DNA of 63,999 nucleotides, filler included, from a bacterium (GTDB lineage Bacteria; UBA9089; CG2-30-40-21; SBAY01): the NCBI GenBank assembly GCA_040757115.1. It is 17 parts of 17 records of this genome, joined end to end, with 100 filler letters (N's around TTAATTAATTAA, not from the genome) between each part and the next. Parts side by side here need not be neighbours in the genome. Positions count along the whole stretch, not along the records: positions 11,967 to 15,801 come from JBFLYA010000312.1; 16 more parts are not named here. One strand, given 5' to 3'. Every line of letters starts with the position of its first letter. The stretch's first letter is position 1. Under the pieces are notes generated by a model that did no database searches, was not told the origin of the DNA, and saw only the letters and a list, made by a program, of their open reading frames with translations. Both the position numbers and the translations under genes were made by a program. This document shows, piece after piece, positions 1 to 63,999 of the stretch.

Positions 1-707
1 TTTATCCAGAAGTAATACATAGTATCAGCAAAGATGTTTTTTCTCTCTGGAAATTTTGTTTGACCAGTCTTGATTTCATAACTTTCAGTATCTTCAAACT
101 GATATTGCTCATAAAGACTTTGCGGCTCTTGGGTCTGTAATTTCTCTGAAACTTCTTTTATTACAGCAGAAGGAGTTTCTTTTTTGCTTTCGGAATACTT
201 CTTCAAGCAGTGGGGACATAAAGTTCTGTAATATTTTTTTATTTCATCTGCTATCGAAACTTCTAATTTTTTGAAGCCTTCCTTGAGTAAATTAATATCC
301 ACAGGCTCAACCATCTTCTTGACAAGAAACCAGGCAACAGGATTTAAATCCTGTGCGACGACTTTACATCCGAGTCTTAAAGCTTCAATGACAGTAGTGC
401 CACCACCCATCATAGAGTCAAGGACTATCTTTCCACCCAAATCCACATCTTTAAGATAAAGCCTCCAGGGATTTTCCAATTCTTCCTTTGTCACAGCACG
501 CCACATGCCATCATCTTCAAGAACCTTTGCATTTTCATCTAAAAGGCTATATAACACGATCGTTCTGAACACACTTCCCAACCTTCTTGCCCACCACTTA
601 TGGATAAAATAAATGGGACGGTATTTCTCCTTTGCATGGGCTTCTCTTTCTGCAATCTCATTAACTTGCTCAATAGGAAAATCAATTTCAATGGGTCGTT
701 GTTTCAT
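1..707 (-). CDS. DUF1156-family adenine-specific DNA methyltransferase, 5' part (cut by window edge; not in the ORF track)
   Basis: Manual translation from ATG 707: MKQRPIEIDFPIEQVNEIAEREAHAKEKYRPIYFIHKWWARRLGSVFR (DUF1156-type HKWWARR), then a SAM-binding-like VLDSMMGGGTTVIEALRLGCKVVAQDLNPVA. Confidence 0.85.
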   Translation of the reverse strand, partial: MKQRPIEIDFPIEQVNEIAEREAHAKEKYRPIYFIHKWWARRLGSVFRTIVLYSLLDENAKVLEDDGMWRAVTKEELENPWRLYLKDVDLGGKIVLDSMMGGGTTVIEALRLGCKVVAQDLNPVAWFLVKKMVEPVDINLLKEGFKKLEVSIADEIKKYYRTLCPHCLKKYSESKKETPSAVIKEVSEKLQTQEPQSLYEQYQFEDTESYEIKTGQTKFPERKNIFADTMYYFWI

Positions 708-1113
708 TTTGGGTGTCCTCTATAATCTTTAAAGTTAATTCTTCAATTCTTGATATAAATTCTTCTGCTTTTTTAAGCCATGTCTCCACATCTGATTTTT
801 CAAATTTCACAAAATCCCTATAATCACCCTTTTGTCTTCTATCAAACATATTAGAATAGAACTCGCCCCAGTTCTTTTCAATAATCCCTTTATTCACAAA
901 CTCTTTATTGAAAAGAGCACGAACTCCAGAATGTTTGGAGGATGATAAACCTTTTGTTATTAATAAGGCATTAACGGCATAAAACATAGCATAATAAATC
1001 CGATTTACCGTGGATTCCAGAGTAGCACCATTGATATACTTTTTGGCATCGGATAGAGTATTTTCTGCCTTTTCCAACCGATACTTTGCTAAATCAATAA
1101 ATTCCTGTTTCAT
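688..1113 (-). CDS. HEPN-domain protein (UPF0332 type), partner of MNT
   Basis: 141 aa with NRIYYAMFYAV...SSKHSGV...RQKGDY; start overlaps the MNT stop. Confidence 0.85.
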   Translation of the reverse strand: MKQEFIDLAKYRLEKAENTLSDAKKYINGATLESTVNRIYYAMFYAVNALLITKGLSSSKHSGVRALFNKEFVNKGIIEKNWGEFYSNMFDRRQKGDYRDFVKFEKSDVETWLKKAEEFISRIEELTLKIIEDTQNETTTH

Positions 1114-1454
1114 AAACGAATTCCTTCTCTGTCTATGTTCCAGTGAAGAGGCATAGCCTTGGCTAAAGGAGTATTCCAGAAGTCATTATTCTCTACCATC
1201 TCTCCAAAAACAACATCATACTTCAGTTCTATCTCATAAGACATATGAAAAATCTCTTCCTCTAATACAGTGTTAACCTCTTTATTAATTAGGATCAGAA
1301 CATCAATATCCGACTCCTCATCAGCATCACCCCTCGCCTTAGAACCATAAATAATAATCTCAGTGACTGGAAATCTTTCAAGAATCTTCTCTTTCAATTC
1401 CTGCAACGCTTTTATTTCGTTTTCTTTAAGGTTTAATTCTTTAAGTGCTTTCAT
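1110..1454 (-). CDS. Minimal nucleotidyltransferase (MNT)
   Basis: YGSKARGDADEESDIDVLI motif; 114 aa; directly upstream of HEPN. Confidence 0.9.
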   Translation of the reverse strand: MKALKELNLKENEIKALQELKEKILERFPVTEIIIYGSKARGDADEESDIDVLILINKEVNTVLEEEIFHMSYEIELKYDVVFGEMVENNDFWNTPLAKAMPLHWNIDREGIRL

Positions 1455-2356
1455 TTTTCCACCTCAATAACTGGAATGATACACTCCATAAGGCTCACTC
1501 CACCATGGAGATAAATATTATATTTCCCTGACACAGGCCAGATATATCGAGACTTAACCATGTAATAGCCTGAAAACTCGGCTATATAACCATCAACTAC
1601 AAGTTCTGAGAGGTCAGCCTTATCCATAGAAATAAACCGAGAACTACTGAAGGCTTCTCTCAACTTTTTCTTCTTCCCTTCAGGCACAGAAAAAGAAAAT
1701 CCTGGTTCAGAACGGATATAACCATGGTCAGATAGGATGATAAATTTCTTTGAATTAATCTTTCTTAGTAATTCAAAAACAATCTTTTCTGAGGTCTTAT
1801 ACATATTCTCAAGGTCTGAAATTACTGTTCGTCCCACCTGTATCTTGTCCAACATTGCATCAGGAAAGTAAGACCAAATATATTTCTCTTCCCCTGAAAT
1901 CCTAATTTTTTTATGATTATTGACTTCTACAAACCTACCTGAGCCTGCTAAATCAGATTTTATCTTCTCCCTGAAACTTTGGGTAGCTGATGGAATAGAT
2001 GAAAAGGAATAGTGGACTTTGGTTGCAAATCCCTCTTTTTGTAATGCGTTAAATATAAGAGCACCTTCTCGGATGCTCATTCCATCCAATACTATAAAAC
2101 AGGCATCGTCGGAAGCGTTCTTAAAAGGCGAGGGTTCGTTCAAACAGGCTCTGGGAAGTTCTTTGGTGAAAAATTCATCGTAGGTCCTTAATAAAAAATC
2201 CTCAAATAAAAAAGCCTCTTCTTCGCCACGATAGTAATAATCTCTCACATCTCCATTTGCATAACGAAGCCAGATATTGAGAAGATTTTTCCAAATATTA
2301 GGGATTAGATTATCGTCTTTAATAAGTGATTTTATAAAATCATTCTCAATCTTCAT
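1451..2356 (-). CDS. PglZ-like alkaline-phosphatase-fold protein
   Basis: IVLDGMS...ILSDHGY...HGGVSLMECIIP motifs; likely start MKIEND at 2356. Confidence 0.75.
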   Translation of the reverse strand: MKIENDFIKSLIKDDNLIPNIWKNLLNIWLRYANGDVRDYYYRGEEEAFLFEDFLLRTYDEFFTKELPRACLNEPSPFKNASDDACFIVLDGMSIREGALIFNALQKEGFATKVHYSFSSIPSATQSFREKIKSDLAGSGRFVEVNNHKKIRISGEEKYIWSYFPDAMLDKIQVGRTVISDLENMYKTSEKIVFELLRKINSKKFIILSDHGYIRSEPGFSFSVPEGKKKKLREAFSSSRFISMDKADLSELVVDGYIAEFSGYYMVKSRYIWPVSGKYNIYLHGGVSLMECIIPVIEVEK

Positions 2357-3908
2357 GTTCTCTCCATAGCTCCACTTCTCCCTCAATTTCTGCCTCTTCT
2401 TGAGGGAGTTGCTTAATAAATTTCATAATCTCCTGCTTGGGAAGCTCTTTAGCAAACTGATATTTTATATTTATCCCTGTGAATAGGTCTGTACCTTGAG
2501 TTCTTGCTTCAATCTGACTTAGTATGACACGAGGCGAATTCCCTCTTAATTGCAACTGCTTCTTTTCTCTCCTTTCGACCTGAGGTTCTTTTGCCTCCTC
2601 TGTTTTTACATATCCTGTTTCTTCTCCACATTCACGAATTTCACCTACACCTGTCTCAATTATCTCTTCTGCAGGAGCATACTTGGGATCAAAGATAACA
2701 AAGTCAAATTCCAAATTCCTGGGTATCTCATCTATGTACCATTTCCCTCTGTCCCCCTGTATTACCAGTCTTTTATCTCTATGAAGGTTTCTTATAGCAC
2801 TGAAAACAATTTCATCATCCAAAACTAAAGGAAATCTTCTGAACTTCTTAAAATCGTTTATTATGAATTCAAGCCTAACGCCTTCAGCTTTATCCTTTAC
2901 TTCCTGAAGTATAAAATCACCAATTAAGGAAGAATCACTTCCAGATTTTTCTCTTACGATACTTATGTCAGGGCTTACATTAATCAATCTTGGAACAAGT
3001 TCCTTTTCCCTTGCTACCCATTTTACTATTCGTCCATAAGATGCTTTGATTTTTTCTGCTATCTGCTCTCTTTCCTCAGTGACTAATTTTTGAATCTTTC
3101 TCTCTTTATCCTCAAATTGTCCTTGTAAATTTTCTCCTGCCAGAAGACGTCTCGTTTTTTCAATAATCTCGTAAGATGAGAGAATACTATCAATGTTAGG
3201 CAATATCACAATATAGGTATTTTGCCAGTTCTTACCCTGATAGAATTCAGCTAATTTATTTTTGAGAGTATCGTTTTCGCCCCACGATTCTAAAGATACT
3301 ATCATCTTAATTTTGCTATCGTCAGAAATAGTTTCAAATCCGTAAATGAATACCTTATTCTCAAAGGCATCCTTTTTGGCAATCTCAGCGATTTTATTTT
3401 TAATGTCTTCGTCTGTGATATTTTTCTTCTCCTTCTCCATTAAAGCAAAGATATTCAGGTCCTGCTTAAAAAGATAAAAGTCTCCTTCTTTGTGAAGATA
3501 GTGTGGTTTACCGTATATGTTTTCTAAGTCCATTATAAGTGCATTCAGTGTCTGCCCTTGGGTAGGGCTAAAAACCGAGAGAAGAACATCAGATTCAGTT
3601 GCACCTATGGTTTTATCATTAAGGGTGAAGACCAAAATGGACCTTAATATTTCAGATCCGTATGAAATGTCTTTTACTCTTTCAAGGTCATAGTTATATT
3701 TTTCTACCAATCGAAGGTCTATGCCCCTGAAGGCATTTTCATCCAGGTCACGGATTAAAAGGAGGTCTTTCTTATCGTAGTTTTCCTTTATCATATCAGC
3801 CAGAATATTCATCATCCCCCGTATATCCTGCCTTTCAGTAGCAGCCTCATAAACCTGTGTCAAGGTTTCCAGAAGCAAGGGATGGAAGGGATATATTTCA
3901 GTCATCCT
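2346..3908 (-). CDS. DUF499/BrxC-like AAA+ ATPase, C-terminal part (5' end lost at contig edge)
   Basis: YPFHP motif near the start of the fragment; long helical C-terminus; operon with PglZ-like and DUF1156 genes. Confidence 0.7.
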   Translation of the reverse strand, partial: RMTEIYPFHPLLLETLTQVYEAATERQDIRGMMNILADMIKENYDKKDLLLIRDLDENAFRGIDLRLVEKYNYDLERVKDISYGSEILRSILVFTLNDKTIGATESDVLLSVFSPTQGQTLNALIMDLENIYGKPHYLHKEGDFYLFKQDLNIFALMEKEKKNITDEDIKNKIAEIAKKDAFENKVFIYGFETISDDSKIKMIVSLESWGENDTLKNKLAEFYQGKNWQNTYIVILPNIDSILSSYEIIEKTRRLLAGENLQGQFEDKERKIQKLVTEEREQIAEKIKASYGRIVKWVAREKELVPRLINVSPDISIVREKSGSDSSLIGDFILQEVKDKAEGVRLEFIINDFKKFRRFPLVLDDEIVFSAIRNLHRDKRLVIQGDRGKWYIDEIPRNLEFDFVIFDPKYAPAEEIIETGVGEIRECGEETGYVKTEEAKEPQVERREKKQLQLRGNSPRVILSQIEARTQGTDLFTGINIKYQFAKELPKQEIMKFIKQLPQEEAEIEGEVELWREHED

Positions 3909-4008
3909 NNNNNNNNNNNNNNNNNNNNNNNNNNNNNNNNNNNNNNNNNNNNTTAATTAATTAANNNNNNNNNNNNNNNNNNNNNNNNNNNNNNNNNNNN
4001 NNNNNNNN
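3909..4008. other. Artificial contig spacer (Ns around TTAATTAATTAA). Same spacer at 7903, 11867, 15802, 19725, 23634, 27500, 31346, 35159, 38969, 42743, 46511, 50269, 54007, 57742, 61466
   Basis: Identical 100-nt linker with stops in all six frames; contig lengths fall steadily from about 3.9 to 3.6 kb. Confidence 0.98.
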
Positions 4009-4364
4009 ATTAACAAAGTAGCTGGAGAATATTTTGATTTTTGATTTGTAATTTTACATTTTGATGTTTGATTTTTAATTTATTTTATGGTATTCCAGAA
4101 AAGTGGAAGTTAATTTTGCAAAAACCATAAGGTTCACACTACATTTATGGAATATCACAGATTAATTCGTGTCCTTAAGTGATTAATTTCTTTAATTCTC
4201 TGTGAACTCTGTGCCTCTGTGGCTGAACGATTACATAAAGCAAGGTAAGCGTTCAGCCATCAACGGTCAGCATTCAGTGTCAGTTAAGGAATTCAACCTT
4301 TCTTCACTGACACTGTTCACTAACACTGGTTACCATTTACCAAAAATAAGAGAGGTGATTTTTT

Positions 4365-5463
4365 ATGTGGAATGAAATAGGAATAGAATTAGAGAAATTA
4401 CTCAAGACAATATTAGAAATGGGTGACTATCTTTGAAGTATCTAAGATTAAAAAGGAAATAACTAATCTTCAGAATGAATCATTTAAACCTGATTTCTGG
4501 CAGGATGCGGTTACGGCTCAGGCGAAAATGCAACAATTAAGCACCTTGAAAGATAAAATTGAACCTTATGAGAAAATTTACAAAGAGATAGATGAACTAA
4601 AGGTATTATTTGACTTAGGTCAGGAAGAGAATGATGCACTTACCTATAATGAAATAGCTAAAAGATTACCTCTTTTAAAAAAAGAGGTAGAGGAATTAGA
4701 ATTTAAAAGGATATTTTCGGGTGAGCATGATAAGAGTAATGCCTATTTATCTATTCATCCGGGTGCAGGGGGAACAGAATCTTGTGATTGGGCGGCAATG
4801 TTACTCAGAATGTATTTAAGATGGGCTGAGGAGAAAAAATTTACAACACAAACCCTCGAGTTCTTACCTGGTGAAGAAGCAGGTGTAAAAAGTGTTACGA
4901 TTTTTGTCAAGGGAAAATATGCCTACGGCTATTTAAAAGCAGAAAAAGGAGTCCATCGCCTGGTAAGAATCTCTCCATTTGATGCGAATAAAAGACGACA
5001 TACCTCTTTTGCCTCAGTTTTTGTTATGCCTGAGGTAGAAGAATTAGAAGTAGAAATTAATGAAGATGATTTAAGGATTGATACATTCAGGTCAAGTGGA
5101 CCCGGTGGGCAACATGTCAATGTTACAGATTCAGCTGTTCGAATTACACATCTGCCAACAGGTATTGTTGTTAGTTGTCAATCAGAGCGTTCCCAGTATA
5201 AAAATAAGGCAAATGCTATGTCTATCCTTCGCTCAAGAATATATGAATATTATGAAGAAGAACAAAAAGAACAATTATCTAAAATCGGAGGAGAAAAACA
5301 GGAAATAGGGTGGGGGAGTCAAATTCGCTCTTATGTCTTCCAACCGTATACAATGGTAAAAGACCACCGCAGTAATCTGGAAATAGGTAATGGACAGCGA
5401 GTTATGGATGGCTGGATAGACCCATTTATTGAGGCATATTTACGAATGAATAAAAAAGGATAA
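4365..5463 (+). CDS. prfB: Peptide chain release factor 2 with programmed +1 frameshift
   Basis: SPF and GGQ motifs. Upstream frame from ATG 4365 (RBS GAGGTG) reads MWNEIGIELEKLLKTILEMGDYL to CTT TGA at 4431-4436 and continues in the +1 frame. Confidence 0.95.
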
Positions 5464-5731
5464 CCGTTTAGGTGGTAATTTACCGCAGAGACGCAGAGGA
5501 ACAGAGAAGATATAGAAATAAATTAGATTACATAAAAGATTATTGATTAAGACATGGAAATACACAGGACCTGCTTGCCGAATGTTCCACAGGCAAGCCA
5601 GATTTGTTAATCAATTTTAATGTTGTTGTACTCAAGAGCTTGCCCTGATGAAAATCAGGGATGTTAAGCGTCTCGTCCATAGATTTTATTTTTTTTCTGT
5701 GCGTCTCTGTGTCTCTGCGGTGAACAGTTAC
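5460..5731 (+). mobile_element. GTAA-ended non-autonomous element with an internally deleted GxxExxY gene remnant (related copies 13554-13640, 38771-38836, 48049-48304, 57616-57741)
   Basis: Ends TAACCGTTTAG/GTGAACAGTTAC; inner inverted CCGCAGAGACGCAGAG/CTCTGTGTCTCTGCGG; decayed coding for (M)EINxITxKII..MEIHRT and LLINFNVVVLK..KRLV. Confidence 0.7.
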
Positions 5732-5767
5732 GAATACTTCAAAAAAAAGGAAAGGAGGAATAGTCAA

Positions 5768-6553
5768 ATGAAGAATTTCATTGTTGCTTTACAATTTCTG
5801 ACCATGATTACTCTTAGTTCCAAAAAGTTTAAATTTTTATCCAACGAGGAGTTAGCTAATTCTATGGTTTATTTTCCTATCATTGGATTAATGATAGGTT
5901 CTTTTCTCGTAATTATCAACTACATTCTGGGTTTATTTTTACCCGATTTAGTCGTTGATGTGTTTCTAATTATTAGTTTAATATTTGTTACCAGAGGATT
6001 ACATTTAGATGGTTTTGCCGATACTATTGATGGATTTTCTTTTGGTGGAACAAAGGAAGAAATTTTAACGATAATGTCTGATAGTCGCATTGGGGCAATG
6101 GGTGCTATCGGCATATTTTGTTTGCTAATAACTAAACTCTTTCTTATTTATGAAATGCCTATTGAAATTAAAAATATTGCTTTAATTATAATGCCTGTGT
6201 TAGGTAGATGGGTAATGGTTATGGCCGCCGCATCTTCTAACTATGCTAAAGAAAATGTAGAAGGATTAGGAAAACCTTTTACTGATTATGTTGGAACAAA
6301 AGAATTTGCCATCGCCACTATCATTATGGTTTTAATTGGCTGGGGATTATTTAGCCTTGAATCAAGATATTATAAAGGAGTAATATTAATTTTAATCATC
6401 TATATAATTAATTTATACCTTCTAACAAATATTAAAAGAAAACTCAATGGTATCACCGGCGATATTTTAGGGGCACTATGTGAAATAACTGAAGTATTGG
6501 TATTATTCTTAATAATGGGCATTAGTGCAATAGAAAAAAACCTTGACTTTTAA
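5768..6553 (+). CDS. cobS: Adenosylcobinamide-GDP ribazoletransferase (cobalamin synthase)
   Basis: GLHLDGFADTIDG, MSDSRIGAMG and GITGDILGA motifs; start after RBS AGGAGG. Confidence 0.92.
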   Translation: MKNFIVALQFLTMITLSSKKFKFLSNEELANSMVYFPIIGLMIGSFLVIINYILGLFLPDLVVDVFLIISLIFVTRGLHLDGFADTIDGFSFGGTKEEILTIMSDSRIGAMGAIGIFCLLITKLFLIYEMPIEIKNIALIIMPVLGRWVMVMAAASSNYAKENVEGLGKPFTDYVGTKEFAIATIIMVLIGWGLFSLESRYYKGVILILIIYIINLYLLTNIKRKLNGITGDILGALCEITEVLVLFLIMGISAIEKNLDF

Positions 6554-6578
6554 TATAAATTATGATATGATGAAAAAG

Positions 6579-7211
6579 ATGAAAAAACAACTATTATTCA
6601 TAGTTATGTTGGGTTTAATTGGATGTGTTAAAGAAACACAAGAAATAAAAGCCGTAGAAGAAAACTTAAAAGGGAATAGGGTATTAATGATAATTGCCTC
6701 GTCTAATTTCAGAGATGAGGAATATCTGGTGCCAGTTGATATTTTAAAATCTTATGGAATAGAAATAATAACTGCTTGTTCATCACTACAAGTAAGCACT
6801 GGAATGCTTGGGGCAAAGGTTACACCAGATATACTTTTGACAAAGGTGAAGGTAGAAGATTATGATGCCATCGTTTTTGTTGGCGGCACAGGTTCATCTG
6901 AATATTGGGAAGATAAAACTGCACATCATCTTATTCTCGAGGCAATATCTCAAAATAAGATTTTAGCCGCAATATGCATTGCACCAGTAACCCTGGCTAA
7001 CGCTGGTGTCTTAAACGGAAAAAGTGCCACTGTATTTTTTACCGAAGCAGATAGATTAAAGGAAAAAGGAGCAAACTATAGTGGTAAAGATGTAGTCATA
7101 GATGAGAATATCATCACGGCTAATGGACCCCAGTCCGCAGAAAAATTCGCTCAAGCAATTGTTAATCTTCTTAGCCCAAAAATATTACCAGTAAAAGATG
7201 AAAAGAGGTAA
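6579..7211 (+). CDS. DJ-1/PfpI family protein with a putative lipoprotein signal
   Basis: FRDEEY, FVGGTG, AAICIAP (nucleophile Cys), ITANGP; N-terminal MKKQLLFIVMLGLIGC lipobox-like. Confidence 0.85.
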   Translation: MKKQLLFIVMLGLIGCVKETQEIKAVEENLKGNRVLMIIASSNFRDEEYLVPVDILKSYGIEIITACSSLQVSTGMLGAKVTPDILLTKVKVEDYDAIVFVGGTGSSEYWEDKTAHHLILEAISQNKILAAICIAPVTLANAGVLNGKSATVFFTEADRLKEKGANYSGKDVVIDENIITANGPQSAEKFAQAIVNLLSPKILPVKDEKR

Positions 7212-7217
7212 CTATTT

Positions 7218-7769
7218 ATGTCTACTCCTATCGCTCATTCTTTAGCTGGAATAAATGTTTATTTAGTTTCTAAAAACAAAAATACCCTTAATAATAGATT
7301 ACTTATCTTATATTGCTTAATTGTCTCAAATTTGCCAGATATTGATTTTTTTTGTATTACAACCGATGGAATTAAATGGAGTGCTCTTTACCATCATCAG
7401 GTTACTCATTCAATAATATTTATTCTTATTTTAAGTTTAATTGCCTGGTTTACTGGTGGTCGAAGGTTAGGAATAATTACATTGTGGTGTCTTGGATTAC
7501 ATAATTTAATAGATTATTTTACCTTTGATACAATACCTCCAAAAGGGATAATGTTATTATATCCATTTTCAAAACAGTATTTTATATCTCCAGTGACCTT
7601 TTGGTTTGGCTGTGAACATCAAACATTAGGAGATACAGTCTCATTTTACAGCTTAATTAGTATGGGATATGATTTAATTACGGTTGGATTGATTACCTTC
7701 ATAGTTATAATATCAAAAAGAATCTATGAATTTAGGGTTCTGCAAAATAGGATTGGGGAGAGACAATAA
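7218..7769 (+). CDS. Membrane-bound metal-dependent hydrolase (YdjM/DUF457-like)
   Basis: MSTPIAHS, SNLPDID, HHQVTHS, LHNLIDY, GIMLLYPFS motifs; last ~12 codons come from a MITE end starting at 7733. Confidence 0.8.
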   Translation: MSTPIAHSLAGINVYLVSKNKNTLNNRLLILYCLIVSNLPDIDFFCITTDGIKWSALYHHQVTHSIIFILILSLIAWFTGGRRLGIITLWCLGLHNLIDYFTFDTIPPKGIMLLYPFSKQYFISPVTFWFGCEHQTLGDTVSFYSLISMGYDLITVGLITFIVIISKRIYEFRVLQNRIGERQ

Positions 7770-8008
7770 ATAAATATTAAATATTAAATATCAAATATCA
7801 AATATAAATATCAAAATGCAAAATTACAAATCAAATTTCAAATTGGTAATATCTTTGCTTCAAGTATTTTAACGCTGAAAGGGAAGAGATAATTTTTAGT
7901 TGNNNNNNNNNNNNNNNNNNNNNNNNNNNNNNNNNNNNNNNNNNNNTTAATTAATTAANNNNNNNNNNNNNNNNNNNNNNNNNNNNNNNNNNNNNNNNNN
8001 NNCACGAA

Positions 8009-8095
8009 GTGAAATTTGATGAATTATCGAATAGAGTCATTGGATGCGCTATAGCGGTGCATCGAACTCTTGGGCCAGGTTTGCTTGACACCGTG
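8009..8095 (+). pseudogene. GxxExxY gene N-terminal remnant (second copy 23734-23765)
   Basis: Translates VKFDELSNRVIGCAIAVHRTLGPGLLDT, then runs into heptamer repeats. Confidence 0.75.
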
Positions 8096-8278
8096 AAGAG
8101 TGATAATTCACCATTCACCATTCACCATTATTAAGGAAATTTAGGGAAGAAATTGTGAATTGTGAATGGTGAATTATGAATGGTGAATAGTTACCAATTT
8201 TTTTAATAATATCTCCCTATCTCCTTAATCTCCACATCTCCTTTTGTTACACCACCTGAACGCTTACCAAAAAGATTT

Positions 8279-8343
8279 GTAGTGCGAGGCTTTAGCCTCG
8301 CTTCTGGCAAGCAGGAAAGCGAACTTAAAGGTTCGCGCACTAC
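8279..8343. repeat. GTAG-type REP doublet (copy at 10742-10804; partial copies near 4125-4143 and 19622)
   Basis: GTAG-tGCGAGGC-TTTA-GCCTCGC ... GCGAAC-TTAAAG-GTTCGC..CTAC: two hairpins bounded by GTAG/CTAC. Confidence 0.7.
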
Positions 8344-8503
8344 ATTTATCGAATGTCAGAGGTTAATTCGTATCCATTTGTGGCTAATTTCCTTAATTCT
8401 CTGTGAACTCTGTGTCTCTGTGGCTGAACGCTTACCTCTTCAGAACTGGTGCCTAAAAGTTTTTCTTGCATTCTTCAAGGATAATATGGTATAATTCATA
8501 GAT

Positions 8504-9049
8504 ATGAGACTTATTGTTGGATTAGGGAATCCGGGATTAGATTATGCCCAAACAAGGCATAATGTTGGATTTAAGGTCATCAATAGCCTGGCTAAATTGA
8601 ATAAGATTGAACTTAAAGGAAGAAAATATAAATCAAGAATGGGACAGAATAACGAGGTCATCCTGGCTAAACCAATGACCTATGTTAATCTTAGCGGTGA
8701 GGCAGTTGAATTGTTAGTCCGTCATTTTCAAATTAACCTTGCAGATTTAGTGGTCATATACGATGATATAAACCTACCTGTGGGTAAAATCAGGATTCGC
8801 AAAGAAGGTAGTGCCGGCGGACATAATGGAATGAAATCCATCATTGAAAAATTAGGTAGTCAACAATTCCCTCGAATCCGTGTAGGTATCGGTTCACCAC
8901 CTCCTGAAATCGAATTTCGCCACTATGTTCTTTCTAATTGGACACCACAAGAAAAAGAAATAATCGAAGAGGCAACAAAAAGAGTTGTTCAGGCTATAAT
9001 CTGTATCATTGAAGAAGGAATTGATATAGCTATGAATAAGTTTAATTAG
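8504..9049 (+). CDS. pth: Peptidyl-tRNA hydrolase
   Basis: LIVGLGNPG, TRHNVGF, GSAGGHNG motifs. Confidence 0.97.
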   Translation: MRLIVGLGNPGLDYAQTRHNVGFKVINSLAKLNKIELKGRKYKSRMGQNNEVILAKPMTYVNLSGEAVELLVRHFQINLADLVVIYDDINLPVGKIRIRKEGSAGGHNGMKSIIEKLGSQQFPRIRVGIGSPPPEIEFRHYVLSNWTPQEKEIIEEATKRVVQAIICIIEEGIDIAMNKFN

Positions 9050-9061
9050 GAGTTAGGATTT

Positions 9062-9589
9062 ATGTTTAACGAATTTTTCGCTATGGTGAAAAAATTACTC
9101 TTACTCTCGCTTATTTTTGGTCTCAGTAGCTGTGCTCATACCCCAATACGGACTCTACCAGAACATATTACTTCTATTTCTATCCCTATCTTTACTAATC
9201 AAACATTTCAATATGGGTTAGAAGAGATTATCACGAATATGGTCATAGAGGAATTTATCCGTGATGGTAGATTAAATGTTGTGGATAAAAAATTGGCTCA
9301 GGCTGAATTAAAAGGGGAAATTAACCACTTCGAGAGAATCCCTTTTTCCTACGACAAAGAAGGTAATATTGCTAAATACAAGATAACTATTGAGGTAAGT
9401 TTTGGACTTACGGACTTAACTGAGAATAAACCTTTGTGGGATGAAGAATGGGAGGAAACAATATTGTATATTCCGTCCACTTCACCTTATGAACCAGGGG
9501 ATTTTGACATTACCTCTGAACAGGAGGCAATTTATAAAGCCCTTTCAAAAATCGCATATTATCTCGTGAGCATAACAATTAAAAGATAA
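9062..9589 (+). CDS. lptE: LptE-like lipoprotein
   Basis: Lipobox LSSC, IPIFTNQTFQYGLE motif, and the usual position upstream of holA. Confidence 0.7.
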   Translation: MFNEFFAMVKKLLLLSLIFGLSSCAHTPIRTLPEHITSISIPIFTNQTFQYGLEEIITNMVIEEFIRDGRLNVVDKKLAQAELKGEINHFERIPFSYDKEGNIAKYKITIEVSFGLTDLTENKPLWDEEWEETILYIPSTSPYEPGDFDITSEQEAIYKALSKIAYYLVSITIKR

Positions 9590-9626
9590 GTAATGCTGAA
9601 CGGGGACGATAAAATGGTAAACTTAA

Positions 9627-10655
9627 ATGAATTCTGAAGAATATCGACCAATAAATTATCAAACTATTCTTGTATGGCTTAATCAAAGAAAGATAGCCCA
9701 AACCTACCTATTTTTAGGAGAAGAGGAATATCAAAAAGAAGAAATCATCGCGCGATTAAAAAAGATTACTTTTCCTACACCAGAATCTATGGAATTTAAC
9801 TATGATATTTTTTATGGAGACCAAACAGATGCCTCAACTATCATTGGTGTAGCCAACAGTTTCCCAATGTTGCATAATTGGCGGATGATTGTGGTGAAAA
9901 ATGTTGATTCTTTATCTAGCCAGGGTAAGAACTTACTGGCTACTTATGCGGAAAATCCAGCCCCTTTTACGCGACTTATCCTTTTAGCCAATGAATTGCA
10001 ACCCCAACATTCACTTTACAAAACAGTGGTTAACAAAGGCACAATCGTTGTTTTCTATCCGCTCTTTGATAATCAAGCCCTAACATGGATTCAATCACAA
10101 ACTTACCAGCGAGGGAAAAAGACAATTTCTACTCAAGCCGCTAACTTACTTATCCAACGAGCTGGCACTAATCTTAATATTTTAAATACAGAATTGGATA
10201 AATTACTTCTTTATGTCGGAAATAAACCAACAATTGAAGAGAATGATATTCTGAAGGCATCTTTAGGCTTTCATGAGGAAAATGTCTTTTCTTTAATAAA
10301 TGCTATTGGCTATCGAAAAAAGGCTCAATCATTAGCGATTTTCAAACAACTCTGCAATCAGGGGGAGGAACTTTTACCTATTTTGTATCTGATTACAAGG
10401 CATTTCAGACTTCTCTGGCAGGCAAAAGAGCTTCAAGAACAGGGTAAAATCCTGACACAAATAGCCCAAATTTTGAATATAAAGTTCAAAAAACAACAAA
10501 CCGCTATCTGGGAACAGATAAAATTATTCTCATATGAAGAATTAAGACAGATATTCGAATTACTCCTCCAAACTGATTTAAGCCTTAAATCCTGCGATTA
10601 CAGAACCCATCCATTAGTTATAGAATTACTTATTTTTAAAACCTGTAAAGGTTAA
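9627..10655 (+). CDS. holA: DNA polymerase III delta subunit
   Basis: YLFLGEEEY, NTELDKLLLY, D-x-x-LKS near the C-terminus; 342 aa. Confidence 0.9.
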   Translation: MNSEEYRPINYQTILVWLNQRKIAQTYLFLGEEEYQKEEIIARLKKITFPTPESMEFNYDIFYGDQTDASTIIGVANSFPMLHNWRMIVVKNVDSLSSQGKNLLATYAENPAPFTRLILLANELQPQHSLYKTVVNKGTIVVFYPLFDNQALTWIQSQTYQRGKKTISTQAANLLIQRAGTNLNILNTELDKLLLYVGNKPTIEENDILKASLGFHEENVFSLINAIGYRKKAQSLAIFKQLCNQGEELLPILYLITRHFRLLWQAKELQEQGKILTQIAQILNIKFKKQQTAIWEQIKLFSYEELRQIFELLLQTDLSLKSCDYRTHPLVIELLIFKTCKG

Positions 10656-10656
10656 A

Positions 10657-10896
10657 GTAACCCTTCAGGATATAGCCACAGAGTCACAGAGAACACAGAG
10701 GGAATATATAACTACGAATGAACACAAATACAAAAAAATTTGTAGTACGAGGCTTTAGCCTCGCTTCTGGCAAGCCAAAAGGCGAACCTAAAGATTCGCA
10801 CTACATTTATGGGATGTCAGAGGTTAATTCGTGTGCATTTGTGGTTAATTTCCTTAATTCTCTGTGAACTCTGTGCCTCTGTGGCTGAACGCTTAC
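10657..10896. mobile_element. GTAA-ended element with concentric palindromic layers and a nested REP doublet (partial copies 4130-4234, 8276-8435, 19531-19640)
   Basis: GTAACCCTTCAG ... CTGAACGCTTAC ends; inner GCCACAGAG/CTCTGTGGC and ACGAAT/ATTCGT pairs. Confidence 0.7.
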
Positions 10897-10905
10897 GATT
10901 TTTAA

Positions 10906-10934
10906 TTGACATAATAGATATTTTATGGTATATT
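10906..10934 (+). promoter_or_regulatory. Sigma70-type promoter for the JAB gene
   Basis: TTGACA-N17-TATATT with an extended -10 TG. Confidence 0.6.
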
Positions 10935-10949
10935 TTTATAAGAAAGAAA

Positions 10950-11615
10950 ATGGTAATGGATTTAGATATAAAATTAAAACCATATTATGATTTTGTGCCA
11001 AAAGAAGGTGTTATGCCCCTTAACCAGGGGAACAAATATGCAATTTTACCCTGGGGTGATGTTGAAAATGCCAAATTAGCCGTTTTTATAGACGCGATGA
11101 CCTTCCTTGATGTCCGAAAGCATGCCCAAAAAAGGATTGACCGAGAGGTAGGGGGATTCCTTATTGGAGATGCCCTGCAGGAAAAAGGAGCCCTTTTTAT
11201 TCAGATAACTCATCTGATGATGGTTCAGGAAATTCAACATAAAAGTGGTGAGTTTATTTTTACTCATGAGGTCTGGAAGACCATTGATAGTTTAATGTCA
11301 GAACGCTATCATGATAAGCAATTGTTAGGTTGGTATCACACCCATCCGGGGATTGGGCTATTTTTATCTCCAGAGGATAAGTTTATCCAGAATAACTTTT
11401 TCAATCACCCCTGGCAGGTAACATTGGTCCTGGACCCATTGACTAAATATCAAGTGTTTTATTATAGCCAGAAAACAAAATTAGTCAATGTTGGTTTCTA
11501 TATTTATACAGATAAGAAAAATAAAGAGATTTTAGTGCGTTTAATGCGAGAACTTGAAATTGGTGAAAAACGAGAAAAATGTGGTCGTTACCGTGCCCAC
11601 CACATACTGACTTAA
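10950..11615 (+). CDS. Mov34/MPN/JAB (JAMM) metallo-isopeptidase-like protein
   Basis: REVGGFLIG ... GWYHTHPGIGLFLSPED; the ORF-track N-terminus lies in repeat DNA, so the start was moved to 10950. Confidence 0.85.
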   Translation: MVMDLDIKLKPYYDFVPKEGVMPLNQGNKYAILPWGDVENAKLAVFIDAMTFLDVRKHAQKRIDREVGGFLIGDALQEKGALFIQITHLMMVQEIQHKSGEFIFTHEVWKTIDSLMSERYHDKQLLGWYHTHPGIGLFLSPEDKFIQNNFFNHPWQVTLVLDPLTKYQVFYYSQKTKLVNVGFYIYTDKKNKEILVRLMRELEIGEKREKCGRYRAHHILT

Positions 11616-12129
11616 TATAGACATCTTTCAGCCTTCAGGAGACAGAAGATATAGCAGTTATTAGTCAAAATTTTACTCAGGGTGGATAAGTAAAAAATCC
11701 AAAATCCCAAGCACCAAATCTCAAATAAGCACCAAATTCCAGTAACCGTTCAGGCTATATATCAAAAGTGTAAGAAAGGGGATAAGGAGATAAGAGTGAT
11801 ATGGAGATAAGATAATAGAAATAGATTGAAATTTATAGAAATAGGTAGAAATTGATTGTGGAAAACNNNNNNNNNNNNNNNNNNNNNNNNNNNNNNNNNN
11901 NNNNNNNNNNTTAATTAATTAANNNNNNNNNNNNNNNNNNNNNNNNNNNNNNNNNNNNNNNNNNNNTAAAAAATTCACTTGTATCCGAACATACTATTTT
12001 TGTGCCTTTTTAGGGATATAAGTCAAGAAAAATATTTTTAAAAAAACTTAATTTTTTACTTGACATTTCACCATAAGACTTTGTGAGCCGCAGACTCATG
12101 CCCGTTTCTCTTAACCTCAACCTTCTCCT

Positions 12130-12600
12130 TTATAACCCCAATATCTTTAAAATCTCCTCTATGATATCTTTCTTAACAACCATTCCAATAACCTGGTTTT
12201 CTTCTACCACCGGGATGCTCTGGATACCGTATTCAACCATAAGAGACACGGCTTCATTTATTGTATCTTCAGGAGAGAGAGTTATCGGGCTGGTACTCAT
12301 TATTGCCCGTATAGAAGGGATGCCCAAAAAAGCCTCTGTCTCTAACATCCTTGTTCCGGACAGTCCATGAAATAAGATTAATTTAAGCAAATCTGTTTGT
12401 GAAACAATCCCAATTATTTCATTCTTTTCATCTAAAACCGGGAAGGCGACATAATCATACATCTCAACATTGGTCACAAACTCAAGAAAATTACTATCCT
12501 CTTTCACCGTCACGACATCTTTGCTCATTATCTCTTTAACCTTCCTCTTACCTAATTCTCCACATTTTTCTACCAGTTCATTCAAATTTACTTCATTCAT
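12130..12600 (-). CDS. CBS-pair protein
   Basis: Two CBS repeats (VKEIMSKDVVTV...FPVLD...GIVSQTDL; IMSTSPITL...IPVVE...GMV). Confidence 0.9.
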   Translation of the reverse strand: MNEVNLNELVEKCGELGKRKVKEIMSKDVVTVKEDSNFLEFVTNVEMYDYVAFPVLDEKNEIIGIVSQTDLLKLILFHGLSGTRMLETEAFLGIPSIRAIMSTSPITLSPEDTINEAVSLMVEYGIQSIPVVEENQVIGMVVKKDIIEEILKILGL

Positions 12601-13253
12601 TTTAAATCACGCTCCTTTAATTTGTAACTACTTCGCCATCTGAAGTGAAACAACAGACAATGGTTGTCAGATTCAAGGTTCAAGGAGTAAGGGAGAAAAT
12701 ACGCTCCCTTGTTCCTTGAACCTACTGTCTTACAAATAGTTACCGTCAGCGTTCATCTATCAGATTTTAAGAAAATTATACCTTCTCCGAAAGAAGACAA
12801 GTAGAATCATAACTTTGCTGATACCTTGATTTTCCTAATCTTGCTGACCGCTGAACGTTTACTAATTACCTTTATTCACAATCACCTAACGACAGACCGT
12901 GTAAAAACTCCAGTATCATTATAACATTTATGGTATAAATTTTCAACAGAAAATTTTGTTGACAGGATGACCGAGAATTACAGAGAAGCAAAAATTTTCA
13001 TCTAAATTTACTTAAGCGTTCAGCCATCAGTTGTCAGCATTCAGTTTTTGAATGAACACCGTTAACATAGGTTTAATTTCGGTTACTTCACCCATACTTT
13101 TATCTGATTTTTCCTGTTCTCAGTTCGCTTTTTTAGCTAAAAGATAGCTAAATGCTGACAACTGATGGTTGACTGCTGAACGCTTACGATATTTTTAAAA
13201 AATTCTCGGTCAGCCTCTTGACAAATTAGTTTATTTATGTTACCTTATATTTG

Positions 13254-13553
13254 CTGGAGTTTCGTTAATTTAAGGAGCCATTGAGGCTATCTGAATCCTT
13301 ATCAATCTGTTTATTTTGCTCAAAGATGGCAAAATTAGGCTCAAAAGCCTGATGATTTTTTTGCAACTTATCCTTTGAAGTTGAGTTGATAAAAAATGCT
13401 TCACCTATTTTCTTCCCTTTGTGTCCTTTGCGTTAGTACTTTGTGCCCTTTGTGGTTTATCCTTTTTTAACCGCAAAGAACGCAAAGAAATCGACCGCAA
13501 AGAACGCAAAGATTAAAGGAGAAAGGAATCATAGAAAATTCACGAAACTCCAG
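13254..13553. mobile_element. 300-bp MITE with CTGGAGTTTCGT terminal inverted repeats (second copy, inverted, 61928-62227)
   Basis: The two copies are near-identical; the 61928 copy has a 5-bp CGGTT direct repeat. Confidence 0.85.
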
Positions 13554-13915
13554 TTGAGTACAACAACATTAAATTGATTAACAAATCTGTCTTCTCTATT
13601 CCTCTGCATCTCTGCAGTGAATTACTATCTGAATGGTTATGATAATTAGAATTGCTGGGAGGTCGCAAAAGTTTGTTGACAAAACGGCGAAATTTTGTTA
13701 GAGTATAACACTGGGTAATTATTTACCCAGGTGAAGTGAAACAGGTAGGCTCAAAGAGCAAGGAAGATTATTTTCTACCTTGCTCCTTGAACCTAACAAT
13801 CATTACCTGTTGTTTCACCTGAAAATAAGGAAGTAGAAAGTAGAGAGTAGAAAGTAAAGAAAACATCACTCCTCACGCCTATCTCCTTACCTCCTACCTT
13901 CTATCTCCTACCACT

Positions 13916-13969
13916 ATTTTCATCCTCCTTTGTGTCCACCCTGTGGACATGGTCGTTTCACCTGAAAAT
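13916..13969 (-). repeat. ~52-nt structured site ATTTTCAGG(A/T)GAAACG..CATG-hairpin-CACAAA..ATGAAAAT (copies at 12079, 14367, 14781, 15675, 21831, 23452, 23603, 31670, 35466, 49480)
   Basis: Conserved frame with a covarying inner stem in about 11 full or partial copies. Confidence 0.8.
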
Positions 13970-14072
13970 AGACTACAGACCATAGACCATAGACTATAGA
14001 CCAAGGAACCGATGAAAAGCAAGTTTATTTCCCCTTAACAAAGGGGGTGAGGGGGTTGTATTCCCCTCTTGA

Positions 14073-14286
14073 GACTTATCGTTACCCACAAGTCCAAATA
14101 TAGTTAATTGACAATTATCAATTAGCCATTATCAATTCACAATTAATATTTGATGTTGACAAAATTAACAAATAATGGTCAATTGTAAATTGTCAATTGT
14201 TAATTATTGGGGGCTACATATCTCTGTTATTTCGCAGTACTTCCCCTCAAAAATCTTCCCTCTCAAAATGTGGGTAACGATAAGTC
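14073..14286. mobile_element. MITE with GACTTATCGTTACCCACA TIRs inserted in a CCCCTCTTGAGAGGGG hairpin (partial inverted copy about 32010-32147)
   Basis: Perfect 18-bp TIR, TTGA duplicated on both sides, internal ACAATTG-type heptamers. Confidence 0.8.
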
Positions 14287-14560
14287 TTGAGAGGGGCGTA
14301 GAGGTGTGTTATATTTCACCTGAAAATGTTCATAAGTTGTTGTAATTGTTTGATTTACAAAACTACATTTTCATCGTCATTTGTGCCCTGCAAGGGCATA
14401 AGCGTTTCACCTGAAAATATCCGCAGATTTCGCAGAGGACACAGATTTTTAATTTTTTATCTCCCCCACTGAAAATAAGTGTCAGTGATTAGTCTCAGTG
14501 TCAGTTAAGGAATTCAATCTTTCTTCACTGACACTGATACTGTTCACTAACACTGGATGT

Positions 14561-14781
14561 TATAGTAGTTATTAGTCAAATTTTTACTCAGAGTGGATAA
14601 GGAAAAAATCCCAAATCCCAAGCACCAAATCTCAAATAAGCACCAAATTTCAAGTAATAAATACCAAACTATGGGGGTAATGTTTTGAATTTTGGTCATT
14701 CGAATTTGTTTGGAATTTGGAATTTGTGATTTGGAATTTCAGAGCCATATCTATGTCAAATTTCGATTAATAAGTGCTATA
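14561..14781. mobile_element. TATAGC-ended MITE filled with CAAATTC/GGAATTT heptamers (copies at 11650, 38845, 54816-55064)
   Basis: Imperfect ~24-bp TIR TATAG(C/T)AGTTATTAGTCAAA / TTTCGATTAATAAGTGCTATA; TA termini as in IS630-type insertions. Confidence 0.75.
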
Positions 14782-14864
14782 TTTTCATCTCCCTTTGTGT
14801 CCCGCAGGGACATGCGGGTTTCACCATAAATGGCTGAATAGTGATAATAGTGGAGGTGAGATGA

Positions 14865-15413
14865 ATGACGCAAAAGCAAATTAATAACTCAATACTTACT
14901 TTAGTTCAAGGGGATATTACTCAGGAGACAACAGATGTCATTGTTAATGCGGCTAACCCGGGCTTAATGGGGGGCGGTGGTGTTGATGGTGCTATTCATC
15001 GTGTCGGGGGAAGTGCTATCCTTGAGGAATGTAAGAAGATTCGCTCTGCACAGGGACTTCTGCCTACAGGTAAGGCAGTGATTACTACGGCAGGTAATCT
15101 CACCGTTAAATATGTTATTCATACGGTTGGACCTATCTGGCAGGGTGGTAGTCAAGGAGAACCAGAATTACTCCGTAGTTGTTATCTTGAAAGCCTGAAG
15201 GTCGCAGTGGCAAATAACTGTTCTTCGATTGCATTTCCATCTATCAGCACCGGCGTCTATGGTTATCCGGTAGAAAAAGCCGCACCCATTGCCCTTAAGG
15301 CGGTCATTGATTTCCTGAAAGCGAATACCTCCATTAGGGAAGTTCGATTTGTGTTATTTGATTCACGGACATTCAATACTTATCTCGAGGCACTCGTGCC
15401 TTTTCAAGAATAA
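14865..15413 (+). CDS. Macro-domain O-acetyl-ADP-ribose deacetylase (YmdB-like)
   Basis: GDIT, VNAANPGLMGGGGVDGAIH, AFPSISTGVYGYP motifs. Confidence 0.93.
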   Translation: MTQKQINNSILTLVQGDITQETTDVIVNAANPGLMGGGGVDGAIHRVGGSAILEECKKIRSAQGLLPTGKAVITTAGNLTVKYVIHTVGPIWQGGSQGEPELLRSCYLESLKVAVANNCSSIAFPSISTGVYGYPVEKAAPIALKAVIDFLKANTSIREVRFVLFDSRTFNTYLEALVPFQE

Positions 15414-15901
15414 TTGTAAAATCCTTTACCGCAGAGACGCAGAGAAACAGAGAAGAAAATATCTTTTTTTCGTGTTTTTCGGTATTTAAAAGGGCTTAAA
15501 AACAGTTAGTCGAAAGTAAGTATTAAAAGATTGATAAACAACGAAAGACTCGAAATGCACAAAAAAAGGGAATTTCTCTCTCTGGTGAATAGATTTTAAT
15601 TTTTTCTCTGCGTCTCTGTGGCATCTTGCGGTGAACGGTTACAAGAATTCCCGAATCCCGAAATCCGAACCCCGATTTTTAGGAGAAACGGTCATGAGTC
15701 TGCGACTCACAAAGTCTTATGGTGAAATGTCAAGTAAAAAATTAAGTTTTTTTAAAAATATTTTTCTTGACTTATATCCCTAAAAAGGCACAAAAATAGT
15801 ANNNNNNNNNNNNNNNNNNNNNNNNNNNNNNNNNNNNNNNNNNNNTTAATTAATTAANNNNNNNNNNNNNNNNNNNNNNNNNNNNNNNNNNNNNNNNNNN
15901 N

Positions 15902-15993
15902 AATTTGGAATTTCTATCTAATCTGTCCACTAAAAGATGTGGGTAATGATTAGGCCAAGGGGGGACATCAATTGAGTAGCGACAGAGCACTAG
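15902..15993. repeat. End of a repeated element terminating GTAGCGACAGAGCACTAG (copies 27600-27734, 57937-58138)
   Basis: About 85 bp near-identical in three contigs, preceded by GGAATTT heptamers. Confidence 0.75.
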
Positions 15994-16115
15994 CCACGAC
16001 TCACTACTAATAGAGACTGGGAGGGGATAAGGAGATGGCGAGAAGTGAGTAACCAGTAGTAAGGGAAATATATATTTCCCTATATACTCGTTACTCACTA
16101 CTCGCTACTAAAAGA

Positions 16116-16994
16116 GTGAATACTCATATCCCTGTATTATTAAATGAGATATTAGAATATCTACAAATTAAGCCTGATGGTATTTATATCGATTGCACCT
16201 TAGGTGAAGGAGGACACTCAGAGGCGATTTTACAAAAGGGTGGTCAGATTATAGGTATTGAGCAGGATGGGGAGATTCTGGAGATAGCTAAGAAGAGATT
16301 AGGTCCGAAGAATATTATTTTTGTTCACGATAATTTTAAAAACATAAAAGAGATTTTAGCCAGTTCCATTTTAATAAAGGGGAGAGCTTCTGCCTCTATT
16401 GATTCTGTTAATGGTATTTTATATGATTTAGGTGTAAGTTCAGTTCATTTTGAGTCAAAAACACGCGGGTTTAGTTTTAGATTTGATGCAGATTTAGATA
16501 TGCGGTTAGATTTAAGAAATAAGGTTACGGCTAAAGATTTAGTTAATTCCCTGTCGGTAAACCAATTAAAAGAGATTATATTAAAATATGGTGAGGAACA
16601 TCGGGCAGAGAAAATAGCTCAGGCAATTGTTAAAAACAGACCAATCCACACAACATTTGAACTAATCAAGGTCATTGAACCGATTATCGGATATAAAAAG
16701 ATTCATCCAGCAACAAAGGTATTTCAAGCATTAAGAATAGCGGTTAATCAGGAATTAGATGTCCTGGATGAATCATTAGATAAGGCGATATTATTATTAA
16801 AAACAGGCGGAAGGCTTTTAGTTATTTCATTTCATTCACTTGAAGACCGTCTTGTGAAACACAAATTTCGTAAATGGGCAAAGGAAGGATTAGCTAAAAT
16901 TATAACTAAAAGTCCAATTAGACCAACTTACGAGGAGAGAAAAGTTAATCCGCGAGCAAGAAGTGCAAAATTCAGGGTAATCGAAAAAACTTAG
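16116..16994 (+). CDS. rsmH: 16S rRNA m4C1402 methyltransferase
   Basis: HIPVLLNE, DCTLGEGGHS, DLGVSS, SFHSLEDR, NPRARSAK. Confidence 0.97.
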   Translation: MNTHIPVLLNEILEYLQIKPDGIYIDCTLGEGGHSEAILQKGGQIIGIEQDGEILEIAKKRLGPKNIIFVHDNFKNIKEILASSILIKGRASASIDSVNGILYDLGVSSVHFESKTRGFSFRFDADLDMRLDLRNKVTAKDLVNSLSVNQLKEIILKYGEEHRAEKIAQAIVKNRPIHTTFELIKVIEPIIGYKKIHPATKVFQALRIAVNQELDVLDESLDKAILLLKTGGRLLVISFHSLEDRLVKHKFRKWAKEGLAKIITKSPIRPTYEERKVNPRARSAKFRVIEKT

Positions 16995-17117
16995 TCTTTA
17001 GTTATACACCATTTATGTCGATATTAAAATTAAGGACGATAAAAGCAAGTAATCGGTTAATTGGTAACTAATTACCAGTTACCAATTACCAGTTACCAAA
17101 AAAAGGGAGGGAAAAAA

Positions 17118-17576
17118 ATGACTGAAATTGCAATAACCTATTGGCATATGTTTCAGAAGAAGGGGGATAAATTGATAGTTCTACTTGGAAGGCATCGTAA
17201 AGCTGAAATAAAAAAAGTTGTCAGAAGTTATTTATCGACAATTATAGGAATATTTATAGTCGGATTTATGTGGGTATTTACCCAAATTCATATTACCTCA
17301 ATGGGTTATACCATATCTCTGCTTCAAAATAAAGTGCATCAATTAGAGAATTTCCAGAGGATGCTTTTAGTCGATATTGCAAGTTTGCGTTCGCCGGACA
17401 GAATTGATAATATGGCAAGACAGATGGGATTAACTATCCCGGATGAGGTTAAAATTGTCTGTTTACCACAACCTCAGTATTTAGTTGAAAATAAACCGAT
17501 TAATCTTTTTAAATTCGGAATAAACTTTTTCAAACTTAACAAAGCCGAGGCGTGGAGTAAAGGGAGAGTGGAGTAA
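17118..17576 (+). CDS. ftsL: Cell division protein FtsL-like
   Basis: Single TM, coiled coil, LRSPDRIDNMARQMGL; follows rsmH; RBS GGGAGG. Confidence 0.75.
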   Translation: MTEIAITYWHMFQKKGDKLIVLLGRHRKAEIKKVVRSYLSTIIGIFIVGFMWVFTQIHITSMGYTISLLQNKVHQLENFQRMLLVDIASLRSPDRIDNMARQMGLTIPDEVKIVCLPQPQYLVENKPINLFKFGINFFKLNKAEAWSKGRVE

Positions 17577-17599
17577 TGTGAAGTATTGGTAAAAAATCT

Positions 17600-18057
17600 G
17601 GGGGTGTCTTAATCTAGCATAAAGGTTAAAATAGTGTATAGGGTTCTGCAAAATAGGATTTGAGGGAGACAACAAATAAATATCAAATATTAAATATCAA
17701 AATGCAAAATTACAAATCAAATTTCAAAGAGGAAGTAGCAGGGTTTCTCAAAGAGTTGGAGGAGTTTGGTAATATCTTTGCTTCAAGTATTTTAACGCTG
17801 AAAGGAAAGAGATAATTTTACTGAACTTTGGCAAAGATAGTTGATAGTTTATAGTTGATAGTTTATAGTTGAAGGACTATAAACTATACACTATACACTA
17901 TAAACCCTAAACTATAAACTATACACTATAAACTATAAACTATACACTATACACCCTAAACTATAAACGAGTTTTGCATTTTGCTCTTTGAAGGAAATCC
18001 CTTTTGGACACCAAATCTGCATAGATTTCACTATTAGAGTTATTTTCAGACACCACC
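17600..18057. mobile_element. Composite nested MITE with GG(T/G)GGTGTCT ends and 8-bp TSD AAAAATCT (left part repeated, inverted, at 54107-54233)
   Basis: Outer TIR plus TSD; contains a TAGGGTTCTGCAAAA element end at 17639, a four-helix-bundle minigene, and GATAGTT/ACTATA(A/C) heptamers. Confidence 0.8.
17702..17815 (+). pseudogene. Internally deleted four-helix-bundle (TIGR02436/23S-IVP-like) minigene (copies 20595-20708; shorter ones at 7816 and 41009)
   Basis: MQNYKSNFK fused to EEVAGFLKELEEFGNIFASSILTLKGKR, which resembles from memory the two termini of four-helix-bundle proteins. Confidence 0.65.
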
Positions 18058-18076
18058 AAAAATCTGGGGGGAATTA

Positions 18077-19533
18077 ATGAATTTACAAGAGTTAGTCTCT
18101 AAATTAAAAGAAAAACAAATTATCGGCAATAAAGATGTTGAAATAACCCACCTTACCACTTCTTCAAAAAATGTAGTTTTTGGGTCTTTATTTATCTGTA
18201 TAAAAGGGTTTCGGGTTGATGGGCATAATTATATTGAGGAAGCCATTGAAAAAGGGGCAAAAGCCATTCTGGTATGTGAGGATGTTCCAATTTTATCCGG
18301 CGTAACTTATATCAAAGTCACGGATACTCGCCAGGCAACTTCCATAATCGCAGATACCTTCTATGATTCTCCGTCTTCAAAATTTCAATTAATTGGTATT
18401 ACTGGAACTAATGGTAAAACCACCATTGCTTATCTTATTGAATCCCTTTTAAAAACTGCAGGCTATAAACCGGCTCGTTTTTCGACGATTAGCTATAAAA
18501 TAGGCGAATTAGAAATTCCTGCAGGACAGACTACTCCAGAGGCATTAGAATTACAACAAATGCTCGCCCAGGCAGTAGAAAATGCAGTAACCCATGTCGT
18601 TATGGAAATCTCCTCTCATGCCTTAGCCCTTTCTCGAACCGCAAATTGTGACTTCGATTATGCTATCTTTACTAATATCACCCAGGACCACTTAGACTTC
18701 CATAAGACTATGGATGATTATTTAACCGCGAAAATAAAATTATTTAAAGAATTAAAGCCTCAAGGAATAGCAATAATTAATTTAGACGACGCCCACAGCC
18801 AGAAGATTATCTCCAATACCCGTGCCAAAACAATTACCTATGGATTATCTGATAAGGCACAAATCTATGCCGAAAAGGTTATGTCAACAAAGAGAAATAC
18901 CTCTTTTTTTTTTACTATCCAGAACTAAAACGGACGCCGAGTCAGATAAATTTAAAATTAGTAGGCGGGCATAATGTTTATAATGCCTTAGCGGCTATTG
19001 GATATGGGTTAGTTGAGGGAATAGACATTCAAACCATTAAACAAGGCATTGAGAGTTTATCTGGAGTTAGAGGCAGATTTGAATTGGTTGAAAAAGGACA
19101 GGATTTTACCGTAGTCATTGATTATGCCCATACCCCGGACGGGCTACAAAATGTGATATTATCAGCTAAAAGACTTAATCCAAAGAGAATTATTACTATT
19201 TTTGGTTGTGGCGGAGATAGAGATAGAGAGAAAAGACCACAAATGGGTAAAATCGCCACAGACCTGAGTAATTGGACGATAATTACCAGTGATAATCCAA
19301 GAAATGAAGACCCAGAGGCGATTATTAAAGAAATTGAGGCAGGAATTGAAGGTAAGGCATACGAAGTGGTAATCGACCGAGACCAGGCAATCACCAGGGC
19401 ATTAGATTACGCAAAACAAGGAGACCTAATCCTTATTGCTGGTAAAGGACATGAGACTTACCAGATATTTAAAGATAAAACAATACATTTTGATGACCGC
19501 GAGGTTGTGGAAAAATTATTGAAAAACTATTAA
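18077..19533 (+). CDS. murE: UDP-MurNAc-tripeptide synthetase, split by a frameshift in a T10 run (18904-18913)
   Basis: GITGTNGKTT, TNITQDHLDFH, DYAHTPD, DNPR, AGKGHE. The alternative frame after the T-run reads ...GHNVYNALAA...VRGRFELV and joins the two ORFs. Confidence 0.9.
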
Positions 19534-19978
19534 CCGTTCAGCCACAGAGGCACAGAGTTCACAGAGAATTAAGGGAATTAGTCACAAATGGATACGAATT
19601 AACCTCTGACATCCCATAAATGTAGGGCGAACCTTATTGCTTTTTCATAAATAGGTTCCTCTTTTGGGGAGAGCGATAGCAAGAAGAACTTTAATGTAAA
19701 TATCAAAATGCAAATATCAAAATTNNNNNNNNNNNNNNNNNNNNNNNNNNNNNNNNNNNNNNNNNNNNTTAATTAATTAANNNNNNNNNNNNNNNNNNNN
19801 NNNNNNNNNNNNNNNNNNNNNNNNTTCCACAATCAATTTCTACCTATTTCTATAAATTTCAATCTATTTCTATTATCTTATCTCCATATCACTCTTATCT
19901 CCTTATCCCCTTTCTTACACTTTTGATATATAGCCTGAACGGTTACCAAAAAATTTACCACCTAAAGGGAGGAAAAAA

Positions 19979-20443
19979 ATGAAATTAGCTGAACTTCTAA
20001 GTGTAGAAGTAATTGAAACAGACCTAAAAGCCACCGATAAAGATAGCGTGTTAAAAGAATTGGTAGATTTACTTTTTAAGGCAGGGGAAATTACCAATAG
20101 GGAAAAGATTTTAGAGGCAGTGAAAGAAAGAGAGAAATTAATGAGTACCGGTATTGGTCATGGGGTAGCAATCCCTCATGCAAAATGTGAGGGAATAAAT
20201 ACATTACTTGCCGCTTTTGGCAGGTCAAAAAAAGGTATAGACTTTCAATCCTTAGATGGTGAGCCGGTGTATTTATTCTTTTTATTACTTTCTCCAGAAA
20301 ATGTTACCGGCCCTCATATAAAGGCATTAGCTAAAATCTCAAGACTCCTTAAACATCACTATGTGCGTGAAATCTTGAAAACTGCTGAGACTTCAGAAAA
20401 AGCATTAGAATTAATCAGGCAAGAAGAAGCAAAACATTTATAG
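19979..20443 (+). CDS. ptsN: PTS IIA (fructose/nitrogen-regulatory type)
   Basis: REKLMSTGIGHGVAIPHAK phospho-His motif; upstream of hprK. Confidence 0.8.
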   Translation: MKLAELLSVEVIETDLKATDKDSVLKELVDLLFKAGEITNREKILEAVKEREKLMSTGIGHGVAIPHAKCEGINTLLAAFGRSKKGIDFQSLDGEPVYLFFLLLSPENVTGPHIKALAKISRLLKHHYVREILKTAETSEKALELIRQEEAKHL

Positions 20444-20485
20444 ACAGTGAACAGTAGAATATAGAGATTGGCTCACTGACTACTT

Positions 20486-20854
20486 TAGGGTTCTGCAAAA
20501 TAGGATTGGGGGGAGACAACAAATAAATATTAAATATCAAATATTAAATATCAAATATAAATATCAAATATAAATATCAAATATAAATATCAAAATGCAA
20601 AATTACAAATCAAATTTCAAAAAGGAAGTAGCAGGGTTTCTCAAAGAGTTGGAGGAATTTGGTAATATCTTTGCTTCAAGTATTTTAACGCTGAAATGTA
20701 GTAGATAGTTGATAGTTTATAGTTGAAGGACTATAAACTATAAACTATAAACGATAAACGAGTTTTGCATTTTGCTCTTTGGAGGAAATTGATAAAAATA
20801 GAGGTTTTAAATACCCGCTTAAAAACTACAGTTTCCTGGTTTTGCAGAACTCTA
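20486..20854. mobile_element. MITE with TAGGGTTCTGCAAAA TIRs and 9-bp TSD TGACTACTT (copies 40946-41207, 7733-7902, 17639)
   Basis: 15-bp TIR with one mismatch; TSD at 20477-20485 and 20855-20863; the 40946 copy is flanked by ATAAGGGGG(G)TAA. Confidence 0.85.
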
Positions 20855-20880
20855 TGACTACTTGTCAAAGGAGGAGTAAA

Positions 20881-21816
20881 TTGACAGTTAGAGAAATGAT
20901 AGAACAGAAAAAAGAATTAAAATTTGACATTATATCTGGTGCAGAGGGATTAGATAATGAAATTGTATCTCATGATATTAATCGGCCAGGGTTGGCTTTA
21001 GCCGGATATGTAGAATTCTTTGGTTCTAAGAGAATCCAGGTTCTGGGTAAAGGTGAAATGGCATATCTTAAATATTTAAATAATAACCAAAAAAGAAATA
21101 TATTAGAAAAAATGTTTCAATATGAAATATCCTGTTTTATTATTAGCTGGGGACAGGAAGTGCCTGATGAACTAATAGAATTTACAACAAAACATAAAGT
21201 CCCACTTCTTCGCTCTCCACTTCCAACAGGAATATTGGTTGCACTACTTACTTTTTATTTAGACAAAATTTTTGCCCCGCAAATAACTACTCACGGCGAT
21301 TTAGTTGAGGTTCACGGGGTAGGAGTTTTAATCCTGGGAGAAAGTGGGATGGGTAAAAGTGAATGTGCCATAGATTTAGTTGAACGAGGACAACGGCTTG
21401 TGGCAGATGATGTCGTGAGAATTAAACGCACCGGACCTGGTATCTTAATTGGATTTCCAGATGAGAAGATAGGATATCATATGGAAATTCGTGGTATAGG
21501 TATTATTGACATTAGGGAATTATTTGGTGTCGGGGCGGTCTCTCCTCAGGCTAAAATTGAATTGGCAGTAAAATTAGAGATATGGAACCCTCAAAAAGAA
21601 TATGATAGATTAGGTATAGATGAAGAAATGATAGATATTCTGGGCGTCCAGATTCCTGAAATAGTCCTTCCGCTTCAACCAGGAAGAAATATCGCGGTGA
21701 TTATTGAAGTAGCCGCAATGAATCAAAGATTGAAAAGGATGGGTAAATTCTCAGCAAAAGAATTTGATGAAAAATTACGCAAAAGACTACTTGAGAAAGT
21801 GAACAGTGAAGAGTGA
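20881..21816 (+). CDS. hprK: HPr kinase/phosphorylase
   Basis: INRPGLALAG, GESGMGKSE, LVADD, MEIRGIGII, PGRN; TTG start after GGAGGAG. Confidence 0.95.
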   Translation: MTVREMIEQKKELKFDIISGAEGLDNEIVSHDINRPGLALAGYVEFFGSKRIQVLGKGEMAYLKYLNNNQKRNILEKMFQYEISCFIISWGQEVPDELIEFTTKHKVPLLRSPLPTGILVALLTFYLDKIFAPQITTHGDLVEVHGVGVLILGESGMGKSECAIDLVERGQRLVADDVVRIKRTGPGILIGFPDEKIGYHMEIRGIGIIDIRELFGVGAVSPQAKIELAVKLEIWNPQKEYDRLGIDEEMIDILGVQIPEIVLPLQPGRNIAVIIEVAAMNQRLKRMGKFSAKEFDEKLRKRLLEKVNSEE

Positions 21817-22027
21817 TGAGTGAAAAGTATGGAGAAACGCTCATGAGCCTGCGACTCACAAAGGATGATGAAAATTAATGGGAGAGAGATTGGAGTCATT
21901 GGTCATTAGTCAATGACCAATGACCAGTGACCAAAAGGAGATAAGCGTGAGGAATGATGTTTTCTTTACTTTTTACTTTCTACTCTCTACTTTCTACTTC
22001 CTTATTTTCAGGAAAAAGGGAGGATAA

Positions 22028-23152
22028 ATGAAATCAAGAGGTAAAACAATGAAAAAACCTTCTATTCCAGAATTTAGTAATCAAGATAAAGAAAAACTAA
22101 ATAACTATCGAAAACAAATTGACGAACTTGATAACCAGATTCTGGACATATTAAATAAACGAATAAAGATTGCCCAACAGATAGGGAAATTTAAAAGAGA
22201 AAGAGAAATCGAGGCTTACCAACCAGACCGCGAAAGGGAAATCTACGAGAGATTATGTGAAAAGAACAAAGGTTTATTCCCAAATAAAGCCCTGAAAGCC
22301 ATTTATCGTGAAATTATGTCTGCCTCTTTATCCTGGGAAGAGACCCTAAAAATAGCCTACCTTGGTCCTGAGGCAACATTTACTCATCAAGCCGCTCTGG
22401 AGAAATTTGGTTCTTCCTGTGAGTATATCCCCAAAAAAACTATTTCAGAGATATTTGATGAGGTAGAAAGTGGTCGGGCGAATTATGGTGTCGTCCCGAT
22501 AGAGAATTCATCTGAAGGCGTAGTAACTCATACACTGGATATGTTTATCGATTCCGAATTGAAAATATGTGCCGAGATTATATTAAAAATCTCCCATAAT
22601 CTACTCTCAAATACCCATCTTGAAGATATTAAACGAGTTTATTATCATTCACAGTCCTTTGCCCAGTCAAGAATCTGGCTTGAAAATAATCTTCCTGACG
22701 CCGAGTATATTGAGGTTTCTAGCACGGCTGAGGCGGCAAAAAGAGCCTCTCTTGAAAAAACCTCAGCCGCTATTGCCAGTCAATTAGCAGTCTCTATCTA
22801 TAACTTAAATATCGTCATTAAAGGCATTGAGGCTGGAAAAGAAAATTATACCCGATTTCTGGTTATCGGAAGAGAAATATCTGCTCCAACCTCTAATGAT
22901 AAAACCTCTATCCTTTTTTCCATAAAAGATAGGGTTGGTGCCTTACATGATATGTTAATTCCATTTGCCAAATATAAGATTAACTTGACCAAGATTGAAT
23001 CTCGACCTTCAGGAAAACAACCCTGGGAATATATCTTTTTCTTAGATTTACAAGGACATATCAAGGATAAAAATGTTCAGCAGGCATTAGAGGAACTAAA
23101 GGACCTATGTTTGGTTCTTAAACTCTTAGGCTCGTATCCGGTAGGAGAATAG
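22028..23152 (+). CDS. pheA: Chorismate mutase/prephenate dehydratase
   Basis: RKQIDELD, AYLGPEATFT, PIENSSEG, NYTRF, IESRPS. Confidence 0.95.
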   Translation: MKSRGKTMKKPSIPEFSNQDKEKLNNYRKQIDELDNQILDILNKRIKIAQQIGKFKREREIEAYQPDREREIYERLCEKNKGLFPNKALKAIYREIMSASLSWEETLKIAYLGPEATFTHQAALEKFGSSCEYIPKKTISEIFDEVESGRANYGVVPIENSSEGVVTHTLDMFIDSELKICAEIILKISHNLLSNTHLEDIKRVYYHSQSFAQSRIWLENNLPDAEYIEVSSTAEAAKRASLEKTSAAIASQLAVSIYNLNIVIKGIEAGKENYTRFLVIGREISAPTSNDKTSILFSIKDRVGALHDMLIPFAKYKINLTKIESRPSGKQPWEYIFFLDLQGHIKDKNVQQALEELKDLCLVLKLLGSYPVGE

Positions 23153-24012
23153 AGATGTGACCATATACACTTCGAAAGCACGAAATAGAGAAAACACGAA
23201 ATGACCCCGTGAGATATGTGTTTAACAGTTCAAAAGAGTTTGTATTCATCTTATGTAACGGGGTAAAAAAGAGAAAATATAAATTAATTCCTGATTATTT
23301 CGTGATTTCGTCTTTTCGTCTCTTCGTGGTAAAAAGGTATTTTTCAAGAAAACTTCCCCATACGACTGACGCTTTAAAAAAAATAAAAAATTTTTCTTGA
23401 CAAAATAACAATAATATGGTATTCTGAATAAACAGAAAACAACAGAAAAAACAGGAGAAACGGACATGAGCCAAGGCTCACAAAGGGCAATGAAAATGGG
23501 AGAAGGACCCCCTTTATTAAGGGGGAATATGTGTTCTAAACCAGAGGATACGAGTCTGTGGATACTATACTAATTCGCTAATCTCTAATTCACTAATTCG
23601 CTATTTTCAGGGGAAACGCTCATGAGTCTGCGANNNNNNNNNNNNNNNNNNNNNNNNNNNNNNNNNNNNNNNNNNNNTTAATTAATTAANNNNNNNNNNN
23701 NNNNNNNNNNNNNNNNNNNNNNNNNNNNNNNNNACTCTTGGGCCAGGTTTGCTTGACACCGTGAATTGTGAATGGTGAATAGTTACCAATTTTTTTAATA
23801 ATATCTCCCTATCTCCTTAATCTCCACATCTCCTTTTGTTACACCACCTGAACGCTTACAAATTTTCTCTCGCCAGGACGCAAAGGTCGCAAAGGGGTCT
23901 TTTCTTAGCGTCCTTTGCGCCTTTGCGAGAAATCTGTTTTAATTACAAATTAACAATCAGGAAGTAAGAACTTCTCAACCTCTTAACTTCCTAACTTCCT
24001 AACTTCTGTATT

Positions 24013-24804
24013 TCAATTAATTCCAGCAGTAATACCTTTATACCAATCTATGATATTTTTACCATAGAATAAGATAATTAGAGCCCCAAAGACTAAATAT
24101 GGTCCAAACGGAATATATTCACCAAATCTCTTTTTACCTGATAAAATTAATATCAATCCAACTAACGAGCCTAAAAATGAGGCAAAAAACAGACTTATTA
24201 AGGTATATTGCCAGCTGGCTAAAAATACACCAATGACTGCCGCCAATTTAAAATCCCCGGCACCCATGCCTTCTTTTTTAAAGATAAAAGGGCTGATAAT
24301 TACGATTAAAAAGATAATCCCTCCACCAACTAATCCTGCTATTAAAGAACTAATGAATATACCTTTAAAGTAACTTATTAAAAGTCCTATGATTATCATA
24401 GGATATGTCAGAACATTAAGGATTAATTGATGTTCGAAGTCGATAAAAGTAATAATGATAAGGACTGAAATAAATAAAAGATAAATAAAGAAATCAGGTG
24501 ATTTCCCAAAAAATTGCCATAACAAAAGGAATAAAACAGGGGTTAAAATTTCGACGATGAGGTATCTTGGAGAGATTTGGACACCACAATAACGGCATTT
24601 ACCTTTTAAAATGAGATAACTGATAATTGGGATATTTTCCCATATCTTTATTTTGGTTTTGCAGTTTGGACAATGAGAAAAAGGAATAACAATTGATTCG
24701 TCTATTGGTAGGCGATAAATACAGACATTAAAAAAACTTCCGATTAGTGCTCCAAAGATGAATATTATTATCTGGATAAATGGTGATGGTATTAATTCTA
24801 TCAT
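24013..24804 (-). CDS. pilD: Prepilin peptidase/N-methyltransferase
   Basis: GSFFNVCIYRLP, two CxxC, GMGAGDFKL, IPFGPY. Confidence 0.93.
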   Translation of the reverse strand: MIELIPSPFIQIIIFIFGALIGSFFNVCIYRLPIDESIVIPFSHCPNCKTKIKIWENIPIISYLILKGKCRYCGVQISPRYLIVEILTPVLFLLLWQFFGKSPDFFIYLLFISVLIIITFIDFEHQLILNVLTYPMIIIGLLISYFKGIFISSLIAGLVGGGIIFLIVIISPFIFKKEGMGAGDFKLAAVIGVFLASWQYTLISLFFASFLGSLVGLILILSGKKRFGEYIPFGPYLVFGALIILFYGKNIIDWYKGITAGIN

Positions 24805-24869
24805 AATTTTTTTGTAGCCGTTCAGGTGTAATGAAGGGAATGAGTAGAAATTTTAGATATAAGAGAATA

Positions 24870-25106
24870 GTAACCGTTCAGGCTATATATCAAAAGTGTA
24901 AGAAAGGGGATAAGGAGATAAGAGTGATATGGAGATAAGATAATAGAAATAGATTGAAATTTATAGAAATAGGTAGAAATTGATTGTGGAAAACAACAAA
25001 TTTCCATAAATTTCTATTAGTTTCTATTAATTTCAATTTTTTTAATAATATCTCCCTATCTCCTTAATCTCCACATCTCCTTTTGTTACACCACCTGAAC
25101 GCTTAC
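24870..25106. mobile_element. 237-bp GTAA-ended element, nested in another GTA-ended element (24814-25231). Partial copies at 8192, 11742, 19825, 23785, 27375, 50114, 58150-58376
   Basis: GTAACCGTTCAGG/CCTGAACGCTTAC ends; near-identical interior in at least seven places, often at contig ends. Confidence 0.85.
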
Positions 25107-25246
25107 CATACTTCGTATTCTTTACTCTGTGTAATTACGCAGCTTAACTTGAATTTGAAATGAATTTCTTTAATATTTTTCCCATTTTTTTCTACTTTTC
25201 CATTTTCCCTTACTTACACCTGAACGCTTATCCCTTTTCTTTCAAT

Positions 25247-27361
25247 TTACAATTTCTTTTTGTTTTGTGCCTTTTCTTCAGATAAAACCTTTAAGAAGAC
25301 ATTTACTATTTTCGGGTCAAATTGTCTGCCGGAACATCGTTTTAATTCGACAATGGCCTCTTCTTCAGACAATGCTTTACGGTAAGGTCTATCCGAAATC
25401 ATTGCCTCATAGGCATCTGTAACTTCAATAATTCGAGCCTCTAAAGAAATTTCATCCCCAACTAATCCATCAGGATATCCCGCACCATCTATTCGTTCAT
25501 GATGTTGTCTAACCGCAGGTAATATATCCCACGGGAAACTAATTGGGGATAAAATTTTAACACTAAGTAAAGGATGGTTTTTAATGGTTTCAAATTCATC
25601 CCTGGTTAATCCCCCTGGTTTATGGAGGATATTTTCGCTAACACCAATTTTACCAACATCATGAAGCAAAGCCGCGATATAGATATTTTCCAGTTTTGAC
25701 TCTGGCACACCTAATTTCTGGGCAACTGACACGGCAAATTGAGCTACTCGCTCACAATGACCACGAGTATAGGCATCTTTGGCATCAATTGCCTCGGCTA
25801 ATGATTTAGTAGTGTTAAGCAGACCTTCTTTAACTGTTTTAAAAAGTGAGGCATTTTCTATGGCGATGGCTGATTGGCTGGCTAAAGTAATAAGTATTTC
25901 TTTTTCTTCTTCCGTATAGTGATAAGGTTTTTGTGAATAAATAGTAATTACCCCTAAAATCTTATCTTTAACCATTAAAGGGGCTGATAAGAATGCGGCA
26001 ATTCCTTCTTTTAAGGCATATTCTGGATTTTTGATTCGAGCATCAGTTTTTATATTCGAAACAGATATTGTTTTTTTATCCTTAATTACCGCATTTTCAA
26101 TACTGGCATCAACCTCAATCTCACCTTTTTTTAGATATGAATTTGATAAACCCATAGAGGCAGACAAGATTAATTTTTGTTTAGCCAGAAGTTTAATTGA
26201 ACACATTCTGGTATGCATAGTTCTTGAGGTCGCTTCAACAATTAATTTTAACACCTCATTAATATTTAATGTCGAGACTACGGCTTTAGTAATATCAGAA
26301 AGAACAGATAACTGGGCAATTTTTTGTTCCATTGCCTTGTATAATTTAACATCTTTAATGGCAATAGTCGCTTGATTGGCAAGACCATCTAAAACTATGA
26401 CATCATCATCAGTGAAATTTTCCCCACTTTTTCTTTTTAACATAAATACACCAATGAGCATTTCTCTTATTTTTAATGGAACAGCAATACAGCTGGTTAT
26501 TTCTTCTGATTGAAGGTATTTCTCGAATTTTGGTTTATTCATTCCCAGATAGACTAAGAGAGGTTTTTTATGTTTTGCTACCCACCCAGCAAGACCTACA
26601 CCAATTTTTATTCTACTTTGCTCAAAATGCTTATGTCCGGCATTATGAATAGCCTCACCAACTAATTCATCTTTTTCTTCGTCTATTAAATAAATAATCG
26701 CTGTATCTGCTTCTAACATAGATGCCGCGGTATTAATAATTAAATGAGAGAGTTTTTCTAAATCTAAGGTAGATGCGATTGCTTTACCAATGTGAGATAG
26801 CGTGGCTAATTCAGCGATTTTGTGTTTTAAATCATGTTTTTGAAGGCAAAGGTGTGAAATGGTATTTGCAATTGAAGATATCAGGTCTGAAGCCATATAT
26901 ATTTTTTCCTGTGGGAATTCTTTGATATTTTTGAATGCGGTTAATAGTTCTTTGGGATTAAGATTCAACTTTTCAGCAAGCCGTTTTATCTTCAAAGAAT
27001 CTACCGGGGCTAAAATCCTGGTGCCTTCTATTCCAATGGAACCTATATAGACATCTTTAAGAATTATCGGGGCAACAAAATGACAAAGTCCGGCATCACA
27101 AAGATATATCTTTGAACCACCATCATGGGTAAAGGTTTCTTTTTCTATCTTTGCGTCAAATTCCTGGCACATCAAGGCTCCTTGTGGAGTGCATCTAATC
27201 AACTGACAAAAATTATTTAAGCCGGTTGTTTTAACCACAGGAATTCCATCTTTATCGACAATTATAGTAGGCATATCGATTGCCTTAGCAAAGTTATCCT
27301 GAATTTGTTGTAGAATTTCTGGTTCGACTAATTCATTTAATTTTAGTGTTTTTACAGCCAT
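25247..27361 (-). CDS. PocR-GAF-GAF-HD-GYP c-di-GMP phosphodiesterase
   Basis: N-terminal PocR-like FCQLIR...C..D...YLCDAGL, two GAF repeats, HDVGKIG and HHERIDGAGYP. Confidence 0.9.
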   Translation of the reverse strand: MAVKTLKLNELVEPEILQQIQDNFAKAIDMPTIIVDKDGIPVVKTTGLNNFCQLIRCTPQGALMCQEFDAKIEKETFTHDGGSKIYLCDAGLCHFVAPIILKDVYIGSIGIEGTRILAPVDSLKIKRLAEKLNLNPKELLTAFKNIKEFPQEKIYMASDLISSIANTISHLCLQKHDLKHKIAELATLSHIGKAIASTLDLEKLSHLIINTAASMLEADTAIIYLIDEEKDELVGEAIHNAGHKHFEQSRIKIGVGLAGWVAKHKKPLLVYLGMNKPKFEKYLQSEEITSCIAVPLKIREMLIGVFMLKRKSGENFTDDDVIVLDGLANQATIAIKDVKLYKAMEQKIAQLSVLSDITKAVVSTLNINEVLKLIVEATSRTMHTRMCSIKLLAKQKLILSASMGLSNSYLKKGEIEVDASIENAVIKDKKTISVSNIKTDARIKNPEYALKEGIAAFLSAPLMVKDKILGVITIYSQKPYHYTEEEKEILITLASQSAIAIENASLFKTVKEGLLNTTKSLAEAIDAKDAYTRGHCERVAQFAVSVAQKLGVPESKLENIYIAALLHDVGKIGVSENILHKPGGLTRDEFETIKNHPLLSVKILSPISFPWDILPAVRQHHERIDGAGYPDGLVGDEISLEARIIEVTDAYEAMISDRPYRKALSEEEAIVELKRCSGRQFDPKIVNVFLKVLSEEKAQNKKKL

Positions 27362-27841
27362 TATTTATTCTCCTGTAAGCGTTCAGGTGGTGTAACAAAA
27401 GGAGATGTGGAGATTAAGGAGATAGGGAGATATTATTAAAAAAATTGAAATTAATAGAAACTAATAGAAATTTATGGAAATTTGTTGTTTTCCACAATCN
27501 NNNNNNNNNNNNNNNNNNNNNNNNNNNNNNNNNNNNNNNNNNNTTAATTAATTAANNNNNNNNNNNNNNNNNNNNNNNNNNNNNNNNNNNNNNNNNNNNA
27601 TTTGGTGCTTGGAATTTGGAATTTATTTGGAATTTGGTGCTTGGAATTTGGAATTTCTATCTAATCTGTCCACTAAAAGATGTGGGTAATGATTAGGCCA
27701 GGGGGGACATCAATTGAGTAGCGACAGAGCACTAGTAGAAAGCAGATAGTAGATAGTAAGCAGGAGGAAGGCACAATGTTTTCTCTCTACTGACTACTCT
27801 CTACTATCTACTGACTACTACTTTAGTAGAAAGGAGTAATT

Positions 27842-28312
27842 ATGCCCAGAAAAGGACCGGTAAAAAAAAGGCGCATATTGCCAGACCCAATATATAACAG
27901 TCAGTTAGTGAGTAAATTCATTAATATGATTTTAAGACGAGGTAAAAAATCAATAGCGCAAAAAATAGTCTATAATGCTTTTGCTATTATCGAAGAAAAG
28001 ACAAAAGAATCTCCAATAACAATTTTTAAGCGGGCAGTGGATAAGGTTAGACCACATGTGGCTGTAAAATCAAGACGCGTCGGCGGAGCAACATACCAGG
28101 TCCCGGTAGAAATCCCTGAAGAACGAGGTATTACAATGGCTATGGGTTGGATAATATCCTTTTCTAAAGCACAAAAAGGGAAACCGATGCAAGAAAAGTT
28201 AGCTCAAGAAATATTAAATGCCGTAAATAATACCGGGGCTTCTATTAAGAAAAGAGAGGATACCCATAAAATGGCTGAGGCAAATAAGGCTTTCGCTCAT
28301 TATAGATGGTAA
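27842..28312 (+). CDS. rpsG: 30S ribosomal protein S7
   Basis: MPRKG...SRRVGGATYQVP...MAEANKAFAHYRW. Confidence 0.99.
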   Translation: MPRKGPVKKRRILPDPIYNSQLVSKFINMILRRGKKSIAQKIVYNAFAIIEEKTKESPITIFKRAVDKVRPHVAVKSRRVGGATYQVPVEIPEERGITMAMGWIISFSKAQKGKPMQEKLAQEILNAVNNTGASIKKREDTHKMAEANKAFAHYRW

Positions 28313-28326
28313 AAAGAGGATTTTAT

Positions 28327-28593
28327 ATGCAAGATATTGTTGGGGGATTTAAAAAGGTTATTCAAGATTTATTGGTTCCTGAATTAAAGGCGATTCAGGT
28401 TGAATTAAAATATCATAGCGAGCGTTTCGAGGCAATGCAGAAAGATATGCATGAAGTTAAGATAGATCTACAAAAAATTGTAGGGGTGATGGATTGGAAT
28501 ACAAAAATAGCTCGATTTGAAGGGCAAATGAACAACTTAGAACATATACTCTTAGAACACATAGGATTAGAGAGAAAAGTTCAAGTGGCTTAA
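28327..28593 (+). CDS. Hypothetical 88-aa coiled-coil protein inside the str operon
   Basis: RBS AGAGGA, ATG 28327; IQDLLVPELKAIQVELK followed by a heptad pattern. Confidence 0.65.
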   Translation: MQDIVGGFKKVIQDLLVPELKAIQVELKYHSERFEAMQKDMHEVKIDLQKIVGVMDWNTKIARFEGQMNNLEHILLEHIGLERKVQVA

Positions 28594-28622
28594 ACGAATA
28601 GGAGGAAAAATAACAAATTATT

Positions 28623-30737
28623 ATGGAAAAAGTGATGGTTAAAGAAAAAGAGGCGAGAAGTATGGGAAGAAAGATTGCGTTTGAAAAAATAAGAAACATA
28701 GGGCTTATGGCTCATATAGATGCAGGTAAAACCACAACTACGGAACGCATTCTGTTTCATACAGGTAAGGTGCATAGGTTTGGTGAGGTAGATGAAGGAA
28801 CGACCGTTATGGACTGGATGGAACAGGAACAGAAAAGAGGGATTACGATTACTGCGGCTACAACTACCTGTTTCTGGCGAGACCATAGAATCAATATTAT
28901 TGATACCCCGGGACATGTTGATTTTACGATTGAAGTAGAACGCTCATTAAGAGTGCTTGACGGCGTAATTACCGTTTTTTGCTCCGTAGGTGGTGTTGAA
29001 CCTCAATCAGAAACTGTCTGGCGTCAGGCAGACAGGTATCATGTTCCCAGAATTGCCTTTGTCAATAAAATGGATAAAGTAGGCGCAGATTTTAACCATG
29101 TGGTTTTGATGATGAAAGAAAGATTAGACGCTATCGCTGTGCCAATACAATTACCAATTATGGATAAAGAAGGTGTGTTTAAAGGCATTATCGATGTGGT
29201 TAAAATGAAGGCTCTTTACTGGGAGAAAAACGAAAAAATAGAAATCATTAGAGAAGATGAAATCCCTGAAGAATTATATGAAACCGCAAACACTGCTCAT
29301 CATACTTTGATAGAAACTATCTCAGAATTTGATGAAGAGTTGATGACAAAATACTTATCCGATGAACAGATGAGTGAAGATGAAATTAAGAGAGGTATTC
29401 GGTCAGCAACAATAAAGGGATTGATTTTCCCGGTGCTCTGTGGGAGTTCAGTCAATAATAAGGGAATAAAGAATCTCTTAGATGCCGCAGTAGATTATTT
29501 ACCTTCTCCTATTGATAAACCTCCAGTTAATGGGGTTAATCCTAAAACAGAGCAACAGGAAGAACGAATTGCTTCAGATGATGAACCTTTTTCTGCTTTA
29601 GCCTTTAAGATTGCGGCAGACCCGTATGTCGGTAATTTATCTTATATTCGGGTTTATTCTGGCTCTGTTGCTTGCGGTGATTCAATCTATAACGCTAATA
29701 CAGACAAAAATGAAAGAATCGGTCGAGTAATACAAATGCATGCGAATAAACGAGAAGATATTGAACGACTTTATGCAGGTGATATTGGAGCCGTAGTTGG
29801 ATTAAAAGATATTTCTACAGGTAATACCCTGTGTGATAAGAAATATCCAGTTGTTTTAGAATCAATTCATTTTCCTTCACCCGTGATTTCAGTAGCGATA
29901 GAACCAGAGACCAAACAGGATGAAGAAAAATTAGGGCTGGTCTTAAGTCGCTTAACTCAAGAAGACCCTACTTTTAAAAAATCTGTAAATTCAGATACAG
30001 GTCAAACCCTTATCTCCGGTATGGGCGAATTACATTTAGAGGTTTTAATCGAACGAATGAAGACGGAGTTTGGATTAAATGTCCAAGTAAGCAAACCACA
30101 AGTAGCATACCGGGAAACGATTAAAGGAAATGTTGAAATAGAAGGAAAATACATTCGTCAGAGTGGTGGTAGAGGACAATATGGTCATGTCTGGTTGATG
30201 ATAGAACCAGTAGAACCAGGAACAGGACTGGAATTCGTTAATAAGATTGTGGGCGGAACTATACCGAGGGAATATATCCCACCGGTGAAGGCAGGTATTG
30301 AAGAAGCAATGGGTTGCGGTGTATTAGCCGGCTATCCAGTTGTAGATGTAAAAGTAACATTATTTGATGGTTCTTTTCATGAGGTAGATTCTTCGGAAAT
30401 TGCCTTTAAAAATGCCGCACATCAAGCGTTTATTGCTGGAGTTAAAAAAGCACATCCAGTTCTATTAGAGCCAATTATGAAATTAGAAGTAACCGTTCCT
30501 CAGGAATATATGGGAGATATAATTGGAGACCTTAATTCTAAAAGGGCAAATATTTTAGAAATGGAACAAAGAAGAACATCTCAAATCATTCGAGCCATGG
30601 TGCCACTATCAGAGATGTTTGGGTATGCGACGACGATACGTTCGTTGAGTCAAGGAAGGGCAAATTATACAATGGAATTCGCTTACTATGCAGAAGTTCC
30701 AAAGGAAATTGCTGAAAAAATTGTATCTAATATATAA
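28623..30737 (+). CDS. fusA: Elongation factor G
   Basis: [29 protein letters not shown]. Confidence 0.98.
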
Positions 30738-30894
30738 ATTTGGTAACTGGTGATTGGTAAATGGTAATTTAATTACCATTGAGCCAATTACTAAATAGGG
30801 CTTCACGAAATTATAAAGTAAGTAATCGGTTAACTGGTAACTAATTACCATTCACCAGTTACCAATTACCAAATAAAAGGAGGTATTAAAAAAA

Positions 30895-31345
30895 ATGGCA
30901 AAGCAGAAATTTGAGCGGACAAAACCACATGTTAATGTGGGAACAATTGGTCATATTGACCATGGAAAAACAACTTTAACTTCGGTTATCACGAAGGTTT
31001 TATCAATGGCAGGACAGGCAGAATTTAAGGCGTTTGGTGATATTGATAACGCACCAGAAGAAAGGGAGCGGGGGATAACCATTGCCATAGCCCATGTTGA
31101 GTATCAGACACAAAACAGGCATTATGCCCACATAGATTGTCCCGGGCATGCGGATTACATCAAAAATATGATTACCGGTGCCGCCCAGATGGATGGGGCA
31201 ATATTGGTTGTTTCAGCCGCAGATGGTCCTATGCCTCAAACACGAGAACATATTTTATTAGCCCGTCAGGTGGGTGTGCCGTATATCGTTGTATTTTTAA
31301 ACAAAGTAGATATGGTTGATGACCCGGAATTATTGGATTTAGTTG
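30895..31345 (+). CDS. tuf: Elongation factor Tu (3' truncated by contig end)
   Basis: [24 protein letters not shown]. Confidence 0.98.
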
Positions 31346-31445
31346 NNNNNNNNNNNNNNNNNNNNNNNNNNNNNNNNNNNNNNNNNNNNTTAATTAATTA
31401 ANNNNNNNNNNNNNNNNNNNNNNNNNNNNNNNNNNNNNNNNNNNN

Positions 31446-31598
31446 CCTTTATTTAACCTGACTCCTCCATTTAATACCTTGAACACACCTCTACCTTCAG
31501 GGACTTACACTATCTACTTTGGAGTGGATATAAATATGAATGGTGTGATAGATTTTGATAGTCTGTATTATGACTCTGTAGTAGTCATAGTGCCATAA
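31446..31598 (+). CDS. C-terminal fragment of a probable secreted protein
   Basis: Open from contig start: PLFNLTPPFNTLNTPLPSGTYTIYFGVDINMNGVIDFDSLYYDSVVVIVP* with a DxNxNGxxD Ca-binding-like loop. Confidence 0.55.
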   Translation, partial: PLFNLTPPFNTLNTPLPSGTYTIYFGVDINMNGVIDFDSLYYDSVVVIVP

Positions 31599-32311
31599 AG
31601 GAATGGGAATTTGAGAAAGATGGTGGGGCAGACCTTGCGAGGTCTGCCCCCAGAAGCCATCTACACGGGGAGTGGGCACAAACGGGGATGAAAATGGGTT
31701 TGATAGTTTGATGGTTTAATGGTTCAAGTGAAATCAGGCTGAAGCCTGCGGCTACCAGCCTTCCCGAATCCCGAGTCCCGAGTCCCGATTTTCAGGAGAA
31801 TAGCACGCTGATGACGCGGATGTTGCGGATATTTCGCGGATAAAAAATATGTAACCGTTCACCGCAGAGACGCAGAGAAAAACACACCCCTAACCCCTCT
31901 CAAGAGGGGAATATAACCCCCTAACCCCCTTTGTTAAGGGGGAATATTTGCTTCTTATTCGTGTGCATTCGTGTTGACAAAAAGGCAAAAACTTTATAGA
32001 ATTGATATAATTAACAATTGACAATTTACAATTAACAATTGACCATTATTTGTTAATTTTGTCAACATCAAATATTAATTGTGAATTGATAATGGCTAAT
32101 TGATAATTGTCAATTGACTATATTTGGACTTGTGGGTAACGATAAGCTCTCAAGAGGGGAACAACCCCCTAACCCCCTTTGTTAAGGGGGAATATGCGGG
32201 CGGGATGCTGAAGTCGAGCAACGCAGGCTAAAGCCTGTGGCTGCCAGCCTTCCCGAGTCCCGAACCCCGAGTCCCGAGTCCCGATTTTCAGGCGAAAGGA
32301 GGTAAAAACCA

Positions 32312-33316
32312 ATGAGTGTTAGTTATAAAGAACTTGGGTTGGTAACAACCAGAGAAATGTTTAAGGTGGCGATAGAGAAAGGTTTTGCTGTGCCAGGATA
32401 TAATTTCAATAATATGGAGCAATTGCAAGCGGTCATTCGTGGGTGTGTTGAGACGGATTCACCAGTCATTTTGCAGGTATCCAAAGGTGCCCGTGAATAT
32501 GCTAATTCAACTTTACTCCGTTATATGGCTCTGGGAGTGGTCGAGATGGTTAAGGAGGGTGGCAATGAAATCCCAATTACCTTACATCTTGACCATGGTG
32601 ATACCTTTGAGCTGTGTAAATCTTGTATTGATACTGGATTTAGTTCAGTAATGATTGATGGCTCACATCATCCTTATGAACAAAATATCGCTTTGACCAG
32701 GCAGGTCGTAGAATATGCCCACTCTAAAGATGTGGTAGTTGAAGGTGAACTTGGAATTTTAGCCGGGATTGAAGAAGAAGTAAAGGCAGAAAAAACTACC
32801 TATACCCATCCTGAACAAGTAGAAGATTTTGTTTCTCGGACTGGTGTTGATTCTCTGGCTATTGCTATTGGGACAAGTCACGGGGCATATAAATTCAAAC
32901 CCAAACCTGGTGAATCGATACCACCTTTACGATTTGATATACTTGAAGAGGTTGAAAAGCGATTGCCTGGTTTTCCAATCGTTTTACACGGTGCCAGCTC
33001 TGTCTTACAAAAGTATGTGGAGATAGTTAATCAATATGGTGGTAACCTATCTGGGGCTATTGGTGTCCCGGAAGACCAATTACGCCGAGCCGCTAAAAGT
33101 GCGGTCTGTAAAATCAATATCGATACGGATGGACGGCTTGTCGTCACGGCGATGGTGCGTAAAATCCTGGCTGAAAATCCAAAAGAATTTGACCCCAGAA
33201 AATACCTTGGCCCAGCACGGGAAGAATTAGTTGAGATGATTAAGCGTAAAAACATAGAAGTTCTTGGCTCAAATGGACATAGTAAGGAAATTTTAAAGGC
33301 GATAAGAGGTGAATGA
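32312..33316 (+). CDS. fba: Class II fructose-bisphosphate aldolase
   Basis: LHLDHG, SSVMIDGS, VEGELG, GTSHGAYK, VLHGAS, DPRKYL. Confidence 0.96.
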   Translation: MSVSYKELGLVTTREMFKVAIEKGFAVPGYNFNNMEQLQAVIRGCVETDSPVILQVSKGAREYANSTLLRYMALGVVEMVKEGGNEIPITLHLDHGDTFELCKSCIDTGFSSVMIDGSHHPYEQNIALTRQVVEYAHSKDVVVEGELGILAGIEEEVKAEKTTYTHPEQVEDFVSRTGVDSLAIAIGTSHGAYKFKPKPGESIPPLRFDILEEVEKRLPGFPIVLHGASSVLQKYVEIVNQYGGNLSGAIGVPEDQLRRAAKSAVCKINIDTDGRLVVTAMVRKILAENPKEFDPRKYLGPAREELVEMIKRKNIEVLGSNGHSKEILKAIRGE

Positions 33317-35158
33317 ATAAAAAATCTTTTATCTTACCGGTTTTACTCATTTTACTCATCGGCTGTTTTTGTATGGGATTCTGGGGAGAATGGGATTTTT
33401 ATATCGTTAATGACCACCCTATCAGGATTCAATACCTGTGGGATACATTAAAGATAAATCTGCCTATCTTTCATAAACTCATCTATTGGAATCCCTTCAT
33501 AAATTGTGGAGAGCCCAGTTTATATTTGTATCCACCGGGTTTTATCATCTTTGGAACAGCAATTGACTTGATTACCTTCCATCAACTACCCATAGAAATA
33601 ATCTATAAACTCCTTCTTATCTTTGCCTATTACTTACCGGGAATTACCAGCCTTTTATTTTACAAGAAAATAGGTTTGAGTCGAATCAGTGCCTTACTGG
33701 GCGCACTGGCAATGATGCTCTATTCCAATATGACCATTGGTGGTGATGTTGAAGGCGGAATGATTATTGGATTCTTAAATATGCGACTGGCGGTTGGTCT
33801 GGCACCCCTTATCTTGTATTTTGCCTTATCCTGGAACTTGAAAAATGCCATATTTACAGGATTGACATTAGGTTTATGCCTTTTAACCCATCCCTGGGGC
33901 TGTTTGTTGCCTATTCTGGCAATAATACTTTTATGGACACCTTCTAAAAAATCTATCGGACTTTTATTCCTTATCTTCGTTTTAGCCTTTGGAATATCGT
34001 GTTTTTGGTCATTACCGGCATTTTCCCATCGGGAATTTCTTAGACGGGCTGTTCTCTGGGACTTTTCTCCAGACGATATTTTTACCTGGATTAAACAATT
34101 ACGACCCTTTTGTTTATTATATTTAATCTCCCTTGCAGGATTACATAAAAAACATCTACGATTAGGCTTTTTACCTCTAATTATTTTAATCGTGATACAG
34201 GGAAGTTATTTTTTTCACCTCGAATTACTTGAGCCTTCAAGGCTAAAAGATAATTTTTTCTTCTCAATACTGCTTTTATCGGCTGTTGGAATAGAGCAGT
34301 TATTAATTTGGTTAAAAAGGAGAATTATTTATTCCCTTGCCTCTATTTGCCTGATTATCATTTTGCTTGTTCCTTTTATGAATTCACCAACAAAAGGTTC
34401 ATATAGTTATGGAAGTATCACCTATTATGAAAATTTTGAGAAATATTACCAGATGAATAATATTTTCCATACCTTAAAAGATTCACCACCAGGTAGAATC
34501 CTTTTTACCTCTTCATCCCGGCCGATGAAAGGGGTATATCATACCCATATTTTTGCTTTGACCCCTGTTTTTATTGGCAGGGAAATTATAGGAGGAATAC
34601 CAACCGCTCATACCCCAATGGCTAATTATCTTTATTATGGTGGTAAGCAAAATAAGAATACAGATTTTGCTGAGGCATTTGATAATAAATCTATCTTTGG
34701 AATGAACTATGACGAAGGCGTGGATGTTCAAAGACTACATAAAATATGTTCACGGTTGAATATTACGACAATTGTTGTTGGCAAATATGAGGATAAAGTC
34801 CGTTCTTTTTTTCTTGCCAATCCTGACTATTTTCCATTACGGACAAAAATAGGTAGGTTTCATCTCTTTGATGTTGCCAACTACAAACATTCCCTTTTAG
34901 ATTATAATAAAGCAGTGATTATTAAAGGGAAAATGGATGAAATTCACATTCGAGTATTAGAGGCAAAACAAAATATCACACTGGGGGTCAAAATTTCCTA
35001 TTATCCATTGTGGAAGGCGTCCATTGATAATATTCAATTAAAAGTTAGTCAGGATGAAATGGGTTTGATAAAGGTCAATCTGCCAGCAGGGGAAAATTAC
35101 ATTGTGAAGTTAAAATATGAAGATGGACTGATGGAACAAATTGGCTGGATTATCACCA
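33313..35158 (+). CDS. Multi-pass membrane protein, GT-C-like (YfhO/PTPS-related membrane family), 3' truncated
   Basis: About 10 TM segments, WNP...GEP.L.LYPPG, C-terminal SYYPLWKA soluble domain. Confidence 0.6.
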
Positions 35159-35281
35159 NNNNNNNNNNNNNNNNNNNNNNNNNNNNNNNNNNNNNNNNNN
35201 NNTTAATTAATTAANNNNNNNNNNNNNNNNNNNNNNNNNNNNNNNNNNNNNNNNNNNNCCCCCAAGATTGGGGGGTGGGGG

Positions 35282-35466
35282 TTGAAAATAAAATTAAAAA
35301 ATTAATTATTAGTAGTGGTAGTGGTAGTGGTAGTGGTAGTGATGTGGAGAATGTGGGTAACTCCAAAGGAGTTATCCAAGCGATTGTGGGTAAGTTGTGG
35401 ACAGCTTTGCTGTCCATCAACTTATCCACATGAGCGTCAATTGCGTCACTATCCACATCTTTCCAC
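35282..35466 (-). other. DnaA-box cluster with trinucleotide repeats and an AT-rich tract (oriC-like architecture)
   Basis: Exact TTATCCACA at 35422-35430 plus about five near-matches; (GTAGTG)n run at 35311-35341; AT tract at 35282-35310. Confidence 0.45.
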
Positions 35467-35965
35467 TTTGTGCCCACTCCCTGTAGGCATGAGCGTTTCT
35501 CCTGAAAAATGAATTTAAAACTACGAAGAACACGAAGATTATCATTTATATTTTTGGGTTATTATCTTCGTCTTTCTTTGTGTTTTTCGTGTTTCTCCAC
35601 CAAATGACTACGGATTACTAAAAAATAAAATTTTACTTGACAATTTGTCAAATATATGCTATATAAATTAAAGAGAAACCTTTTGGATAAAATGAGAATG
35701 GAAGTAAGTGCCTACGAGTTAGAAAGTGAACTAAAGTTGAAGGTGGATAACTTTAGATTTTTAAGTGGTGACTAAATGCAAGACTAAATCTTTGCTTATA
35801 ACCTTTCCAAATTTAGGCACTTTAAGTATTCGTAACCACAATTTCATTGATAATCAACGCTCGATTCCTGAACCTGTCAGGAACAGGTTTTATCCGAAAG
35901 TGTTCCAATATTTAAGGAGGGTGAATAAAATAATATTAAAAACCTGGGGAGGAGGGGATATTAAT

Positions 35966-36190
35966 ATGTCCAAAAAAATGATAGGATCAGGTTTTTCAGG
36001 GGTAGAAGTTGAATTAATGGAAAGTAAGGGGTTGAAGAGATTATCTACTACGAAAGAAGATAGAGAAAGAATTGAAGAGGGAATAAAACGAATAACCCCA
36101 AGAGTAGAAGCGGGAATAAAAAGGGTTAGAGAATGGGTAAAAAAATCAGGAGAGGCAACAGAATGGCATCCAGGATGTAAAGCTATGTAA
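35966..36190 (+). CDS. Hypothetical 74-aa protein
   Basis: Strong RBS GGAGGAGG before ATG 35966; ends 4 nt before the next gene. Confidence 0.6.
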   Translation: MSKKMIGSGFSGVEVELMESKGLKRLSTTKEDRERIEEGIKRITPRVEAGIKRVREWVKKSGEATEWHPGCKAM

Positions 36191-36194
36191 CGAT

Positions 36195-37694
36195 ATGATG
36201 TGTTTGACATTAAGTCCTTTTAAGGAAAAAGAGGAAGATATAGTTTTACTACTCTCCTTCTTTTTATACCCTGAGTTAGAAGAGGAGAAGGAGTTAATGA
36301 CAGAAATTTTGTCAAAAATGGGATTTGGAGACTTTTATAATTTAGCAAAGACCTATGGTAATGGCAGACCTTTAAAAAGAATATTCTCTTTAGTTGAAAA
36401 GGAAGGTTGTACTGAGATAAGAAAAAGTGAGGTTGAAGATTGTCGTGAATGGAATGCGGAATGGGAAATTTATTATCAACATTTGAATATATCAAAAAAG
36501 GCATTAAAATTTGATTTTTATACAGCGAAACAAGAATATTTAGGTTATCTAATTCTACGTCCCTCTGATGGCACGATTTGTGATTCTTTCATCCATACTC
36601 CTACCAAAAGAATAGAAACATCTAATTATTTCATAACTTGCAAAAACTCTCTTTGTGAAATTGATGGGATTCATTTTATCCAACAGGATGTGAAAACTGG
36701 AAGATGTGCTCATGCTTGTTTGGCAATGGTTTCTAAAAATTTAAGTTACAAAACTAAAAAAACTCCTTTAACCTTTAGAGAAATAAGAGAACTATCTGGT
36801 AATACTTCTATTCCTGCCTCTGGGTTAAATATTAATGAAATAACAGATGTGATTAAAGGAATGGGTTATTATTCGCGATGTTATGATTATCTCAGTGAAG
36901 ATATTCCATATGAACCTGATGAAATTATCTATCAATATATAGAATCACAAATCCCTGTATATGTAGGTCTAAGATTTGACGATGGAGGACATGCTATAAT
37001 AGTAATAGGACATACCTTTGATTCTAATGCCTGGTGGCCTGAGGCAAAATTAGGCTACTATAAACATGAGAAAAGATTTTATTTTAAGAGTCCTATCTTT
37101 ACAGATTTTGTAATTCAAGATGATAATTTTGGTCCATATTTAACAAGTCCAAGAAACTTTTTTACTCGAGAAAATATTTCAAAAGTTATTGTTCCCCTTA
37201 TAGAAAATTTTCCTTTATACGCAGAGGAAATTGAGGATTATATCGTATATAGTTTCCTCGCAGATTTCAAGTTTCATAAGCAAATGAAACTTAATAAAAC
37301 TATCTGGACAGATGTTTATCTTCATCATCTCACCGAAGACAAAATTCTGTTAAGAACTTTTTTAATAGAACGAGATGAATTTATAAAGTCTATTAGAAAA
37401 AGTAATGCACCACAAGATATTAAAACTTTTTATACTAACCCTGTTCTTTTTCCAAAAATGACTTCGGATATATCAAAATTTTGGCTTATTGAGATAAGTA
37501 TTCCTGAAATTTTTATTCATAAACATTATCGTTTAGGAGAAGTCCTAATTAATCCTTATGAAGAAGACTGGTTAAAAGCCATTTTATCCATTCATTTACC
37601 AGGTGTTTTATTTGCAAAAAATCCAGAAGGAAGACTTGAAGAATATCTTATAAATAATGATGTACCATATGAAATAGCTAGATTTCCCTCGTGA
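36195..37694 (+). CDS. Hypothetical protein with a papain-like (peptidase C39-like) core
   Basis: FIQQDVKTGRCAHACLAM ... GGHAIIVIGH ... VIQDDNFGPY give Q-C/H/D in papain order. Confidence 0.6.
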   Translation: MMCLTLSPFKEKEEDIVLLLSFFLYPELEEEKELMTEILSKMGFGDFYNLAKTYGNGRPLKRIFSLVEKEGCTEIRKSEVEDCREWNAEWEIYYQHLNISKKALKFDFYTAKQEYLGYLILRPSDGTICDSFIHTPTKRIETSNYFITCKNSLCEIDGIHFIQQDVKTGRCAHACLAMVSKNLSYKTKKTPLTFREIRELSGNTSIPASGLNINEITDVIKGMGYYSRCYDYLSEDIPYEPDEIIYQYIESQIPVYVGLRFDDGGHAIIVIGHTFDSNAWWPEAKLGYYKHEKRFYFKSPIFTDFVIQDDNFGPYLTSPRNFFTRENISKVIVPLIENFPLYAEEIEDYIVYSFLADFKFHKQMKLNKTIWTDVYLHHLTEDKILLRTFLIERDEFIKSIRKSNAPQDIKTFYTNPVLFPKMTSDISKFWLIEISIPEIFIHKHYRLGEVLINPYEEDWLKAILSIHLPGVLFAKNPEGRLEEYLINNDVPYEIARFPS

Positions 37695-37732
37695 TTAATC
37701 AATTTTTATAAAAAACATGGAGGATAAAAAAG

Positions 37733-37981
37733 ATGAGACATACGGTTTCAGTTTTAGTTGAGAATAAATTTGGAGTTTTAACCAAGGTGGCAGGATTGTT
37801 TTCTGGACGGGGATTTAATATAGATTCCCTCTGTGTGGCAGAAACTGACGACCCAAATACCTCACTGAGGACCGTTGTTACTCATCGTGATGATAAAATA
37901 ATCGAGCAAATCGAAAAACAACTCAACAAACTTATTGATGTCATTAAATCTGGAAATTCACACTTCTCCCCAAATAACTGA
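37733..37981 (+). pseudogene. ilvN: Acetolactate synthase small subunit, ACT domain only (probably truncated)
   Basis: MRHTVSVLVENKFGVL...RGFNIDSL...QLNKLIDVIK, then an unrelated tail; no ilvB upstream. Confidence 0.7.
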
Positions 37982-38038
37982 TCCATTACCTCAAAATCCA
38001 ATTTCTAATTTCAGCATTCTACAAACGCTTACAATTCC

Positions 38039-38743
38039 TCAAAAGCCAAATCTAATTCTCCAAACAACAAATAATGCCTCAAAGATTATTCGTTTTGACA
38101 TTTTTGATTGACCTAATCTTCTCTCCTCAAAGACAATGGGGACTTCTGTCAACTTATATCCTTTTTTATAAGCCCTGTATTTCATCTCTATTAAAAAAGA
38201 ATATCCATCAGAAACAATATTCTTAAAATTTATCCCTTCTAATACATTTGCTCTATATCCTACAAACCCAGAAGTGCAATCATTTATTTTCAACCCGGTT
38301 ACTATTTTTGCATAAAGATTGGCAAATCTTGATAAAATCAGTCTTTTAATTGGCCAGTTGACGACACTTACGGTTCCATGTGTGTATCGAGAACCAACGA
38401 CAACATCATAATCTTTAAGTTTTGAGATAAATTTTGGTAAGAAGTCAGGATTATGAGAAAAATCCGCATCCATACTGATAATATAATCCACATCCATCTT
38501 CAGGCCGAATTGAAATCCTTCAAGATATGCAGAGGCAAAACCTAACTTGCCTGGTCGATGAATTACAAAAACCCTATCTGGAAATTCCTCTTTTAACTTA
38601 TTCACTACCTCTCCTGTTCCATCCGGCGAATTATCATCTACGATTAATACATTAATCTTGCCCTCTAAATTTAGTATCTGAGGAATAAGTTTTTGAACAT
38701 TATCCTTTTCATTATAAGTTGGAATAATCACTAATGTGCTCAT
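38039..38743 (-). CDS. Polyprenol-phosphate mannosyltransferase-like GT2
   Basis: IIPTYNE, VDDNSPDGT, MDADFSH, GSRY, DCTSGF. Confidence 0.92.
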   Translation of the reverse strand: MSTLVIIPTYNEKDNVQKLIPQILNLEGKINVLIVDDNSPDGTGEVVNKLKEEFPDRVFVIHRPGKLGFASAYLEGFQFGLKMDVDYIISMDADFSHNPDFLPKFISKLKDYDVVVGSRYTHGTVSVVNWPIKRLILSRFANLYAKIVTGLKINDCTSGFVGYRANVLEGINFKNIVSDGYSFLIEMKYRAYKKGYKLTEVPIVFEERRLGQSKMSKRIIFEALFVVWRIRFGF

Positions 38744-39068
38744 AATATTTTCAACCTCATATAGTTACTGGTAACCATTCAGGTGGTAATTTACCGCAGA
38801 GACGCAAGAGGCTGCGTTTCTGCGGTGAACGGTTACCAAAACTTTATAGCACTTATTAATCGAAATTTGACCCAGATATGGTTATGAAATTCCAAATCAC
38901 AAATTCCAAATTCCAATTAGCAGATATGGTTATGAAATTCCAAATCACAAATTCCAAATTCCAATTAGNNNNNNNNNNNNNNNNNNNNNNNNNNNNNNNN
39001 NNNNNNNNNNNNTTAATTAATTAANNNNNNNNNNNNNNNNNNNNNNNNNNNNNNNNNNNNNNNNNNNN

Positions 39069-40937
39069 TTACCATTATTAGCCGTGCCGATAATCGTATT
39101 TTGGACACGGAAGAATAAGGATTTAAGTTCTTATGTCTCCATTGGGGCTATTTTTATGTCCTTCCTTATTTCTTGTGCAGTATTCTATTGGGTAATGAAT
39201 AATGGCAAGGCGGCGAATGAACATATTTGCTGGTTTATAACCGGGGCAACCAATATCCAATTGAGTATCGTTATCGACCAGTTATCTGCAATGATGCTGG
39301 TGGTGGTGAGTTTTATCAGTTTGATGATACAGATTTACTCCCGCGGCTATATGCGAGAGTCAGATGGTAAGCATGACCCAGGATTTTCAAGATACTATGC
39401 CTTTCTCTCGCTTTTTACCTTCTCGATGTTAGGGCTGGTATTGAGCAATAATTTCTTACAGATGTATATCTTCTGGGAATTGGTTGGTGTTTGTTCGTAT
39501 TTATTGATTGGTTATTGGTATCATAAGCCCTCGGCGGCTGAGGCGGGTAAAAAGGCATTTATTACCACACGCGTTGGTGATGTCGGGTTTATGATTGGCA
39601 TCTTGCTTTTATTTAAATTAACTGGTAGTTTTGGTTTTGAAGAGATTGGCGAGATAATTAAAGCCGGCAATTTACCTGCTTTACCGGGACTTACCCCGGA
39701 GCAAACCTTGACTATAATTGCGTTGTTAGTTTTCTGCGGTGCGGTAGGCAAATCTGCCCAGTTTCCTTTGCATGTTTGGTTACCGGATGCTATGGAAGGT
39801 CCAACCCCGGTTTCTGCCTTAATCCATGCCGCCACAATGGTTGCCGCAGGCGTCTATTTAGTCGGCAGGCTATTTGGGATGTTTTTTGTCTCTCCAGATG
39901 CCCTTCTGGTAGTTGCCTATATTGGTGGTTTTACCGCTATTTTTGCCGCGACTATTGCCCTGACACAAAACGATATTAAACGCATCATCGCCTATTCAAC
40001 ACTAAGCCAATTAGGCTATATGATGCTGGCACTTGGGGTTTGTGGTTATACCGCCGGGCTATTTCACCTGATGACCCATGCCTTTTTCAAGGCACTTTTG
40101 TTTCTATGTGCCGGCAGTGTTATCCATGCTATCCATACTAATGATATTTGGTCTGCGGGTGGTCTATTTAAACCAATGAAAATTACCGCCACTACTTTTG
40201 TGATTGCCGCACTTTCTCTGGCAGGTATTCCACCTTTAGCTGGATTCTGGAGCAAGGATGAAATACTTATTAGCGTCTTTAATTCCGGTAATATGGTTTT
40301 ATTTTCCTTTGCCATCATCACTGTATTTTTAACGGCATTTTATATCTTCAGGCTTTTCTTTGTTGTCTTTATGGGCAAAATGCATGAAGCCCCACACGCT
40401 CATCACGAACATCATATCCATGAATCACCTGCAGTGATGACTATACCGCTGATACTTTTAGCTATACTTTCTATCGTGGCAGGTCTTATCGGTTCACCCT
40501 TGTGTGGTAATTGGATTGGCAAATTCATTCATTTTGAAGGATTGCATACCAGTCATTCAGGCACTGAAAATATAATGTATCTGGGATTATTTATGGCCTG
40601 TCTGGGGATATTTGTGGCATGGGTAGTTTATGGAGCCAAATGGGTCTCATGTGAAAAAATAGCAAAGGCATTTTATCCATTCTATCAACTATCATTTCAT
40701 AAATACTGGGTAGATGAACTCTATGAGATTATATTTGTTAAGCCGTTACATCGATTTACAAAGTGGACGCTAATTTTTGATTTGCGGGTAATCGATGGTT
40801 TAGTCAATGGTGTCGCCTGGTTTTCACGAGGTCTGGGAATGATATTGAGAATCTTGCAGACAGGCCTGGCACAATCTTATATGCTGGTTATTATTCTTGG
40901 AATTGTATGCTTTTTGGTGTTTAAATTATTTGGATAA
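39069..40937 (+). CDS. nuoL: NADH-quinone oxidoreductase subunit L (5' truncated)
   Basis: WELVGVCSYLLIG, GKSAQFPLHVWLPDAMEGPTPVSALIHAATMV. Confidence 0.95.
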   Translation, partial: LPLLAVPIIVFWTRKNKDLSSYVSIGAIFMSFLISCAVFYWVMNNGKAANEHICWFITGATNIQLSIVIDQLSAMMLVVVSFISLMIQIYSRGYMRESDGKHDPGFSRYYAFLSLFTFSMLGLVLSNNFLQMYIFWELVGVCSYLLIGYWYHKPSAAEAGKKAFITTRVGDVGFMIGILLLFKLTGSFGFEEIGEIIKAGNLPALPGLTPEQTLTIIALLVFCGAVGKSAQFPLHVWLPDAMEGPTPVSALIHAATMVAAGVYLVGRLFGMFFVSPDALLVVAYIGGFTAIFAATIALTQNDIKRIIAYSTLSQLGYMMLALGVCGYTAGLFHLMTHAFFKALLFLCAGSVIHAIHTNDIWSAGGLFKPMKITATTFVIAALSLAGIPPLAGFWSKDEILISVFNSGNMVLFSFAIITVFLTAFYIFRLFFVVFMGKMHEAPHAHHEHHIHESPAVMTIPLILLAILSIVAGLIGSPLCGNWIGKFIHFEGLHTSHSGTENIMYLGLFMACLGIFVAWVVYGAKWVSCEKIAKAFYPFYQLSFHKYWVDELYEIIFVKPLHRFTKWTLIFDLRVIDGLVNGVAWFSRGLGMILRILQTGLAQSYMLVIILGIVCFLVFKLFG

Positions 40938-41250
40938 GGGGGTAATAGGGTTCTGCAAAATAGGATTTGGGGGAGACAACAAATAAATATCAAATATTAA
41001 ATATCAAAATGCAAAATTACAAATCAAATTTCAAATTGGTAATATCTTTGCTTCAAGTATTTTAACGCTGAAAGGGAAGAGATAATTTTACATTTTGATA
41101 TGTAATTTTTATATTTGCTTTTTGCATTTTGCTCTTTGGAGGAAATTGATAAAGAGGTTTTAAATACCCGCTTAAAAACTACAGTTTCTTAGTTTTGCAG
41201 AACTCTAATAAGGGGGGTAAAGATAGAGGTAACTTGCAAAAGGAAGATGT

Positions 41251-42540
41251 ATGAAACTTTTAATAAAAAAGGGGCTTATTTTACAACCCGGGGGTAGAGG
41301 CGTAACTGATGAACTTGATATTTTAATCGAAGACTATAAGGTTAAAAAAATTGATAGAGATATTGTAAATGAAGACGCCTTAATTATAGATGCAAAAAAT
41401 AAATTAGTTGTCCCTGGTCTTATTGATGTCCATGTTCATTTTAGACAACCAGGACAGGAATACAAAGAAAATATTTATACGGGTTCGTGTGCGGCGGTCA
41501 GCGGCGGATTTACTACAGTCATCGCCGAACCTAATACTAATCCCCCAATTGACACGGCTTCACGATTTAAAAATATTTTAGAAATTGCGCGTGAACAAAG
41601 TCTGGTTCATTTCTTTTCAAAGGCTTGTATATCAAAAAGAATGGACGGGAAGATGTTGGTAAATGTTCCCCAATTAAAACAAGCGGGGGCTAAAGCACTT
41701 TCGGATGACGGTCAACCTGTTGCAAGTAATAAATTAATGAGAAACGCCCTTATTAAGGGTAGAGAATATGGTATCCTGGTCAATCCCCATTGTGAAGAAT
41801 CGGAATTATATCGTCAAAGAATGATAGAGAAATTAGGGAGACAGTTTGCATTACTTGAACCATATACCGCCGAGGATAGATTTATTGAGCGTGATATTAA
41901 ATTAGCGGAGGAGACGGACGCAAATATTCATATTTCACATGTTAGTCTTGCGGCATCGGTAGAAAAAATTGCACAAGCAAAAAAACGAGGGGTAAAAATT
42001 ACGGCAGAAGCAACACCACATCACTTTATTCTGTCAAAAGAGAATGAAAAGGAGATAGGGACTAATGCAAAAGTAAATCCTCCACTAAGAGCTAAAGAGG
42101 ATGTAGAAGCAATAAAAGAGGGTTTGTCAAACGGCATAATTGATATTATTGCCAGTGACCATGCTCCTCATACACCGACAGAAAAAACTGTTCCGTGGGA
42201 GCAAGCCCCTTTTGGAATTATTGGTTTAGAAACGACTTTAGGTTTAGTCCTTACTTATTTAGTTAAGCCAGGTATTTTAACGCTCAAACAAGCAATTGAA
42301 AAAATGACTATCTTGCCAGCTAAAATTTTTGGACTTGCAGAGGCTGGATTTGGAAGTCTTACACCAAATATATCTACAGATATAACCATAATAGACTTAG
42401 AGAAAAAATGGAAGGTAGATGTTGATAAATTTTATTCAAAGGGAAGAAACTGCCCCTTTAACGGTTGGGAACTTCAAGGGAAAGCAACCACGGTCATAGT
42501 TAAAGGTCAAGTTATAATGAAAGATGGACATATTTTATAA
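41251..42540 (+). CDS. pyrC: Dihydroorotase
   Basis: PGLIDVHVHFRQPG, KVNPPLR, ASDHAPH, GIIGLET. Confidence 0.93.
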   Translation: MKLLIKKGLILQPGGRGVTDELDILIEDYKVKKIDRDIVNEDALIIDAKNKLVVPGLIDVHVHFRQPGQEYKENIYTGSCAAVSGGFTTVIAEPNTNPPIDTASRFKNILEIAREQSLVHFFSKACISKRMDGKMLVNVPQLKQAGAKALSDDGQPVASNKLMRNALIKGREYGILVNPHCEESELYRQRMIEKLGRQFALLEPYTAEDRFIERDIKLAEETDANIHISHVSLAASVEKIAQAKKRGVKITAEATPHHFILSKENEKEIGTNAKVNPPLRAKEDVEAIKEGLSNGIIDIIASDHAPHTPTEKTVPWEQAPFGIIGLETTLGLVLTYLVKPGILTLKQAIEKMTILPAKIFGLAEAGFGSLTPNISTDITIIDLEKKWKVDVDKFYSKGRNCPFNGWELQGKATTVIVKGQVIMKDGHIL

Positions 42541-42580
42541 CGGTTCAGCCACTGATTAACACGGATTAGCAGGGATAAAT

Positions 42581-42665
42581 AGCAGAGGGCAGAGAGCAGA
42601 GGGCAGAGAGCAGAGGGCAGAGAGCAGAGGGCAGAAGGCAGAGGGCAGAGGGCAGAAGGCAGAGG
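42581..42665. repeat. GCAGAG(G/A) heptamer tandem array inside an element starting at the pyrC stop codon (inverse at 61566-61592)
   Basis: About 12 period-7 units. Confidence 0.85.
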
Positions 42666-42964
42666 ATAACAGGAGGAAAAACCTTCAGCCTAATTACGGA
42701 CACGGATACCGGACACGATTCACGAATTTTCAGTGTTTCATCNNNNNNNNNNNNNNNNNNNNNNNNNNNNNNNNNNNNNNNNNNNNTTAATTAATTAANN
42801 NNNNNNNNNNNNNNNNNNNNNNNNNNNNNNNNNNNNNNNNNNAAAGAATTACAACTACTTTATTTATAAATGGTTATACTCTTGTTCCTCAATAGTTGAG
42901 CATTTTCATTTGACCTAATCTTTAACTCTATATGCTTTAGTCTGTTCTGTAAATTTAGGAATTA

Positions 42965-44125
42965 TCAGAATAATTCTGTACCAAAAATATCACTTTTTTT
43001 ATTTTTAATAAATAGTACTGTAGGATACAGCACGGTACCAGTACTAGTTTGCAATAGCCGGGGAGTATTCCTGAGTTGTTCAGTAATATCAATAGCATCA
43101 CCTCTTTCAATATATGTTTCAATATAATCATTGATTCTTTTAGCCTGGCTATATGATAATTTCGATAATTGGCCTGCATCGTGATGATTCTTAATTAATT
43201 CAGATGAGATCTCTCTTGCTAACCACTCCCCATTATTGGTTGTTACAACCGAGGTTAGCCCAGTGCATGTTCTGCCTGCATTCCATATCATTCTTCGGTA
43301 GAGCATCGCAATATGTTCAGTTTTAGCTTGCTCTGTAAATAAGAATTTTGACCTGCCATAATGAATAAAAAAAGTTTTTTCTATTAAATCAATAGATCTA
43401 TTAATAATTGATTTATAAGACTCTGAAATTAGTATTTGATCACAAATATTAAAAATATTTTTTTGAACTACCTCCTTGCATGGTATGAAACTAATAAAAG
43501 AAGCAAGTAAGGGATTTACTTTAGCTATTGCCTCTATAATAAAGAGATGGGTAAAGGGATCCTCTTTTGCGGGTATTAAAAAAACCGGTCGTTTTTGTGC
43601 AAACGGAATTAGCCAATAAAAACAAATCGTCGGAATATTACCGGGTAAATTAATTATCAGTGACTTACCTGTAGGATAATAGCCGATTCTTTGGCCATTC
43701 TTAATGTAATAATGATGATCTATGCATTCTTCTAAATTGCCTGGCAATTGAATAGCAATTATTTTTCCCAAATTCTCGAGCATACAAGCAATTTCCTCAA
43801 TTTCGATGCTTACAATACTTTTATTTAATCCTGTACTTTCTGACACAAGATCAATATATATTTGTCTTGATACTGGAATTCCATTTATGTTAAAATTCAT
43901 TTTCCTGAATACTTGGGCAGCCTGCTTTAAATCATTCAATATTGTCCGGACAGAAAGCTTTTGCATTGCATAGAATTTATCATCAATAGTTCTTTTTAAT
44001 TCAGAAGTACGTATTATAGGAAATAAGGAAAGTTGAGCAATAACAGTATCATTTACTGAATGAATTTTTTCTCTTTCTAATGAATAAATGAATTCATTGT
44101 TAATCCGCAAAGGTACTTCAAACAT
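42965..44125 (-). CDS. Aldehyde-dehydrogenase-fold acyl reductase (EhpG-like), probably C-terminally truncated
   Basis: LPGNIP, EDPFT, HYGRSK, NAGRTCT (catalytic Cys); ends at GTELF. Confidence 0.7.
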   Translation of the reverse strand: MFEVPLRINNEFIYSLEREKIHSVNDTVIAQLSLFPIIRTSELKRTIDDKFYAMQKLSVRTILNDLKQAAQVFRKMNFNINGIPVSRQIYIDLVSESTGLNKSIVSIEIEEIACMLENLGKIIAIQLPGNLEECIDHHYYIKNGQRIGYYPTGKSLIINLPGNIPTICFYWLIPFAQKRPVFLIPAKEDPFTHLFIIEAIAKVNPLLASFISFIPCKEVVQKNIFNICDQILISESYKSIINRSIDLIEKTFFIHYGRSKFLFTEQAKTEHIAMLYRRMIWNAGRTCTGLTSVVTTNNGEWLAREISSELIKNHHDAGQLSKLSYSQAKRINDYIETYIERGDAIDITEQLRNTPRLLQTSTGTVLYPTVLFIKNKKSDIFGTELF

Positions 44126-44126
44126 T

Positions 44127-45221
44127 TTAATAAACTCCCTCTATTTTCTGTCCTGAAAGCGCCTCGGGGCTTTGAATATCACATAACCAGTCCCAGTTAT
44201 AAATATCTGCCACTTTACCAAATGGTTTAATCCGTATTGCTTTATCTCTTTCAACAAAGCCTGGTATTAATGAATCGGTTGTAAAACGAAAACACCTAAC
44301 ATCCCCCTGTTTACCATAATTAACAATCTTGCCATTTTCATCAATAACATCTAGTACAATATACGGCTGAGAAGGGATGTAGATTACTTTATATTCATCT
44401 TCTTTTTCATATGGTTTCTGAAATGATATGCCGGAAACAGACGTTCCATATATACCCACTACAGGACGTCCCTGGAAAATAACTTCCCGGATGTATTTAT
44501 GTGTGTCTCTAGACATGGCTAATCCTGCGTGACAAACAGCTTCTATTTTATCGAACAATGCTATATCAATATATTGCGGTAATAATTCCAATAAACTGGC
44601 AGTACAGAAAAGCACCCCTATGTTCTGATATTTAATAATCGGCAGCACCTGCTCCCATATATGCTTTATATAATGTGTAACTGCCTCATCATTACCTTCA
44701 TGAATATACTTTCTGACAATTCTCGGATCCATATCAATACAATAAATCATACCGCCACGGGTTTCGGCAAAGGATATCAATAACCTACCTGTAGTATGTG
44801 GTCCAGTTGGTCCAATGAAAAGCCAATTCTTTTTATAAGGAACCTCATGAATATCTAAAAACTCATTTGAAAAATTCAGAATCTGTTGCCAATATTCACT
44901 TCCCCAGTTGCCACGCTTGGCAATACCGGTAGTACCGCCTGTTTCGGATGCCCATATCCATTTCTGTTTTTTTCTTTGTGAAAGAGGTATAAAATCTTCT
45001 AATGGTTTAACTCTGAGGTCATTTTCATATAAAGCCATTTCTTTCCTATTGGGGAAGGATAACTTGTTTCTGAAGTCCTCTAATGTCTTAACTTCTTTAA
45101 GTACATCAATACCCTTATTCTTTTGGTGTTCGAGCCAATATTTTGCTCCAGTTTCTTTGTCATAATGAATAGTTAAAATCTCTCTTAAATACCTTTCATC
45201 GATTTTTCTTAAATAACTCAT
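44127..45221 (-). CDS. EhpF-like adenylate-forming enzyme (phenazine-modification type)
   Basis: HYDKETGAKYW, ETGGTTG, PTGPH, IDMDPR, ERDKAIR and C-terminal IEGVY match recalled EhpF motifs; RBS AAGGAGG. Confidence 0.8.
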   Translation of the reverse strand: MSYLRKIDERYLREILTIHYDKETGAKYWLEHQKNKGIDVLKEVKTLEDFRNKLSFPNRKEMALYENDLRVKPLEDFIPLSQRKKQKWIWASETGGTTGIAKRGNWGSEYWQQILNFSNEFLDIHEVPYKKNWLFIGPTGPHTTGRLLISFAETRGGMIYCIDMDPRIVRKYIHEGNDEAVTHYIKHIWEQVLPIIKYQNIGVLFCTASLLELLPQYIDIALFDKIEAVCHAGLAMSRDTHKYIREVIFQGRPVVGIYGTSVSGISFQKPYEKEDEYKVIYIPSQPYIVLDVIDENGKIVNYGKQGDVRCFRFTTDSLIPGFVERDKAIRIKPFGKVADIYNWDWLCDIQSPEALSGQKIEGVY

Positions 45222-45640
45222 TATTTCCTCCTTTCTTAAAAAATTCGTGCCTTTCACGAAATTCATAACTCCTTGATTAACAAGAAGTTACAAATACGCT
45301 TTTTTCTTATTGCCCTCCTGTTGTATAACCCCTTGATTTTCATAGACTTACAAATCATAGTTTGCTCATTTTTCTTCACTTTTGCCCACTTTAAATAGGA
45401 GTGGAGGGCAATTTTTCAAACCTTTGAATTTTGTGAAAGCTACCACTTTTTAATATCTATAAAATTATCTTCTTTATTTATTTCCATTGACTTAAAAATT
45501 ATAAAATTTTACCTCCTCCCATCAAAATATGCTATAATTGAACCTGCAATCGGCAAGTAGGCTCACCAGAATAGCGTTAACCCCTTGATATATCAGTAGT
45601 TAATCCGTTAAAAAATCTGTAGATTTTTTAACAGAAATGA

Positions 45641-45669
45641 TTGACATTGGCCTCCTTCTATGCTATACT
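45641..45669 (+). promoter_or_regulatory. Sigma70 promoter of the IS1380-like transposase
   Basis: TTGACA-N17-TATACT with an extended -10 TG. Confidence 0.65.
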
Positions 45670-45719
45670 TTAGGTAAGTAATTAATATTACTAAAGTTAA
45701 CATAAAAAGGAGACCAAGT

Positions 45720-46510
45720 ATGATTACTTCTTCAATCCCTCAAATAGATACCCGTCCTCGCCATGAGCGACGGCCAGAAATTATCGCCTTGGAGAAAAGA
45801 AAACGAAAATTGGTTCGCAAACTCAGACCTGTTAATCTCCAGGTTGAATTCGATAATGATACGGGTGTGGCTATTCTTAAACGACAGGAGATTTATTATA
45901 TCTCCTATGGTTATGTAAAAAAGAGTAATAAAAAAGTTCCCTCCGGGTATAGATATAAAGTAGCCACCTTAATATCTCTATCAGAGATAGTCTATTTTCA
46001 GTTATCTTTGTGTTCTTTGTGTCTCCTTTGAGAACTTTGTGTTTAATAATGTAGGTATCCTTATTTAACCACAAACTTTACGAAGTTTTTCACAACACTC
46101 ACAAAGATATAGACTTATAATGTAATGTTCTTTATAAACAGATCCCTTAAAAAGGAACAGGAAGTCTGTTTTAACCGTCGTCCAAAAGTAGCCACACCCT
46201 AATGATACAGTCACCCAATTTGGTAACTTCCATACCGTAGAAACCTTTAAACAAGCTATTGATCTAACAGGTAGCATTAAAAACAACTTCACGCTTTCTA
46301 AACCCATTAACAGCCTTTATTCTGCACCTCAAACATTAGAACATCTGATTGATTGTTGCTGTCTGGGATTATTCCGTTTTGAGCATACGGAAACTTTACG
46401 CTTTGACCCTGGTTATCTTGACCTTAAACAAATCTCATCTTTCCCATCAGAAAAGGTCTTTCGTGATCTTCTCTCTGACTTTCAACCAACGCATATCCAG
46501 GAACTTATCA
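45720..46510 (+). pseudogene. IS1380-like transposase interrupted by a MITE and cut by the contig end
   Basis: Removing 45863-46208 restores ...LQVEFDNDTVTQFGNF...GLFRFEHTETLRFDPGY...FPSEKVFRDLL. Confidence 0.7.
45863..46199. mobile_element. 337-bp MITE with GGGTGTGGCTA TIRs and 9-bp TSD TAATGATAC
   Basis: TSD at 45854-45862 and 46200-46208; about 24-bp imperfect TIR. Confidence 0.9.
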
Positions 46511-46826
46511 NNNNNNNNNNNNNNNNNNNNNNNNNNNNNNNNNNNNNNNNNNNNTTAATTAATTAANNNNNNNNNNNNNNNNNNNNNNNNNNNNNNNNNN
46601 NNNNNNNNNNAAATTTCGGTCAGCCTCTTGACAAAATTAGTATCCTTTTGATAAAATTAATTACTTAATTTTTTTTGTTATTTACCCGGGTGAATTGAAA
46701 CAGTAGGTCCAGGATTTAAGGACAAGGAGTAAGGGGGGTATTTTCTACCTTGCTCATGGAACCTTGAACCTAACACTTCAGAGGGCTAAATAGTTATCTT
46801 TTTTTGATTAATGGAAAGAGAAAAAT

Positions 46827-47777
46827 ATGGATTTTTTCAAAATTATAAACGAAGAAATTAAAGAAATTGAGACTGTCTTAAAAGAAAAGACCTTGTCTGA
46901 TATTGAGTTTTTATTTAATTCCTCATCTTATATTTTAAAATCAGGGGGTAAAAAATTAAGACCGGTTTTACTTGTTCTTTCGGCAAAGGCGTGTAATTTT
47001 AATGGCGGGAAAAGATATATTAATCTTGCCTGTGCATTAGAACTTATTCATACCGCTACACTTATTCACGATGATGTGATTGATGAAGCAAAACTACGAC
47101 GAGGCAAACAAACACTTAATTCTAAATATGATAATAAATTGTCCATACTCCTGGGTGATTATTTGTATAGTAAGGCGGTTGGGTTGATTATCTCAGATGG
47201 CGAGAAAAGAATAATGGAGATAGTGGCAGATACTGTTTCTCAAATATGTGAAGGAGAAATTTTACAAACCTTGAAGGCAAATACATTACCCGGAGAGCAT
47301 GAATATTTGAATATGGTGGAGAAAAAAACCGCAATCTTTTTTTCTACCTGCTGTAAAATTGGGGGATTAATTAGTGGGGTTTCACAACAAACAGTAGATT
47401 CATTAGCTTCTTATGGACTTAATCTGGGCACTGCCTTTCAGATTACAGATGATATATTAGATTTAATCTCAGATGAGGTAAAAACTGGTAAGTCAACGAA
47501 AAATGACCTGTTAAATGGTAAATTTACATTACCAGTAATATATGCCGCAAACTATTCAACCCCAACGGAACTAAAAATTTTAACTAATAGAAGTGAAAAA
47601 GAAAATATCCTGAAGTTAATTAAGAAATATGGGGGGTTGGAATATTCACAAAACAAGGCAAAAAGTTATGTTGATGTAGCTAAACAAACCCTTAATTCAC
47701 TGGATAATAATCAATATAAAGATGCCTTGCTAAACCTGGCAGATTATACTATGGAAAGAGTAGAAAGTAATCAGTAA
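46827..47777 (+). CDS. Long-chain polyprenyl diphosphate synthase (IspB/HepT-like)
   Basis: GGKKLRP, LIHDDVIDEAKLRRG, FQITDDILD. Confidence 0.93.
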   Translation: MDFFKIINEEIKEIETVLKEKTLSDIEFLFNSSSYILKSGGKKLRPVLLVLSAKACNFNGGKRYINLACALELIHTATLIHDDVIDEAKLRRGKQTLNSKYDNKLSILLGDYLYSKAVGLIISDGEKRIMEIVADTVSQICEGEILQTLKANTLPGEHEYLNMVEKKTAIFFSTCCKIGGLISGVSQQTVDSLASYGLNLGTAFQITDDILDLISDEVKTGKSTKNDLLNGKFTLPVIYAANYSTPTELKILTNRSEKENILKLIKKYGGLEYSQNKAKSYVDVAKQTLNSLDNNQYKDALLNLADYTMERVESNQ

Positions 47778-48428
47778 AAATCTGGTAATTGTTTGTCCAT
47801 CTGAAGTGAGAATTAGTATTCTTTGCGTCTTTGCGAGAAATATGAAAGTTTTCTCTGCCTTCTCAGGAATTTAGTTTAATCTATTTTGTGTTTCTTCTCT
47901 GTGTCTTTGTGTCTCTGCGGTTAAATACTACCCCATTGAGACTTATGGATAAGTTTCACAAAAAAATCTTGACAGAAATAAGGTATTATGGTATATTCTT
48001 AAGAACAGCAGACTATTTCTAACTGTGGTTTGTAATTCACCAGTAACAGTAACCGTTGAGGTGGTAATTTACCGCAGAGACACAGAGGAACAGAGAAGAC
48101 ATGGAAATAAATCAGATAACAGAAAAGATTATTGAGGCAATTATGGAAATACACAGGACATCAAAACCAAATTTGTTAATCAATCATGATATGTCGGTCC
48201 TCAAAAGATTGCACTGATGAAAATCCGTGATGGAATTCTGCGTCTGGTAAATAGTTTTTAATTTTTTCTCTGCGAACTCTTTTGTCTGTGCGGTGAACGG
48301 CTACCAATATTTAAATAAAAGAAGGCTTTTGGATAAAAAGTAAGAAGTGGGGAATAATCTGTTGGAGAAGACCAAGTAACACTAAAATTTATCCAAAGGT
48401 ATTGTGAAAGAAAGAGGAGAAAATTAAT

Positions 48429-48785
48429 ATGCTTGAAGATTATACCTGGGTAGCGTTATTTTTAGTCGTGGGAATTGTTTTTGTCGCAGGTGGATTTATT
48501 GCTAACTGGATTGCCAGACCTTCGAATCCATCAGACCGCAAAAGCTCGACTTACGAATGTGGTGAAGAACCTGTCGGCACTTCCTGGATACAATTCAATA
48601 TCAGATACTATTTATTTGCCTTGATTTTTGTTATATTCGATGTTGAGGTTGTATTTTTATTCCCCTGGGCAGTGGTATTTAAGGAACTTGGACTATTTGC
48701 ATTTGTTGAAATGATAATTTTTATCGCTATTCTTGTTATCGGACTTATTTATGCCTGGAGAAAAGGGATATTAAAATGGGAGTAA
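48429..48785 (+). CDS. nuoA: NADH-quinone oxidoreductase subunit A
   Basis: [28 protein letters not shown]. Confidence 0.96.
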
Positions 48786-48799
48786 AGGAGGAGTTTTAA

Positions 48800-49315
48800 A
48801 TGGGACTACTTGAAAAGACAATGCCCATAGTCGAAAAATTACCCGGTGGACAAATTATTATTGTTCCGGTTGATTTTATAATTAATTGGGCAAGGCGCTC
48901 TTCACTCTGGCCTATGACATTTGGATTGGCTTGTTGTGCCATTGAGATGATGGCGGCGGGTGCCTCTCGATATGATTTAGATAGGTTTGGTGCAGGTGTA
49001 TTCCGTCCCTCACCCAGACAATCTGATGTGATGATTGTTGCCGGCACGGTTACTCATAAAATGGCGACGCGACTTAAATTGCTTTACGACCAGATGCCAG
49101 AACCCAAATGGGTTATCTCAATGGGTAGTTGTGCTAATTCCGGCGGTGTATTTAATACCTATAATGTCGTTCAGGGAGTTGATAAGATAGTTCCTGTAGA
49201 TGTCTATGTTCCGGGTTGTCCTCCAAGACCTGAGGCACTTTTATACGGCTTTTTAAAGTTACAAGATAAGATTAAAAAGATGAGTATAGCAAGGAAAGTA
49301 GAGAGTAGAGAGTAG
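48800..49315 (+). CDS. nuoB: NADH-quinone oxidoreductase subunit B
   Basis: [34 protein letters not shown]. Confidence 0.97.
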
Positions 49316-49708
49316 AGAGAGGGAAGCGGCTTGCTTTCTTTACTCTCTACTTCCTATTTTCAGGAGAAATGAGGATGAAAATAGTAGGTAGGATATAGAA
49401 GGTAGGAGGGAAGGAGATAGGCGTAAGGAGTAATGTTTTCTTTACTTTCTACTTTCTACTCTCTACTTTCTACTTTCTTATTTTCAGGAGAACGCCCATG
49501 AGTCTGCGACTCACAAATGACGATGAAAATAGTAGGTAGGAGATAGAAGGTGGGAGATAGGGAGATAAGCGTGAGGAGTGGTGTTTTCTTTAGTTTCTAC
49601 TCTCTACTTTCTACTCTCTACTTCCTATTTTCAGGAGAATCTAAAGTCAAATGTTACAGACCACTATTTTGGGCTAATAACTGCTATATGGCAAAATAGA
49701 GGTGAACA

Positions 49709-50086
49709 ATGGGTAGAATTCGACAAATGATAAATGTTCAGGGACGAAATGTATGGACACTTTTTGACTTAGGAGCCCGAAATACTTACATTACTCCTGA
49801 TGTCGCAACACAACTTACTACGATAAATCTTCCTCGCCCTACATATACCAAATTGGGAGGTGAGATGAAGGTGTCTTCACAAGCCGCTGTATTAGTTGGC
49901 GACATCGAAGGAAAACCTTTTCATACGGAAGCTATGGTTATTGACCATATTGGAGATGATGAAGAAGAGAAAAATATCGAAGTCCTATTTGGAGCCCTGG
50001 CAATGCAACAATGGGGGATACGATTGATACCAGAACAAGAAAAACTAGACCTTTCTCATTATTCCACCGAATTTACTGAGTTTTAG
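49709..50086 (+). CDS. Retropepsin-like (clan AA) aspartyl protease-domain protein
   Basis: TLFDLGARNTYI (D[T/S]G-like) and C-terminal VLFGALAM motif. Confidence 0.6.
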   Translation: MGRIRQMINVQGRNVWTLFDLGARNTYITPDVATQLTTINLPRPTYTKLGGEMKVSSQAAVLVGDIEGKPFHTEAMVIDHIGDDEEEKNIEVLFGALAMQQWGIRLIPEQEKLDLSHYSTEFTEF

Positions 50087-50396
50087 ATAAGCAAGTTCGC
50101 TCATCTCTAATTCGTAACCGTTCAGGCTATATATCAAAAGTGCAGGCTATATATCAAAAGTGTAAGAAAGGGGATAAGGAGATAAGAGTGATATGGAGAT
50201 AAGATAATAGAAATAGATTGAAATTTATAGAAATAGGTAGAAATTGATTGTGGAAAACAACAAATTTCNNNNNNNNNNNNNNNNNNNNNNNNNNNNNNNN
50301 NNNNNNNNNNNNTTAATTAATTAANNNNNNNNNNNNNNNNNNNNNNNNNNNNNNNNNNNNNNNNNNNNAAGGAAAAGACAGCGAATCAAAGTTTTT

Positions 50397-50528
50397 GTCT
50401 AACCCTGCGTTGCAGTTGACGGCGGGGGACTGTGCCGTGGTCAGAGTTTTGTGGTCTCTCAAAGTTTTATCTTGCTATCAAACTTTTGTGGTAATTCTCC
50501 CCGCCGCACCTGAACTTTATCGTTAGAC
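50397..50528 (+). mobile_element. Integron attC site 1 (132 bp)
   Basis: GTCTAAC...GTTAGAC with internal dyad; near-identical to 51283 and 53036. Confidence 0.85.
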
Positions 50529-50680
50529 AACCTTAAAAGTTGAAAAAAGAGACAAAGAATGTTAAATTTCTTTCGTTCTATTTTGAAAATAACAGAGTTA
50601 ATCATGGCAGAAAAGGAGGTGGAATTATCTTAAATTTTGATGCCAAACTCTTTTGGTATAAAATAACGAAAAACATAAAA

Positions 50681-50737
50681 GTCTAACAACTCGTTGGAGC
50701 GGACGGCTAAAGCCGCCACTGAACTCTATCGTTAGAC
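50681..50737 (+). mobile_element. attC site 2 (57 bp)
   Basis: GTCTAACAACTCGTTGGAGCGGACGGC...GCCGCCACTGAACTCTATCGTTAGAC. Confidence 0.9.
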
Positions 50738-50752
50738 TTAAAGGAGAAAAAA

Positions 50753-51190
50753 GTGACACAGAAAGAAATCTTCGAGTTTATCAACAAAAACATGTCTTGC
50801 ACGTTGGCAACATGCGTTGACAACAAACCCCATGTTCGCGGGATGTGGATGTATAGGGCTGATGAGAAAGGCATTATTTTTCACACGGGCGTGATGAGAG
50901 ACCTGTATAAACAACTTCTGACAAACCCTAATATTGAGTTGTGTTTTCATAATGCCGATCCGCAGAACTTAATGCAAGTCCGTGTCAGTGGAATTGCCGT
51001 ACAGGAAAACGACAACAAATTAAGAGAGGAGATTATTTCCCAAAGACCTTTCCTTAAGCCGATTGTCGCTCAACATGGGCAGGAGTGTATTGCTGTATTT
51101 CGCGTCAAAGAGATGGTGGCCAGTGTTTGGTCAATGGCAAAAAACCTCGAGCCAAAGGAAATTGTCGTCATAAAAGAAGGAGAGAATTAG
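50753..51190 (+). CDS. Cassette gene: pyridoxamine 5'-phosphate oxidase-like FMN-binding protein
   Basis: LATCVDNKPHVR...LYKQLLTNPNIELCF...QVRVSG; GTG start right after attC with RBS AAGGAG. Confidence 0.85.
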   Translation: MTQKEIFEFINKNMSCTLATCVDNKPHVRGMWMYRADEKGIIFHTGVMRDLYKQLLTNPNIELCFHNADPQNLMQVRVSGIAVQENDNKLREEIISQRPFLKPIVAQHGQECIAVFRVKEMVASVWSMAKNLEPKEIVVIKEGEN

Positions 51191-51282
51191 AGAGAATTAG
51201 GGTCTGACCTCGAATATAGAATTTAAATTTATAAAAAAGAGAAGATTAAGAAGAAAAGAAAAAGACGGCGGAGCAAATCTTT

Positions 51283-51414
51283 TCCTAACAAATCGTTGCA
51301 GCGGACGGCGGGGGACTATGCCGTGGTCAGAGTTTTGTGGTCTCTCAAAGTTTTATCTTGCTATCAAACTTTTGTGGTAATTCTCCCCGCCGCACCTGAA
51401 CTTTATCGTTAGTT
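51283..51414 (+). mobile_element. attC site 3 (132 bp)
   Basis: TCCTAAC...GTTAGTT. Confidence 0.85.
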
Positions 51415-51518
51415 GCCCCCAGCAGAAGACGAGAGTGCGTAGCGTGGCCGAGAAACCCGAAAGTTCCCAAAGAAGTTTGCCCGAAGGCGACTAAAAATAA
51501 ATCTATGCGAATTTTTAT

Positions 51519-52322
51519 ATGGAACCTTTAGAAATTATCCTTAAAAAAATTGAAGATTTAGAGAGAGATTTGTCTGCTGAAATCGTAGTCCAAGAAGAAA
51601 GTGGACATTGGGAATGGAGGACGGATTTAAAAGGTCCAAAATATGATGAAGATTTTTATGAAGGTGAAGTGTGGATCATAGATAGACCAAGAATAACAGA
51701 ACCAGACACTCAAAGAAGAGAAACAGCAAAAGCCGAACTACAAAAAATTCGTGAAAGTTCAGAATGGATTGCTGCAAGATATGAAGCAAGGGCTACTCTA
51801 TCTGGATGGGGTTATGTAAGAATAGACGATGAGGTTGATTTATGGTTTGATGAACTGAGAAAAAGGCTTACTAAAAATACTACTGTAGGAGAAGGATACA
51901 ACGTAGAAGAAGATTTAAGAACATTATATGAAAATACCACACCAGCAAATCATAAACTGAGGAGAAAAGCAGGAGAATTGTTAGGTATAGATGAAGTTGA
52001 TATTCTTGGTCACGAACTTTCAGTCTATCTAGGATCAAGTAATCTTTTTACAAGAGAACAAATAAATATGATTTATAAATCTGCAAAAGATGTTGAACAT
52101 AGAAGATTAGCTTCAAGACTTTTAGGTATAAATTCTGGAGATTTTTTAGCTTACGAATTACATCGTGGTGAGAAATTGAATGAAGATCAACAAAGAGAAG
52201 TATATAAATTCGCAACAAATGCGCAGGATAGAATACTTGCTGGAAATTTGTTGGGTTACTCAAAAGCAAGAATTTGGTTACATGAAAAGCTCCTTTGGGT
52301 AAAACAATGCTTAAGTGAATAA
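51519..52322 (+). CDS. Cassette gene: hypothetical protein with three C-terminal helical repeats
   Basis: RRKAGELLG / RRLASRLLG / RILAGNLLG, each followed by xxHE/YE. Confidence 0.7.
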   Translation: MEPLEIILKKIEDLERDLSAEIVVQEESGHWEWRTDLKGPKYDEDFYEGEVWIIDRPRITEPDTQRRETAKAELQKIRESSEWIAARYEARATLSGWGYVRIDDEVDLWFDELRKRLTKNTTVGEGYNVEEDLRTLYENTTPANHKLRRKAGELLGIDEVDILGHELSVYLGSSNLFTREQINMIYKSAKDVEHRRLASRLLGINSGDFLAYELHRGEKLNEDQQREVYKFATNAQDRILAGNLLGYSKARIWLHEKLLWVKQCLSE

Positions 52323-52363
52323 AAACCCAATTTTTCTCTTTCTGTTGCCAGAAGGCAAATTGC

Positions 52364-52426
52364 AACTAACAAATCGCTGAAGCTGACGGCGGGCAAGCCC
52401 GCCGCAGCTTAGCTCTATCGTTAGAC
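52364..52426 (+). mobile_element. attC site 4 (63 bp)
   Basis: AACTAAC...GTTAGAC; GCAACTAAC is the exact complement of the cassette start GTTAGTTGC at 51408. Confidence 0.9.
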
Positions 52427-52449
52427 GCTCGTGATTAGGAGGTTTTATC

Positions 52450-52815
52450 ATGGAAACCGAAGGACAGAAACAGCAATCAGCAGTGTCAGCCATCCAAAGA
52501 TCTGGAGACTTCAAGGCGAATGTGATGTGGATAATGATTCTTGCCGTCTATATGGCACTCTTTTGTGCAACTGGTTATGTTGCGTTTTTCAAGTACGAAG
52601 AGAATCCAGCGATCAACATTTCTCCAAAATGGATAAGTCAGTTTCAAGATCCTGAGACACGAAAACGTATGCTTGACACGTTGAAAGACGATTCCGCCAT
52701 GTTTGCAAAGAAACGTGAACTAGCCACGCAATCATTCAATGTAGTCTTGGGCGCTTTGTTGGGATTTCTTTCAGCATCGGCTGTATCAGCAACTCGAAAG
52801 AAAGATGGAGCCTAA
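52450..52815 (+). CDS. Cassette gene: two-TM hypothetical protein
   Basis: RBS AGGAGG; two hydrophobic segments; stop overlaps attC5. Confidence 0.7.
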   Translation: METEGQKQQSAVSAIQRSGDFKANVMWIMILAVYMALFCATGYVAFFKYEENPAINISPKWISQFQDPETRKRMLDTLKDDSAMFAKKRELATQSFNVVLGALLGFLSASAVSATRKKDGA

Positions 52816-52878
52816 TGAGTGGCTTCAGCGGATGTCCTATAGCTTCGCTTCCTGCCACCACTGATCCACCCGTTAGGC
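52810..52878 (+). mobile_element. attC site 5 (69 bp, degenerate left core)
   Basis: GCCTAAT...GTTAGGC with TCAGCGG/CCACTGA inner dyad. Confidence 0.7.
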
Positions 52879-53035
52879 AGTGTGCTTCGAAAAACATTAT
52901 TGCTACCCGGAGTAACGAATGGAATCATTTGAAATCATTAGTGAAAGGGAGATATTAGGGTCAAACCGTAAATGTGGAATGCACAATAATTCGGTGAGGC
53001 AGAGGAAAAGGAAAAGACAGCGAATCAGAGCTTTT

Positions 53036-53167
53036 GTCTAACCCTGCGTTGCAGTTGACGGCGGGGGACTGTGCCGTGGTCAGAGTTTTGTGGTCTCTCA
53101 AAGTTTTATCTTGCTATCAAACTTTTGTGGTAATCCTCCCCGCCGCACCTGAACTTTATCGTTAGCC
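53036..53167 (+). mobile_element. attC site 6 (132 bp)
   Basis: GTCTAAC...GTTAGCC. Confidence 0.85.
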
Positions 53168-53186
53168 ATCTTTACAAAAACGGAGG

Positions 53187-53903
53187 ATGAGACTAATGGC
53201 ACAGTACGAAATATTTACTGACCAACAAACAGCGTACCGCGCAGTTGAGAGGCTTTGCCTTCACCACGACCATGTCAAGACACTGACCGACTGTTACAAG
53301 TACATGCGCGAGCAAGAAACATACGCCCGGATGCAGGATCGAGATTTCCAATGTGATCCTGTCAAGATGAAACAATCGGAAACTTCATACTTTACCTCAC
53401 TAATAGTAAGACTTTCGTCCGAAGAAGGTAGGGACTTCTTTAGGGAAGTCAAACTGGCTTACGAAGAAATTGGTGGGCTTATTCGAAAATTCAATCCAGA
53501 AGCGACGGTCGATATTTACTTTGACACAGCTCACATAACCATCAAGTCCATTCTGGACGGCGTCCAGCAGGATGAAAGAACACTCAGAACATACGTTCCA
53601 CTGATAACCCCTATAGTGGACAAGTGGACAGAGGCACTGGGTGTGGCTACGCGGTTGTACGCAATGGGTCTGTTCACAAACTTACACCCCGGAAGAAGGC
53701 TATCAATTGGTGTGAAGTTCTATCCTTCACTACCACTGATTCAGATTATTAGAGGAGAAGTTGGCGTCGCGCTCTACGAAATTGGCAAGAACCTTCGGCT
53801 TCGACCAGAAGAGCAATTTCACACCATGCTTACTCACTCCACTGGCTTCCGAGCGCGGGGGCTCCAGTTTCCCTTACAGCCTAAATTCCCGCTTTTGATA
53901 TAA
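53187..53903 (+). CDS. Last cassette gene: putative 2H-phosphoesterase-fold protein
   Basis: Two HxT motifs (TAHITI, LTHSTG) about 100 aa apart; GC-richer than the host; no downstream attC. Confidence 0.5.
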   Translation: MRLMAQYEIFTDQQTAYRAVERLCLHHDHVKTLTDCYKYMREQETYARMQDRDFQCDPVKMKQSETSYFTSLIVRLSSEEGRDFFREVKLAYEEIGGLIRKFNPEATVDIYFDTAHITIKSILDGVQQDERTLRTYVPLITPIVDKWTEALGVATRLYAMGLFTNLHPGRRLSIGVKFYPSLPLIQIIRGEVGVALYEIGKNLRLRPEEQFHTMLTHSTGFRARGLQFPLQPKFPLLI

Positions 53904-53940
53904 CTATTCTTTAAAAAAATCAAGAAAATGCAAAAAAAGC

Positions 53941-53969
53941 TTGACTTTTTGTCAAGATATAGTTATAAT
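53941..53969 (+). promoter_or_regulatory. Sigma70 promoter for a gene starting at 53998 (cut by contig end)
   Basis: TTGACT-N17-TATAAT, then AAGGAGG and ATG. Confidence 0.65.
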
Positions 53970-54251
53970 ATTATTATAACTATAAGGAGGGGATATTATG
54001 GCATTTNNNNNNNNNNNNNNNNNNNNNNNNNNNNNNNNNNNNNNNNNNNNTTAATTAATTAANNNNNNNNNNNNNNNNNNNNNNNNNNNNNNNNNNNNNN
54101 NNNNNNTGCATTTTGATATTTATATTTGATATTTAATATTTAATATTTGATATTTATTTGTTGTCTCCCTCAAATCCTATTTTGCAGAACCCTATACACT
54201 ATTTTAACCTTTATGCTAGATTAAGACACCACCTAATCAGTGGCTGAATAA

Positions 54252-54719
54252 TTACCTTTTTTCTTTAAAAAACCTCTGGATTAGTTCACGACATTCTTGT
54301 TCTAAAATACCTTTTTTGACATTTAGTTGATGATTCAGAGATGAATGTTGGGCAATATTTATTATTGAGCCACAGGCACCTGTTTTCAGGTCATCGGCAC
54401 CATAGACTAAATTTTTAACCCTGGATAGAATTAATGCCCCAGCACACATAGCACAGGGTTCAATAGTAACATACATACTCGTATTAATTAATCGTTCATT
54501 TTTTAAATAGACAGCGGCTTTTTTAATTGCTAATATTTCTGCATGAGCGGTTGGGTCTTTAAGTTTGACTATTTGATTATGACCGCGAGCAATAATCTTT
54601 TCATCTAAAACAATTACAGTTCCGACTGGTATCTCTCCGAGTTTATAAGCCTTTTCTGCCTCGACTAAAGCCTGCCGCATAAAGTAAATATCATCTATCT
54701 GCCTTTTGTCCTTTGTCAT
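54252..54719 (-). CDS. tadA: tRNA adenosine(34) deaminase
   Basis: GEIPVG, DPTAHAEI, EPCAMCAGA, IQRFFKEKR; start moved because the ORF-track N-terminus crosses the tRNA. Confidence 0.95.
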   Translation of the reverse strand: MTKDKRQIDDIYFMRQALVEAEKAYKLGEIPVGTVIVLDEKIIARGHNQIVKLKDPTAHAEILAIKKAAVYLKNERLINTSMYVTIEPCAMCAGALILSRVKNLVYGADDLKTGACGSIINIAQHSSLNHQLNVKKGILEQECRELIQRFFKEKR

Positions 54720-54734
54720 CTGTCCTTTGTCTTC

Positions 54735-54811
54735 TGGCGCGCCTGAGAGGATTCGAACCTCCAACCTTCGGATTCGTAGTCCGCGACTCTGTCCAGTTGA
54801 GCTACAGGCGC
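54735..54811 (-). tRNA. tRNA-Arg(ACG)
   Basis: GCGCCTGTAGCTCAACTGGACAGAGTCGCGGA-CTACGAA-TCCGAAGGTTGGAGGTTCGAATCCTCTCAGGCGCGCCA: cloverleaf with encoded CCA. Confidence 0.95.
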
Positions 54812-55203
54812 CCGCTATAGCACTTATTAATCGAAATTTGACCCAGATATAGCTATGAAATTCCAAATCACAAATTCCAAATTCCATTTAGTGAATTAGT
54901 GAATTAAGCGAATTAGCGAATTAGTAAAATCTAATCTCTAATTCACTAATCTCTAATTCGCTTTTTGGTATGTGGAATTTGGTGCTTATTTGAGATTTGG
55001 TGCTTGGGATTTGGGATTTTTCCCTTATCCACCCTGAGTAAAATTTTGACTAATAACTGCTATATTTTAATATAACAAAGATTTTGATTTATGTCAAGTG
55101 TTTATTTCAAAAATAAAAAGTTGACATTTGGTCTAAAAAGTAGTATTATTTAGATAAAAATAAGATACAAAAGGAAGGAACAGTTACGAAAGGCTAAACT
55201 ATA

Positions 55204-56205
55204 ATGAAATTTGCTAATCCTGAGTTTTTCTACTTACTTTTTATCATCCCATTACTGATTTTGAATTATATCAAGAGAAGAAAAGGAGCAAACATAAAGT
55301 TTTCTGACCTGCAAGTTTTAAAAGAGATTCCCACATCTAAATCTTTGAAATATAAACATTGTGCGTTCATTCTCCGATTATTGTATCTTATTTTAATCAT
55401 TATCTCTGTTGCCAGACCACAACTATGTAGAACTGAAGGAGAGATTTTAACTGAAGGGGTGGATATTATTTTAGCCCTGGATATCTCCGGGAGTATGCAA
55501 GCAGAAGATTTTAAACCTCAAAATAGAATCAAGTCAGCCAAGCAAGTCATCCGTGAATTTGTTAAAGGGAGAAAAAACGATAGATTAGGACTGGTAGTTT
55601 TTGCCTCGCAAAGTTTTACTCAATGTCCATTAACCCTGGATTATGGAACATTATTGAGCCTATTAAATCAGGTCAATATTGGAATGATTGAAGATGGCAC
55701 AGCCATTGGAATGGCGTTAGTTAATTGTGTCAATAGATTAAAAGATTCACAGGCGAAAAGTAAAATCGTAATCCTTCTTACTGATGGAGTAAATAATTGT
55801 GGTAAAATTGACCCAATAACCTCAGCCCGTATCGCCCAGGCAATGAATGTAAGGATTTATACCATTGGTGTCGGCAAGAAAGGTGGTGCACCAATACCTG
55901 TTAACCACCCCATATTTGGTAAAATATACGCCCGTAATCCTGATGGTAGCCTGTTACTGACCAAAGTTGATGAAGATACACTTAAAACCATCGCAAATAT
56001 TACTGATGGCAAATTTTTCCGCGCAACTAATGAACATAAATTAAGTCAAATATACGAAGATATTGGTAAAATGGAAAAGACAAAAATAAAGGTTAAGGAG
56101 TATATGAAATATAAAGAGATATTTGGATATTTTCTTCTCCCGGCGATATTACTTTTATTAGCCGAGATAATTCTGGCAAATACACGGTTTAGACGGATAC
56201 CGTAA
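55204..56205 (+). CDS. batA: BatA-like VWA-domain membrane protein
   Basis: MKFANP...RPQ, DISGSM MIDAS, GTAIGMAL, LLTDGVNN, C-terminal TM ending RRIP. Confidence 0.85.
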   Translation: MKFANPEFFYLLFIIPLLILNYIKRRKGANIKFSDLQVLKEIPTSKSLKYKHCAFILRLLYLILIIISVARPQLCRTEGEILTEGVDIILALDISGSMQAEDFKPQNRIKSAKQVIREFVKGRKNDRLGLVVFASQSFTQCPLTLDYGTLLSLLNQVNIGMIEDGTAIGMALVNCVNRLKDSQAKSKIVILLTDGVNNCGKIDPITSARIAQAMNVRIYTIGVGKKGGAPIPVNHPIFGKIYARNPDGSLLLTKVDEDTLKTIANITDGKFFRATNEHKLSQIYEDIGKMEKTKIKVKEYMKYKEIFGYFLLPAILLLLAEIILANTRFRRIP

Positions 56206-56276
56206 GTACACAGGTTCTTTACGAAAAAAATCTTGACATCTTGAAGATTTTAATGTATTATATAAAATGAAAAGAA

Positions 56277-57608
56277 ATGAGAGGAATAACACAGATATTT
56301 TCATTAATATTTGATGCTATCTTAATTAACATCGGGATAATTCTTGCCTTCTTAATTAAATTCGGAGGAAGACTCCCTCAATCTAATTTTGAGGCATATC
56401 AATCTATGTGTATCCCCTTTACCCTGGCTATGCTTTTATCCATCTATGCCTTTGGCTTACCCAATTGGCGTAAGATAGATGATATTCAAAATAATACCTT
56501 TAAAGCAGTATCATTTGGCACATTGATAATTATGGCTATATCTTTTGCCAGTAAAAATATAGCGATTGCATTTCCTACATCTGTATTTGCTATTTCCTGG
56601 ATAATAAATACCTTATCATTGACTGGCTGGCGAGTTATAGCGAAAGAGATACATCGGCCGATTAAAAGAGTTTTAATCGTTGGAACAAATGATAAAGCAA
56701 CTGCAGTTGCCTCAGAAATAAATAGACATCCACACTCAGGTTATGAATTAATCGGATTTATCGGGGAAAAGGAGGTAAATAAAAGTGCTAATGTCTTAGG
56801 AGATTATGATGACCTGATAAAAACTGTTTATGAAAAAGATGTTGATGAAGTTATAGTTACGGTAGAACATACCTCAAATCCAAAATTGTGGGATACAATC
56901 TTAAATCATGAAAATAAAATCAGATTTAAAACTATTCCCGATGTATATGAAGCGGTTATTAGTAAAATAGGTAGTATCCAGTTAGAGGCAGTGCCTTTAG
57001 TTGAATTAAGTTTAGAACCTATCTCTGGCTGGAATAGAACCATAAAACGATTAATGGACATTTTCATTTCAGTTATTGCTTTAATTCTATTTTTACCGTT
57101 CTTGCCAATCATTATCATTTTGCTTAAATTAGATTCAAAAGGACCTATTTTTTATCGACAGGAAAGGGTAGGTAAAGGCGAAGAAAGATATAAGATATGG
57201 AAATTTCGGACTATGTATGTTGGAGCGGAAGACAAAACAGGACCAATTCTGGCAACCATAAATGATGAGAGAATAACTAAATTTGGTAGAACACTTCGGT
57301 TCTTCAGATTTGATGAATTACCTAATCTTTTTAATGTCCTGCTGGGACAGATGAGTTTAGTTGGTCCAAGGCCAGAACGACCGGAATTTGTGGAGATATT
57401 TAAAAAGACTATTCCTGGCTATCAACTGAGATTCAAGGTTAGACCGGGAATTACAGGATTATCTCAGATAAATGCCCCTTATGATATCCCGGCACAAATT
57501 AAAGCCCTTTATGATATCCTTTATATCAATAATTACACCTTATTTTTGGACTTTAAAATTATGCTAAGAACTTTATTAGTTATTTTAAGAAAACAAGGGG
57601 CACGATAG
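56277..57608 (+). CDS. Undecaprenyl-phosphate sugar phosphotransferase (WcaJ/WbaP-like)
   Basis: KRLMDI, KFRTM, DELPNLFNVLLGQMSLVGPRPERP, PGITGLSQ. Confidence 0.92.
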   Translation: MRGITQIFSLIFDAILINIGIILAFLIKFGGRLPQSNFEAYQSMCIPFTLAMLLSIYAFGLPNWRKIDDIQNNTFKAVSFGTLIIMAISFASKNIAIAFPTSVFAISWIINTLSLTGWRVIAKEIHRPIKRVLIVGTNDKATAVASEINRHPHSGYELIGFIGEKEVNKSANVLGDYDDLIKTVYEKDVDEVIVTVEHTSNPKLWDTILNHENKIRFKTIPDVYEAVISKIGSIQLEAVPLVELSLEPISGWNRTIKRLMDIFISVIALILFLPFLPIIIILLKLDSKGPIFYRQERVGKGEERYKIWKFRTMYVGAEDKTGPILATINDERITKFGRTLRFFRFDELPNLFNVLLGQMSLVGPRPERPEFVEIFKKTIPGYQLRFKVRPGITGLSQINAPYDIPAQIKALYDILYINNYTLFLDFKIMLRTLLVILRKQGAR

Positions 57609-57653
57609 ATTTTGGGTAACTATTCACCGCAGAGACGCAGAGGAACAGAGAAA

Positions 57654-57741
57654 AAAGGATTTAAATTAGATTGTGGATACCGGATAGATCTTTTAGTTGA
57701 AGAAAAAGTTATCGTAGAATTAAAAGCAGTCGAGCAACTAC
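57654..57741 (+). pseudogene. GxxExxY (PD-(D/E)xK) gene internal remnant
   Basis: KGFKLDCGYRIDLLVEEKVIVELKAVEQL directly after the CCGCAGAGACGCAGAG repeat, with the N-terminus missing. Confidence 0.8.
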
Positions 57742-58406
57742 NNNNNNNNNNNNNNNNNNNNNNNNNNNNNNNNNNNNNNNNNNNNTTAATTAATTAANNN
57801 NNNNNNNNNNNNNNNNNNNNNNNNNNNNNNNNNNNNNNNNNCCTGCCCTTCGTGCTCTTTGTGGTGAATAGTTACGAAATTTTTTTCTTCAATTATTGAA
57901 AAGTCTAAATGAATTTCCATCGTTGTAATATAAACTTTGGAATTTGGTGTTTGGGATTTGGTGCTTGGGATTTGGTGCTTGGAATTTGGAATTTATTTGG
58001 AATTTGGTGCTTGGAATTTGGAATTTATTTGGAATTTGGTGCTTGGAATTTGGAATTTCTATCTAATCTGTCCACTAAAAGATGTGGGTAATGATTAGGC
58101 CAAGGGGGGACATCAATTGAGTAGCGACAGAGCACTAGCATAATGGTGGAAATAGTGTAAGAAAAGGGGATATGGGGATTATGAAGATAGGGAGATATTA
58201 TTAAAAAAATTGAAATTAGTAGAAACTAATAGAAATTTATGGAAATTTGTTGTTTTCCACAATCAATTTCTACCTATTTCTATAAATTTCAATCTATTTC
58301 TATTATCTTATCTCCATATCACTTTTATCTCCTTATCCCCTTTCTTACACTTTTGATATATAGCCTGAACGGTTACAAACAGTCTAACAACCATTGAAAA
58401 ATAAAG

Positions 58407-60761
58407 ATGGGGAAGAAAAAAACTAAAAAGAAAAAAAATACATCAACTTTCTGGCAAAATATTTTTAGTCTAAAAGAAGATATTATCTCGATAAAACCAT
58501 TTGATTCCACAGAATATATTTGTGGGATTATTGTGTTTTTAGCTATTTTTTTGATTTATTTGAAAACCCTTACACCAGATATAGGATTTCATGATTCAGG
58601 AGATATGATACCTGCTTCTTTTCATCTTGGCATCTGTCATCCCCCCGGCTATCCTTTTTATAACCTTGTGGGAAAGACATTTTCAACACTCCTGCCCATA
58701 GGTAATATTGCGTATCGGTTCAATTTAATGTCCGCTATCTTTGCCTCTTTAGCGTGTATGATGGTGTATTTTATTACTTTAAAAGTAGGAAGTAGGAAGT
58801 GGGAAGTAGGAAGTAAAGAGAATAAACTCATCACTCATCTCTTATCCTTCATCCCTGCGGTGGTAGCAAGTTTTATGTTAGCATTTGCCGTTACCTTCTG
58901 GGAACAGGCAGTAATCGCCGAAAAATATGCTCTGAATGCCTTATTTGCCACATTGCTAATCTTCATCTTACTAAAGTGGGCAGAAGTAGTAACTACGGAG
59001 CGTGGAGCAGAGAGAACAGAGGGAAAAACTCAAAACTATCTTTACCTCTTCGCCTTCACCTTTGGCTTATCCTTCACCCACCATATGCAAACAATCTACC
59101 TGGTCCCGGCAAGTATATTTTTCATCATCGCAGTTTGTTATAAATATAAAATATCTTCACTCTTCACTCTTTACTCTTTATTTAAACTTTCTTGTATATT
59201 CATCCTGCCATTATTTCTATATTTGTATCTTCCTATCCGTGCCGCTTTTCATCCACCACTCAACTGGGGAGACCCAATAACACTTCCTCGATTTATGGAT
59301 TACATCACCTTAAAGGCTTATGCTCATTTTTTTGTCTCCTCTCCACAAGTCTGGTTGCAAAACCTCAAACATCATCTAACCCACTTTTTTACCCATCAAT
59401 TTACCTTATGGATTGTCTGGTTAGGAGTGATAGGATTGATCTTACTGATTGTCAAAAGAAAAATTACTGGTTTATTTTTACTTTTGATTCTTTTGACGGA
59501 TATTGCCGCATCTATTCGATACGGTATTTCTAACATAGAGGATTACTACATTCCTGGTTTTATCATTTTCAGTATTTTTATTGGGTATGGAATTATGAGT
59601 ATTGGAAAACTACTCTCATCTGTGGTCCGTAGTCCATTGATTATAACTCCGTTTATTTTTCTTCCCATCATTCCTTATACCACGCATCATTTTCATTGTA
59701 ACCACTCTAATTATTTCTTTGCCCATGATTTAGCGGTAAGTTTATTAAAAAATTTAGATACAAATGCCGGGCTTTTCTTGAAAGGGGATGTAAATGGTTT
59801 TCCGGTATGGTATCTTCATTATGTAGAGAATACCCGCAGGGATGTAGCTTTGATAGATACACCATTTTTATTTCAGGATTGGTATGCTCAGGAGATAAAA
59901 TACAAATATCCGGAACTGGAATTTAACCTTTATCCAACACAAGGCACAGAATTAGGCAAAGCAAGGTTTGATGAAATCTTGATAAATAATTTTAATAAGC
60001 GACCTTTTTATCAATATTCAGACGAACCTATGCCCAAAGGTTTTACAACTATACCAGTTTGGTTTTTCCTGAAGATATTAAAGACTGACACCTCCAATGT
60101 AACGATATTAAAAGAATTAGAAAAAGGTGCAACGGAAATGGTTTTGCGTGGCGTAGATAAGTTAGAGGTTTCAAAAGATGCAAAGGCGTTTGATGTCATT
60201 CGCAATTGTGCGGGAGGATATAACAATCGGGGAAATAACTATCTAAGTATGGGGATGAATGATGAGGCAATTGAAGAACTTAAAAAATCAGCTAATATTG
60301 ACTCCAATTTACCCATAGTCTATTACAATCTTGGTCGGGCTTATTCTAATAAAAAAATGGTAAATGAGGCGATTGTTAATTTCAAAAAGGCGGTTGAATT
60401 AAATCCCAATTTTAAAGATATTCACCGCACCATCGGAGGACTTTATGAAAATATAGGCAAAATCGATAATGCAATATTTGAGTATCTTCAAGAGGCAAAA
60501 GCCTTTCCCTCAGTTGAATTATACACCACATTAGCGCGACTTTATTATGGAAAAAAACAGATTGACAGGGTCATCGAACAATGTCAAAATATACTTCAAT
60601 TAGAGCCAGATAATTACGAGGCACGAAAAAACTTAGCCTCGCTTTATTTTACTCAAAAACGATTTCCAGATGCACAAAGGGAACTTACTACACTTCTCAG
60701 TAAGTATCCAAATGATAGCTATGCTCAAAATATGCTGATGACAATTCAAAAAACTCCATAA
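58407..60761 (+). CDS. DUF2723/TMEM260-like GT-C membrane protein with C-terminal TPRs
   Basis: HDSGD...LGICHPPGYP, WEQAVIAEKY, LNWGDP; TPR repeats in the last ~180 aa. Confidence 0.85.
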   Translation: MGKKKTKKKKNTSTFWQNIFSLKEDIISIKPFDSTEYICGIIVFLAIFLIYLKTLTPDIGFHDSGDMIPASFHLGICHPPGYPFYNLVGKTFSTLLPIGNIAYRFNLMSAIFASLACMMVYFITLKVGSRKWEVGSKENKLITHLLSFIPAVVASFMLAFAVTFWEQAVIAEKYALNALFATLLIFILLKWAEVVTTERGAERTEGKTQNYLYLFAFTFGLSFTHHMQTIYLVPASIFFIIAVCYKYKISSLFTLYSLFKLSCIFILPLFLYLYLPIRAAFHPPLNWGDPITLPRFMDYITLKAYAHFFVSSPQVWLQNLKHHLTHFFTHQFTLWIVWLGVIGLILLIVKRKITGLFLLLILLTDIAASIRYGISNIEDYYIPGFIIFSIFIGYGIMSIGKLLSSVVRSPLIITPFIFLPIIPYTTHHFHCNHSNYFFAHDLAVSLLKNLDTNAGLFLKGDVNGFPVWYLHYVENTRRDVALIDTPFLFQDWYAQEIKYKYPELEFNLYPTQGTELGKARFDEILINNFNKRPFYQYSDEPMPKGFTTIPVWFFLKILKTDTSNVTILKELEKGATEMVLRGVDKLEVSKDAKAFDVIRNCAGGYNNRGNNYLSMGMNDEAIEELKKSANIDSNLPIVYYNLGRAYSNKKMVNEAIVNFKKAVELNPNFKDIHRTIGGLYENIGKIDNAIFEYLQEAKAFPSVELYTTLARLYYGKKQIDRVIEQCQNILQLEPDNYEARKNLASLYFTQKRFPDAQRELTTLLSKYPNDSYAQNMLMTIQKTP

Positions 60762-60876
60762 CAACATAAGTATTCTTAAACATAAAAAATTCCTTGCAAT
60801 AGTTTTATATATATGTTAGACGGTTTAAGTTGAGAGCGTTACATAGAGTTTCCAGCAATATCCACAGTTTAAGGAA

Positions 60877-61412
60877 TCAGTTTAACATATCCAGTGGACT
60901 TTGTACCCCCATCCCACCCTTATTAATCACATGGGTATAAATCATGGTCGTGGACACATCCTTATGACCGAGTAATTCTTGCACGGTGCGAATATCATAT
61001 CCTTTCTCCAGTAAGTGTGTAGCAAAGCTATGTTGAAATGTATGAGGGCTAACTGGTTTTGAAAGACCAACTGCACGAGCAGCACTATAGATTGCTCTTT
61101 GCAGCCCACTTTCATTGACATGATGCCGACGCATCGCTCTATATGACCAAAGTTACCCAATTCAATTTCAAGAACATGTTTATAGAGGAAGACAATAGCA
61201 TTAAGAGCTTGATTTTGTGTAGTTGCAGAAACATTCTGTTTAGTTGCCAGGTAAGAAAGATACTGCGAGATTTCCTTCTCTCCCATATATTTTGGATGCT
61301 TTTTGTTATGGAAAAGTACAAATCGCTTTACCCACTCCACATAAGTTTGTTCAGTACGAATTGAGTAATGTTTTTTCCGCATAACATCACTAACTTGTTC
61401 CAGAAGATTCAT
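60877..61412 (-). pseudogene. intI: Integron integrase, internally deleted and frameshifted
   Basis: N-terminal HYSIRTEQTYVEWVKRF...VSATTQNQALNA joined out of frame to [11 protein letters not shown]...[12 protein letters not shown]...[16 protein letters not shown]. Confidence 0.9.
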
Positions 61413-61738
61413 CTGATATCCTCACTTTCAGTATTTTCTAAATTCAATATTATAATAATAATACANNNNNNNNNNNNNNNNNNNNNNNNNNNNNNNNNNN
61501 NNNNNNNNNTTAATTAATTAANNNNNNNNNNNNNNNNNNNNNNNNNNNNNNNNNNNNNNNNNNNNCTCTGTCCTCTGCCCTCTGCCTTCTGCTATTTATC
61601 CGTGCTAATTAAAGGCCTTTTAAGCCTGTGGATAACTTTTTCAAAAAGGGTCAAAAAAGTACTTGACTTTGCTTAGGAAATATCCGTGTCAATCAGTGGC
61701 TGAATAGTTACATTTTGCATTCAGTTTGCTTCACCGCA

Positions 61739-62267
61739 TCATTTAAGGACATAGGTGGTTGCTCTTCCAACGCCTTTTGGGGTTAATAGGTTTAGTGTTT
61801 TTAATCTGGTTAATTCTCTCAGTGCTATATTTTAGCATTCTTGCAAATTTGCTTATCAAAACGAAATTCTTCTTCGGTGTTAGAAAAAGCAGAAACCGTT
61901 TCTACAATTTCTTTCCACTCATCGGTTCTGGAGTTTCGTGAATTTTCTATGATTCCTTTCTCCTTTAATCTTTGCGTTCTTTGCGGTCGATTTCTTTGCG
62001 TTCTTTGCGGTTAAAAAAGGATAAACCACAAAGGGCACAAAGTACTAACGCAAAGGACACAAAGGGAAGAAAGTAGGTGAAGCATTTTTTATCAACTCAA
62101 CTTCAAAGGATAAGTTGCAAAAAAATCATCAGGCTTTTGAGCCTAATTTTGCCATCTTTGAGCAAAATAAACAAATTGATAAGGATTCAAATAGCCTCAA
62201 TGGCTCCTTAAATTAACGAAACTCCACCGGTTGATTTTTTAAACTCAATATGTTTTGTTTCTTTCAT
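61739..62267 (-). pseudogene. AlbA_2 (Schlafen-like)...wHTH gene remnant, internally deleted and MITE-interrupted
   Basis: After removing the MITE: MKETKHIEFKKSTDEWKEIVETVSAFSNTE, then soon ALRELTRLKTLNLLTPKGVGRATTYVLK*. Confidence 0.65.
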
Positions 62268-62581
62268 ATCTTTTCGAAAGCTCTTTGATTATAATTCCTT
62301 TTTCCCTTTATTAAATACTTTCATTTACCTCAAACGCCGATACCCTTTCAGATAGTATAATATATACCCTCAACGCTTGTCAATACTTTTTTACAGGAGT
62401 CAGGTCTGAAGAATAAAATTTTTTTATTCAGCCAAAAGTGTTTGGTAGAGGGAAAAAATCAGGAGGAAATAAGGGGAAAAAATAGAAAAAAAAGGGGGGG
62501 GTAACCACAAAAATGAGTAGACAAATTCCTCAAATTTATGGTAAAATAGAATGGGGGGTAAATATGGAACACCCGATTATT

Positions 62582-63814
62582 TCATGAGGTATCAAAGTAC
62601 CAATCAAACCGTATTTGAAAGGGAACAGAAAGTAGGTTTTGTAAGTGGGCAAGAGTGGTGGCTTTGGTTCTGAAGTCTTCCAGAAGTTTTCGGGCAATAT
62701 TCCTAATGCTACCGAAGACTTTTTGGATATCTTCTTCCTTAAGGAGACTGCCCTTTTCCATCAATTGGTTGATGATATGGGCAATCTGAAGTAAAAGATA
62801 AAAGTTTTTTGCAGCCAGTTCATCCTGGCTGTAGGCGTGTTCCATATTATACCCCCCGTTTTTTTGTGTGTTAAAGCCTTCGTTTTCAGTTTTCCATCTT
62901 AACCTCCCTCCTTGAGCTATTTCTTTAAAAGTAGCTTTATTAATTTCCAGATTGCTTATCCAGACAAATCTGGAATGTTCTTTCTTATTATCCTTACCTG
63001 GTTTTAATTCATTACATTCCAGGGCTCCTAAAAGATGATCTTGATAATCAATATCGTTAACCCAATGATAATCTTGCTCTATTTCATCTCTTTTTAAGTG
63101 AGCAATATTCTCCGGGCATAAGGATTTTAATGAGATATACTCCGCATAAGTGGCTGGCATAGAGCCTTCCTTAAAAGTAATTATATATTTCCACTTATTC
63201 TCCTTACAGATATCAAAAACAGGTTTCTTTAGATAAAGACTATCTAATGACAAACAGATAGGTAATTGGGGAAAGTCTCTTTTGAGATTTTCAGCCAGGC
63301 GATAAAATGCCTTAAGTTCACAATCTTGTTTATCATATTTTTCATTAGGGTTTTCTATAAATTCGCTTAAGATAGATAAAGCCAACCCATTGGCTCCTAC
63401 CAGCTTAGCCTCCAAAACATTATGGTAGTAATATTCTTTACCATTAATCTTTGTCACTAAACAGTGTTCACAATGCCTCTCTTTGAAAAGTAAATGTCCT
63501 GTCCCATCTATGGTTATTAAATAATATCTTCCCAGTAACCTAAGTCTTTCTAAACACCTCATTCTGATAAGCCGATTAATCATCCTCCGCCTTAACTTAC
63601 TAATCGACCCTATAACTAATCTTTCCAATAAATAAGCCAAAGTGCAATCATGAGCTACTTTGTCTAAGTTATCATTAGCTAAAAGGTTCAGATTTTCGAT
63701 AAACTCTTTAGTGTTAAACTGAAAGTTAATCTGTCTGCGAGACTCCACCTTCATCATAAATAACAGAATTCCAATCCAAATAAGGAAAGGTAAAGGATAG
63801 TCTATCTTACTCTT
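62582..63814 (-). mobile_element. DDE transposase (DDE_Tnp_1/IS4-superfamily-like), 5' end interrupted
   Basis: IDGTG, KQDCELKA, LDSLY, RLRWKTENEGFN; frame open upstream (KSKIDYPLPFLIWIGILLF) up to the inserted element at 63815. Confidence 0.85.
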
Positions 63815-63999
63815 GGGTGTGGCTACTTTTGGACGACGGTTAAAACAGCCTTCCTGTTCCTTTTTAAGGAATCAGCGATTTCGAAGCGGTAGTTTTTCCT
63901 ACGATTCCATGGCTATTAGTGAGAGAGAAGAAGATTTTCTTCCTTTATTTATCAGGAGTTACGATTTTTAAGAGAAGGAGCGGCTAAATATATAATTGC
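63815..63999. mobile_element. End of a GGGTGTGGCTA-family element
   Basis: First ~55 bp match the reverse complement of 46145-46199. Confidence 0.8.

Follow-up and report, generated by a model that had tools for sequence, protein, structure and literature searches.

The window, the whole 63,999-nt stretch of DNA analysed here, is made up of 17 contigs, each 2.4-3.9 kb long, with runs of N and a TTAATTAATTAA linker between them, and is not contiguous. Arrays are therefore real only inside single contigs, and the five stretches of 'cargo' described by an earlier, sequence-only reading belong to five different contigs of the genome under study (4.3 Mb; G000). One array, on the minus strand, was delimited with a 16-mer, ATTTTCAGGWGAAACG, and with a covariance model. 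It begins with the right end of an upstream element, ATTTTCAGGTGAAA (14405..14418; 16-mer match at 14403-14418 with 0 mismatches), which forms the first half of junction 1 (14367-14418; covariance model 67.8 bits). The left end of module M1 follows (14367..14404, recognised by sequence and covariance model), with CG..TATG, the hairpin TGCCCT/AGGGCA, CACAAATGACG and ATGAAAAT. The M1 interior (14328..14366) is a 39-nt tail akin to the last bases of the right end of an insertion sequence (IS) discussed below (..ATTACAAC..TTA....AC), as compared by eye with the IS right-end tails of contigs C90, C130, C156 and C267 of G000, and the M1 right end is ATTTTCAGGTGAAATA (14312..14327; 16-mer, 2 mismatches). 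An unrelated inverted-repeat element lies after M1, at ~14015-14311. Further along the minus strand, the right end of a partial upstream module (13956..13969; 16-mer at 13954-13969, 0 mismatches) forms the first half of junction 2 (13916-13969; 67.6 bits) and is joined to the left end of M2 (13916..13955), which has the hairpin TGTCCAC/GTGGACA, CACAAAGGAGG and ATGAAAAT. The M2 interior (13827..13915) is an imperfect long hairpin with heptamer-repeat arms and with ATTTTCA and TGAAAAT at its foot; its fold has an MFE of -55.3 and a z score of -3.65 as RNA, compared to a z score of -1.33 as DNA. The array stops at the M2 right end (13811..13826; 16-mer, 1 mismatch), beyond which the DNA is unique.

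Related sites are found elsewhere in the window. On the plus strand, a complete right-end/left-end junction (49480..49530; 67.0 bits) lies in an array upstream of the ORF at 49709, along with a hairpin-less junction, ATTTTCAGGAGAAATGAGGATGAAAAT (49356..49382; 30.1 bits), a type present seven times genome-wide. Also on the plus strand, the hprK-pheA array opens with a left end preceded by non-repeat DNA and GGAGAAA (21829..21875; 41.6 bits), and the right end of its last module (22004..22019; 16-mer) precedes pheA (ORF at 22028, identified by Pfam). A right end found with the 16-mer is located immediately upstream of fba (32284..32299, plus strand; ORF 32312, likewise identified by Pfam). Both of these half-sites had been noted before as lying just ahead of the ribosome binding sites (RBSs) of pheA and fba; their presence was confirmed, but the AGGAG of the half-site is itself the RBS. 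The remaining copies are a left-end junction at a contig end (23451..23497, plus strand; 45.8 bits), a variant junction (ATTTTTAGGAGAAACG..hairpin..TATGGTGAAAT) close to a contig end (15675..15728, plus strand; 43.2 bits), and two diverged junctions on the minus strand at 14781..14831 (44.9 bits) and 35459..35509 (16-mer; 37.2 bits).

Allowing up to two mismatches, the 16-mer matched the window 12 times, compared to a mean of 0.17 in 100 shuffled sequences, none of which reached 12, while the covariance model, built from 96 copies, gave 11 matches at E<=1 (8 of these at E<1e-5), in agreement with the initial estimate of about 11 copies. Genome-wide, ~157 complete modules were detected in G000. 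The inner stem of the junction had been proposed to vary in sequence yet keep its pairing, and this was borne out across 99 distinct junctions: 94.6% of cells were paired compared to 83.7% in shuffles (a level reached by 0/500), pairing dropped to 21.8-46.2% when the partners were slid, and five of the seven pairs varied on both sides. These data support structural constraint on the junction hairpin. The outer ATTTTCA/TGAAAAT arms, also said to pair, are indeed complementary (95-96% paired) but near-invariant, with 0/7 pairs varying on both sides, and thus provide no covariation evidence for that helix. We considered wobble statistics as a pointer to the functional strand of the hairpin. A.C mismatches exceeded G.T mismatches in G000 (27 vs 12 among distinct hairpins) and in its sister genome of the same genus, G001 (25 vs 5); the excess was absent from the metagenomic hairpin set (5 vs 7), and no conclusion was drawn. 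No named Rfam family was found for the hairpin site: tRNA alone passed the gathering thresholds across the whole window, the best match in 13600-14700 scored 27 bits against a threshold of 85, and a local scan by E-value returned only microRNA-like noise of 18-27 bits.

The 52-nt hairpin had been taken for a single site, but we find that it is a joint, in which a non-coding element finishes with its right end, ..ATTTTCAGGRGAAA, and its neighbour starts with a left end that carries the hairpin. The A/G variant within AGGRGAA tracks the family of the upstream module (p=4.6e-5) and not the type of the downstream hairpin (p=0.70), as expected for a joint of two elements. The left end has the form CG-NN-CATG, followed by a 5-7 bp hairpin of variable sequence and CACAAAGG-NNN-ATGAAAAT; the right-end consensus is ATTTTCAGG-R-GAAA. 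Between them lie 40-350 nt of non-coding interior, frequently an imperfect long hairpin made of heptamer repeats; whole modules are 90-410 nt in length and MITE-like. Modules form head-to-tail chains of up to 5-6, with one orientation per array. The 'cargo' is non-coding repeat DNA rather than genes, with ORFs opening at ATGAAAAT having a median of 13 codons and a maximum of 88 codons across 197 sites; the same maximum led us to reject the idea that a transposase ORF opens at ATGAAAAT. Two other candidates were also set aside. A TA- or AT-duplicating MITE inserted in the palindromic TGAAAATTTTCA was rejected because no interior-less TGAAAAT.ATTTTCAGG joint was found (2 + 2 unrelated matches). 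A mini-ORF or translational coupling at the junction was rejected because the frames, compared by eye, are inconsistent between hairpin types and because, among ORF-bearing metagenomic modules with an upstream ATG, the frame was matched and open in only 1 of 14 cases.

Insertion sites were defined by comparing G000 with G001, which revealed presence/absence polymorphism at C441, C21, C162, C150, C405 and C452. Empty sites carry a single GGAGA(A)(A) (CCAGGAGAAGAT, TTCAGGAGATAC, GAAGGAGAAATA, AAAGGAGAAAAA and ATGGAGAAAAT), and filled alleles contain one to three modules with GGAGA(A)(A) at both joints. Based on these five empty sites, insertion is sequence-specific and leaves no long target duplication; one filled site (C441) contains the core in an additional 12-nt tandem copy. 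The target in the genus of G000 is the Shine-Dalgarno sequence. There are 394 exact ATTTTCAGG sites; an ORF of >=80 codons comes after 89 of them, with the start codon mostly 4-8 nt past AGGRG, and these 89 genes use the right end of an element as their RBS. Where a gene follows within 600 nt, junction and gene are co-oriented in 81 cases and opposed in 9, and only 3/127 junctions fall inside ORFs. In metagenomic relatives, the target is instead ATGAAA at gene starts, with the right end supplying a new RTG-AAA start codon; at locus L205, position 1 of the Epimerase profile falls on residue 3. The hprK-pheA spacer is ~10 nt long in another carrier genome (G003) and contains ~200 nt of modules in both G000 and G001.

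The position of the modules raises the alternative that they are chiefly structured RNAs selected by the host in 5´ UTRs and intercistronic regions, acting as stabilising or processing hairpins with an exposed RBS, and that mobility is incidental. Modules do lie in sense orientation before genes and within operons (as for hprK-pheA), the right end is the RBS for the 89 ORFs, the whole M2 module folds better as RNA than as DNA, and in 104/157 interiors folding is better for the sense than for the antisense strand. There is also precedent in the REP2 repeats, which are described as bringing a promoter, RBS and ATG upstream of genes (PMC3184786). However, module content differs between G000 and G001 at orthologous loci, which argues against a locus-specific function, no Rfam family apart from a tRNA exceeds its gathering threshold in the window, promoter-like sites are not enriched (7 vs 4.9 +/- 1.9 expected), and the strand bias of A.C over G.T mismatches in G000 and G001 does not extend to the metagenomic set. 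We regard this explanation as decidedly unlikely.

Differing module content could also arise if spread and shuffling today were mainly due to host homologous recombination, gene conversion or slippage at the >150 near-identical joints, with the IS merely an inactive ancestor. At ~15 of 36 orthologous gene starts compared by eye between G000 and G001, an identical ATTTTCAGGRGAA-spacer-ATG is preceded by a different module family. In addition, interiors are mosaic, with 14 copies joining a GGGAGA.. left part to a ..TTCGCT right arm and 9 joining it to ..GTCCCG, and the tandem core copy at C441 and the lack of an intact transposase in the assemblies fit as well. Some module swapping at orthologous loci could thus be plain homologous recombination at 14-52-nt joints. 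Host recombination as the main driver is nevertheless unlikely. Insertions into virgin sites share just 6-8 nt (GGAGAA) with the element, which is too short for RecA-type recombination, and the 81:9 bias in orientation with the downstream gene is likewise against it. Two further observations count against it: the ends are near base-for-base conserved in organisms whose proteins are only distantly related, and the guide segments of the IS changed in step with the ends (see below).

The surveys of other genomes and samples indicate how widely the ends are shared. Besides G000 and G001, carriers are G003 (13-29 junctions) and G004 (11 junctions), and two groundwater DNA runs from one study contain the stretch, which no RNA run is listed as containing. 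In the Logan contigs of these two runs, a search for precise excision yielded many joints at repeats, none interpretable because of the repeats; the summed contig depth at repeats reached up to ~180 times that of unique parts (~300), which is not a copy number. A metagenome scan with the junction pattern recovered 113 stretches. A scan of species genomes with a junction 22-mer recovered 18, five of which are true junctions, all from one MAG record; among these stretches, L012 scored 40.6 bits and the remainder beyond the MAG record scored <=30 bits and may be chance. In viral contigs, there were 0 matches to the junction 22-mer and 0 to a 20-mer of the non-coding block described below. The element ends are conserved nearly base for base where proteins are 26-65% (median 38%) identical to those of G000.

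One of the metagenomic loci, L180, provides the link to a transposase. Here an ORF of 315 codons that contains PF01548 (105.2 bits, profile positions 1-152 of 155) and PF02371 (50 bits) lies ~60 nt past the left-end motif, and a right end, ATTTTCAGATGAAA, is located 1509 nt past the left end. A covariance model built from junctions of the G000 lineage alone scored 65.1 bits (E 9e-14) at the left junction of this IS. At L173, L247 and L226, too, the left end precedes the N-terminal part of a transposase homologue. In G000, the protein encoded by contig C90 shares 65% identity with the L180 transposase over 292 aa (PF01548 92.7 bits, positions 25-153 only; PF02371 50.8 bits), and downstream of this ORF are a non-coding block, ..ATTTTCAGGAGAAA, one module and a gene. 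The C90 copy is 5´-truncated, abutting an IS66 fragment and missing the left end and the first ~24 positions of the DEDD profile. In both the L180 and C90 ORFs, the G--P----SG motif of the family reads GMSPGNNESAG and directly precedes a run of nine A (A9). Contigs C130 and C267 each contain a further 3´ end of the IS, ~80 nt from the contig start. In G001, contig C572 opens within the same IS, which is cut by the contig end, and its block and right end are followed by three modules. None of the carriers yielded an assembled transposase gene that is demonstrably intact; in both assembled copies the C-terminal part can only be read with a -1 shift at the A9 run, and no transposase homologue was found at E<=1e-20 in G003 or G004.

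The modules share both ends with the IS and, across the 197 sites with ORFs of <=88 codons, contain no transposase, the features of a MITE, and the last ~40 nt of the C90 IS recur in short modules, for example in C156 and at 14328-14366 of the window. A MITE of an IS110-family IS has been reported before in MITEPpu9 (PMC12288879). An IS-end match had been named at the outset as something that would refute a new cassette system, and this proposal does not hold, since the same ends bracket an IS110-family DEDD transposase at L180 and homologous ISs are present in G000 and G001. The idea of a folded recombination site that builds integron-like arrays survives insofar as there is a recombination site with site-specific insertion of mobile modules; it fails in that the site is not one site and the modules are not gene cassettes. 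We conclude that the modules are probably MITE-like, internal-deletion derivatives of a ~1.6-1.9 kb IS110/IS1111-family IS, mobilised in trans by means of an RNA guide and landing on RBSs. This origin leaves the covariation of the left-end hairpin without an explanation.

The region 3´ of the transposase ORF is non-coding over ~215 nt in L180 and ~340 nt in G000, and holds a conserved ~105-nt block, present once per genome assembly, that is much better conserved than the remaining non-coding region. Two 9-10-nt segments of the block are identical to junction sequence, and segments and ends change together between the two IS lineages (GGTGAAAC/CAGATGAAA vs GGAGAAAC/CAGGAGAAA). In L180, the block reads AAGGTGAAAC and GCAGATGAAAT and the junctions read CAGGTGAAACG and CAGATGAAAGG; in G000 and G001, the block reads AAGGAGAAAC and GCAGGAGAAAT and the junctions read CAGGAGAAACG. 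This matched change is seen in two lineages, L180 and G000 (with the near-identical copy in G001), and fits guidance by a seekRNA or bridge RNA. IS1111-type ISs are described as having a long non-coding region downstream of tnp that gives rise to a seekRNA of 82-96 nt, which matches the target over short stretches, and as moving cargo between IS ends in trans (PMC11187229). By analogy, the ~105-nt block may be made as a small RNA that guides the transposase, and the mini-elements would be mobilised in trans by the IS transposase; circular intermediates presumably form, and some copy may be active today. Two observations complicate the picture. Both segments match the same DNA strand and no segment complementary to the second strand was found, whereas published seekRNAs have one match per strand (PMC11187229). 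The assignment of the segments to donor and target that solitary metagenomic MITEs suggest is also reversed in L180.

Since guide segments and ends read GGAGAAA in the genus of G000, the elements land on Shine-Dalgarno sequences in gene orientation. The right end would then re-create the Shine-Dalgarno sequence after insertion, and because right end plus core equals the target, each insertion would regenerate the target and allow head-to-tail chains to grow.

The geometry of insertion (a fixed short sequence, no classical target site duplication, a subterminal hairpin and a right end that mimics the target) would also suit mobilisation of single-stranded DNA by a HUH Y1 transposase, as for IS200/IS605 PATEs or REP/RAYT-like elements, or by an integron integrase acting on a new folded site, and the genome has seven PF01797 matches and several integron-integrase-like ORFs. 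Against this, PF01797 is found in 23/31 relatives irrespective of the elements, with G003 having just a 28-bit fragment, and a junction lies within 4 kb of 0/7 Y1 genes; one isolated core-like 13-mer is located near C24. GTAG-headed inverted repeats of its own surround the RAYT-like gene, and the intI on contig C22 of G000 adjoins canonical attC cassettes with AAC/GTT cores. As had been argued from the motif at the outset, the sites are neither attC nor GTAG-REP, given that canonical examples of both elsewhere in the genome look different. Neither a HUH enzyme nor an integrase was linked to the sites, and the element ends surround an IS110-family gene instead. This class of explanation is largely refuted and in our view highly improbable.

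Going beyond the IS110-family origin, we tentatively suggest, as a possibility that we hold with less than even confidence, a natural IS110/IS1111-type lineage that aims its guide at translation starts and was reprogrammed from ATGAAA to GGAGAAA by matched changes in guide and ends. Its guide-less mini-derivatives would have become modules that stack on one another and rebuild RBSs, thereby remodelling 5´ UTRs and intercistronic spacers at ~3% of genes, and the left-end hairpin would be a donor element read by structure, a feature undescribed for the IS110 family. An apparent 'cassette system' becomes a concrete, testable case of seekRNA/bridge-RNA guidance in uncultivated groundwater bacteria and, with ATGAAA vs GGAGAAA, an instance in nature of guide and site having changed in concert. 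It would also represent natural trans mobilisation of cargo on a large scale (~157 modules per 4.3-Mb genome), with tandem arrays resulting from regeneration of the target by the right end, and a mobile element that persists by inserting at, and replacing, a start codon or RBS. These properties bear on the evolution of operon spacers and 5´ UTRs and on which natural IS110-family systems might be chosen for engineering on account of their short, well-defined targets. The presence of IS and module repeats at contig ends also accounts for the shattered assembly.

With regard to known systems, attC cassettes resemble the modules in that a folded imperfect palindrome punctuates arrays and insertion regenerates the site, but here the units are non-coding, the junction consensus has no RYYYAAC/GTTRRRY cores, and the sites are dispersed before genes in arrays that are not beside intI. 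The SDR and nested MITEs of Nostoc, described by Elhai et al. in 2008, are said to be tiny hairpin repeats inside other repeats and heptamer tracts, and reportedly occur in forms with and without the small hairpin, similar to the modules; sequences and hosts differ, and we know of no link to IS110.

E. coli BIMEs and REP/REPIN-RAYT elements (PMC2817692, PMC3116915) also form mosaic arrays of hairpins and other short motifs, and their hairpins are likewise intergenic, present in high copy number and covarying in the stem. REPs, however, have a GTAG/CGTC head, alternating orientation and a Y1 RAYT, whereas the modules are head-to-tail, have CATG and CACAAAG as conserved junction flanks with no GTAG/CGTC head, and are associated with a DEDD transposase. 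The Neisseria REP2 and Borrelia IR repeats likewise lie immediately upstream of many genes and carry an RBS (and ATG) and internal stem-loops; unlike the modules, REP2 is not known to have a transposase, has not been described as target-specific and does not form tandem chains (PMC3184786), and the two, compared by motif only, have no sequence relationship. Another parallel is MITEPpu9 of ISPpu9 in Pseudomonas putida (PMC12288879), which is non-autonomous, flanked by the end boxes of the IS, and thought to move with the transposase in trans; it occurs next to the IS as well as by itself, and also in tandem duplicates. MITEPpu9 has 8 copies, contains an sRNA gene and targets REP, compared to ~157 complete modules per genome, many interior families, RBS targets and chains of up to 5-6 modules here. 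Finally, the IS1111/IS110 ISs themselves (ISEc11, ISKpn4, ISPa11 and IS621; PMC11187229) share with the present system a DEDD transposase with PF01548 and PF02371, a long non-coding region that lies 3´ of tnp and includes a conserved ~100-nt block, short block segments identical to insertion-site sequence, subterminal inverted repeats of short length (here TGAAAAT/ATTTTCA), and sequence-specific insertion with a short shared core at both joints. The known targets are REP, attC and transposon ends (PMC11187229), in contrast to the ATGAAA start or GGAGAAA Shine-Dalgarno sequence here. The system described here further differs in having both guide-like segments on the same strand, a tnp A9 run that needs a -1 shift, a covarying hairpin in the left end, and a right end that rebuilds a translation-initiation signal.

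The repeated hairpin site proposed in a sequence-only reading of this DNA is real and structured. Its 16-mer core, allowing at most two mismatches, has 12 matches in the window versus 0.17 expected and 258 in the source genome (G000, assembly GCA_040757115.1; 4.32 Mb, 462 contigs, 36.8% G+C), and a strict pattern from the right core to ATGAAAAT gave 158 units, 140 of them 51-56 nt long. Covariation was assessed with 99 of 103 distinct junctions from G000, a same-genus genome (G001) and a same-family genome (G003); four junctions that were too long or doubtful were removed, and three spurious rows, which count against pairing, were kept. In the inner helix, 93% of cells were paired and both sides had changed in five of seven pairs. 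Across the structure as a whole, the paired fraction was 94.6% of cells versus 83.7% in shuffles (0 of 500 reached the observed value) and 22-46% with slid partners, the junction copies being a handful of amplified lineages and so few independent covariation events. At least seven different stems occur among this lineage's junctions, and 252 of 279 cells were paired in 47 further distinct metagenomic hairpins. The outer ATTTTCA/TGAAAAT arms, also proposed to pair, are complementary and invariant, so covariation is uninformative for that pairing. An Rfam search returned no family for the site, the window's only hit above the gathering score being a tRNA gene (54738-54811, -).

The window, present in two groundwater metagenome runs from a single study, is not one continuous genome stretch: it consists of 17 contigs of 2,434-3,908 nt, sorted by decreasing length and strung together by N runs that enclose a TTAATTAATTAA linker (3909-4008, 7903-8002, 11867-11966, 15802-15901, then every ~3.7-3.9 kb). 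Any feature spanning a linker is an artefact; the linkers themselves show up in the repeat search as a 40-copy "repeat" (D1). The array at 13812-14418 is contained in a single contig (11967-15801). Its chain is broken up by a ~290-nt inverted-repeat element (14015-14311; arms ..CTTGAGACTTATCGTTACCCAC / GTGGGTAACGATAAGTCTTGAG..) located directly after the right end of one repeat unit.

The 52-nt "site" is not one unit, but the joint between two non-coding elements, or modules, as seen from the array edges and from what each half is linked to. At left edges, the common sequence starts at (A)GGAGAAACG with unrelated DNA before it, while at right edges it stops at ATTTTCAGGRGAA(A), and a start codon lies beyond a variable spacer. 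Both the hairpin type and the bases preceding ATGAAAAT track the downstream interior; the stem TGAGCC..GGCTCA followed by AAAGGGCAATGAAAAT had the same interior next in every such copy among the matches listed. An A/G variant within AGGRGAA tracks the upstream interior (chi-square 43.0, 13 df, p=4.6e-5) and showed no association with the downstream hairpin (p=0.70), these p values being indicative only given that the copies are non-independent. One element consists of a left end (hairpin..ATGAAAAT), an interior and a right end (ATTTTCAGGRGAAA). Complete elements number 157 in G000 and measure 90-410 nt (mostly 120-170 nt); their interiors lack coding capacity and belong to many families, some mosaic. 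Seven joints lack the hairpin.

Comparison of ~540 kb of G001 with G000, in which flanking genes are 96-99% identical, yielded clean empty/filled site pairs. On G000 contig C150, the empty site reads ..CCAGGAGAAGATACC..ATG, and the same site in G001 holds two modules flanked by AGCAGAA (left) and ATTTTCAGGAGAA-GATACC..ATG (right); further pairs were found at C441, C21, C162, C405 and C452. Common to all empty sites is GGAGA(A)(A), the gene's own Shine-Dalgarno sequence. The spacer between hprK and pheA (flanking genes identified by Pfam) is ~10 nt in G003 and carries differing module sets in G000 and G001. At ~15 of 36 orthologous gene starts, scored by eye, the core, spacer and ATG are identical and the module family immediately upstream differs; homologous recombination at joints probably adds to this shuffling. 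Of 394 exact ATTTTCAGG sites, 89 precede an ORF of ≥80 codons with Shine-Dalgarno spacing, compared with 798 of 5,971 AGGRGA sites that lack the ATTTTC prefix. Junctions with the next gene within 600 nt were co-oriented with it in 81 cases and opposed in nine, and 3 of 127 were inside ORFs. Several further MITE families are also polymorphic between the two genomes (C389, C166, C9, C5, C133, C429); these have classical terminal inverted repeats (e.g. GTAACCGTTCAGG..), 8-12-bp target duplications and, in many, heptamer-repeat arms.

An ORF starting ..GLDVHK.. comes after the left end in metagenome loci L180 (duplicates L236 and L251), L173, L247 and L226. The L180 ORF has PF01548 and PF02371 domains, the right end is 1,509 nt past the left end, and R1, a covariance model built from this lineage's junctions, scored 65.1 bits at the left junction. 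Since the ends bracket an IS110-type transposase and the module interiors lack coding capacity, the proposal of a new integron-like cassette system had to be abandoned. Instead, the repeat is a mobile element, a very large expansion of RBS-targeting MITEs from an IS110/IS1111-type insertion sequence (IS) that is itself probably RNA-guided.

A protein on G000 contig C90 (locus L268) is 65% identical to the L180 transposase. In this copy, the left end and ~24 initial positions of the DEDD domain have been lost; it retains the 3´ non-coding region and right end, running into a module and then a gene; adjoining its truncated 5´ side is a C-terminal fragment of an IS66-family transposase (G000:C90:31020-31416, L268:2018-2410, -; PF03050 profile 227-283 of 284). 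Other IS 3´ ends lie at the starts of contigs C130, C267 and G001:C572, indicating that the IS is multi-copy and assembly-breaking. No homologue was detected at E<=1e-20 among the other 24 phylum genomes, and the carrier assemblies have no demonstrably intact transposase gene. Both assembled transposase genes, L268 and L180, require a -1 shift at a conserved A9 run (GGTAAAAAAAAAG) directly after the SAG motif: the C-terminal ~96 residues lie in the -1 frame, and the PF02371 match ends at profile position 55-56 of 87. The run may serve programmed frameshifting or transcriptional slippage.

Among 12 species genomes of the order, R1 gave at least 150 matches in each of G000 and G001, 29 in G003 and 11, diverged, in a further relative (G004); of the remaining genomes, four had one match each and four had none. 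The exact left-end pattern occurs in 3 of 25 genomes of the phylum and in 113 metagenome contig stretches of 33-62% G+C, with proteins 26-65% identical to those of G000 (median 38%). This spread of identities and G+C indicates that the family extends far outside this lineage. Metagenomic copies usually have the left flank nATGAAA|CG.. and the right end ..ATTTTCAG-RTGAAA. ATTTTCA was found within 350 nt in 47 of 86 distinct copies, 17 of which have an ORF of ≥60 codons beginning no more than 25 nt from this motif, with the right-end RTG the commonest start; in locus L205, position 1 of the Epimerase profile falls on residue 3. These relatives thus occupy the start codon and provide a new one.

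G000 also carries a canonical integron (C22:6245-9300, L138), whose integron-integrase-like gene is broken into two ORFs, one N-terminal (PF13495) and one C-terminal (PF00589). The adjoining cassettes are GC-richer and delimited by ~130-nt attC-like sites whose cores read ..TCTAAC / GTTAGC..; C423, C223, C251 and C20 have split integrase ORFs of a similar kind. A 154-aa Y1 transposase on C430 (L136:2324-2909; PF01797, 56 bits), flanked by 18-29-nt inverted repeats with a GTAG-headed hairpin, resembles a RAYT accompanied by a REP of its own and is unrelated to the modules. On C119 (L061:1459-3312, minus strand), a 617-aa ORF matches Y1_Tnp (147 bits) only at residues 484-604, with no Pfam match in the N-terminal 480 residues, and may be a fusion or have a mis-called start.

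The 3´ non-coding regions of the L180 and G000 insertion sequences are alignable in one ~105-nt block only. In L180, this block contains AAGGTGAAAC and GCAGATGAAAT, and the element's own junctions are CAGGTGAAACG (left) and CAGATGAAAGG (right); in G000 and G001, the segments are AAGGAGAAAC and GCAGGAGAAAT and the junctions CAGGAGAAACG. Segments and junctions have changed in a matched manner between the two lineages compared, and both segments match a single strand. The invariant left-end motif ACAAAGG-NNN-ATG reappears in the block as ACAAAGGAATG in both lineages, where it could act as another element for donor matching or protein binding. The covarying hairpin might be a donor element read by structure or part of the transposase 5´ UTR.

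The matches between segments and junctions, together with the placement of the block, lead us to read it as a predicted guide RNA gene. The guide in this genus would have switched its target from ATGAAA to the Shine-Dalgarno sequence. Together with the shared GAAA core, the right end is itself the target, so every insertion remakes one, which accounts for the head-to-tail chains. In published IS1111-type elements (PMC11187229), a seekRNA with short target matches lies in exactly this position, and cargo flanked by IS ends is moved in trans. MITEPpu9 (PMC12288879) is a MITE of the IS110 family that occurs in tandem copies and also forms minicircles.
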